Assembly (NCBI GenBank): GCA_003978075.1 | Contig: QOAM01000056.1 | Span: forward strand, 1 to 37,670 | DNA length: 37,670 nucleotides | Reading direction: 5' to 3' | From: Thermodesulfatator sp. | GTDB lineage: Bacteria; Desulfobacterota; Thermodesulfobacteria; Thermodesulfobacteriales; Thermodesulfobacteriaceae | Position numbers and translations under genes: made by a program | Notes under the pieces: generated by a model | Seen by the model: only the letters and a program-made list of their open reading frames with translations | The model's database searches: none | Told to the model about the DNA's origin: nothing | In this document: one piece after another, positions 1-37,670 of the stretch | Numbering within the stretch: the first letter of the stretch is position 1 | How the letters are laid out: each line of letters begins with the position of its first letter

Positions 1-413
1 ACCTGATGCCAGACCTCTACCGGCACCTGGCTGATGATAACCGTGGAACCCCTCTGATATCTCTCTTCTACCACCTCCAGAAGGTCCAGGGCCTGGACCC
101 GACTCAGCTGATTCAACCCCCAGTCATCAAGGATGAGCACCTCCACCTTCACCAGGGATTGCATCACCTTGAGATAGCTCCCATCCCCTTTGGCCAGCTC
201 AAGTTCTGACAAGAGCCTCCCCACCCGGTGGTACCTTACCCGGTAGCCCATCAAACAGGCCCGGTGCCCCAGGGCACAGGCAAGGTAGGTCTTACCCACC
301 CCTGTAGGCCCGGTAATGATGAGGTTGTGATACCGCCTAAGCCATCCCTCCCGCAAGCTCCATGATGAAGGCCCGGTTCAAATTCTTCGGAGTATGAAAG
401 TCAATCCCTTCAT
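1..413 (-). pseudogene. istB: IS21-family helper ATPase IstB, disrupted (N-terminal deletion plus frameshift); runs off the window edge
   Basis: Manual minus-strand translation gives EGIDFHTPKNLNRAFIMELA, then a frameshift near 345-352, then [39 protein letters not shown]...VLILDDWG...LLEVVEERYQRGSTVIISQVPVEVWHQ (Walker A GPTGVGKT, Walker B LILDD). The ATG at 413 overlaps the istA TGA (ATGA). Confidence 0.9.
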
Positions 414-535
414 CTTCGACCCCCTTCCCGGTAGTAATTCCCTCCCCGGATGTTTTCGTGCTCCAGGGATAGGCCGGGGCTTTCGGTCTGAAGGGGCACC
501 TGATCAAGCTCCTTCTCCAGAATGGACCCCACACT
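410..535 (-). mobile_element. istA: IS21 transposase IstA, C-terminal remnant only
   Basis: A frame not in the ORF track reads SVGSILEKELDQVPLQTESPGLSLEHENIRGGNYYREGGRR*. SVxSIL..LD and HENIRGxxYY are typical of IstA C-termini, and it abuts istB. No terminal inverted repeat was seen. Confidence 0.8.
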
Positions 536-1706
536 TTACCTTCTTTTCAGGATCTTTTAGTGGAGAAAGAGCTTCTTCGTTATTCAGAAAGGCGCAACGC
601 AGACCCCCGTGCTCGGTGATGAGGATTGTCTTCCAGGGGATTCCAGTGAGGACCTTAAAGGTTTCAACTCGGCGGGCCGGAAAGATGAGGGTGGCCTGCC
701 AGCCGGAAAAGCGCTCCTGCAAGACCCTTCCTAGGGTGCGATAGAGGGTTGCGAGGCTTCGGGTGTGCAGCCTTCGGCCGTAAGGCGGGTCGGTGACCAG
801 GTATCCGGGGCCGATCTCCGGGGGCCGGAGGTCTCCGATATCGCAACGAAAGACCTTTACCCATTCCGCAAGACCCAGGGCCTCCAAGTTTTTCCGGGTG
901 GCGACGACCATCTTTTCGAGGGCATCGGTAGCAAAGATGAGGGGGCGGTCCGGGGGAGGTTTTTCCCGGGCCCGGGCCTCTTCTCGGAGGTCCTCCCAGA
1001 GGTCCCGTGGAAAATAGGGCCAGGATTGGAAGGGAAAACGGCGCAGGAGTCCCGGGGCGCGTCCCGCGGCGAGCATAGCGGCCTCAGCGGGGATGGTTCC
1101 GGTGCCGCAGAAAGGGTCGACAAGGGGTTGATCTCCCCTCCAGCCCGAGGCCAGGACCAGGGCCGCGGCTAAGTTTTCTCTCAGGACCGCCGGCCCGTGA
1201 CCCACCTTGTAACCCCGACGAAAGAGGTCTCCTGAAGTCTCTATACTTACCGTACAAAGGTCTTTCACCAAACGCACCACCAGTACCAGATCCTCTTTTC
1301 CTTCCCGGATCGATCTTTGGAGTCGGTGGGAAATAACCTCCTCCAAACGTTCCTGAATAGCCCTTTCATGATAAAGGCGGGAACGATAGGAGGTCACCCG
1401 GAGGCGCACGCGGAAACCTTCAGGAATCCAGCACTCCCAGGGGATTTTTCTCGCCCGGCCTTTTAGTTCAGCGAAGGTTTTTACTTTGAAGCGGGCCAGG
1501 CGCAGGAGGATGCGACTGGCCACTCGTAGCCAGAGGTGCGCCTGCAGCATCTCCCTCCATCCGCCCTGAAAAAGCACTCCTCCTTCGATCACCTTTCCCG
1601 AAAGGCCCAGGGCCCGAAGCTCCTGGGCCACAAACCCCTCCAGCCCCGGAGGGGAAACCGCCAGGAACTCCCATATTACTTCCCCCGGCGAGGATCCTCG
1701 AAACAT
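504..1706 (-). CDS. THUMP-domain class I SAM-dependent RNA methyltransferase (RlmL-like)
   Basis: Motifs PGLE..VAQEL, LWLRVASRILL, LFRRGY, LRENLAAAL, DPFCGTGTI and TDPPYG. The start codon is uncertain (no clear RBS). Confidence 0.85.
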   Translation of the reverse strand: MFRGSSPGEVIWEFLAVSPPGLEGFVAQELRALGLSGKVIEGGVLFQGGWREMLQAHLWLRVASRILLRLARFKVKTFAELKGRARKIPWECWIPEGFRVRLRVTSYRSRLYHERAIQERLEEVISHRLQRSIREGKEDLVLVVRLVKDLCTVSIETSGDLFRRGYKVGHGPAVLRENLAAALVLASGWRGDQPLVDPFCGTGTIPAEAAMLAAGRAPGLLRRFPFQSWPYFPRDLWEDLREEARAREKPPPDRPLIFATDALEKMVVATRKNLEALGLAEWVKVFRCDIGDLRPPEIGPGYLVTDPPYGRRLHTRSLATLYRTLGRVLQERFSGWQATLIFPARRVETFKVLTGIPWKTILITEHGGLRCAFLNNEEALSPLKDPEKKVKCGVHSGEGA

Positions 1707-1873
1707 AAGTCAAACTTACAAAACAGGAGGAGCTATCCAAGGTTTATCCGCAACAGGTCGACGGAAAAGAAAAGCCCGGGGTCTCCTTGAGTAAAGGATT
1801 TTCTCCGAAAGAGGAAGGGGGTAAGTTAAAGAAGGTCTCTGATTTTCCTCGGAGGTGAGAAAGGAGGGGGGCC

Positions 1874-2494
1874 ATGTCTATCTTTGAGGAGCCTTGGGAA
1901 AAGATCCTTGAGGAATCGGTAAAAATGCACGGACACCTTTGTGCCGGGCAGGTGCTGGGGGTAAGGCTGGCCCTTCTGGGACTGCGCCTCATCGGGATAG
2001 AGGACCCCAAAGGGGCGGATCGGAAAAAATTTCTGGTCTTTGTAGAAATGGATCGCTGCGCTACAGATGCCGTGCAGTCCGTCACCGGGGCCAGCTTGGG
2101 CAAACGCTCCCTCAAGTTTTATGACTACGGGATCATGGCCGCCACCTTTCTCCGCCTGGACACCGGCCAAGCCTTCCGAGTGATCGCCCGGGAGGAGGCC
2201 CGCCAGCTGGCTGATCGCTACTTCCCCGAAATCAAAGACCGCTACCGCAGACAACTTGAGGCCTATCGTCTCATGCCTGAAGAAGAACTTTTTGAGGTTC
2301 AAGAGGTGGAGGTCCCCCTTTCGGAGTTTGACCTTCCGGGAAGACCCCGGCGAAGGGTGAAGTGTGAGGTCTGCGGACTCTATGTGCAGGACGGGCGAGA
2401 TGTGGAACGGGAGGGGCGGATCATGTGCCGGCCTTGTGCTGAAGGAGGGTATTTTCGTCCGAAAGGCCCCCGGACCAGGCCTCCGAAAGCCTGA
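1874..2494 (+). CDS. FmdE-family protein (formylmethanofuran dehydrogenase subunit E-like) with C-terminal C4 zinc finger
   Basis: HGHLCAGQVLG, VEMDRCATDAVQ, CEVCG...CRPC; RBS AGGAGG upstream. Confidence 0.85.
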   Translation: MSIFEEPWEKILEESVKMHGHLCAGQVLGVRLALLGLRLIGIEDPKGADRKKFLVFVEMDRCATDAVQSVTGASLGKRSLKFYDYGIMAATFLRLDTGQAFRVIAREEARQLADRYFPEIKDRYRRQLEAYRLMPEEELFEVQEVEVPLSEFDLPGRPRRRVKCEVCGLYVQDGRDVEREGRIMCRPCAEGGYFRPKGPRTRPPKA

Positions 2495-3416
2495 AAAGGA
2501 GATAAATGAGACTTAACTCCGGGTTGGCATAGCTTTCAAGACCTTCCCGCACCCGTTCCACCTCTTCGGCCAGGGAAAAGATATCTTTTGCCGGAGCGGG
2601 TTCGGGAAGCCCCGGAGGGTAAGGCCTCAGGCCCCGGTCGGCAAGAAAGGAATGCCAGAGCCAGAGTTCCAGAAGATAGAGGAGATCCGGGAGGCGATCC
2701 TTTCGGGCTCCCAAGGCCTCTACGGCCTTGAGCTGCAGCCCCGGGTCCTCGCTGCGGGCCGCGGCAGCCAAGCGATGAAGGTCTTCGAGCAGTCCGGCCC
2801 GGGAAAACCGGAGGGCTCGCCCTAGACTGCCCTCGGCCAAGAGGGCCAGGACTTGGGCCTCCTCTGGAGAAAGGTTAAATCGCTCCATCAGGAGTCCTTC
2901 TAAAACTTCCGGGGAAAGGGCCCGGAAGCGCACCACCTGGGTCCGCGAGACAATGGTGGGTAGCAGCCTTTCTGTGGACACCGCGGTAAGGAAAAAATGG
3001 GCGTAAGCCGGAGGCTCCTCCAAGGACTTGAGGAGGGCATTGGCCGCCTCGGGGGTAAGCCTTTCGGCCTCTTGCACTAGAACGATCTTCGCGGGGGCCT
3101 CCAGAGGAGGATAGCGCAGGAAGCGCTCCGCCTCCCGCACCCGCGCCAAAGAGATCCTTTCCCCCTCGCGGGAAAGAACCAGGAAGTCTGGATGGGTTCC
3201 TCGCAACAGCTTGCCGCAAGCTCGACATTGAGCACAGGCCTTGCGGGACTCGCAGAAGAGTTCTGCCGTTAGGGCCCGTACCGCAGTGGCCTTGCCCGTA
3301 CCCTCCGGACCCACCAGGAGATAAGCGTGGGCCAGGCGGCCTTGCTCTAGGGCCTGCCGGAAGAGGTTAACCGCCGTAGGCTGTCCGCGGAGATCCCTCA
3401 GGGAGCAGAGATCCAT
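2421..3416 (-). CDS. holB: DNA polymerase III delta' subunit
   Basis: LAHAYLLVGPEGTGK, Zn cysteines C..CAQCRAC, HPDF, AANALLKSLEEPP, LLPTIVSR. Confidence 0.92.
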   Translation of the reverse strand: MDLCSLRDLRGQPTAVNLFRQALEQGRLAHAYLLVGPEGTGKATAVRALTAELFCESRKACAQCRACGKLLRGTHPDFLVLSREGERISLARVREAERFLRYPPLEAPAKIVLVQEAERLTPEAANALLKSLEEPPAYAHFFLTAVSTERLLPTIVSRTQVVRFRALSPEVLEGLLMERFNLSPEEAQVLALLAEGSLGRALRFSRAGLLEDLHRLAAAARSEDPGLQLKAVEALGARKDRLPDLLYLLELWLWHSFLADRGLRPYPPGLPEPAPAKDIFSLAEEVERVREGLESYANPELSLIYLLFRLSEAWSGGLSDENTLLQHKAGT

Positions 3417-4683
3417 CTACACGCCTCCTCAAGCGCGCCCCCAGCCTCCTTAACTTTTCCTCCAGGGCCTCGTAGCCCCGGTCCAGGTGTTCCAGCCCGT
3501 AAATCCGGCTCGTCCCCTCAGCCGCGAGAGCCGCCAACACCAGAGAAGCCCCGGCCCTTAGATCTTGGGCCTGCACCTCCGCCCCTTGAAGGACTGTAGG
3601 CCCCCGGACAAAGGCCGTACGCCCTTCTTGCTCAATCTCCGCCCCCATCCGCTGGAGCTCTGGGACATGCCGAAAGCGATTCTCAAAGAGGTTTTCCGTA
3701 ATCCGGGAGAGCCCGTGGGCCTGCGTAAGCAGGACCATGATCTGGGCTTGGAGGTCCGTGGGGAAACCAGGATAAGGGGCGGTGGCCACCTTGAGAGGGC
3801 GGAGAGGTCCTGGGGCATAGGCGTAAAGCCGATCCCCTTCCCAATCCACCTCCAGGCCGGCCTCGCGTAGTTTGAGAATGGGGGCCTCAAGATGGGTAGG
3901 CTCCGTACCGGTAACCGTGATCTCCCCTCGGCAAATCCCCGCAAGCATCAGGTAAGTTCCGGCCTCGATGCGGTCTGGGATAATGGCTACCGGGCCTTCA
4001 GGAGGTCTCAGCTCTCGCCCACCTTCGATCTCCAGCACCCCTGTGCCGAGCCCCTTGATCTTTGCCCCCATAGTCTGGAGGAACTTTCCCAGGAAATCCA
4101 CCTCGGGTTCCCGCGCGGCGTTAATAAGACGGGTGCGGCCCCGGGCCCGTACCGCTGCCAGAAGGAGATTCTCCGTGGCGGTCACTGAGGGAAAGTCCAA
4201 CACAATCTCCGCCCCTCGAAGGCCCCTCGGAGCCTCTACCAGGATATTACTCCCTTCCTGCACCTCGGCCCCCATGAGGGAGAGACCTCGGAGGTGGAGA
4301 TCCACTGGGCGAGGTCCTATGGGACACCCCCCGGGTTTGGCCACCAGGGCTCGGCCCAGTCTAGCGATGAGCGGCCCCAGCACCAGGATGGAGGCCCGCA
4401 TCCGGCTCACTAAAGTATAAGGGGCCTGCCACCCCTCCACCCCTCGGGAATCCACAGCCAGGACCTCTCCTTCCCACCAAAAAGAGGCCCCGAGATGCTC
4501 CAAAAGATCTAACATGGTGTAAAGGTCCAGCAGGCGAGGCACCCGGATAAAACGATAAACTCCCGGGACCAGCAGGGTCGCCGCTAGGACCGGCAAAACG
4601 GCGTTCTTGGCCCCGCTTACCCGCACTTCCCCAGAGAGTCTGAATCCTCCTTCCACCTCCAGATATTCCGTGCCATCCTTCAT
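3367..4683 (-). CDS. murA: UDP-N-acetylglucosamine 1-carboxyvinyltransferase
   Basis: SGAKNAVLP, MRASILVLGPL, PGGCPIGPRPVDLH (catalytic Cys), PYPGFPTDLQAQ, DLRAGA, HLDRGYE. Confidence 0.97.
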   Translation of the reverse strand: MKDGTEYLEVEGGFRLSGEVRVSGAKNAVLPVLAATLLVPGVYRFIRVPRLLDLYTMLDLLEHLGASFWWEGEVLAVDSRGVEGWQAPYTLVSRMRASILVLGPLIARLGRALVAKPGGCPIGPRPVDLHLRGLSLMGAEVQEGSNILVEAPRGLRGAEIVLDFPSVTATENLLLAAVRARGRTRLINAAREPEVDFLGKFLQTMGAKIKGLGTGVLEIEGGRELRPPEGPVAIIPDRIEAGTYLMLAGICRGEITVTGTEPTHLEAPILKLREAGLEVDWEGDRLYAYAPGPLRPLKVATAPYPGFPTDLQAQIMVLLTQAHGLSRITENLFENRFRHVPELQRMGAEIEQEGRTAFVRGPTVLQGAEVQAQDLRAGASLVLAALAAEGTSRIYGLEHLDRGYEALEEKLRRLGARLRRRVDGSLLPEGSPRTAYGG

Positions 4684-5510
4684 GCGAATACCCCCACACG
4701 CGCGTATCCCAAGAGATCTTTATAAAATTTCACCCGCCATCCTTCTTGTTGAGCCAGATTTTCCACGGCTTTTTGCTGATTATAGCCTATTTCCAGAAAA
4801 AGTTTTCCTTTAGGCCTCAAATATCTGCGGGCTTCGGCCAGAGTGCGGCGAATATAGTCCAGCCCGTCCGGGCCCCCGTCCAAGGCCTCCGGAGGCTCGT
4901 ATTCCCGTACCTCTCGGGGGAGCTCCTTCCATTCTTCTCGACTCACATAAGGGGGGTTGGAGACCACGGCGGCAAAGGCCCGGGAAGCCTTTATCGGAGA
5001 GAGCCAGTCTCCGCGGACCAGGAGGAGACGCTGAGCGAGGCCATAGCGCGCAAGGTTCTCTCGGGCCACGGAGAGGGCCTCCGCCCGGCACTCCACCCCG
5101 ATCCCTTGAGAAAAGCGGCCCTCAAGGAGGAGAGTAATGAGCACTACCCCGGAGCCTACCCCTAATTCTAAGATCGGTCCCGGAGGGAGATCCTCGCTGA
5201 GCACGGCTTCTACCAGAATTTCGGTCTCCGGACGAGGGATGAGGACCCCGGGCCTTATGGTAAAGACCCGCCCGTAAAATTCCACCTCTCTCAAGAGATA
5301 GGCCAGGGGGACTCCCCGAGCCCTTTCTTCTAAAAGTTCGCGGAAGGCCTCCTCCGACACCGGTCTTTCGAGGTAAAGGTAAAGGTCCAGGGGTTTAAGC
5401 CCCAGGAGGTGGCCCAGCAGGACGCGGGTTTCGATAAGAGCCTCTTCCGGCGGGAGCCCGGCCTGGACCAGGAACTCCTTTCCCAAGGCCAGGGCCTCCC
5501 GGATCCGCAT
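4680..5510 (-). CDS. prmC: Release factor glutamine methyltransferase
   Basis: PLAYL, VLIPRPETEILVE, LELGVGSG, SNPPY, ALDGGPDGL, EIGYNQ. The ATG at 5510 overlaps the upstream TGA. Confidence 0.93.
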   Translation of the reverse strand: MRIREALALGKEFLVQAGLPPEEALIETRVLLGHLLGLKPLDLYLYLERPVSEEAFRELLEERARGVPLAYLLREVEFYGRVFTIRPGVLIPRPETEILVEAVLSEDLPPGPILELGVGSGVVLITLLLEGRFSQGIGVECRAEALSVARENLARYGLAQRLLLVRGDWLSPIKASRAFAAVVSNPPYVSREEWKELPREVREYEPPEALDGGPDGLDYIRRTLAEARRYLRPKGKLFLEIGYNQQKAVENLAQQEGWRVKFYKDLLGYARVGVFA

Positions 5511-6133
5511 CAAAAGCCTTTGGGACGCAGACGATTGAGGACGATTTCGTAGACCTCCTCCCCGGACCGCAACCGCCTCAAGCTATGGGCTACTTCAAAT
5601 TCCACTTCCGCCCGCTTCAAAAAGGGGACGAGCACACGGGCCCTCTCCCGAGAATGGGCGAGGTAGATTTCCCCTCCCGGCAGGAGATAGCGGCGAAAGA
5701 TCTGGAGAAGGGGCTCGAAAAGTCGGCCGGCATAGACTATTTCCGCCCCCAGGATGACCTCGAACTCCCCCAGATCCATGGGTTTAAACCAGTCAAGCCG
5801 GGCTACACGCACCTCCAGGCCGTTGACCTCCGCCGAGCGGCGGATGAGTTCCAGGGGCCGGGGTTCGTAGTCTGTAAGGGTAACCTGATGTCCGAAAGCC
5901 GCAGCCGCCAGTCCCGGAAGCCCCAGACCGGCCCAGATCTCCAGCACTCGCTTGGAGGGCTCCAGAGTGGCCACAAAGTCCGCCAAGACCAAGGAGGCTT
6001 CCCAGATCTTGGCCCAGAAGGGGAAATCCGCAAGCCCTTGGCCCTCTTGCTGAAAGTAGAAATCGAGATCTCGGGGCTTGACCACCACCAGTTCCCGATC
6101 GCGGATCTTCACGATCTCCTGGGTTAGATTCAC
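5510..6133 (-). CDS. Class I SAM-dependent methyltransferase (Methyltransf_16 / protein-lysine MTase-like)
   Basis: FPFWAKIWEASLVLA, VLEIWAGLGLPG, TLTDY, LDW, ILGAEIVY. The GTG start overlaps the upstream stop. Confidence 0.8.
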   Translation of the reverse strand: MNLTQEIVKIRDRELVVVKPRDLDFYFQQEGQGLADFPFWAKIWEASLVLADFVATLEPSKRVLEIWAGLGLPGLAAAAFGHQVTLTDYEPRPLELIRRSAEVNGLEVRVARLDWFKPMDLGEFEVILGAEIVYAGRLFEPLLQIFRRYLLPGGEIYLAHSRERARVLVPFLKRAEVEFEVAHSLRRLRSGEEVYEIVLNRLRPKGF

Positions 6134-7830
6134 GGCTCTCTCCTTCGGCCCAGTTTTACTTTAATATAGCGTAAACGCCCCTTGTGCCAAACTCGGAGGC
6201 CCAGCACCTCCCCGGGTTCCCGGCCCAGGACCAAGGCCTGGAGTTCTACCGGCTCATAGAGGGGGCGTCCTGCGCCCTCCAGGATTACATCTCCTCCCAC
6301 GGGATAAACCCGATTCCCTAAGGCCTGCACCTCCGAACCGGCCACGAGACCAGCTCGGGCCGCAGGACTCCCCGGATAGACCCGGAGCACCAGGAGCCCG
6401 AAACTCTGTTTGAGCCCTAAGGCTCTGCGCACCACCGGGGTCAAAGCCACCGTCTCTACCCCGAGCCAGGCCCACTCCACCTCTCCTTGGGTCAGAAACT
6501 TTTTTACGGATAGGCGGAGCAGCCAGCCTGGCACAGCGCTTCGCAATGCGGCTTGGGCCAAGTCCACAAATCCGGCCACCTCGCCTTGAGGAGAAAAGAG
6601 GAAGCCCTCCTTGAAGACAGGGCTATAAATCCCGAAGCGGACCGTCTCCAGGAGCCCCCGCAACCTACTCTCTTTAGGAGCCTGCACCACCCAGGCCGGG
6701 TAAACCCGCAGGGGTATCGAGGAGGTCACCAGGTGGAGGAAGGTCCCGGGGGCGGGGAAAGTCTTGGCGAAAAGCAGGCGGCTCCTTTCGCGCACCTGAT
6801 GGGGCAAACGCAAGAAGGCCAGGTCCAGGTAACCGTCATAGCCTTCAAGATGCACCGGAAAGCTCCGGCCATCGGGAAAGACGGCCTCCAGGAAGGGGGC
6901 TCCTTTAACTCGTGCATAATCAGCCAAGAGAAAGCGCCCTCCGGGAAGAAGGAGGGCCGGGGTGAGGCTTTCCGGCGGCGGGTCCGAGAGGTTTTCCAGG
7001 GGGATTTCCCGGGTGAGCACCGTCACCACCCGGGAATAAGGGGTGGCTGCCTGGACCGGAGTCCCAAAAAGAAAGAAGATCGTTGCTGCCAGGGCCACCC
7101 GATAGATTACAAAGGGATAGAAGGTGTGTCTTCGCAGAAAGGAAAGGAGAAAGGATATGGCCAGCAGACCGGCCGTCAAGGCCCCGAGAAATCCGCTAAG
7201 CATTACTAGAAAGGGAAGGCCCTGCTGACATCCCCGCAAGGCCCCTAAAAGGCCCGCCCCGGCGATAATGGGGGCGGAAAGGAGAAAGGAAAAACGGGCG
7301 GCTTCAGGGCGGGAAAGGCCCAAGAGGAGGGCCGCGGCCATGGTAATGCCGCTGCGGGAGGTCCCGGGAAAGAGGGCTAGGGCCTGAGCTAGGCCTATCC
7401 CTAGGGCCTCTCCCCATCCCAGGTCCTCCGCACGCCGGCGCTTGCGCCCCAAGATTTCTCCCAAGATCAGGGGCAGACTCATCAGGGCCAAAAAGAAGGA
7501 TACAGAGATAGGGGTGCGAAAACGGGCCTCAATTATATCCGCCAGCAGGAGCCCTGCCAGCCCTCCAGGCACGGTGGCCCAAAGGATGAGGAGAAACAGC
7601 CTTCGGCCAGGCCCTCCAGGACCCAGGTCGCCCAGCATCCCCAGCCAATCCCGTCGAAAGTAAAGGAGGACCGCCAGCAGGGTCCCCAGATGAATGAAGG
7701 CGTCAAAGGCCAGCCCTCCGTGGAACCTTAAGAGGTCCTCCACCAGCACCAGATGCCCGGAACTGGAAATAGGAAGAAACTCCGTAAGCCCTTGCAGGAC
7801 CCCCAAAATACCCGCCTGCCAGACCTCCAT
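6130..7830 (-). CDS. uppP: Fusion of undecaprenyl-diphosphate phosphatase (aa ~1-256), a degenerate HtrA-like trypsin domain and a PDZ domain
   Basis: UppP/BacA motifs QGLTEFLPISSSGH, PGTSRSGIT and AARFSFLLSAP. The C-terminal half has DGRSFPV..EGYD..LDLAFLRL, WLGV, VYPGSPAARAGL and GDVIL. Confidence 0.88.
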   Translation of the reverse strand: MEVWQAGILGVLQGLTEFLPISSSGHLVLVEDLLRFHGGLAFDAFIHLGTLLAVLLYFRRDWLGMLGDLGPGGPGRRLFLLILWATVPGGLAGLLLADIIEARFRTPISVSFFLALMSLPLILGEILGRKRRRAEDLGWGEALGIGLAQALALFPGTSRSGITMAAALLLGLSRPEAARFSFLLSAPIIAGAGLLGALRGCQQGLPFLVMLSGFLGALTAGLLAISFLLSFLRRHTFYPFVIYRVALAATIFFLFGTPVQAATPYSRVVTVLTREIPLENLSDPPPESLTPALLLPGGRFLLADYARVKGAPFLEAVFPDGRSFPVHLEGYDGYLDLAFLRLPHQVRERSRLLFAKTFPAPGTFLHLVTSSIPLRVYPAWVVQAPKESRLRGLLETVRFGIYSPVFKEGFLFSPQGEVAGFVDLAQAALRSAVPGWLLRLSVKKFLTQGEVEWAWLGVETVALTPVVRRALGLKQSFGLLVLRVYPGSPAARAGLVAGSEVQALGNRVYPVGGDVILEGAGRPLYEPVELQALVLGREPGEVLGLRVWHKGRLRYIKVKLGRRREP

Positions 7831-7832
7831 GG

Positions 7833-8771
7833 TTAAAAGAGCCTCTTTTTGATGAAATACACGGTGACCACCGTGGAGAGGACCAGAGAGACCAGGAGGA
7901 TCCCCCAGAAGGCCTGGGGATGGTTCTGAAAGGGCAACCGCACATTCATGCCGTAAAAGCTGGAAACCACGGTAGGGATGGCCAGCACAATGGCCAGAGC
8001 GGTGAGGAATTTCATGACCACGTTGAGATTGTTCCCGATAATGGAGGCATAAGCGTCCATGGTGCCGGTAAGGATGTCCGAATAAATCTTGGCCATCTCG
8101 ATGGCCTGCCGGTTTTCGATCTGGATGTCTTCCACGAGCTCCAGATCTTCCTCGGAAAGACGGAGGTAGCGGCCGGATTGAATGCGGGAAAGGACCACAT
8201 CGTTGCCCCGGAGGGCGGTATTGAAATAGACCAGGCTCTTTTCCAGACCCAGGATTTTCACCAGCTCGCGATTACGAAAGGAGCGATAGAGCTCTCGTTC
8301 GTAGTCTTCGATGAGGCGGTCCATCAAGCGGAGATAGCGCAGAAAGAGATTAGTCACGCAATAAAAAAGGAGAAAGAGAAAGGTGGTGGGACGGGCGAGA
8401 TCCACCGGCAAGAAACGGCCCGCCTGAGAGACTATTTCTTCCAGGACCAGATTTTCCTTGAGACAAACGGTGACCACCACCCCTTCCGTAATGATAATCC
8501 CGAGGGGGATAGTCTCGTAACGAAGGATATCTCCCTGATGGCGGGGGTCAGGCACATGGAAGATGATGAGAAGCTGTTTTTCCTCCACCTCCACCCGCGG
8601 CCTTTCTTCCTCATCCAGGGGGTAACGCAGGAACTCCGGGAGGATGGCGAAACGGCGTTCCACAAAGCGCAGCTCCTCTTCCGAAGGGGCGGTGAGCACC
8701 AGCCAGCTTTGAGGACAGGCCTCCTCCGCGGGCAAGAGGAAACCGTTTTCTGAACAGTAAATACGGAGCAT
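7833..8771 (-). CDS. corA: CorA-family Mg2+/Co2+ transporter
   Basis: PLDEEERPRVEVE, NNLNVVMKFLT and the signature FYGMN, with two C-terminal TM helices. The likely start is the ATG at 8771 (RBS GAGGGG), not 9032. Confidence 0.92.
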   Translation of the reverse strand: MLRIYCSENGFLLPAEEACPQSWLVLTAPSEEELRFVERRFAILPEFLRYPLDEEERPRVEVEEKQLLIIFHVPDPRHQGDILRYETIPLGIIITEGVVVTVCLKENLVLEEIVSQAGRFLPVDLARPTTFLFLLFYCVTNLFLRYLRLMDRLIEDYERELYRSFRNRELVKILGLEKSLVYFNTALRGNDVVLSRIQSGRYLRLSEEDLELVEDIQIENRQAIEMAKIYSDILTGTMDAYASIIGNNLNVVMKFLTALAIVLAIPTVVSSFYGMNVRLPFQNHPQAFWGILLVSLVLSTVVTVYFIKKRLF

Positions 8772-8790
8772 GATCCCCTCTGGTAGCCCT

Positions 8791-9666
8791 TTACTCCAGA
8801 TTTTGCACCTGTTCGCGCATTTTCTCAATGGTACTTTTGACTTCCACCGCCAGGTGCGAGATTTCGGCTGAAGCCGCCTTATTGGCCAGGGTGTTAATTT
8901 CCCGAAACATCTCCTGACAAAGGAAATCCAGTTTACGTCCGCACGGTCCTTCGCCTTCCAAAAGCCTTCGGAAGTGGCGTATATGGGCCTGGAGACGGTG
9001 GAGCTCCTCGGTAAAGTCCAGACGATCGGCAAGGATAGCCGCCTCTTGATGGAGTCTTACCGGGTCCAGCTGGTGATCCGCGAGGAGCTGACGGATTCTT
9101 TCCTCAAGTCGCTGGCGGGCTTCCACGAGGTGGGGCCCCTGAAGGGCGGCAATGCGCTCCAGCCAGCGGGCAAGTTCTTCGAGAAGCCCCTCCAGGGCCT
9201 TTTTCAGGAAGGTCCCTTCCCGGGTGCGCATTTCTTCCACTTCCTGCAGGGCCTTTTCTAGGGCCGGCCTGAATTCCGCCCACAGGGTTTCCAGCGGGGG
9301 CTCCTCTTCACTTACCCCGAAGATCTCCCGGAGTCGCAGGAGATCCCCCACCTGGATCTCCCCCGAAAGTCCGTATTCCGCCCGCAAATTTCGTAAAAGG
9401 GTCAGGTACTGGAAAAGAAGTTCGCGGTCGGCAAAGACCCGGGCCGTGGCCGGAGGTACCCCCCAAAGCCGGGCCTGGATCTCAAAGCGTCCCCGGTGAA
9501 AGCGCTCCCGCAGGACCCGCCGGATGTGCTCCTCCAAAAGATGATAGCGCCGGGGGAGCCGAAGAATGACCTCCATGAAACGGTGGTTGAGACTCTTGAC
9601 CTCCACCTGAAGGACGAAGCCCTCCCCCTCTCGTTCTCCCCGTCCGAAACCGGTCATGCTCTGCAT
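8791..9666 (-). CDS. yicC: YicC/YloC-family endoribonuclease
   Basis: MQSMTGFGR, KSLNHRF, EELHRL, GRKLDFLCQEMFREINT, KMREQVQNLE. Confidence 0.93.
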   Translation of the reverse strand: MQSMTGFGRGEREGEGFVLQVEVKSLNHRFMEVILRLPRRYHLLEEHIRRVLRERFHRGRFEIQARLWGVPPATARVFADRELLFQYLTLLRNLRAEYGLSGEIQVGDLLRLREIFGVSEEEPPLETLWAEFRPALEKALQEVEEMRTREGTFLKKALEGLLEELARWLERIAALQGPHLVEARQRLEERIRQLLADHQLDPVRLHQEAAILADRLDFTEELHRLQAHIRHFRRLLEGEGPCGRKLDFLCQEMFREINTLANKAASAEISHLAVEVKSTIEKMREQVQNLE

Positions 9667-9724
9667 GGTGGACCTCCCCTAGCCGGCCTTCTTTTTACCC
9701 CTAGATCGTGTTAAATAAAAGGGC

Positions 9725-10288
9725 ATGCGTTATTTGCGAAACCTTCGGCCGGATCCCACTCGTCTCATTCAAGAGAAGCTTTCTGTAGCGGAGGAACTCT
9801 ATGCCTTGTGGGGGGAGAGTTTTCTTTCCGATCCTGAACTACCCCCTCTCTTAGAGGATTATCGGCAGGCAGTGGAGGCCTCTAACCAAGTCATGGAGGA
9901 GGCCGGCACCTTCCGCGAATGCTATATATGTAGCGTACAAGACGGGCAGGGATGCTGTAAGATCGGCCTGGAGAACGAGTGTACGGTCCTGATCCTTCTT
10001 CTTAATCTCTTGCTGGGGGTAAAGCTCCCGCAGGAAAGAGAAGTCCCGGGGCGGTGCTTCTTTGTGGGGCCAACGGGCTGTAAGATCCTGGCCCGACCGA
10101 TGCTCTGCCGGGACTATTTCTGCCGCCGTCATTACCAGAAAATTCCGGAGGCGCAGATGATTCGGGTAACCCAAGTCCTGAACGAAGAGCTCACCCTTCT
10201 TTACCGGATTACGAGCCTCCTTCGGGCCCGCCTGGAATTCTGGACCGGGGACTTTCTCCAAGAGCTAGACCTCACCGGTTACACCTAA
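9725..10288 (+). CDS. Cys-cluster protein, YkgJ (CxxCxxCC)-like
   Basis: CYIC...GCC...CFFVGPTGC..ARPMLCRDYFC; 9 Cys in total. Confidence 0.65.
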   Translation: MRYLRNLRPDPTRLIQEKLSVAEELYALWGESFLSDPELPPLLEDYRQAVEASNQVMEEAGTFRECYICSVQDGQGCCKIGLENECTVLILLLNLLLGVKLPQEREVPGRCFFVGPTGCKILARPMLCRDYFCRRHYQKIPEAQMIRVTQVLNEELTLLYRITSLLRARLEFWTGDFLQELDLTGYT

Positions 10289-10307
10289 TTTTGGAAAGGA
10301 GGGCCTT

Positions 10308-10928
10308 ATGCGCTGGTTTTTTGGGATAGTGTTTTCTTTGATCCTTCTTTCGGCTTGTGCCAAGAAGGAGATCCCGCCCGGCCCGGTCTCTCCGGCGCCG
10401 GTCTCCCCGGCGGAAGAAAATGTCCGTCCTCCTGCAGGGGCCTCTCTCAAGGGTCCTCCTGGAGTAAAACCCCCGCCGGGGTTTGAAGAAGAGACCCTGG
10501 AGGCCGCGGCCCGCGAGGCAGAAAAGCTTTCCCCGGAGGAGCGCTGGCGTCTTTACGGACGCAGCACGCCCCCCCTCAAGGCCATCTTTTTTGACTTTGA
10601 CGACTACCGGGTTCGTCCGGACATGCTCCCTCGTCTCCGGGAAGACGCCCGTTTTCTCTTGCGCCACCCGGAATACCGGGTGGAACTACAAGGAAACTGT
10701 GATGAACGGGGAGATCGCGAATACAATCTAGCCCTGGGGGAAAAGCGGGCCTTGGAGGTCAAGAGGTATTTGGAAAACTTGGGGGTCTCCCCGGAAAGAC
10801 TTTCCACAGTGAGCTTTGGCGAGGAGCGCCCACTGGCCCCTGGGCATAACGAGGCGGCCTGGGCCCTCAATCGGCGCGTGGACCTGGTCATCTTGAGACC
10901 TCTGAAAAGGTCGGAGGAAAGTTATTAA
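10308..10928 (+). CDS. pal: Peptidoglycan-associated lipoprotein (OmpA-like domain)
   Basis: Lipobox LSAC, Pro-rich linker, IFFDFD, GNCDERG.REYNLALGEKRA, SFGEERP, NRRV; RBS AGGAGG. Confidence 0.92.
   Translation: MRWFFGIVFSLILLSACAKKEIPPGPVSPAPVSPAEENVRPPAGASLKGPPGVKPPPGFEEETLEAAAREAEKLSPEERWRLYGRSTPPLKAIFFDFDDYRVRPDMLPRLREDARFLLRHPEYRVELQGNCDERGDREYNLALGEKRALEVKRYLENLGVSPERLSTVSFGEERPLAPGHNEAAWALNRRVDLVILRPLKRSEESY
10383..10412 (+). repeat. 15-bp tandem duplication (PVSPA x2) in the Pal linker
   Basis: ccggtctctccggcg followed by ccggtctccccggcg. Confidence 0.6.
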
Positions 10929-10980
10929 TTGGAGGTGAAAAGGGCTTTGCCCCCAACGGAAATCTAAAGAGGAGGCTGAA

Positions 10981-11514
10981 ATGCGCAGACTAGTTCTCGG
11001 GATAATGATCCTTTGGTTGGTTCTGGGAGCCTCGGCCCCGGCTGCGGAGCTAAAGATCGCGGTCATCGATCTTCAGAAGGTGGTGCGTTCTTCCAAGGCC
11101 GGTCAAGAGGCCATGAAAAAGCTCCGGGCCCGATTCGAAAAATGGAAGGCCAAGCTGGAGGCCAAGCAAAAGGAGATTCAGGCCTTTCAGGAGGAGATGC
11201 AGAAAAAGGCCCCCCTCCTTTCGGAGGAGGCCCGGGCAGAAAAACAGAGGGAGTATCAGAAGATGGTCCGGGAGTATCGAGCCATGCAGGAGGACGCTCA
11301 GTTCGAGATGAAAGAGGCGGAAAAGAAGGCCCTGCAGCCTATCTTCAAGGATCTAGAAAAGGTCCTCAAAGAGCTGGCCCAGAAAGAAGGCTACGATCTC
11401 ATCCTCGAGAAGAATATGCCCGGGGTCTATTGGGCCTCTCCCAAGATCGATATCAGCGAACACGTGGTCCAGCTTTACAATCAATATCTGTCCAGCAAGG
11501 GTGCTAAGAAGTGA
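10981..11514 (+). CDS. skp: OmpH/Skp periplasmic chaperone
   Basis: Signal peptide, KIAVIDLQKV, a long charged coiled coil, GYDLIL and DIS; RBS GAGGAGG. Confidence 0.9.
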   Translation: MRRLVLGIMILWLVLGASAPAAELKIAVIDLQKVVRSSKAGQEAMKKLRARFEKWKAKLEAKQKEIQAFQEEMQKKAPLLSEEARAEKQREYQKMVREYRAMQEDAQFEMKEAEKKALQPIFKDLEKVLKELAQKEGYDLILEKNMPGVYWASPKIDISEHVVQLYNQYLSSKGAKK

Positions 11515-12437
11515 TCTTAGTGGCGGACATCGGAGGGACCCGGGCTCGGCTGGCCCTGGCCCCCTCCCAAGGTCCCTTCCGCCTGCGTGCTCTGAAGGTT
11601 TTTAAGAGTGCCTCTTTCCGGGGTCTTATTCCTCTCTTACAAACTTATCTTTCCGACCTTCGGGACCTCCCGCAGAGGGGTGTGCTGGCGGTGGCCGGGC
11701 CGGTGGAAGGGCCGCGAGCCCGTCTCACCAACCTGGGCTGGCAGGTGGACGCCCGAAAGTTAAAAAAGACCTTCGGCTTTCCCTTTCACCTCCTCAATGA
11801 CCTCGAGGCTGCGGCTTACGGAATATTAAAAATTCCGCGTTCCCAGATGGAAAGGATCAAGGCCGGAAGGCCCCGGGGGGCGGTGGCTGCGGTGATGGGG
11901 GTGGGGACCGGTTTGGGCGAGGCCTTTCTCTATCGGGACGGCCCTCTGGTTCTACCCGGCGAGGGAGGGCATACGGAGTATCCGGCGGACACAGAGGAGG
12001 AGTGGGGGCTCTACCGCTTCCTGCGCTCGCTTTTCGGACACGTGAGCCTAGAACGGGTGATCTCTGGCCCAGGGCTGAGCAACGTCTATCGCTACTTGGC
12101 AGGTCAAGAGGCCTCTCCGGAAGAAATCCTGGCCGCAGCCGGGAAGGGGGAAGACCTGGCCCTTTCCGCGATAAGGCTGGTGGTGCGAGCCCTGGCTCGG
12201 GAAGCCTCCTCTCTGGTGCTCAAAACTCTGGCCCTCTCCGGGGTGTATCTCTTAGGGGGGCTAGCCCAGGCCTTAAGACCCTGGCTGCTGGATGAGGAGT
12301 TCCAGAGGACCTTTCTCGCCAAGGGCAGACTGCGGGGAATCTTGGAAAAGGTTCCCATATATCTGGTTACTCATCCCTCTCCGGCCCTCTTGGGGGCGAC
12401 CCTCTATGGTCGCCTTCCTCGAGTTCGATCTTTCTAA
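11511..12437 (+). CDS. glk: Glucokinase
   Basis: ADIGGT, AVAGPV, LTNLGW, LLNDLEAAAY, GTGLG, GEGGH, ERVISGPGL. Confidence 0.92.
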   Translation: MILVADIGGTRARLALAPSQGPFRLRALKVFKSASFRGLIPLLQTYLSDLRDLPQRGVLAVAGPVEGPRARLTNLGWQVDARKLKKTFGFPFHLLNDLEAAAYGILKIPRSQMERIKAGRPRGAVAAVMGVGTGLGEAFLYRDGPLVLPGEGGHTEYPADTEEEWGLYRFLRSLFGHVSLERVISGPGLSNVYRYLAGQEASPEEILAAAGKGEDLALSAIRLVVRALAREASSLVLKTLALSGVYLLGGLAQALRPWLLDEEFQRTFLAKGRLRGILEKVPIYLVTHPSPALLGATLYGRLPRVRSF

Positions 12438-12825
12438 TTCCTTCCCCTGCGTAGTGGAAACGCACCACAAATCGCGGGGTAAGATGCGGGGGAAGTTTTT
12501 CGGCCCATTCCACCACCATTACCCCTCGGAAGAGCATTTCCGAAAGCCCTAGGTCCTCCACCTCTTCCGGGGAGAGTCGGTAAAGGTCTACATGGAAAAG
12601 GGGGACCCTCCCGGGGTATTCGTTCACCAGGGTGAAGGAAGGGCTGGTCACATAGACCTCCGGGGGCACCCCCAGACCGCGGGCCAGTCCCTGGACGAAG
12701 GTGGTCTTTCCTGAGCCGAGCTCTCCGACGAGGGCCACGAGGTCTCCGGGGGAAAGTCTTCGGGCCAGAGATTCCCCCAAGGCCTGCGTTTCTTCAGGAG
12801 AACGGGTTCTATAAACTTGAGGCAT
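12367..12825 (-). CDS. tsaE: tRNA threonylcarbamoyladenosine biosynthesis ATPase
   Basis: GELGSGKTTF, VTSPSFTLVNEY, HVDLYRL, VEWAE. The ATG at 12825 is preferred as start. Confidence 0.93.
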   Translation of the reverse strand: MPQVYRTRSPEETQALGESLARRLSPGDLVALVGELGSGKTTFVQGLARGLGVPPEVYVTSPSFTLVNEYPGRVPLFHVDLYRLSPEEVEDLGLSEMLFRGVMVVEWAEKLPPHLTPRFVVRFHYAGEGIRKIELEEGDHRGSPPRGPERDE

Positions 12826-14377
12826 ATAGGGTAAGCTCTCGCAGGACACGGGGCAGGGCGTCGGCCACCTCCGAGGCCAGGAAGCCGTAGGGTCCCTGTC
12901 TTCGGGCCAGGAGATCTCCTGCGGCCCCGTGAAGGTAGACCGCTAGACAGGCGGCCTCGAAGGGTTCGTATCCCTGAGCCAGCAGAGCCCCTAAGAGGCC
13001 GGAGAGAACATCGCCGGTGCCTCCTTGGGCCAATCCGGGATTGCCGGAGGAATTGACCGCCTCGCGGCCCTCAGGAGAGGCCACCACCGTGGCCGCTCCC
13101 TTGAGGATCACCACCTGACCGCTCTTTCGGGCAGCCTCGCGGGCGGCAGCCAAACGGTCGGCCTGGATTTCTTCCTTGGGGAGGTTTAAAAGCCTCTGCA
13201 TTTCCCCGGGGTGAGGGGTGAGGACCCTGGGGGCCCGGGCCTCTTGCAGTTCCTCCAACTTCCCGGCCAGGGCGGTAAGGGCGTCGGCATCGAGCACCGT
13301 GGGCACGGGGAGCTCCCGGGCCAGAAGGCGGGCCAGGCGCATAGCGGCCTCAGAGAGGCCGAAGCCTGGACCCAATACCGCAGACCGTAGAGCTGTAGCC
13401 CGCTGGAGGATCTCCTCAGCGCAATCCGGGGAAAGCTCTGCCTGCGGGGTCTCTGGAGAGAGCCCCAGGGTCAAGACTTCCGGAAGGTAAGAGGCCAGGA
13501 GGGGCTGTAAAGAGGAGGCGCAGACCAGGGTAACTAATCCTGCGCCGGCCCTCAGGGCTCCTCGGGCGCAGAGGACCGCGGCCCCACTCTTTCCCCGCGA
13601 TCCGGCCAGGACCAGGAGATGTCCGAAGGTGCCCTTGTGGCTTTGTGGAGGGCGCGGCTTCAGCCTCCGGGCTACCCAATCCCGGGTAAGGTAAAAACGC
13701 CGCGGGGCCCTTTCCTCGATGACCCGCTGAGGCATGCCGATGTCCACCACTTGAAGCTCCCCCACATACTCTCGGCCGGGATAGATCACCTGTCCCACTT
13801 TAGGGAGGGCCATGGTGGCGGTGAGGGCGGCCCGCACCGCTGTGCCCAGGGGACGGCCCGTGTCGGCGGAGAGTCCGGAGGGCATGTCCACCGCCACCAC
13901 TGGAGCCGGGGCCTGGTTCAGGAGGGCGATGGCTCGCGCAAAACGCCCGGAGACTTCTCGGGAGAGGCCGGTTCCGAAAAGGGCGTCCACCAAGAGAGGA
14001 GCCGCAAGGATTTTCGGGGCCAGGGCCTCCAAGGAGTCTTCGTCAGGGGCGGAAAGGAGGGGAATCCCGGCGTATCGGGCTATTCGCAGGTTGATCCCAG
14101 CCTCGCCCCGATATTTTTCTTCCGGAGCCAGCAGGATCACCTCTACCGGGAGGCCCCGCTGATGGAGGTGGCGGGCCACCACTAGCCCGTCGCCTCCGTT
14201 GTTCCCCGGCCCGCAGAGGATAAGTGTCCCGTGGCGTGCTTCCTCCGGGAAGCGGGAAAGGAGGAGTTCGGTCACTCCTCGGCCGGCGTTTTCCATAAGG
14301 ACCTCCGCAGGCACCCCTACCTCTTCGATGGTAAAACGATCTAAGGCCTGCATCTCCCCGGCATAAACCAACCTCAT
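12809..14377 (-). CDS. nnr: Bifunctional NAD(P)HX epimerase/dehydratase
   Basis: LMENAG, GPGNNGGDG, DALFGTG, HKGTFG, DADAL, TPHPGEM, GGTGDVLSG. Confidence 0.95.
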   Translation of the reverse strand: MRLVYAGEMQALDRFTIEEVGVPAEVLMENAGRGVTELLLSRFPEEARHGTLILCGPGNNGGDGLVVARHLHQRGLPVEVILLAPEEKYRGEAGINLRIARYAGIPLLSAPDEDSLEALAPKILAAPLLVDALFGTGLSREVSGRFARAIALLNQAPAPVVAVDMPSGLSADTGRPLGTAVRAALTATMALPKVGQVIYPGREYVGELQVVDIGMPQRVIEERAPRRFYLTRDWVARRLKPRPPQSHKGTFGHLLVLAGSRGKSGAAVLCARGALRAGAGLVTLVCASSLQPLLASYLPEVLTLGLSPETPQAELSPDCAEEILQRATALRSAVLGPGFGLSEAAMRLARLLARELPVPTVLDADALTALAGKLEELQEARAPRVLTPHPGEMQRLLNLPKEEIQADRLAAAREAARKSGQVVILKGAATVVASPEGREAVNSSGNPGLAQGGTGDVLSGLLGALLAQGYEPFEAACLAVYLHGAAGDLLARRQGPYGFLASEVADALPRVLRELTLYASSL

Positions 14378-14400
14378 CTATTCCCTCCTAGCGAGGTTTC

Positions 14401-14778
14401 CTAAATTCTTTCCAAGATGACCACTGCAGTGGCTAGACCTGCATCGTGCGAAAGGCTTACCCAGGCCCGGGCTTTTTTCTTCCGGAGGCATTCAGCTGCC
14501 CGACCGGAGAGACGGAGCTCCGGAGCCCCGTTTTCCTTGCGCACCAGCGCTACCTCCCGTGGAGAAAACCCCAACAGCCCTGTACCCAAGGCCTTACCCA
14601 AGGCCTCCTTGGCTGCCCAGGCTCCGGCCAGGGCCTCTGCCCCTCGGGCCTTTCTTTGGGCGTAAGTTATTTCTTCATCAGCAAAAAAGCGCAGAAACCG
14701 CCCCCCATAACGTTCCCAAAGCCGGGCTACCCGGGCAACTGAAACTATATCCACCCCCACTCCCAGGAGCACTCCCAA
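14401..14778 (-). CDS. acpS: Holo-[ACP] synthase
   Basis: GVGVDIV, AGAWAAKEALGKALGTG, VSLSHD. Confidence 0.92.
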   Translation of the reverse strand: MGVLLGVGVDIVSVARVARLWERYGGRFLRFFADEEITYAQRKARGAEALAGAWAAKEALGKALGTGLLGFSPREVALVRKENGAPELRLSGRAAECLRKKKARAWVSLSHDAGLATAVVILERI

Positions 14779-15287
14779 CCCCTCCTGCGCCCAAATCCTT
14801 CTTTAATTGGAGCTTCGCCCCGAACCCCTTTTGCTCTAAGTTTACCTCATTTTTACGATCTTTTTTAAATTTTTTCTAGGGGCTTCTAACCCAAGTTTGA
14901 CAGCCAAACAAAAAATCCGCTTGTATCAACGGTTTCCAGACACCCTACCCCGCCTCAGGATCTTCCCCGGCACCCTTTGAAAAGGAGGGCCCCCGGTGCA
15001 TTGAAGTCAGTCTTCTTGGAAAGATGGATGGTTAGCGAATTCAAGAAACGGCTAATGGTAGAAAAGTAGGAGAAACTGTTGAGCCCTATCAGCTTGAGGA
15101 ACACCTTGTCCAGTACCAGGATCCTGATATGGAAGGGTCCAATGCTTTGCTATACAAGGAATAGAGCCCATTGGTGGCCCTCAAATGCAAAATCTGGGGT
15201 TAATTTTTGGGGGCTTCGGCTTTGCAAGGGAAAACGGCCGCGCCTGCCGGAAAATCACTACCTATCCCCAAGTCTCATTGAGCTCTC

Positions 15288-15315
15288 TTGACACAACTTT
15301 AGTTTTTGGTAGCAA
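15288..15315 (+). promoter_or_regulatory. Putative sigma70 promoter for the riboswitch-cbiK-cbiL transcript
   Basis: TTGACA (15288-15293), 16 bp, then TAGCAA preceded by TGn, about 8 nt upstream of riboswitch P1. Confidence 0.5.
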
Positions 15316-15322
15316 AGAACTG

Positions 15323-15616
15323 ATGGCCCCGGGTGCCCTTGTTTTTAAGGGGTTAAACGGGAAGCCGGTGAGAATCCGGCGCTGGCCCGCAACCGTGACC
15401 GGGGACGAAAGCCGCTGGGGGCTGGGGCTAAAATCCTGGTCCCTCGCCCGGGCGCTCAAGGGGCTGGGCCCTGAGGGTTCCCGGGTGGGCCTGTCGGAAC
15501 CCTTTTCCGGCAGGCGACAGGCCACTGGGTGGGCCGCGGACCCTCGGTCCGCAGGTCGCCTGGGAAGGCGCGGCGAGTAGGAGGATCCGGAAGCCGGGAG
15601 ACCGGCCTGGGGCCGT
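15323..15616 (+). ncRNA. Cobalamin (B12) riboswitch aptamer, extended form
   Basis: Conserved elements GGTGCCC...AAACGGGAAGCCGGTGAGAATCCGGCGCTGGCCCGCAACCGTG, GCCACTGGG...GGGAAGGC and B12 box AAGCCGGGAGACCGGCC; closing stem ATGGCCCCGGG/CCTGGGGCCGT; upstream of cobalamin genes. Confidence 0.95.
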
Positions 15617-15710
15617 AAAGGCGGTGGGGTGGCGAGGACTCCAACCCGACCGCAAGAGTAGCGGTCCCGCCTCGCTAGCCCCCCAAAAAATTTCAAAGGG
15701 GGTTGCTATG
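15617..15710 (+). promoter_or_regulatory. Probable translational expression platform (SD sequestration)
   Basis: AGCCCCC (15677-15683) can pair with the SD region GGGGGTT (15698-15704). Alternatively CCTCGCTAGCCCC pairs with GGGGTGGCGAGG (15626-15637). No U-tract terminator was seen. Confidence 0.6.
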
Positions 15711-16649
15711 CACAAGGTTTTTGCTCTATGTGTAGGGTTGGTCTTGCTATGTTTCTCGGGTTCGGTCCAGGCCGGAGCTATCTCCTATTTACCCTTAAAA
15801 CACCAACATCTTCAGGAAAGACCGGCCATTGTGCTCTGCGCCTTCGGGACCTCTACCCGGGCCCGGGTGACCTTCGAATATCTTTACCGGAAGATACGGG
15901 AGGCCTTTCCGGGCTACGAGATCCGCTGGGCCTTCACCTCCAATATCATCCGAGAGAAAATGAACCAGCTCTATGCCCAAAAAGGCCTTTCCCAGAGACT
16001 CTACAGTCTGCACGAGGTCTTAGCTGGTCTCTATGCCGAGGGATATCGAAAAGTGATGGTCCAACCCCTGCATGTCTTTCCCGGCCTGGAATACGAAACG
16101 GTGGTGGAGGTGGCCCAAAGATTTCCCGACCTGCGTATCGTGGTGGGGGAGCCCCTTCTTTTCCGTTGGGAATACGTGCGAGAGGTCCTCTCGGTGGTGG
16201 AAAAGGAATTTCTCCCCCCGAAGGAGGGTCTCAATATCCTGGTGGCCCACGGCACAGACGTGACCTCACAAGGGGCCAACATGACCTATCTCGGTCTGGA
16301 CTGGCTGGTGCGCCACCGCTATTCCAACGTTCTTCTAGGTACGGTGGAAGGCGTACCCGGAGGAGAAGAGGTCCTTGAAGAGGCCCAAAAGTATCCCGGG
16401 AAGCGGGTGCGCTTTATTCCCTTTATGCTCGTGGCCGGCGACCACATCATGCACGACATCATGGGCAGAAATCAGGGATCAGAGAAGAGTTGGCGGGAGG
16501 TGCTCGAGGCTGCCGGAAAGAAGGTGGACTGTGTAACCATCAAATTGAACAGAAAAATCTACTACCGAGGGCTGGGGCTTTATCCAGAGATAGCCGAATT
16601 TTTCGTGAAACAGATTCAGCGCGGGCTGGAGATCCTGAAAAACTATTAA
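15708..16649 (+). CDS. cbiK: Sirohydrochlorin cobaltochelatase with N-terminal signal peptide (CbiK-P type)
   Basis: AFGTS, WAFTSNIIR, QPLHVFPGLEY, AHGT, GTVEG, PFMLVAGDH, RGLG. The ATG at 15708 gives MHKVFALCVGLVLLCFSGSVQA. Confidence 0.9.
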   Translation: MHKVFALCVGLVLLCFSGSVQAGAISYLPLKHQHLQERPAIVLCAFGTSTRARVTFEYLYRKIREAFPGYEIRWAFTSNIIREKMNQLYAQKGLSQRLYSLHEVLAGLYAEGYRKVMVQPLHVFPGLEYETVVEVAQRFPDLRIVVGEPLLFRWEYVREVLSVVEKEFLPPKEGLNILVAHGTDVTSQGANMTYLGLDWLVRHRYSNVLLGTVEGVPGGEEVLEEAQKYPGKRVRFIPFMLVAGDHIMHDIMGRNQGSEKSWREVLEAAGKKVDCVTIKLNRKIYYRGLGLYPEIAEFFVKQIQRGLEILKNY

Positions 16650-16661
16650 GGGGGAAGAACC

Positions 16662-17366
16662 TTGCGCCTTTACGGGGTGGGGGTGGGCCCCGGAGATCCG
16701 GAGCTTCTTACGCTTAAGGCCTTAAGAGTACTGGAAAAGGCGGTCCACATCTTCGTGGCCTCCTCCAGTAAAAACGACTACTCCTTGGCCCTGCGGGTGG
16801 TGGAAGATTATCTCCCGAAGGGGGTGCCGGTGGAGAGACTCTCCTTTCCCATGACTCGGGAGCGTTCGTGCCTGGAAGGGGCCTGGAGGGAGAATGCCCG
16901 GCAAGTAGTAAAGGTCTTGGAGGAGAAGGGCTCGGCCGTCTTTCTTACCTTGGGGGACCCGGCGCTCTTTTCCACCTTTGGGCCTCTGGCGCAGGCCGTA
17001 CGGGAGATCGTCCCGGAGGTGGAAATAGAGATGGTCCCGGGGATTACCGCGGCCCAGGCCGCCGCTGCCCGCCTTAAGGTTATTCTGGCTGAAGGGGAGG
17101 GAGCCTTCCTCATCGCTAGCGGCTTGGCCACAGAAGAAACCTTGCGTAAGCTGACCCAGGAAGTCTCCTCTTTCGCCCTTTACAAGATTCATCGTCGGGC
17201 TCCGGAGATCGTCCGCCTCCTCCAAGACCTGGGATGTCTCTCCCAAACCCAGGCCATCTCCCTGTGCGGCTTTCCCGAAGAAAAGGTCTACCAGGACCCC
17301 CGGGAAATCTCTCGCTCAAGACCTCCTTACTTCACCCTTCTTTTGGTGGGAGGGAAAAAGCTTTAA
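16662..17366 (+). CDS. cbiL: Precorrin-2/cobalt-factor II C20-methyltransferase
   Basis: LYGVGVGPGDPELLTLKA, FPMTR, TLGDPALFSTF, VPGITA, PYFTLLLV. Confidence 0.9.
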   Translation: MRLYGVGVGPGDPELLTLKALRVLEKAVHIFVASSSKNDYSLALRVVEDYLPKGVPVERLSFPMTRERSCLEGAWRENARQVVKVLEEKGSAVFLTLGDPALFSTFGPLAQAVREIVPEVEIEMVPGITAAQAAAARLKVILAEGEGAFLIASGLATEETLRKLTQEVSSFALYKIHRRAPEIVRLLQDLGCLSQTQAISLCGFPEEKVYQDPREISRSRPPYFTLLLVGGKKL

Positions 17367-17374
17367 AGAGAGGC

Positions 17375-17399
17375 CCCGGAGAAGGCACCTTCGTCCGGG
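17375..17399. terminator. GC-rich hairpin between convergent cbiL and cobB
   Basis: CCCGGA-GAAG...CTTC-G-TCCGGG; only a weak U tail. Confidence 0.35.
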
Positions 17400-17417
17400 A
17401 TTCGCCCCCAGATTTCT

Positions 17418-18161
17418 TCATCCCCCAAGAGACCTCTCAAAATGCGGAGACCCCCTCCGGAGGGAAAGGATTTCTTTAACCCAGCGGGGGACCTCTTGAC
17501 TGGCTGGTCCGTAGCGGTGTTCATGGAAGAAATGGGCGTTTTCCGCAGGCTCCAGATTGATTTCCACACAATGGGCCCCGGCTTGGCGGGCCACCTCCAC
17601 GAAGCCCGCTGCCGGCCAAACCGTCCCTGAGGTCCCGATAGCCACGAAGAGATCGCAGGAAAGGAGGGCCTCGTAAATCTCCAAAAGATGGAAAGGCTCT
17701 TCTCCGAACCAGACCACGTGGGGTCTTAAGGTCCCTTTCTTTCCACAGGAGGGGCAAGGAGTCTCCGGAAAGATCTCTCCCTCTTCCCGGAAGATCCCTC
17801 TACAGGCCTCACAGCGCACCTTGAGAAGCTCTCCATGGAGGTGAAGCACTTTCTTGGAGCCTGCCCGCTCGTGAAGATCGTCCACATTTTGGGTGACCAG
17901 AAGAAACTCTCCAGGAAAGCGCCTTTCGAGATCGGCCAGGGCCCGGTGGGCCGGATTGGGTTTGACCCGGAGGAGATCGCGCCGGCGGGCGTTATAGAAC
18001 TCATGCACCAGACGAGGATTTTGCCGGAAACCCTCTGGGGTGGCCACCTCCTCAAGATTGTATCTTTCCCAGAGGCCCCCGGGGTCCCGAAAGGTGGGAA
18101 TGCCGGACTCCGCTGAAATCCCCGCCCCGGTGAGGATGACCAACTTCCGAAAGGGCTTCAT
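17418..18161 (-). CDS. cobB: NAD-dependent protein deacylase (class III sirtuin)
   Basis: TGAGISAESGIPTFR, FYNARR (YxxR desuccinylase-type motif), TQNVDDLH, LHG, two CxxC, GTSG. ATG at 18161 with RBS. Confidence 0.93.
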   Translation of the reverse strand: MKPFRKLVILTGAGISAESGIPTFRDPGGLWERYNLEEVATPEGFRQNPRLVHEFYNARRRDLLRVKPNPAHRALADLERRFPGEFLLVTQNVDDLHERAGSKKVLHLHGELLKVRCEACRGIFREEGEIFPETPCPSCGKKGTLRPHVVWFGEEPFHLLEIYEALLSCDLFVAIGTSGTVWPAAGFVEVARQAGAHCVEINLEPAENAHFFHEHRYGPASQEVPRWVKEILSLRRGSPHFERSLGG

Positions 18162-18232
18162 AAGCACCTTTCTCCTTACTATCGCCAGGTCTCGCCTCTC
18201 TCCAGCCAGAAAGGTCGAGAGTAAGGTGAGGG

Positions 18233-19525
18233 TCAGGATTGGGCCAGCTCCCGGAAGGCTTCCTCCGCCGCCGCAAGGGTCTCATCGATCTCTCTTTCCG
18301 TATGGGCCAGGGAGACGAAAGTTGCTTCAAACTGGGAGGGGGCGAAGTAGATGCCCCGGGCGGTCATAGCCCGCCAGAAGGCCCCGTAGCGGGCGGTGTC
18401 TGAAGCCGCGGCCTCAGCAAAGTTGGTCACCCGACCTTCCCGGAAAAAGAGGGTCATCATGGAGCCCACCCGATTTCCCGTGACCTTGAGACCAGCCTTG
18501 CGGGCTGCCTCAGAAAGCCCCTCAAAGAGCCGGGCCGAGAGCTCCTCCAGACGCTCGTAGGTCCCCGGTCGAGTGAGGATGCGCAGGGTGGTAAGGCCTG
18601 CAGCCACGGCCAAGGGATTTCCGGAAAGGGTCCCAGCCTGATAGACCGGGCCTTCAGGGGCCACATACTCCATGATCTCCGCCTTTCCCCCGTAGGCCCC
18701 TACCGGAAGCCCTCCACCGATGATCTTCCCCAGACAAGTGAGATCCGGCTCGACTCCGTAAAGGGCCTGGGCCCCTCCCAACCCCACCCGGAAACCGGTG
18801 ATCACCTCGTCAAAGATGAGAAGGGCCCCGTGTTTCCGAGTGATCTCTCGTAGGCCTTCCAGAAAACCGGGTTCCGGGGGCACCACCCCCATATTCCCGG
18901 CCACGGGTTCCACGATCACCGCGGCGATCTCCTTTCCCAGGGACTCAAAGCACTCCCGCACCGCAGAAAGGTCGTTGTAAGGAAGGCTCACGGTGTGGGC
19001 CACGATCTCTTCCGGCACTCCAGGGCTTCCCGGGATCCCCAGGGTGGCCACCCCAGAGCCGGCTTTTACCAGAAAGGAATCCGCATGGCCGTGATAGCAG
19101 CCGTCAAACTTCACGATCTTCTTGCGCCCGGTGTAGCCCCGGGCCAGGCGGATAGCGCTCATGGTGGCCTCGGTCCCGGAGTTGACTAAGCGGACCTTCT
19201 CCACCGAGGGCACACACTCACCGATCAGACGGGCCAGTTCCACCTCGCCCCAGGTGGGGGCCCCGAAGCTGGTCCCCCCTTCAGCCGCAGCCTTCACCGC
19301 AGCCACCACCTCTCGATGGGCGTGTCCCAGGATGAGCGGCCCCCAGGAGGCCACATAGTCGATGTAGCGCCGGCCGTCCACATCATAGAGAAACGGCCCC
19401 TCACCCCGCTCGAAAAAGAGGGGATCCGCCCCGACACTTTTACAGGCCCGCACCGGGCTGTTCACCCCTCCGGGAATAACCTTCAGGGCCTCGGCAAAAT
19501 AGATCTTGGACTTCGTTCCCGCCAT
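18233..19525 (-). CDS. hemL: Glutamate-1-semialdehyde 2,1-aminomutase
   Basis: [52 protein letters not shown]. The ATG at 19525 follows GAGGAGG. Confidence 0.97.
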
Positions 19526-19586
19526 CTTTACCTCCTCCTCTGCGGTGAGGATCATACCCCAGCCCCTCTCGTGAAAGAGAGGGACT

Positions 19587-20099
19587 TTAGTCCCGCGGGC
19601 GGTGCTTTTTCCACCAACGTAAGAAAAGCTTGCGTTTCAGGGCCGAAAGGTGATCCACATAGAGGACACCGTTCAGGTGATCTAATTCATGCTGCACGGC
19701 CCGGGCCCCCAGCCCCTCAAGCTCCATCTCAAAGGGTTTACCCTCCCGATCCAAGGCGCGCACCAGCACCCGGGCCAGGCGCTTGACCTTGGCGGAATAG
19801 CCCGGAATGCTCAGACAACCCTCCTCCTCGTAGAGTTCTCCTTCCCCCTCCACGATTTCCGGGTTGAGGAAAAACAGGGGCTGGCGAGGGGCGTTTTCCT
19901 CCTTTTGAGAGAGATCTAACACAAAGACCCGCGAAAGCACCCCCACCTGGTTGGCCGCTAGCCCTAACCCCTTGGCGGCGTACATGGTCTCCAGCATGTC
20001 CTCCAGCAGGTTCTGGAGCCCTCCATCTATCTCTCGGATCTCTTGGGCCCGCTCCCGTAGAAGGGGATCCCCGTAAACCAGGATCTTACGTACGGCCAT
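19587..20099 (-). CDS. def: Peptide deformylase
   Basis: [22 protein letters not shown]. Confidence 0.96.
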
Positions 20100-21016
20100 A
20101 TCCTTTTCTCCAAACCGGCAATCAGCCCTTCCGGGCTATAAATCATTACCATTATAAGAATTATTCCAAAGATGGCCACCTCATAGTCCTCAAAGCGGGT
20201 GAGGAGTTCGGGCAACAAGGCTAGAAAGACCGCCCCCGTGACAGCCCCCCAGAGGCTGGCAATACCTCCTACCACCACCATGGTCACGAACTCTATGGAA
20301 TGAAGGAAGGTGAAGCTGTAGGGGCTGATAAAGGTCACGAAGTGGGCGTAGAGGGAGCCCGCCAGGGTGGCCAGGGCAACCGAAAAGAGGAAGACCCCCA
20401 TCTTCAAGCGATGGATGCTGTAGCCCAAGGAGCGCAGGGCTGGCTCGCTATCGTGTAGGGCCAGGAGGGCCCGGCCCCAAGGGGAATGGATAAGATGGAG
20501 ACTAACCACCAGGGCCAAAAGGACCAGGCTCCAGGTGAGGAGAAAGGTCTGGTGGAAGGAAAGGAAGGCCAGACTTCCTACCGTAAAGGGCGGGATACCC
20601 ACCAAGCCGGAGGGGCCTCCGGTAAGTCCTACGGCCTCCTTGAAGAAGATTTCCACGATGACTCCCAGACCCAGGGTGGCTAAGGCTAGATAATGCCCTC
20701 GCAGGCGTAAGGTGGGAAGCCCCACGAGAAAAGCCAGAAGCAGGGTAAGACCTTGGGCCCCGAGGAGGCCCCAAAGGGGGGACACGCCGTAACGTACACT
20801 CAGGATAGCCGAGACATAGGCCCCCAGGCCGTAAAAGGCAGCGTGTCCTAGGGAGACCTGGCCGGCGTAGCCCATGAGGAGGGAGAGTCCGATGACTACC
20901 AGCACCTGGAGCCCTACCATGGTGAGCACATTAAAGAGGTACTCGTTGTGGAGCCCTAAAAAGGCCGCTAACACCAAAAGGGCGAGAGCCCCTAACTTGA
21001 GATATTCCCGGAGCAT
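20027..21016 (-). CDS. livM: Branched-chain amino acid ABC permease, LivM-type
   Basis: GYAGQVSLGHAAFYGLGAY, LRLRGHYLALATL, TGGPSG; multiple TM segments. Confidence 0.88.
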   Translation of the reverse strand: MLREYLKLGALALLVLAAFLGLHNEYLFNVLTMVGLQVLVVIGLSLLMGYAGQVSLGHAAFYGLGAYVSAILSVRYGVSPLWGLLGAQGLTLLLAFLVGLPTLRLRGHYLALATLGLGVIVEIFFKEAVGLTGGPSGLVGIPPFTVGSLAFLSFHQTFLLTWSLVLLALVVSLHLIHSPWGRALLALHDSEPALRSLGYSIHRLKMGVFLFSVALATLAGSLYAHFVTFISPYSFTFLHSIEFVTMVVVGGIASLWGAVTGAVFLALLPELLTRFEDYEVAIFGIILIMVMIYSPEGLIAGLEKRIWPYVRSWFTGIPFYGSGPKRSER

Positions 21017-21017
21017 C

Positions 21018-21884
21018 CTAAAGCTTTTCCATTTTCTCGGGGCTAAGGAGGCCTTCGGGCCGCAGGAAGAGCACCACGAGGAGGAGGATGAAGGCTATGG
21101 CGTCCTTGTAAGCGGAGGAAAGGTAGCCTGCGGCTAGGGCCTCGAGTATCCCCAGGATGAAGCCCCCGAGGAGGGCCCCTCCGGCGGAGCCCAGGCCTCC
21201 AAAAACCGCCGCGCTGAAACCCTTGAGACCCAGCATAGTGCCCATGTCGTAGCTGGCAAAGACCAGAGGGGCAATCACCGTCCCGGCTAGCCCCGAGAGG
21301 GCCGCACTGATTCCGAAGGCTAGGCAGGTAAGTCCAGAAAGATTGATGCCTAAAATCCGGGCCCCGAAGCGATTGTAGGCGCAGGCTCGCATGGCCTTGC
21401 CCCAGAGGGTGTAGCGAAAAAAGGCCGCCACCACCACGAAGACCAGGGCTGAAGTCCCCAACACCAGGAGACCCTGCCGCGGGAGCGCGGCCTTAAAGAA
21501 AGAGAGGGGAGGGCCTGCCCAAAAGGGCGAGGCTGGAAGGGGCTCCTTGCCCCAGAGGAGCATGGCTACCCCTTTGAGGAGGATGGAGACCCCGATGGTG
21601 ATGATGATGAGGGTGAGGGGGGAGGCCTCCCGCGCCGGACGGATAGTGAATCTTTCAGTGAGGATCCCGGTGAGGGTGGCCCCCGCTAGCGCCAGAGGGA
21701 GGACCAGCAGGAGGGGCCAGCCCCGGCCAGCCAACCAGGCCGTGAGCATGGCCCCCACCATGACGAACTCCCCCTGGGCAAAGTTGATCACCCCGGTGGC
21801 GCTGTAAATGATCATAAAGCCCAGGGCGATCAGGGCGTAAATGGCCCCGTTTACCAGCCCGGAGAAGAGGAGCTCCAGGATCAT
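21018..21884 (-). CDS. livH: Branched-chain amino acid ABC permease, LivH-type
   Basis: YALIALG...INFAQGEF, GKAMRA, FGGLGS, RPEGL. Confidence 0.9.
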   Translation of the reverse strand: MILELLFSGLVNGAIYALIALGFMIIYSATGVINFAQGEFVMVGAMLTAWLAGRGWPLLLVLPLALAGATLTGILTERFTIRPAREASPLTLIIITIGVSILLKGVAMLLWGKEPLPASPFWAGPPLSFFKAALPRQGLLVLGTSALVFVVVAAFFRYTLWGKAMRACAYNRFGARILGINLSGLTCLAFGISAALSGLAGTVIAPLVFASYDMGTMLGLKGFSAAVFGGLGSAGGALLGGFILGILEALAAGYLSSAYKDAIAFILLLVVLFLRPEGLLSPEKMEKL

Positions 21885-23023
21885 TCTTTAAGTAGGTGGA
21901 AATCCCCTCCACGAATCTCTACCAGCACAAAGGCCTCCCGCTCGGAAAGGCCGTTGTGATCCTGGGGACTCATATTGAAGATGCCGTGGATGCCCCGGAC
22001 CCCTTTCATGTTTTCCAAGGCGTCGCGGATGGCCTTCCGATCGGCTCCGGCCTGGGCCAGGGCCTTTTTCAGCAATAGAAAGGCGTCATAGGCGTGTCCC
22101 CCAAAAGAAGAAGGCTCCACTCCGTAGCGGGCCTTATACCGCTTGATGTAGCTCAGGAGCAAGGGCTTCTGAGGATCGGTGTCCGGAAGCTCGTGGGCCA
22201 CGATGAGCTTCCCCGCGGGAAGGATAATGCCCTCGGCGGCCTTCCCCGCCAGCTCGATAAAGCGCCGGGAGGCCACCCCATGGCTCATGATGAGCTTCTG
22301 GGTCATGCCCAGCTCGCGCATGTTCCGGGCTACGATGGCCGGGCCGGGGTTGGTCCCCCAGCAGATCACGGCCTGGGCCTTGGCCTTCCGGATGCGGATG
22401 AGTTGAGGCTTCATGTCCGTATCTTTGGGGCCGAAGAGCTCGTCAGCCACAATGGTGATCCCGTATTGCGGGGCCAGACGCTTTAATTCCTGGCGTCCGC
22501 TCTGGCCGAAACCGTTAGAGACGGTGAGGATCCCCACCCGGGTGAGGCCGTGGGCCTTGAGGTAACCGTAAATCTTTTTGACGGCTAGGCGGTCGCTCTG
22601 GGCCACCTTGAAGACGTAGGGACGCACCGGCTCCACGATGCGGATACCCGCGGCGCAGGAGATGAGCGGCACCCGATAGCGTTCGGCCAGAGGGGCCACC
22701 GCCAGACTGGTCCCGGTGCGGCTGGGGCCGATCACCGCCAGCACCCGATCCTGGGTCACCAGGCGCATGAACTTCTGGACCGTCAGGGTCTCTTCCCCCT
22801 GAGTATCGTAGATAATGGCCTCCACCGGATGCCCGTTGATCCCCCCGGCCCGGTTGACCTCCTCCACCAGCATCTCTAGGGTCTTCTTTTCCGGATCCCC
22901 GATGAAGGAGGTGGGCCCAGTTACGGAAAAGAGGGCCCCGATACGATAAGGCTTCTTGGCCTGCCCCAAGGAACCCCAAAGGAAAAGGAGACCTCCTAGG
23001 AAGATAGCCAACCAGTTGCGCAT
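21881..23023 (-). CDS. LivJ/K-type ABC substrate-binding protein
   Basis: Signal peptide, IGALFSVTGP..FIG, GGINGHP, YDT, GHAYDA; RBS AGGAGG. Confidence 0.88.
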   Translation of the reverse strand: MRNWLAIFLGGLLFLWGSLGQAKKPYRIGALFSVTGPTSFIGDPEKKTLEMLVEEVNRAGGINGHPVEAIIYDTQGEETLTVQKFMRLVTQDRVLAVIGPSRTGTSLAVAPLAERYRVPLISCAAGIRIVEPVRPYVFKVAQSDRLAVKKIYGYLKAHGLTRVGILTVSNGFGQSGRQELKRLAPQYGITIVADELFGPKDTDMKPQLIRIRKAKAQAVICWGTNPGPAIVARNMRELGMTQKLIMSHGVASRRFIELAGKAAEGIILPAGKLIVAHELPDTDPQKPLLLSYIKRYKARYGVEPSSFGGHAYDAFLLLKKALAQAGADRKAIRDALENMKGVRGIHGIFNMSPQDHNGLSEREAFVLVEIRGGDFHLLKE

Positions 23024-23053
23024 CTTAAACCTCCTTTTGGAAATATTTGGAGG

Positions 23054-23104
23054 ATAATGCCAGGTAGGAGCTCTATTGTCAAACCAGGACTTGCCCGGTA
23101 AAAA
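23054..23104. promoter_or_regulatory. Back-to-back putative sigma70 promoters for liv (-) and iorA (+)
   Basis: Minus strand TTGACA-17-CATTAT (23082 to 23054); plus strand TTGTCA-17-TAAAAA (23076-23104). Confidence 0.5.
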
Positions 23105-23130
23105 GGGGCAAAGGCGGAAAAGGAGGCCTT

Positions 23131-24810
23131 ATGCACCCTCTTTTAGCCAGGGAAGGAGAGCGGCGAATCCTTCTGGGAAACGAGGCCATTGTGCGCGGGG
23201 CTTTGGAGGCGGGCCTGCGGGTGGGAGCGGCTTATCCCGGAACCCCTTCTTCAGAGATAGGTAACCACCTCTTTGCCTTGGCCCAAGAGCTCCCCGGACT
23301 CTATTTTGAGTTCTCGGTGAATGAGAAGGTGGCCCTGGAGGTGGCTGCGGCGGCAGCGGCCTGTGGCCTGCGCGCCCTCACCTGCATGAAACACGTGGGT
23401 CTCAACGTGGCGGCTGATCCCTTCCTCACCCTGGCCTATGTGGGTGTAAAAGGGGGGATGGTGGTGGTCACCGCCGATGACCCTTCCTGCCATTCCAGCC
23501 AGAACGAGCAAGATAATCGCTATTATGCCCGCCTTTCCGGGCTTCCCATGCTGGAGCCGTCCACCCCAGAAGAGACCCGCCAGCAGGTGATCTACGCCTT
23601 TGAACTCTCGGAGAGACTGGAGTTGCCGGTCCTCCTCCGCACCACCACCCGGGTCTCCCATGCCCGGGGCCCGGTCCACTGCGGGCCCCTGGCGGATTAC
23701 CAGACTTTTCCTGAGGGACGCTTTGAAAAGGACCCCGGGCGTTGGATTCCGGTGCCGGCGGTGGCTCGCAAGCGGCACCAGGTGCTTCTCGAAAAGGCCC
23801 GGATGGCCGAAGAGGAAGCTCTCCGGTGCCCCTTTAACCGGATGGTCCAGCGCGGGCCGCTGGGGGTGGTAGCCTCCGGGGTCTCGGTCCTCTATGTGGA
23901 AGACGCCCTGCGGGAGCTAGGGCTGGAGGAGGTCTCCGTGCTCTATCTGGGCTTTACCCACCCCTTCCCTCGGGCCCTGGCTCGGGAGTTTCTCTCCGGC
24001 CTCGAAAGGTGCCTGGTGGTGGAGGAGCTCGAGCCCTATCTGGAAGAGGCCCTCAAGGTCACGGCCCAGGAGGTCGGTCTCCCGGTAAAGATCTTGGGCA
24101 AGACCCAGGGGTACCTCCCCCGTTATCATGAATTTCATCCGGGGATGGTCAAGTCCGCCCTAGCCCGGGCCTTTGAACTAGATTGGCAGCCTCCGGAGAA
24201 GCCGGATACCTCCTGGATCCCGGAACTTCCCCCCCGTCCCCCCACCCTCTGCCCGGGCTGCCCTCACCGGGAGACTTATAAACTCCTCAAAGAGGTCCTG
24301 CAAGAAATGGGAGAGGAGACAGATACTATTTACCCTACAGACATAGGTTGCTATACCCTGGGGCTCTTACCCCCTTTGCGCATGGCTGACTACCTCCTTT
24401 GCATGGGTTCCAGTGTGGGCTCCTCCTGCGGGTTTTCGGTAGCCACTAAGCAACGGATCGTTTCTTTTATCGGAGATTCCACCTTTTTTCATGCCGGTCT
24501 CCCCCCTTTGGTAAACGCCCTTTACCAAGGGCACCGTTTCACCCTGGTAGTCCTGGACAACGAGACCACGGCTATGACCGGCCATCAGCCGGTGCCTTCG
24601 CAGGAGTTGCGTCCAGAGGCCCTTCGGGATCGTCCGGTGATCCCCATCGCCCGGGTTTGTGAAGCGCTGGGAATCCCGACGGTAGAGATCAACCCTTACC
24701 GGAAAGCCGAGGCCAAGGAGAAGGTAAAGCCCGTACTTTCTTCGGGAAGACTGGGGGTGATCGTCTCCAAGGCCCCCTGCGTGCTCTACCGGGCCAAGTT
24801 CAAGAAATAA
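23131..24810 (+). CDS. iorA: Indolepyruvate:ferredoxin oxidoreductase alpha subunit lacking the C-terminal ferredoxin domain
   Basis: LLGNEAIVRGA, YPGTPSSEI, NEKVALE, KHVGLNVAAD, SSQNEQDNR, RPPTLCPGCPH, DIGCY, GDSTFFH, DNETTAMTG; ends at APCVLYRAKFKK. Confidence 0.92.
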   Translation: MHPLLAREGERRILLGNEAIVRGALEAGLRVGAAYPGTPSSEIGNHLFALAQELPGLYFEFSVNEKVALEVAAAAAACGLRALTCMKHVGLNVAADPFLTLAYVGVKGGMVVVTADDPSCHSSQNEQDNRYYARLSGLPMLEPSTPEETRQQVIYAFELSERLELPVLLRTTTRVSHARGPVHCGPLADYQTFPEGRFEKDPGRWIPVPAVARKRHQVLLEKARMAEEEALRCPFNRMVQRGPLGVVASGVSVLYVEDALRELGLEEVSVLYLGFTHPFPRALAREFLSGLERCLVVEELEPYLEEALKVTAQEVGLPVKILGKTQGYLPRYHEFHPGMVKSALARAFELDWQPPEKPDTSWIPELPPRPPTLCPGCPHRETYKLLKEVLQEMGEETDTIYPTDIGCYTLGLLPPLRMADYLLCMGSSVGSSCGFSVATKQRIVSFIGDSTFFHAGLPPLVNALYQGHRFTLVVLDNETTAMTGHQPVPSQELRPEALRDRPVIPIARVCEALGIPTVEINPYRKAEAKEKVKPVLSSGRLGVIVSKAPCVLYRAKFKK

Positions 24811-24912
24811 AAAGAATCGCTAAGACTTCCGGGTTTTTTCCGGTGCTCTCTCCAAGCGAATTCCTTTAAAGGAAGGAGGGGGTTCGTGTACGCACGCTCC
24901 GGTAGGGAGGAG

Positions 24913-24941
24913 TTGTCAAAGAGAAGGGCGGAGGGCATAAT
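24913..24941 (+). promoter_or_regulatory. Putative sigma70 promoter of the CBS-ACT gene
   Basis: TTGTCA-17 bp-CATAAT, 30 nt upstream of an ATG that has RBS GGAGG/AAGGAG. Confidence 0.6.
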
Positions 24942-24971
24942 GGAAAAGCAGATTTTGCGAGGAGGAAGGAG

Positions 24972-25697
24972 ATGCTGGTCAAGGACTGGATGAGCAAAGA
25001 AGTGATTGTGCTCGATGAGAATGCTTCCATCATGAAGGCCTCTCAAATCATGAAAGAAAACAACATCCGACGTATTCCGGTGGTGCGCGGGGGAAGATTG
25101 GTGGGCATCATTAGTGACCGGGACATCAAGGAGGCCACCCCTTCGAAGGCCACGGCCCTGGATGTCCACGAACTCTACTATCTTCTGGCTGAGGTGCGGG
25201 TAAAAGACATCATGACCCCAGACCCTATCACCGTGCGTCCGGAGGACACCGTGGAGTACGCGGCGGTGCTCATGCTAGAAAACCGCATTTCTGGGCTCCC
25301 GGTGGTGGACGAAAGGGGTCAGGTAGTGGGCATCATTACCCAGACCGACATCTTCAAACTTTTTGTGAACATCACCGGGGTCTATCAGGGCCCTATTCAG
25401 GTAGGACTCATCCTGGAGGACCCGGGCACCCTGGACGAGGTCACGCGGATCATTGTGGAACACGGGGCCCAGATCGTGAGCATCCTTACCTATCGGGATG
25501 AACTCGAGCCCAAGAAGCGGCAAGTATTCGTGAGGATGACCGAGCTCCCGGAGGAGGAATTCCAAAAGCTCCTCCAGGTCTTGAGTACTCGGTATCAGGT
25601 GCGTTATTGGGCCCGAGACGATGTGACCCGCATCCGGCCCCGGGATATCAGCGCCACCAGAAAAGCCATTTTAGAGGAGCCCCTCTCCGAGGTCTAA
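24972..25697 (+). CDS. CBS-pair plus ACT domain protein (AcuB-like)
   Basis: MLVKDWM, RRIPVV..GRLVGIISDRD, PSKATALDVHELYYLL, SGLPVV..GIITQTD; ACT-like DPGTL..V..II...GAQIVSI. Confidence 0.85.
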   Translation: MLVKDWMSKEVIVLDENASIMKASQIMKENNIRRIPVVRGGRLVGIISDRDIKEATPSKATALDVHELYYLLAEVRVKDIMTPDPITVRPEDTVEYAAVLMLENRISGLPVVDERGQVVGIITQTDIFKLFVNITGVYQGPIQVGLILEDPGTLDEVTRIIVEHGAQIVSILTYRDELEPKKRQVFVRMTELPEEEFQKLLQVLSTRYQVRYWARDDVTRIRPRDISATRKAILEEPLSEV

Positions 25698-27639
25698 GAG
25701 GAGGGACTTCTCGAATCTCCGGGGCCTTCCCTTCGGGATAAGGGAGCCAGAGGTCTTCGGTTCCTCGGCCAGGCACTCGATCCCGGAAGGGGACGAAGGT
25801 GATACCCTCCGGTACCGGAAAATCCTGAGAGGGCTGAGGCAGGGCTTTCATCACCGCTAGCCACACCGGGCAGGCCGCTCGCCCCCCAGTTTCCCACCTT
25901 CCCAGGCTGCGCGGCTGGTCGTAGCCCACCCAGACCCCGCAAGTATAGGCCGGAGTGAAGCCCACGAACCAGGCATCCTGATAGCGGTCGGTGGTCCCGG
26001 TCTTTCCGGCCACAGGCACCCCCAGGGCCCGGGCGCAGCGTCCGGTGCCCTCACGGACCACCTCTTTCAGAAAGAAGGTCATCACATAGGCCGTCTCTGG
26101 AGAAAAGACCCGCAAACGCCGGGGCGAGGCCCTATAGATGAGCCGCCCATCGCGGTCATAGATCACCGCTACCAGGTGAGGTTCGATCATCTCTCCGCCC
26201 CCGGGAAAGGCGGTGTAGGCCCGGGTCAGGGCCAAGGGGGAGACCCCCAGGCTTCCCAGGGCCACGGAGAGGTTGTGCGGGAGCCTCTGGGTGAGACGAA
26301 GGTCGATGAGAGTTTCTTCCACCTCGGGGATCCCCAAGGCCCGAGCGATCTTTACGGCCACGGTGTTGCGGGACTCCACCAGGGCGTAGCGCAGGGAAAT
26401 GATCCCCAGATAGTGGTGGTCGAAGTTCCGGGGGCGCCAGAAGGTATGGGGCTCGGCTCCGGGCAGCACTACCGGTTCATCCATCACCAGGGAGTCCGGG
26501 CGCAGGAGGTCGTCCTCCAGGGCCCGCGCCCAGAGAAAGGGCTTGAGGGCTGAGCCCGGCGGACGCCGGGCATAAACCGCCCGATTGAACTGACTCTCCT
26601 GATAGTCCCGCCCCCCTACCAGAAGCCGCAGACTTCCGCTCCGATTTTCCACACAAACCACGGCCAGCTGGGGAAGTTTCTTGCGGTGGTGACGCGCGGG
26701 GATGGCCTGCAAGGCCTTGAAGACCCCTGGCCGGGCCCTTTCCCACCAGGAGAGATCCAAAGAGGTATATATGCGATAGCCCCCGGTGTCCAGACGCCTT
26801 CGGCCGAACATTCTCTCCAGCCGTATTCTTACCACCTGCAAAAAGTAGCCCGCGCGGGGATCCGGGGAGAAGTCCAGGGGATGGAGGCGAAGGGGGGCCT
26901 TTTCCGCGGCCTGGGCGGTCTCGGGGGTGATGTAGCCCTCCTCCATCATGCGCCGCAGGACATAGGCCCGGCGCTGGAGGGCCGCTCGGGGATGGCGCAA
27001 GGGGTTGAAACGGCTGGGGGCCGGGGTGAGCCCGGCAATAAGGGCCGCCTCCGGAAGGGTGAGCTCCCACACGTGCTTTCCGAAATAGGTGAGGGCTGCG
27101 GCCTCCACTCCATAAGCCCCGGCCCCAAGATAGATCTGATTGAGGTAGATATTCAGGATCTCGTCCTTAGTGAGGGCCTTGTCGATCCTCCAGGCCAGAA
27201 TAGCCTCCCGGATCTTGCGGGTAAGGGTCCTTTCTGGAGAAAGGAGCAGGGCCCGGGCCACCTGCTGGGTGATGGTGCTTCCTCCTTGCACCACGCGCCT
27301 GGCCCGGATGTCGGCTAGAAGGGCTCGGAGAATGCTCAGGAGGTCTATCCCCGGATGCTCGTAGAAACGGGCGTCCTCGGCAGCCACGAAGGCCTGGATG
27401 AGATAAGAGGGCATACGGGAAAGGGGCACGGGGAAGCGGCGCTCCCGATACCAGTAGGCCAGAGGATGACCCTCGCGGTCATAGACCACGGTCACCGCCG
27501 GTGGGCGATAATTTTTAAGGGCGGAGATGTCCGGAAGCTCCAGCCGGAAGTAGAGGTAAAGCCCCCCCAAGATGGTTCCCAAGGCTACTAGGGCCGCGGC
27601 CAGGAGGAGCAGCGAGGCGTGATAATAAGTGAGCCTCAT
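25648..27639 (-). CDS. Class A penicillin-binding protein (PBP1A family)
   Basis: N-terminal TM; transglycosylase motifs EDARFYEH, GGSTITQQ, RKIRE, YLN; transpeptidase motifs SALK, SRN, KTG. Confidence 0.93.
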   Translation of the reverse strand: MRLTYYHASLLLLAAALVALGTILGGLYLYFRLELPDISALKNYRPPAVTVVYDREGHPLAYWYRERRFPVPLSRMPSYLIQAFVAAEDARFYEHPGIDLLSILRALLADIRARRVVQGGSTITQQVARALLLSPERTLTRKIREAILAWRIDKALTKDEILNIYLNQIYLGAGAYGVEAAALTYFGKHVWELTLPEAALIAGLTPAPSRFNPLRHPRAALQRRAYVLRRMMEEGYITPETAQAAEKAPLRLHPLDFSPDPRAGYFLQVVRIRLERMFGRRRLDTGGYRIYTSLDLSWWERARPGVFKALQAIPARHHRKKLPQLAVVCVENRSGSLRLLVGGRDYQESQFNRAVYARRPPGSALKPFLWARALEDDLLRPDSLVMDEPVVLPGAEPHTFWRPRNFDHHYLGIISLRYALVESRNTVAVKIARALGIPEVEETLIDLRLTQRLPHNLSVALGSLGVSPLALTRAYTAFPGGGEMIEPHLVAVIYDRDGRLIYRASPRRLRVFSPETAYVMTFFLKEVVREGTGRCARALGVPVAGKTGTTDRYQDAWFVGFTPAYTCGVWVGYDQPRSLGRWETGGRAACPVWLAVMKALPQPSQDFPVPEGITFVPFRDRVPGRGTEDLWLPYPEGKAPEIREVPPLRPRRGAPLKWLFWWR

Positions 27640-29312
27640 CTTTCCGGGCGGGCCTTGAGGGTCCGCAGGCGATTTAAGGCCGCAGCCACTTCAAACCGGC
27701 GCACGAAGGCCAGGTCCCCCTTCTCCTCTCCCAACCAGCCAAATCCCTGAGAAAGAAGACGCCTTTCCGCCTCGAGCACGGCCTCCGCCAAGGAACATGG
27801 CCACCGATCTCGGAGGGCGAGCAGGATGAGCCCTAGGGTGCGTACCTGATCCGCAGAGACCAATTGCTCCACCGCCGAAAGATCAATGGATTCCCGCCCT
27901 AAGGAAAGGCCATCCACCCCGTGGACTTTGAGCTTCAGCGGGGACTGGAGCCCGTCGGAGAGGACGCGTCGCCGGGGGATCCCTTGGAGGGGCTCCGGGG
28001 CCTCCGGTTGACGCCGCGAAGGATAGGCCTTAACGACCTCCCTGGCCCGGGCGGTGACCTCCTGCGGACGGTAATGGTCCATGGCGATCACCGTATCGGC
28101 CACCTCGAGGTAGTCCCCGGAGCCTCCCATGACCAACACGGTGGAGACCCCCAGGCGCTCGTAAAGCTCGCGCACCCGGTCCAGGAAGGGGGTGATGGGT
28201 TCCTTGTCCTTGCTCACCAGGGCCTGCATCCGGGCGTCCCGTATCATGAAGTTGGTGGCTGAGGTGTCCTCGTCGAGAAGCAGGACCCGGGCCCCTACCT
28301 CCAGGGCCTCCATAATGTTAGCGGCCTGGCTGGTGGACCCTGAAGCGCAAGGCGTCTCAAACTCCCGGGTATCCTTGCCGAAGGGCAGGTTGGTGATAAA
28401 GGGCGAGATGTCCACCCCGGTTACGGCTCGGCCGTCCTCGGCCCGGATTTTTACCGTCTCGTAGCAGGAGACCACCAGTTCCCGTCCGTCTCCAGGCCGG
28501 TGATTGTAGACTCCCAGCTCCAGGGCCCGAAGCAGGGTGGACTTCCCGTGAAAGCCCCCGCCTACGATGAGGGTCACCCCCTTAGGGATTCCCATACCCC
28601 GCACTCGACCTCGATGGGGTAACTCCACCTCGAGGGTGAGCTCCGGCGGGGGCTCGAAGGGCACGGCCTCTTTCGCCGGTCGAGGATCCACTCCGGAGGC
28701 CCGGGGAAGCACCGCCCCCTGAGCCACGAAGGCCACCAAACCCAATTCCGAGAGTTTGGCCCGCAGGAAATCGGCGTCCTCGTTGACCTCCACGAAACGC
28801 CAGAGTTCCTCTTGGTCCACTCTCGCGAAGAGGAGGGCCTCCTTTACCATCTGCGGCAGGGCCTCTCCCAAGAGCTCCCAAGCCTCTCGGGCCAGCACCC
28901 GCCGCCCGGCTGCCGGAAGCCCTACGAAAAGACGGGCCGTGATCTCTCCCTGCGATCCCACGGTGACTGCGGAACGCGGCAGGATCTCCTGCCCCGGTCC
29001 GTGGACCTGGATCAGTCCGCTTTTTCCCGATCCCCGACGCTCGGAAAAGCGACGGGCCAGACGGCTCAGGCGATCGGCCAGATAGTTTTCCAGCCCCACG
29101 CGGCGGGAAGGGTTGGCATAAGCCGAGGCCGGAAAACGGGCCACCTCCGGAGGAACCTGCACTCGCACCCGGCTAGGAGGGGCAAAAGGATCGGCCTGCA
29201 CTCGATCCACCAGGAGTTCAAAACCCGGGAAACGGTAACGCCCACTCAGCTCCCGATAAGCCCCGTAGCCCCGCCCATCGATCCGCCAGAGAATTTTTCT
29301 CAACCGTTCCAT
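27636..29312 (-). CDS. Predicted ABC-class ATPase (COG3044-type)
   Basis: IDGRGYGAY, VQADPFAPPS, LPRASG, Walker A GGGFHGKST, KIRAEDGR, ASGSTSQAA, LLDEDTSATNFMIRD, AALNRLR. Confidence 0.85.
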   Translation of the reverse strand: MERLRKILWRIDGRGYGAYRELSGRYRFPGFELLVDRVQADPFAPPSRVRVQVPPEVARFPASAYANPSRRVGLENYLADRLSRLARRFSERRGSGKSGLIQVHGPGQEILPRSAVTVGSQGEITARLFVGLPAAGRRVLAREAWELLGEALPQMVKEALLFARVDQEELWRFVEVNEDADFLRAKLSELGLVAFVAQGAVLPRASGVDPRPAKEAVPFEPPPELTLEVELPHRGRVRGMGIPKGVTLIVGGGFHGKSTLLRALELGVYNHRPGDGRELVVSCYETVKIRAEDGRAVTGVDISPFITNLPFGKDTREFETPCASGSTSQAANIMEALEVGARVLLLDEDTSATNFMIRDARMQALVSKDKEPITPFLDRVRELYERLGVSTVLVMGGSGDYLEVADTVIAMDHYRPQEVTARAREVVKAYPSRRQPEAPEPLQGIPRRRVLSDGLQSPLKLKVHGVDGLSLGRESIDLSAVEQLVSADQVRTLGLILLALRDRWPCSLAEAVLEAERRLLSQGFGWLGEEKGDLAFVRRFEVAAALNRLRTLKARPER

Positions 29313-29379
29313 CGGTTGCTCAATCCATTTTCCCGTGATTTAATGGGATCGGAATCCGGCCGCCAACCTAGACACTTTA

Positions 29380-31206
29380 ATGAATAGCCCGGATTTTTAC
29401 CAGGCCATTTTGGATCTCTTCCCGGGATGGGTAGCGGTAATCTCCCGAGATCATCGAGTCCTTTATGTCAACCAAAAGATGCGCGAGTGGTGCGGAGAGG
29501 ATCCCTCGGGCAAGCTCTGTTATCAGGTCTTCCACGGCCTTTCCCAGCCCTGTCCCTGGTGCAAAAAAGAGGAGGTACTCGAGCAGCGAAAGCCCGCCTT
29601 CTGGGAGCTCCGAAGCTCTAAAGATAGCCGTTGGTTTGAGATCCGCTCTCTGCCCCTACCTTGGCAAGAGAAAATGCTTTATCTCACCATAATCCTGGAT
29701 ATCACTGAAAAGAAGCGCTTGGAGGAGAAGTTAGAGAAACAGCTGGCCTTTTTCCGGAAGGTGCTAGACGAAAGTCCCATCCTTATCCTCTTTAATCGCC
29801 AGAGAAAACCCATCTTTGTAAATCGGACTTTCGAGAGGATTACCGGGATACCTCGCACGGAGGCCTTAGGACGCAATCTCTTTGAGCTCATAGTCCCTCC
29901 AGAGGCTCTTTCCGAATGGCAGAGACACTGTGATGAGGTCCATTGCGGAATCTTTAAGCGCGGGGTGGAGCTTCCCTTGCTCGACCGGCAGGGTGGCCTG
30001 CATTATCTCTTGTGGAACTGCATGCAGGTGGAGGATCCGGAGGGAGAACCCCTGGTGGTGGGCATGGCTGTGGACATCACCGAGAATAAGCGTCTCCAAG
30101 AAGAATATCTTCAGATCCAAAAGATGGAGAGCTTGGGGCGCTTTACCGGGGTCCTCCTCCACGAGCTGAACAATCTTTTCATGGCCCTTCAGGGGTATAT
30201 CAGTGTGAGTCGCCTCAAACTCGACCAGCCGGAAAAGGTCCGGCAGAACCTTGACCGTATGGAAGAGCTCATCGACCGCTGGCGCCACATGAGCCGGGAC
30301 CTCCTTTCTTTTACCAAGAAATCTCCCATCCAGGCGGAGGTGGTGGATCTGGCTCAGGCCCTCCGCCGAGTGGAAGAGACCTTGCAAAGACTTTTGGGTT
30401 CCGGGATCCAAGTGGTGGTGGAGGCCCCCAAAGGGGGCCTTCCGGTACGGTTGAATCCTGCAGCCCTGCAGCAGATCCTCTTCAACCTGGCCTCCAACGC
30501 CCGTGAGGCCATGGGAGGGAGGGGAAAGATCCAGATAACTCTGGAAAAGGTCGAGCTTCCGGAAGAAAGTGCCCAAATCCTAGAACTTTCTTCTGGACCT
30601 TACGCCCTTCTTACCTTTCGGGATACCGGGCCGGGAATCCCTTCCGAAGTCCTGCCCCATATCTTTGAACCCTACTTTACCACCAAAGCCGAAGGTACAG
30701 GCCTAGGGCTAGCCACGGTCTACTCCTTGGTAAAGCAGCACCGGGGACATATAGCCGCTTACAATCACCCCGAAGGCGGAGCGGTCTTCCGCATCTATCT
30801 TCCTTTGGTGACCTCCTCCCCGGGGAAAGTCTCCCGGGATCTTTCCCTTTTGGTGGTGGAAGAGAATCAGGTCCTCTTGGAGACCCTCAAGGATCTTTTG
30901 GAATACCTGGAATACCAACCCCGTCTTGCCCGAAGTTTCAGGGAGGTCCGGGATCTCCTCGAGCAAGGCTTTGTTCCGAAGATCTTGCTTACGGACATTT
31001 ACCTGCGAAGCGGGCCTCAAGAAAGGGAAATACTCGAACTGGCTGCTCGCTTTCCCGAGATGAAACTGATTATTGCCACCCCTTATCCCTGGGAGATGGT
31101 GGAAAAGGCCCTCTCCGGTCTCAAGAAGCGGTTGATCTACCTTTCTAAACCTTTCTCTCTGGACGACTTGCGCCAAGCCTTGGAGAAAGCCTGTGAGCTC
31201 ACCTAA
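29380..31206 (+). CDS. Cytoplasmic PAS-PAS hybrid histidine kinase with receiver domain
   Basis: Two PAS/PAC domains ending in DITE; H-box HELNN; NLASNAREAM, DTGPGI, FEPYFTTK, GTGLGL; receiver LTD and SKPF; no TM segment seen. Confidence 0.9.
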   Translation: MNSPDFYQAILDLFPGWVAVISRDHRVLYVNQKMREWCGEDPSGKLCYQVFHGLSQPCPWCKKEEVLEQRKPAFWELRSSKDSRWFEIRSLPLPWQEKMLYLTIILDITEKKRLEEKLEKQLAFFRKVLDESPILILFNRQRKPIFVNRTFERITGIPRTEALGRNLFELIVPPEALSEWQRHCDEVHCGIFKRGVELPLLDRQGGLHYLLWNCMQVEDPEGEPLVVGMAVDITENKRLQEEYLQIQKMESLGRFTGVLLHELNNLFMALQGYISVSRLKLDQPEKVRQNLDRMEELIDRWRHMSRDLLSFTKKSPIQAEVVDLAQALRRVEETLQRLLGSGIQVVVEAPKGGLPVRLNPAALQQILFNLASNAREAMGGRGKIQITLEKVELPEESAQILELSSGPYALLTFRDTGPGIPSEVLPHIFEPYFTTKAEGTGLGLATVYSLVKQHRGHIAAYNHPEGGAVFRIYLPLVTSSPGKVSRDLSLLVVEENQVLLETLKDLLEYLEYQPRLARSFREVRDLLEQGFVPKILLTDIYLRSGPQEREILELAARFPEMKLIIATPYPWEMVEKALSGLKKRLIYLSKPFSLDDLRQALEKACELT

Positions 31207-32179
31207 AAAGACCTCCCGAAAAAGGGAAAATTCCCCTGCTGGTAAAAAAGGGGCTTGTGCGGAGACTTTGCAGGGGGAGGCCTTGGAGGGATTTTTGAGG
31301 TATCTCAGGCAAGAAAGGGGCTATTCGCCCCACACCCTGCGGGCTTATGCCCGGGACCTCCGTGATTTTGGGGAGTTTTTAGGAGGGCGTTCCCTTCTGG
31401 AGGCCGATCTTCAGGATTTGCGGGCCTGGATAATGCATCTTCGGGCCAAGGTTTCGGCCCGCACCGTGGCCCGTAAGCTCTCGGCCCTCAAGAGTTTTTA
31501 CCGTTATCTTCTGAAAAGGGGGTTCCTTCAGGAGACCCGTCTTTTGGTCCTCTCGGGGCCCAAACTTTCCCGGGATCTCCCCCGGGTGCTCACTGTGGAC
31601 GAGGCCCTGGCCCTAGTGGAGGCCCCGCAGGGAGAGGACTTCTTTACCCTGCGCGATCGGGTAGCCCTGGAGCTCCTTTACGGCTCAGGGCTCAGGGCCT
31701 CGGAGGTCTGCGGACTCCGGCTTGGGGATCTTCATCTGGGAGCTCGTCTGGTGCGGGTGCGAGGCAAGGGACGCAAGGAGCGGCTGGTACCTCTGGGACG
31801 CAAGACTTTAGAGGCCCTGAGGGCCTATCTCCCGGTACGCAAGAGCTTTCTTGAATCCCGAGGGAAAGAGAGCGAGCACCTTCTACTCAATCGGCAAGGG
31901 GAAGCCCTCTCCCCGCGCAGTCTCCAGCGGCTGGTCAAACGCTACGCCCGGGCCTTGGGACTTGCCGGGGTCCATCCCCACGCCCTGCGGCATTCCTTTG
32001 CTACCCATCTCCTGGAATCCGGAGCTGATCTACGGAGCATCCAGGAGATGCTGGGCCACAGCCGGCTCACCACCACAGAACGCTACACCCACCTGGATCT
32101 AGGACACCTTTCCCGCGTTTACGATGCGGCTCACCCCCGTGCCCTTGCCCAAAGGCCCTCCCAGGATAAAGACCTCTAG
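31193..32179 (+). CDS. xerC: Tyrosine recombinase XerC
   Basis: SPHTLRAY, LYGSGLRASE, GKGRKER, HALRHSFATH, LGH, ERYTH; xerC-hslVU context. Start codon uncertain. Confidence 0.88.
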   Translation: MSSPKKTSRKRENSPAGKKGACAETLQGEALEGFLRYLRQERGYSPHTLRAYARDLRDFGEFLGGRSLLEADLQDLRAWIMHLRAKVSARTVARKLSALKSFYRYLLKRGFLQETRLLVLSGPKLSRDLPRVLTVDEALALVEAPQGEDFFTLRDRVALELLYGSGLRASEVCGLRLGDLHLGARLVRVRGKGRKERLVPLGRKTLEALRAYLPVRKSFLESRGKESEHLLLNRQGEALSPRSLQRLVKRYARALGLAGVHPHALRHSFATHLLESGADLRSIQEMLGHSRLTTTERYTHLDLGHLSRVYDAAHPRALAQRPSQDKDL

Positions 32180-32275
32180 AGAGATCTAGGGTCTCTAGAA
32201 AAAAATTGAAGAGGACTTAAAATGTGAACTCATGGTGAAAAGAGGTGGGGGCAGGGCCCCCAAGGGATTAAGGCC

Positions 32276-32803
32276 ATGTTGAAGGGCACTACGGTAGTGG
32301 CGGTGCGGAGGGAGGGGAAGACGGTGCTGGCCGCTGACGGTCAGGTCACCCTGGGGGAGACGGTGATCAAGCACGGGGCGCGCAAGGTGCGCCGCCTTTA
32401 CAAAGGGCAGGTCCTGGTGGGCTTTGCCGGTTCTACCGCCGACGCCCTTACCCTCTTCGAACGACTAGAAAAAAAACTGGAGCTTTATAGCGGGCATCTG
32501 GTAAGGGCCGCGGTGGAGCTGGCCAAGGACTGGCGTACGGATAAACTCCTGCGCCGTCTAGAGGCCCTACTTATCGCCTGTGATCGGGAGAGGATCCTTC
32601 TCATCTCCGGAGCCGGGGATGTAATCGAACCGGACGAGGAGGTGCTGGCCATTGGCTCCGGCGGTCCCATGGCTCTGGCGGCAGCCAAGGCCCTGCTCAA
32701 GCACACTAAGCTCTCCGCTCGCCAGATTGCTGAGGAGGCCCTGCGCCTGGCCGGCGAACTTTGTATCTACACCAATCAGGAAATTACGGTCGAGGAACTA
32801 TGA
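32276..32803 (+). CDS. hslV: ATP-dependent protease peptidase subunit
   Basis: GTTVVAV (N-terminal Thr nucleophile), [31 protein letters not shown]. Confidence 0.96.
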
Positions 32804-34119
32804 AACCCCTTACTCCCAGAGAAATCGTAGCTGAATTGGACAAGTACATAGTAGGGCAGACCGAGGCCAAGAAGGCCGTGGCCATCGCCCTGCGCAACCG
32901 CTGGCGACGGCAGCAGGTTCCCCCTCCGTTGAGGGACGAGATCTATCCCAAGAACATCATCATGATCGGGCCCACCGGGGTGGGCAAGACGGAGATTGCC
33001 CGTCGGCTGGCCCGCCTTTCCGGCTCTCCTTTTCTCAAGGTGGAGGCTACCAAGTTCACCGAAGTTGGTTATGTGGGCCGCGATGTAGAGTCCATGGTAC
33101 GAGACCTTACGCACATCGCGGTCCAGATGGTCAAGGCCGAAGAGCAGGAGAAGGTCAAGGAGCGGGCCCGGCGCCTGGCTGAAGATCGCCTTTTGGATCT
33201 GCTCGTGCCTCCTACCCCTCATCGCCCGGAAGGAGATTCCGAGACCCGGGAAAAGTTCCGGCGCATGTTGCACCAAGGGGTCCTGGACGAACGTTATGTG
33301 GAGCTGGATATCGAGGAGCGTCTGCCGGCTCCCATGGTAGAGGTCTTTGCTGCCACAGGCCTGGAGGAGATCGAACAGCAACTGCGGGAGATGATGAGCT
33401 CTCTCTTTCCTCGGCGCCCCAAGCGCCGGCGGATGAAGGTCCGAGAGGCCTTGGAAATCCTCTTCAAACAGGAATCCGAAAAGCTCATCGACATGGAAAA
33501 GGTCACCCGGGAGGCCATCCATCGTACGGAAACCAACGGGATTATCTTCATCGATGAGATCGACAAGATCGCCAGTCGAGGGGAAGGACACGGTCCGGAT
33601 GTCTCCCGGGAAGGGGTCCAAAGGGATCTCTTGCCCATCGTGGAAGGCACCACGGTCAATACCCGTTACGGGATCGTGCGCACGGACCACATCCTTTTCA
33701 TTGCCAGCGGGGCCTTTCACATCGCCAAGCCCTCAGACCTCATTCCCGAGCTCCAGGGACGCTTTCCTATCCGCGTGGAACTTAAACCCCTCACCCAAGA
33801 GGACTTTGTACGCATCCTCACCGAGCCGGAAAACGCCTTAGTCAAGCAATATCAAGCTCTGCTGGCCACGGAAGGAGTGGAGCTAGAGTTCACCCAGGAC
33901 GGTCTCCAGGAGATCGCCCGCATCGCCTACGAGGTCAACGAACGCACAGAAAACATCGGGGCCCGGCGTCTTTACACCGTAATGGAAAAACTCTTGGAAG
34001 AAATCTCCTTTTCTGCCCCGGACATTGCTCCCACCCGCGTGGTCATCAACGGGGATTATGTGCGGGAAAAACTGGCGGATATTGCCGGGGATCTCGACCT
34101 TTCCCGCTTCATTCTATAG
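32800..34119 (+). CDS. hslU: ATP-dependent protease ATPase subunit
   Basis: [51 protein letters not shown]. The ATG at 32800 overlaps the hslV stop (ATGA). Confidence 0.97.
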
Positions 34120-34875
34120 CTCCAGAGTCATACCGTCCCAGGCGGCCACGGTAGGGACCCCGGTTTCTTTAGTGAGCCTTTGGGCCACCTGTTTAGGGTG
34201 GGCCCGGATCATGGTCATCCCGAAGTGGGTGAGGACGGCCCTTTCCGGCCTCAAGGCGGCAAGCATCTCCCGCACATGGGCCACACAGAGGTGCTGGACC
34301 TCAGGGGAGGGATGGGGCTTGTAGCGTACTACATTGAGGACCAGGACCTGACACCCGCGATAACTCTCAAGGAGTTGCGGAAAATAGAGGGTGTCCACCA
34401 CGAAACCCACCCGCGTGCCGGAAAGCTCAAAGATCACTCCGTAGGTCTCAGCGGGGTGATGGTGGCGGATGGAGGTGCGGAAGGTGATGTTTCCCAGGCG
34501 ATATTCGGTCTGTGGGGTGAGGACTTGGATCTCTTCCAGGTAGGAGCGGAGATAGGGCAGGAGGACGGAGTTTTCCCCGTAGAGGGCTTCGCGGGGGAGA
34601 AAGACCCGTCCCCGGCGCTTAAAGCCCCCTTCGGTAAGGGCGTCCACCAAGATGTTGAGGTCTGCGGCGTGATCCAGGTGCCCGTGGGTGACCACGATGC
34701 CGTGGAGCTTTTCCACCCGCAGGCCCTCTTTGGCCATGTAGACCAAGGTTCCCGGGCCGGGATCCAAGATGAGCCGGGTGGAATCCGCTTCTATATACAC
34801 CCCGCCTGAGGCCCGAAGTTGACGGGCCACCACATACCGGGCCCCTGCGGTCCCCAAAAACTTGATGAGGGCCAT
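34114..34875 (-). CDS. Metallo-beta-lactamase-fold hydrolase
   Basis: FLGTAG, LDPGPG, THGHLDH, HH, DT, LTHF, AWDG. Confidence 0.88.
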
Positions 34876-34993
34876 ATTTCAAAGATAATCTCCCCTGCTT
34901 CCCTGTGTAAGCCTTCTTCGGAGCTCCTTGCCCACTCCGCTAAGAGACGATAAATATGAGAAAGTAAACCCAACGAAAAAGAGAGAGCTTATT

Positions 34994-35779
34994 ATGTTTA
35001 ACCCTTTGAAATATTTTGAAACCTTTCGGGAGAGCTTTGGGGAGGAAGCGGCCCTAACCCTCCTCAAGGTCTTGAGTGAAATCTATGAAAATTTGGCCCA
35101 GAATGTCACCCGCGAGGAATTCAACGAGCTCAAAGAGATCGTTCGGGAACAAGGAGAAAACCTCAAAATCCTCACCCAGCGCGTAGACCAACTCACCCAA
35201 CGTGTAGACCAACTCACCCAGCGCGTAGATCAGCTCACCCAGCGCGTGGATCAACTCACCCAACGTGTGGACCAGCTCACCCAGCGTGTGGATCAGCTCA
35301 CCCAGCGTGTGGATCAGCTCACGGAAGATGTAAGGAAGCTCACCGGAGAGATGGGGAAAATGAAAGGCGAGTTAAGTGATTTGCGGAAGCAAGTAGGTGG
35401 ACTAAGCATTACCGTGGGTTATACCCTGGAAAACGAGGCTTACAAGGCCCTTCCCCGGCTTCTAGCCGAGGACTACGGTTTAGAGGTGGAGGGGCGCCTT
35501 TTGCGCACCTTTGTAAAGGATGAAAAGGGGCGCCCTCTGGAGGTGAATATCTTCGGCCGCGCTCTACGCCACGGAAAAGAGGTATTTATCCTGGGAGAAG
35601 CCAAGGTCCAGCTCTCCCAGAACGATATAAACCGCTTTCTTCGCCGAAAGATCAAACCTCTGGAAAAGGTCTTCCCCGAGAGATTTCTGGTGTTGGTTAC
35701 CCACATGATCAGCAGCCCAGAGGTGGAGGAATACGCCCGGAAGAAAGGTGTAGCCCTTTACTACTCCTACCAATTTTAA
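34994..35779 (+). CDS. Heptad-repeat coiled-coil protein with C-terminal PD-(D/E)XK-like domain
   Basis: Helical head, VTREEF neck, (LTQRVDQ)x7, then VGYTLENEA, EVNIFG and ILGEAK. The ATG at 34994 is preferred as start. Confidence 0.7.
   Translation: MFNPLKYFETFRESFGEEAALTLLKVLSEIYENLAQNVTREEFNELKEIVREQGENLKILTQRVDQLTQRVDQLTQRVDQLTQRVDQLTQRVDQLTQRVDQLTQRVDQLTEDVRKLTGEMGKMKGELSDLRKQVGGLSITVGYTLENEAYKALPRLLAEDYGLEVEGRLLRTFVKDEKGRPLEVNIFGRALRHGKEVFILGEAKVQLSQNDINRFLRRKIKPLEKVFPERFLVLVTHMISSPEVEEYARKKGVALYYSYQF
35171..35323 (+). repeat. Coding tandem repeat, 7 x 21 bp plus a partial unit
   Basis: CTCACCCARCGYGTRGAYCAR units start at 35171, 35192, 35213, 35234, 35255, 35276 and 35297. Confidence 0.97.
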
Positions 35780-35803
35780 AGACCTCTGAGAAAGGTCTTT
35801 TTT
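35778..35803 (+). terminator. Putative intrinsic terminator
   Basis: AAAGACCT-ctgagaa-AGGTCTTT followed by TTT, starting within the stop codon. Confidence 0.6.
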
Positions 35804-35961
35804 CGGGGCTTTCCTCCGGTAGATATTTGGAGTAGTCTCCAGGACAACCCCTAAGAGCTCCCAAAAAACGGAGTGAACTTGTGGATTAAAGTAAGTTTTT
35901 TGGGAGTGCTTAAGGCAAAGGTGGCTCAGAGGAGGCCTTCTAAACCCAAGGAGGTTATTTC

Positions 35962-37670
35962 TTGCCTTTAAAAGACTGGGAAAAGCTTAAGGAGCTGGCC
36001 TTTAACCTCTGGTGGAGCTGGAATCCAGAGGGCAAAAAGCTCTTCCGGATGATCGACCCTATTCTCTGGGAAGAATTTCGGGAAAACCCTGTAAAGCTCC
36101 TTACCTGTACCGAATGTGTTAATAAGGTCCTTCGGCGGAGAGAATTTCTGAACGAGCTGGGCTATGTGTATCAACTTTACCGAACTTATCTGGAGACCCC
36201 GGGGCCTTTCCGGTCCAGGTGTCGGCGGCCCATCGCCTTCTTTTCCCCGGAATACGGCCTGCATCACACCCTCTACATCTACGCCGGGGGGCTGGGGCTT
36301 CTGGCTGGAGACATCTTGAAAGAGGCCAGTGATCTGGACTTTCCCCTGGTAGGCGTCGGTTTCATGTATCCCCAGGGCTACGTGCGCCAGCGTATCCGGC
36401 CTGATGGCTGGCAGGAAGACACCTGCAACCACATCCAAAAGGAGGAAATGCCCTTGCGCAAGGTCCTCGATCCCCAGGGCCAATGGCTCAAGGTCTATTG
36501 CTATTGTTTCGACGAAAAGGTCTATGCCGGGATCTGGGAGGTGGCCATAGGGCGCGTCAAGCTCTACCTCTTGGACACCGATGTAGAAGAAAATCCCCCC
36601 TGGAATCGGGAGATCTCCTATCAGCTCTACACCCCCGATCAAGAGACCCGTCTCAAGCAACAGATTGTTTTAGGCTTTTTAGGTATGGGCCTCTTTCACC
36701 GCTTGGGGATAGAGATCGCGGGAGTGCATATCAATGAAGATTATCCGGCTATGGCCCTGGTAGCCCGTCTACTTTATTTCCACAAGAAGGGCCTTTCCTT
36801 CGAAGAAGCCCGCGAGAGGGTGCGTGAGACCTCCCTTTTCACCACCCATACCCCCATCCGGGTGGCCATCAACACCTATCCCTTTGCTCTTATCGAAAAA
36901 CAGTTTGCCTTTCTCTGGGAGAGGTACAATCTCGACCGAGAGAAGTTCTTGCAACTAGGGACCAATCCGCGGAATCCGGACGAGGGCTTCAACTCCACCA
37001 TCCTGGCCATGCGTCTGGCCCGTTACATTAATGCCGTAAGCCGGCGGCACCAAGAAGTCTCCCGCCGCATGTGGCACTTCCTCTGGCCGGAACGCCCTGA
37101 AAAAGAGGTCCCCATCGACTATGTAACCAACGGGGTGCACCTTCCTACCTGGATTGACGACGACCTGCGGATCCTCCTAGGCGATCATCTGGGGACGCGA
37201 TGGCTAGAGGTGCATGATAATGAAAGCCTCTGGCAGCTCCTGGATCTCATCCCGGACGAGGCCCTCTGGAAGGTCCACTACGACAACAAGGTGGAGCTTC
37301 TTCATCTCATAAAGGACCGCCTGCGCAAGCGGTGGGCGGAAAAGGATTTTGATCCCTCCCTGGTCATTGCTGAGGGGGCCTTTCTGGACCCCGAATTTCT
37401 CACCCTGGGCTTTGCCCGCCGCATGACCGGCTACAAGCGGGCCACCCTCATCTTTCACGACCTGGAAAGGCTCAAGAGGATCCTCCTCCATCCAGAAAGG
37501 CCGGTCCAGATCATCTTCGCCGGGAAGGCCCATCCCCAGGACCAGCCGGGAAAGGAGATGATCCGGAAGATCGTCCTCTTGGCCAAGGACCCGGAGCTAG
37601 CCGGACGCATTGCCTTCATCGAGGACTACGATCAGGAGTTGGCCTCTTATATGGTTAAAGGGGTGGATGT
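35962..37670 (+). CDS. glgP: Alpha-glucan (glycogen/maltodextrin) phosphorylase, 5' part; runs off the window
   Basis: Not in the ORF track because it has no stop in the window. TTG after AAGGAGG; LAFNLWWSW, FSPEYG, YAGGLG.LAGD, FTTHTP, VTNGVH, GFARRMTGYKR, FAGKAHP, FIEDYD. Confidence 0.93.
   Translation, partial: MPLKDWEKLKELAFNLWWSWNPEGKKLFRMIDPILWEEFRENPVKLLTCTECVNKVLRRREFLNELGYVYQLYRTYLETPGPFRSRCRRPIAFFSPEYGLHHTLYIYAGGLGLLAGDILKEASDLDFPLVGVGFMYPQGYVRQRIRPDGWQEDTCNHIQKEEMPLRKVLDPQGQWLKVYCYCFDEKVYAGIWEVAIGRVKLYLLDTDVEENPPWNREISYQLYTPDQETRLKQQIVLGFLGMGLFHRLGIEIAGVHINEDYPAMALVARLLYFHKKGLSFEEARERVRETSLFTTHTPIRVAINTYPFALIEKQFAFLWERYNLDREKFLQLGTNPRNPDEGFNSTILAMRLARYINAVSRRHQEVSRRMWHFLWPERPEKEVPIDYVTNGVHLPTWIDDDLRILLGDHLGTRWLEVHDNESLWQLLDLIPDEALWKVHYDNKVELLHLIKDRLRKRWAEKDFDPSLVIAEGAFLDPEFLTLGFARRMTGYKRATLIFHDLERLKRILLHPERPVQIIFAGKAHPQDQPGKEMIRKIVLLAKDPELAGRIAFIEDYDQELASYMVKGVD

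Follow-up and report, generated by a model that had tools for sequence, protein, structure and literature searches.

Introduction

Cell-wall synthesis is limited by how fast the undecaprenyl carrier is recycled. The window analysed here, a stretch of 37,670 nucleotides from Thermodesulfatator sp., holds a frame in which UppP/BacA is followed by an HtrA-like region and a PDZ domain. A first-pass annotation read it as UppP fused to an apparently catalytically dead HtrA-like domain. The locus raises two questions. Is the frame real, and does the cell keep its product as one protein?

The fusion frame

The frame codes for 566 amino acids with no internal stop (Table 1). The close coupling to both neighbours described in the first-pass annotation is seen: the ATG lies 2 nt past the corA stop, and the stop overlaps the GTG of the downstream gene (5510-6133). 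A promoter and terminator scan at the locus gave nothing specific.

Table 1. Features of the fusion locus, in window positions.
Feature	Positions	Strand	Basis or remark
Whole fusion ORF: UppP, internal signal-like junction, pseudo-HtrA, PDZ	6130..7830	-	566 aa, no internal stop
UppP/BacA domain, residues 1-255	7066..7830	-	Pfam BacA E 1e-73; alignment; Foldseek
Last UppP membrane helix, residues 238-255, after RRH...YR	7066..7119	-	AF2 helix; would double as signal hydrophobic region
Retained c-region G256-T-P258-V259-Q-A261/A262	7045..7065	-	Predicted signal peptidase I cut after Ala261
HtrA protease fold without catalytic triad, about residues 262-448	6487..7047	-	AF2, Foldseek, alignment
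Ala306 at catalytic His column	6913..6915	-	Alignment
Asp336 at catalytic Asp column	6823..6825	-	Alignment; kept here, not conserved in dead relatives
Lys407 at nucleophile Ser column	6610..6612	-	Alignment; register uncertain by one residue
PDZ domain, about residues 452-561, W455-L-G457 ligand loop and hairpin insert	6148..6477	-	Pfam, alignment
corA, upstream neighbour	7833..9032	-	Kept beside uppP across much of the order, even without the partner
Methyltransf_16 gene overlapping the fusion stop	5510..6133	-	Kept downstream in families f1-f3

The same unbroken frame occurs in the genus in five further complete copies and one cut by a contig end. The named species Thermosulfurimonas marina carries it as protein P0002. 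Likewise, the junction is spanned free of gaps by a contig of another sample, which belongs to the same study and so is not independent. The fused frame thus holds in relatives within the genus, and it is not an assembly artefact.

An assembly error or a decaying pseudogene could nevertheless be considered. The window copy is the most diverged of the genus at several positions conserved in the family (G288 to S, G292 to A, R549 to H). Against this stand the frame common to six other genus genomes (one contig-cut) and the second sample, a DN/DS of 0.16 in the C-terminal half, and a confident predicted fold. The genus copies and the DN/DS value already refute this reading, which is left with next to no probability.

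The UppP half

Judged by domain, fold and catalytic residues, the UppP half is an intact UppP/BacA. Pfam places BacA at residues 8-249 (E 1e-73, 248.7 bits against a cut-off of 33.4). The NCBIfam UppP equivalog models give 221, and their cut-off of 284 is not reached. In the full-length AF2 model (pLDDT 87, pTM 0.70), Foldseek matches this half to the BacA structures 5oon and 6fmt with TM 0.80-0.83 over the target. The catalytic motifs are E17, S22-S23-S24, H26 and P155-G-T-S-R159-S-G. In the alignment of 65 linked UppPs, E17, S22-S24, H26, P155-G156 and S158-G161 are invariant. The same holds for Gln13, at the position of E. coli Glu17. The earlier description of a complete enzyme with both catalytic motifs agrees with these data.

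H26 is the equivalent of E. coli His30. Glu21, Ser27 and Arg174 of the E. coli enzyme are the equivalents of E17, S23 and R159 here (PMC5852022, PMC5861054). Both of these structure papers used the positive-inside rule to assign the N- and C-termini to the periplasm, and the periplasmic C-terminus proposed for the window protein accords with them.

A single BacA was found in the window genome, and likewise in the complete genome G005. A PAP2 protein is present in the window genome, and some C55-PP hydrolysis is possibly covered by it.

The HtrA-like half

The AF2 model of residues 262-566 (pLDDT 91) has DegP, DegQ and DegS as its top Foldseek matches (E about 1e-19, TM about 0.7). NCBIfam degP_htrA_DO matches the fusion at E 5e-15, and Pfam Trypsin_2 gives a weak match at 311-403 (E 0.09). 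We read the triad columns in a 133-row alignment. The by-eye HtrA alignment of the first-pass annotation is sustained for the fold and for the loss of His (now Ala306) and Ser (now Lys407). The register of the Ser column is ambiguous by one residue, and both candidates (K407, E408) are non-Ser. However, the retained Asp cannot be given a meaning. Most dead relatives have E, G, R, Q or K in the column of Asp336, and we rejected this residue as meaningful. The structural model, proposed earlier as a check, returns the fold; the triad columns (A306, D336, K407) are those of the alignment. Compared with S1C proteases, the chymotrypsin fold followed by a PDZ is present, and the His-Asp-Ser triad and the GNSGG loop are lost. 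As read from alignment and model, the C-terminal half is an HtrA-fold pseudoprotease and not an active S1C member.

Dead copies have lost the motifs specific to proteases (TNxH, GNPFG, QTDAAINPGNS). Still present are structural glycines and the PDZ, with both W-L-G457 and G505-N506. Pfam PDZ_2 matches residues 456-560 (E 3e-5, below the curated cut-off), and the ligand loop W455-L-G457 is kept, in line with the intact-looking HtrA-type PDZ first reported. G505-N506, in the PDZ hairpin insert, is invariant in 77/77 uppP-linked rows, whereas among active relatives without the link 60% have Asn.

The N-terminal region helps HtrAs trimerise. In the window protein, the N-terminal helix of active relatives is missing from both model and alignment, so the trimerisation evoked in the first-pass annotation becomes doubtful. 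Lacking this helix, the pseudo-HtrA may be a monomer; the MamO domain crystallised as one. An active DegP-type paralogue is also encoded in the window genome. General proteolysis is therefore covered elsewhere.

Distribution of the fusion and of the gene pair

Mapping the phylogenetic spread, as the first-pass annotation had suggested, gives four fused lineages and a long-lasting link to uppP. In the order (39 genomes with the window's own, loci read for 31), the pair is linked in 22 genomes, 8 fused and 14 split. Seven of the fused cases belong to the window genus, including Thermosulfurimonas marina, and one matches Thermosulfuriphilus. The 14 split genomes have uppP and then a separate partner gene that overlaps it (−1 to −29 nt); one more is interrupted by contig ends. 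In 16 of the 39 genomes no partner was found (8 read as loci, 8 judged by search matches only), and UppP can therefore do without it.

Searching with the UppP half brought up more BacA+Trypsin_2+PDZ proteins, one of them from the named species Dissulfuribacter thermophilus. The class of this species, Dissulfuribacteria, was represented by 61 genomes searched (including G069) and 50 fetched. The pair is linked in 45/50, 5 fused (one contig-cut) and 40 split and adjacent. In the remaining 5, the genes are not adjacent within the fetched stretch.

Phylum-wide, the profile score did not distinguish pseudo-HtrA from active HtrA, and the loci themselves had to be fetched and inspected. Among 47 other phylum genomes, chosen by best HtrA score and examined over about 1.8 kb upstream of htrA, uppP lies immediately before htrA in 4, all from family f22. 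The triad is intact in all 47. As a control, we used 80 uppP loci from a contig scan with the fusion alignment; they match generic UppP motifs, with no fusion among the matches listed. No htrA was found in their flanks among the matches listed of the general scan (0/80; 68 loci have at least 1.5 kb downstream). Finally, a profile built from 19 fusions was searched against 1.84 billion representative proteins and gave exactly four full-length matches (755-858 bits). These are four 50%-identity clusters, one for each of the four fused lineages. The next matches, at 410 bits, are single domains.

In the split forms, the partner has its own signal-peptide-like N-terminus, and 54 inspected genomes appear to secrete it separately. 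Neighbours vary by lineage, with corA and the methyltransferase gene in the window order and GH3, CopB, SprA-related and GT9 genes elsewhere. The pair outlasts all of them across two classes and one outside family. The first-pass annotation had also taken murA in the operon as a clue. We rejected this linkage as evidence on the domain. It is found near uppP in the window family alone, including 4 loci without the partner, and the fetched ±6 kb of families f2 and f3 contains no murA. The uppP-htrA gene pair is old and mostly consists of two genes; the fusion is one of its states.

Selection pressure and loss of the triad

We estimated DN/DS with YN00; estimates are missing for many pairs, and dS is saturated in some. 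For the C-terminal half, the value is 0.16 between the window genome (G000) and its nearest relative G005, with 0.21 for the UppP half. The pair G006/G002 gives 0.05, and among 20 pairs no estimable value exceeds 0.26. Both halves are under purifying selection, the dead half being a maintained pseudoprotease, and the neutral evolution that this check had been meant to detect is not seen.

The 77 uppP-linked rows (a few proteins twice) comprise 17 with H-D-S and 60 without. On the unlinked side, the triad is intact in 50/56 rows, and the 6 exceptions group among linked lineages. Linked partners with an intact triad are those of families f22, f98 and most of f113. Family f114 presents intermediates: in one the triad is intact but position 193 is Gln, in another Ala replaces Ser. 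The lineage is a graded natural series, from the intact triad, through the triad with Gly193 changed to Gln and then the change of Ser to Ala, to the loss of everything.

No order row, split or fused, has Ser in the nucleophile column (0/25). Many have Ser one column later, and nearly all of those lack His. The protein was therefore dead before the window genus fused. We rejected the idea that the fusion caused the triad loss, since the dead form is separately secreted elsewhere and was already dead in the order.

How the fusion arose

In 7/14 split order genomes, from two families, the partner ATG lies exactly 22 nt after the uppP YR codons, in the +1 frame. So exact an offset indicates one shared ancestral overlap. 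HtrA trees (quick trees, with long-branch warnings) nest the fused genus among split forms with SH-aLRT 88-100. The window genus fused independently, after the triad loss. A 41-row tree needs 4 fused/split changes, and an unresolved node permits fewer origins. We count two to four. The AU test rejects a single clade of all fused proteins (p 2e-70) and does not separate repeated fusion from early fusion with later splitting. The UppP tree is likewise a quick tree.

A short frame-shifting deletion likely took out the stop of uppP together with the beginning of the partner's signal peptide. It would have joined the last UppP helix to the end of that signal peptide. Such a fusion would be tolerated because its products are unchanged from those of the two-gene operon.

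The junction as a probable signal peptidase I site

At signal peptidase I sites, positions −1 and −3 are small, and a residue that breaks the helix lies at −4 to −6 (PMC9360617). In the window protein, Arg244 is followed by 10-11 hydrophobic residues (V245-F255) and then by the c-region G-T-P-V-Q-A/A, where the slash marks the predicted cut. R244, V245-F255, P258, V259 and A261 fit the pattern. The AF2 helix ends at 255, and the predicted site falls outside the UppP fold. Among the 8 genus junctions, −1 is Ala in 8/8, a Pro lies at −4 to −6 in 8/8, −3 is V, A or S, and −2 varies (Q, R, L, I). The pattern is retained across about 50% divergence. A strict site rule holds in all 7 full-length genus members at only 1/310 columns, and this column is the junction. 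With a permissive −1/−3 rule, most control fusions have sites as well, and the rule does not discriminate.

Conservation has to be read with care. In an LG simulation on the genus tree, an Ala is invariant by chance with probability 0.09-0.25, and the position stays small with probability 0.42-0.51. Moreover, 33% of the soluble-domain columns are invariant in the genus sequences. The c-region is inherited by descent, so its presence alone proves nothing.

We also scored the junctions with a rough, home-made matrix. Its training set was 99 signal peptides of HtrAs encoded as separate genes, which are homologues of the fused ones. The medians are 3.9 for 20 fused junctions and 3.0 for held-out signal peptides. 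Background values are 0.8-1.0 for internal helix ends of the window genome and 0.6 for 13 other UppP fusions. The window junction scores 3.2, a value reached by 15% of the background helix ends. Junctions of the Dissulfuribacter lineage score weakly (0.85, 1.7, 2.6, 3.7, 4.2 and −2.4), and one of them (G464) has no rule-abiding cut site. In family f114, the junction S-P-A-W-G/Y mirrors the signal end of an active paralogue, S-P-L-A-W-G/F.

The window genome has lepB. The main text and one supplement of a D. thermophilus proteomics paper do not mention the fusion protein. From the sequence pattern, signal peptidase I probably cuts the window protein and releases a soluble periplasmic pseudo-HtrA. 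The tethered architecture first proposed is right in that there is one frame; however, the junction retains a signal peptidase I-type site, and the domain may not stay attached.

The protein could instead remain uncut, with the c-region a relic. The pseudo-HtrA and PDZ would then sit above the periplasm-facing active site of UppP and tune or scaffold carrier recycling. The active site and the C-terminus do face the same side, and the pTM of 0.70 is compatible with a fixed packing of the two halves. G505-N506 may be a binding surface. Two to four fusion origins also count in its favour, since repeated fusion often marks physical partners, as do the poor or absent sites of some Dissulfuribacter-lineage junctions. 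Nevertheless, overlapping genes fuse easily. The 54 inspected genomes that give the partner its own signal peptide do without tethering, and the −1/−3/Pro pattern has been kept in the genus. We consider permanent tethering rather unlikely.

Possible mechanism and function

We give about an even chance to the reading of the fused pair as a cleavable polyprotein, which on sequence grounds would yield membrane UppP and a soluble periplasmic HtrA fold with PDZ, without His and Ser. UppP would insert normally, and the tail would be exported by its last membrane helix, serving as an internal signal peptide. LepB would cut after Ala261 and leave a roughly 33-kDa periplasmic pseudo-HtrA beside a normal membrane UppP. 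The cut would recreate the products of the two-gene operon.

With no standard triad to use, the dead protein probably works by binding peptides through its PDZ or its fold. This role is suggested by the PDZ ligand loop and fold that are kept and by the proteolytic motifs that are lost. The pseudo-HtrA would probably help in the envelope as a peptide binder or in a chaperone-like way, its production being coupled to that of UppP. A complex prediction of UppP (1-261) with the pseudo-HtrA (262-566), from 65-row alignments, scored 0.00 and speaks neither for nor against binding.

On the other hand, the protein might be cut and the pseudo-HtrA be a passenger of the operon, with a periplasmic job unrelated to C55-PP and an inherited gene order as its link to uppP. 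Linked partners range from intact triad (f22, f98, most of f113) to fully dead, as this would allow. At least 5 of the 50 fetched class genomes carry the two genes apart, and the partner was not found in 16 order genomes. Within the order, corA and the methyltransferase gene are about equally faithful neighbours. However, in two classes and in one family outside them the pair has outlived every other neighbour, and in the order the genes overlap by −1 to −29 nt. A mere passenger is in our view unlikely.

The most ambitious reading makes the uppP-linked HtrA a dedicated periplasmic controller of lipid-carrier recycling. An active protease would have been repeatedly disarmed to a PDZ ligand sensor that binds and tunes UppP, and fused up to four times as a 1:1 polyprotein processed by signal peptidase. 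We regard it as improbable. If true, it would provide a protein-level regulator of UppP, of which the literature searched gave none.

The locus has wider consequences. A link between uppP and HtrA over two bacterial classes makes the latter a candidate partner protein for UppP. If the cut is real, overlapping genes fuse cheaply when the last membrane helix replaces a signal peptide. Annotation misses internal signal sites, and other fusions of a membrane enzyme with a periplasmic domain may be two proteins. A proteome of the fusion carrier D. thermophilus, with soluble and membrane fractions kept apart and a fully tryptic search, is already deposited (PRIDE PXD069670) and offers a cheap first test of the cut.

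Comparison with known systems

No paper on the fusion or the gene pair was found in the full-text literature searched, which covers few subscription journals. The architecture is apparently undescribed, as the first-pass annotation had supposed; its parts and principles are already known. Three public proteins carry it under plain names (P0002, P0168, P0050). The window protein shares with UppP/BacA (PF02673) the fold, the catalytic Glu/Ser/Arg motifs and the periplasmic C-terminus. It differs by a C-terminal extension of 311 residues. The published BacA fusions in the literature searched are with DUF368 (PMC9876793).

The single-PDZ HtrAs DegS, DegQ and AlgW are the best sequence and structure matches and have the PDZ ligand loop in common with the window protein. 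Compared with them, it has lost His, Ser, TNxH, GNPFG, QTDAAINPGNS and the N-terminal helix.

MamO and degenerate MamE paralogues are selected HtrA-family pseudoproteases, with a polytopic membrane fusion and repeated independent triad loss there as here (PMC4794232). Position 193 is non-Gly in some relatives here (f114) and likewise in MamO (PMC4794232). However, MamO has the protease domain first and TauE second, has no UppP, and binds metal via a di-His motif (PMC4794232). The fusion here has its domains the other way round and includes a PDZ, and the HtrA partner has a gene of its own in most cases. The window protein has no TauE match and lies among housekeeping neighbours.

A possible parallel in processing is FbcH of Bradyrhizobium, which is cut at an internal signal sequence. 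It is a fused protein, the cytochrome b-c1 precursor (PMC4986455); PMC6256036 does not describe its processing. Both fusions join a polytopic membrane protein to a periplasmic protein. The proteins themselves are unrelated, and FbcH yields two subunits of one complex.

UppP fusion architectures

The protein search with the UppP half returned proteins with a PstS-like phosphate-binding domain C-terminal to UppP (P0065, P0079, P0100 and P0110, and also P0112 and P0159). One of these fusions carries the name Anaerolineae. The home-made signal-peptide matrix found no strong cleavage region at the UppP–PstS-like junctions. So the PstS-like domain likely stays tethered to UppP. A tethered domain of this kind could capture phosphate as it is released. 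The same search gave further fusion partners (table). Protein P0049 is a UppP with an internal duplication in exact copy, and it is probably an assembly chimera.

History of the uppP/htrA pair

Family f22 (loci L078 and L101-L103) lies outside both classes and has an htrA with an intact triad directly downstream of uppP. Its UppP clusters with family f114 in the UppP tree (support 87). Its HtrA clusters with the active outside HtrAs in the HtrA tree. These two placements hint at a transfer or a partner replacement.

Other loci are irregular. The complete genome G014 has uppP split over two frames (L052). The partner htrA is broken into pieces in G452 (L134), and about 860 nt separate uppP from the partner start in G440 (L140). 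The uppP of G011 (L051) is merely 37% identical to that of the window and clusters with a distant family in the UppP tree; this gene is likely a replaced copy.

Other reading frames and neighbouring genes

The corA frame, as listed, starts far 5' of its domain and overlaps the end of yicC. Translation probably begins close to residue 87.

Several outside families present a short trypsin gene, apparently PDZ-less, in tandem with a single-PDZ htrA. In the Dissulfuribacter class, many genomes carry a GH3 glycosidase gene next to uppP, upstream and divergent. This glycosidase is possibly NagZ-like and may act in peptidoglycan recycling.

Window frames, loci and proteins
Feature	Window position (strand)	Loci or proteins	Remark
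ORF	1826-2302 (-)		no Pfam match
corA ORF	7833-9032 (-)		Pfam match from residue 109
ORF	9725-10288 (+)		no Pfam match; Cys-rich product
Tandem trypsin gene and htrA		L061, L063, L064, L068-L072, L093, L094
Divergent GH3 gene		L083, L086, L124, L130, L131, L136, L137, L139
UppP with M28 peptidase		P0061
UppP with TPR		P0072
UppP with PQQ/arylsulfotransferase-like propeller		P0082
UppP with DedA		P0064, P0068, P0077
UppP with CapA domain		P0071	CapA N-terminal
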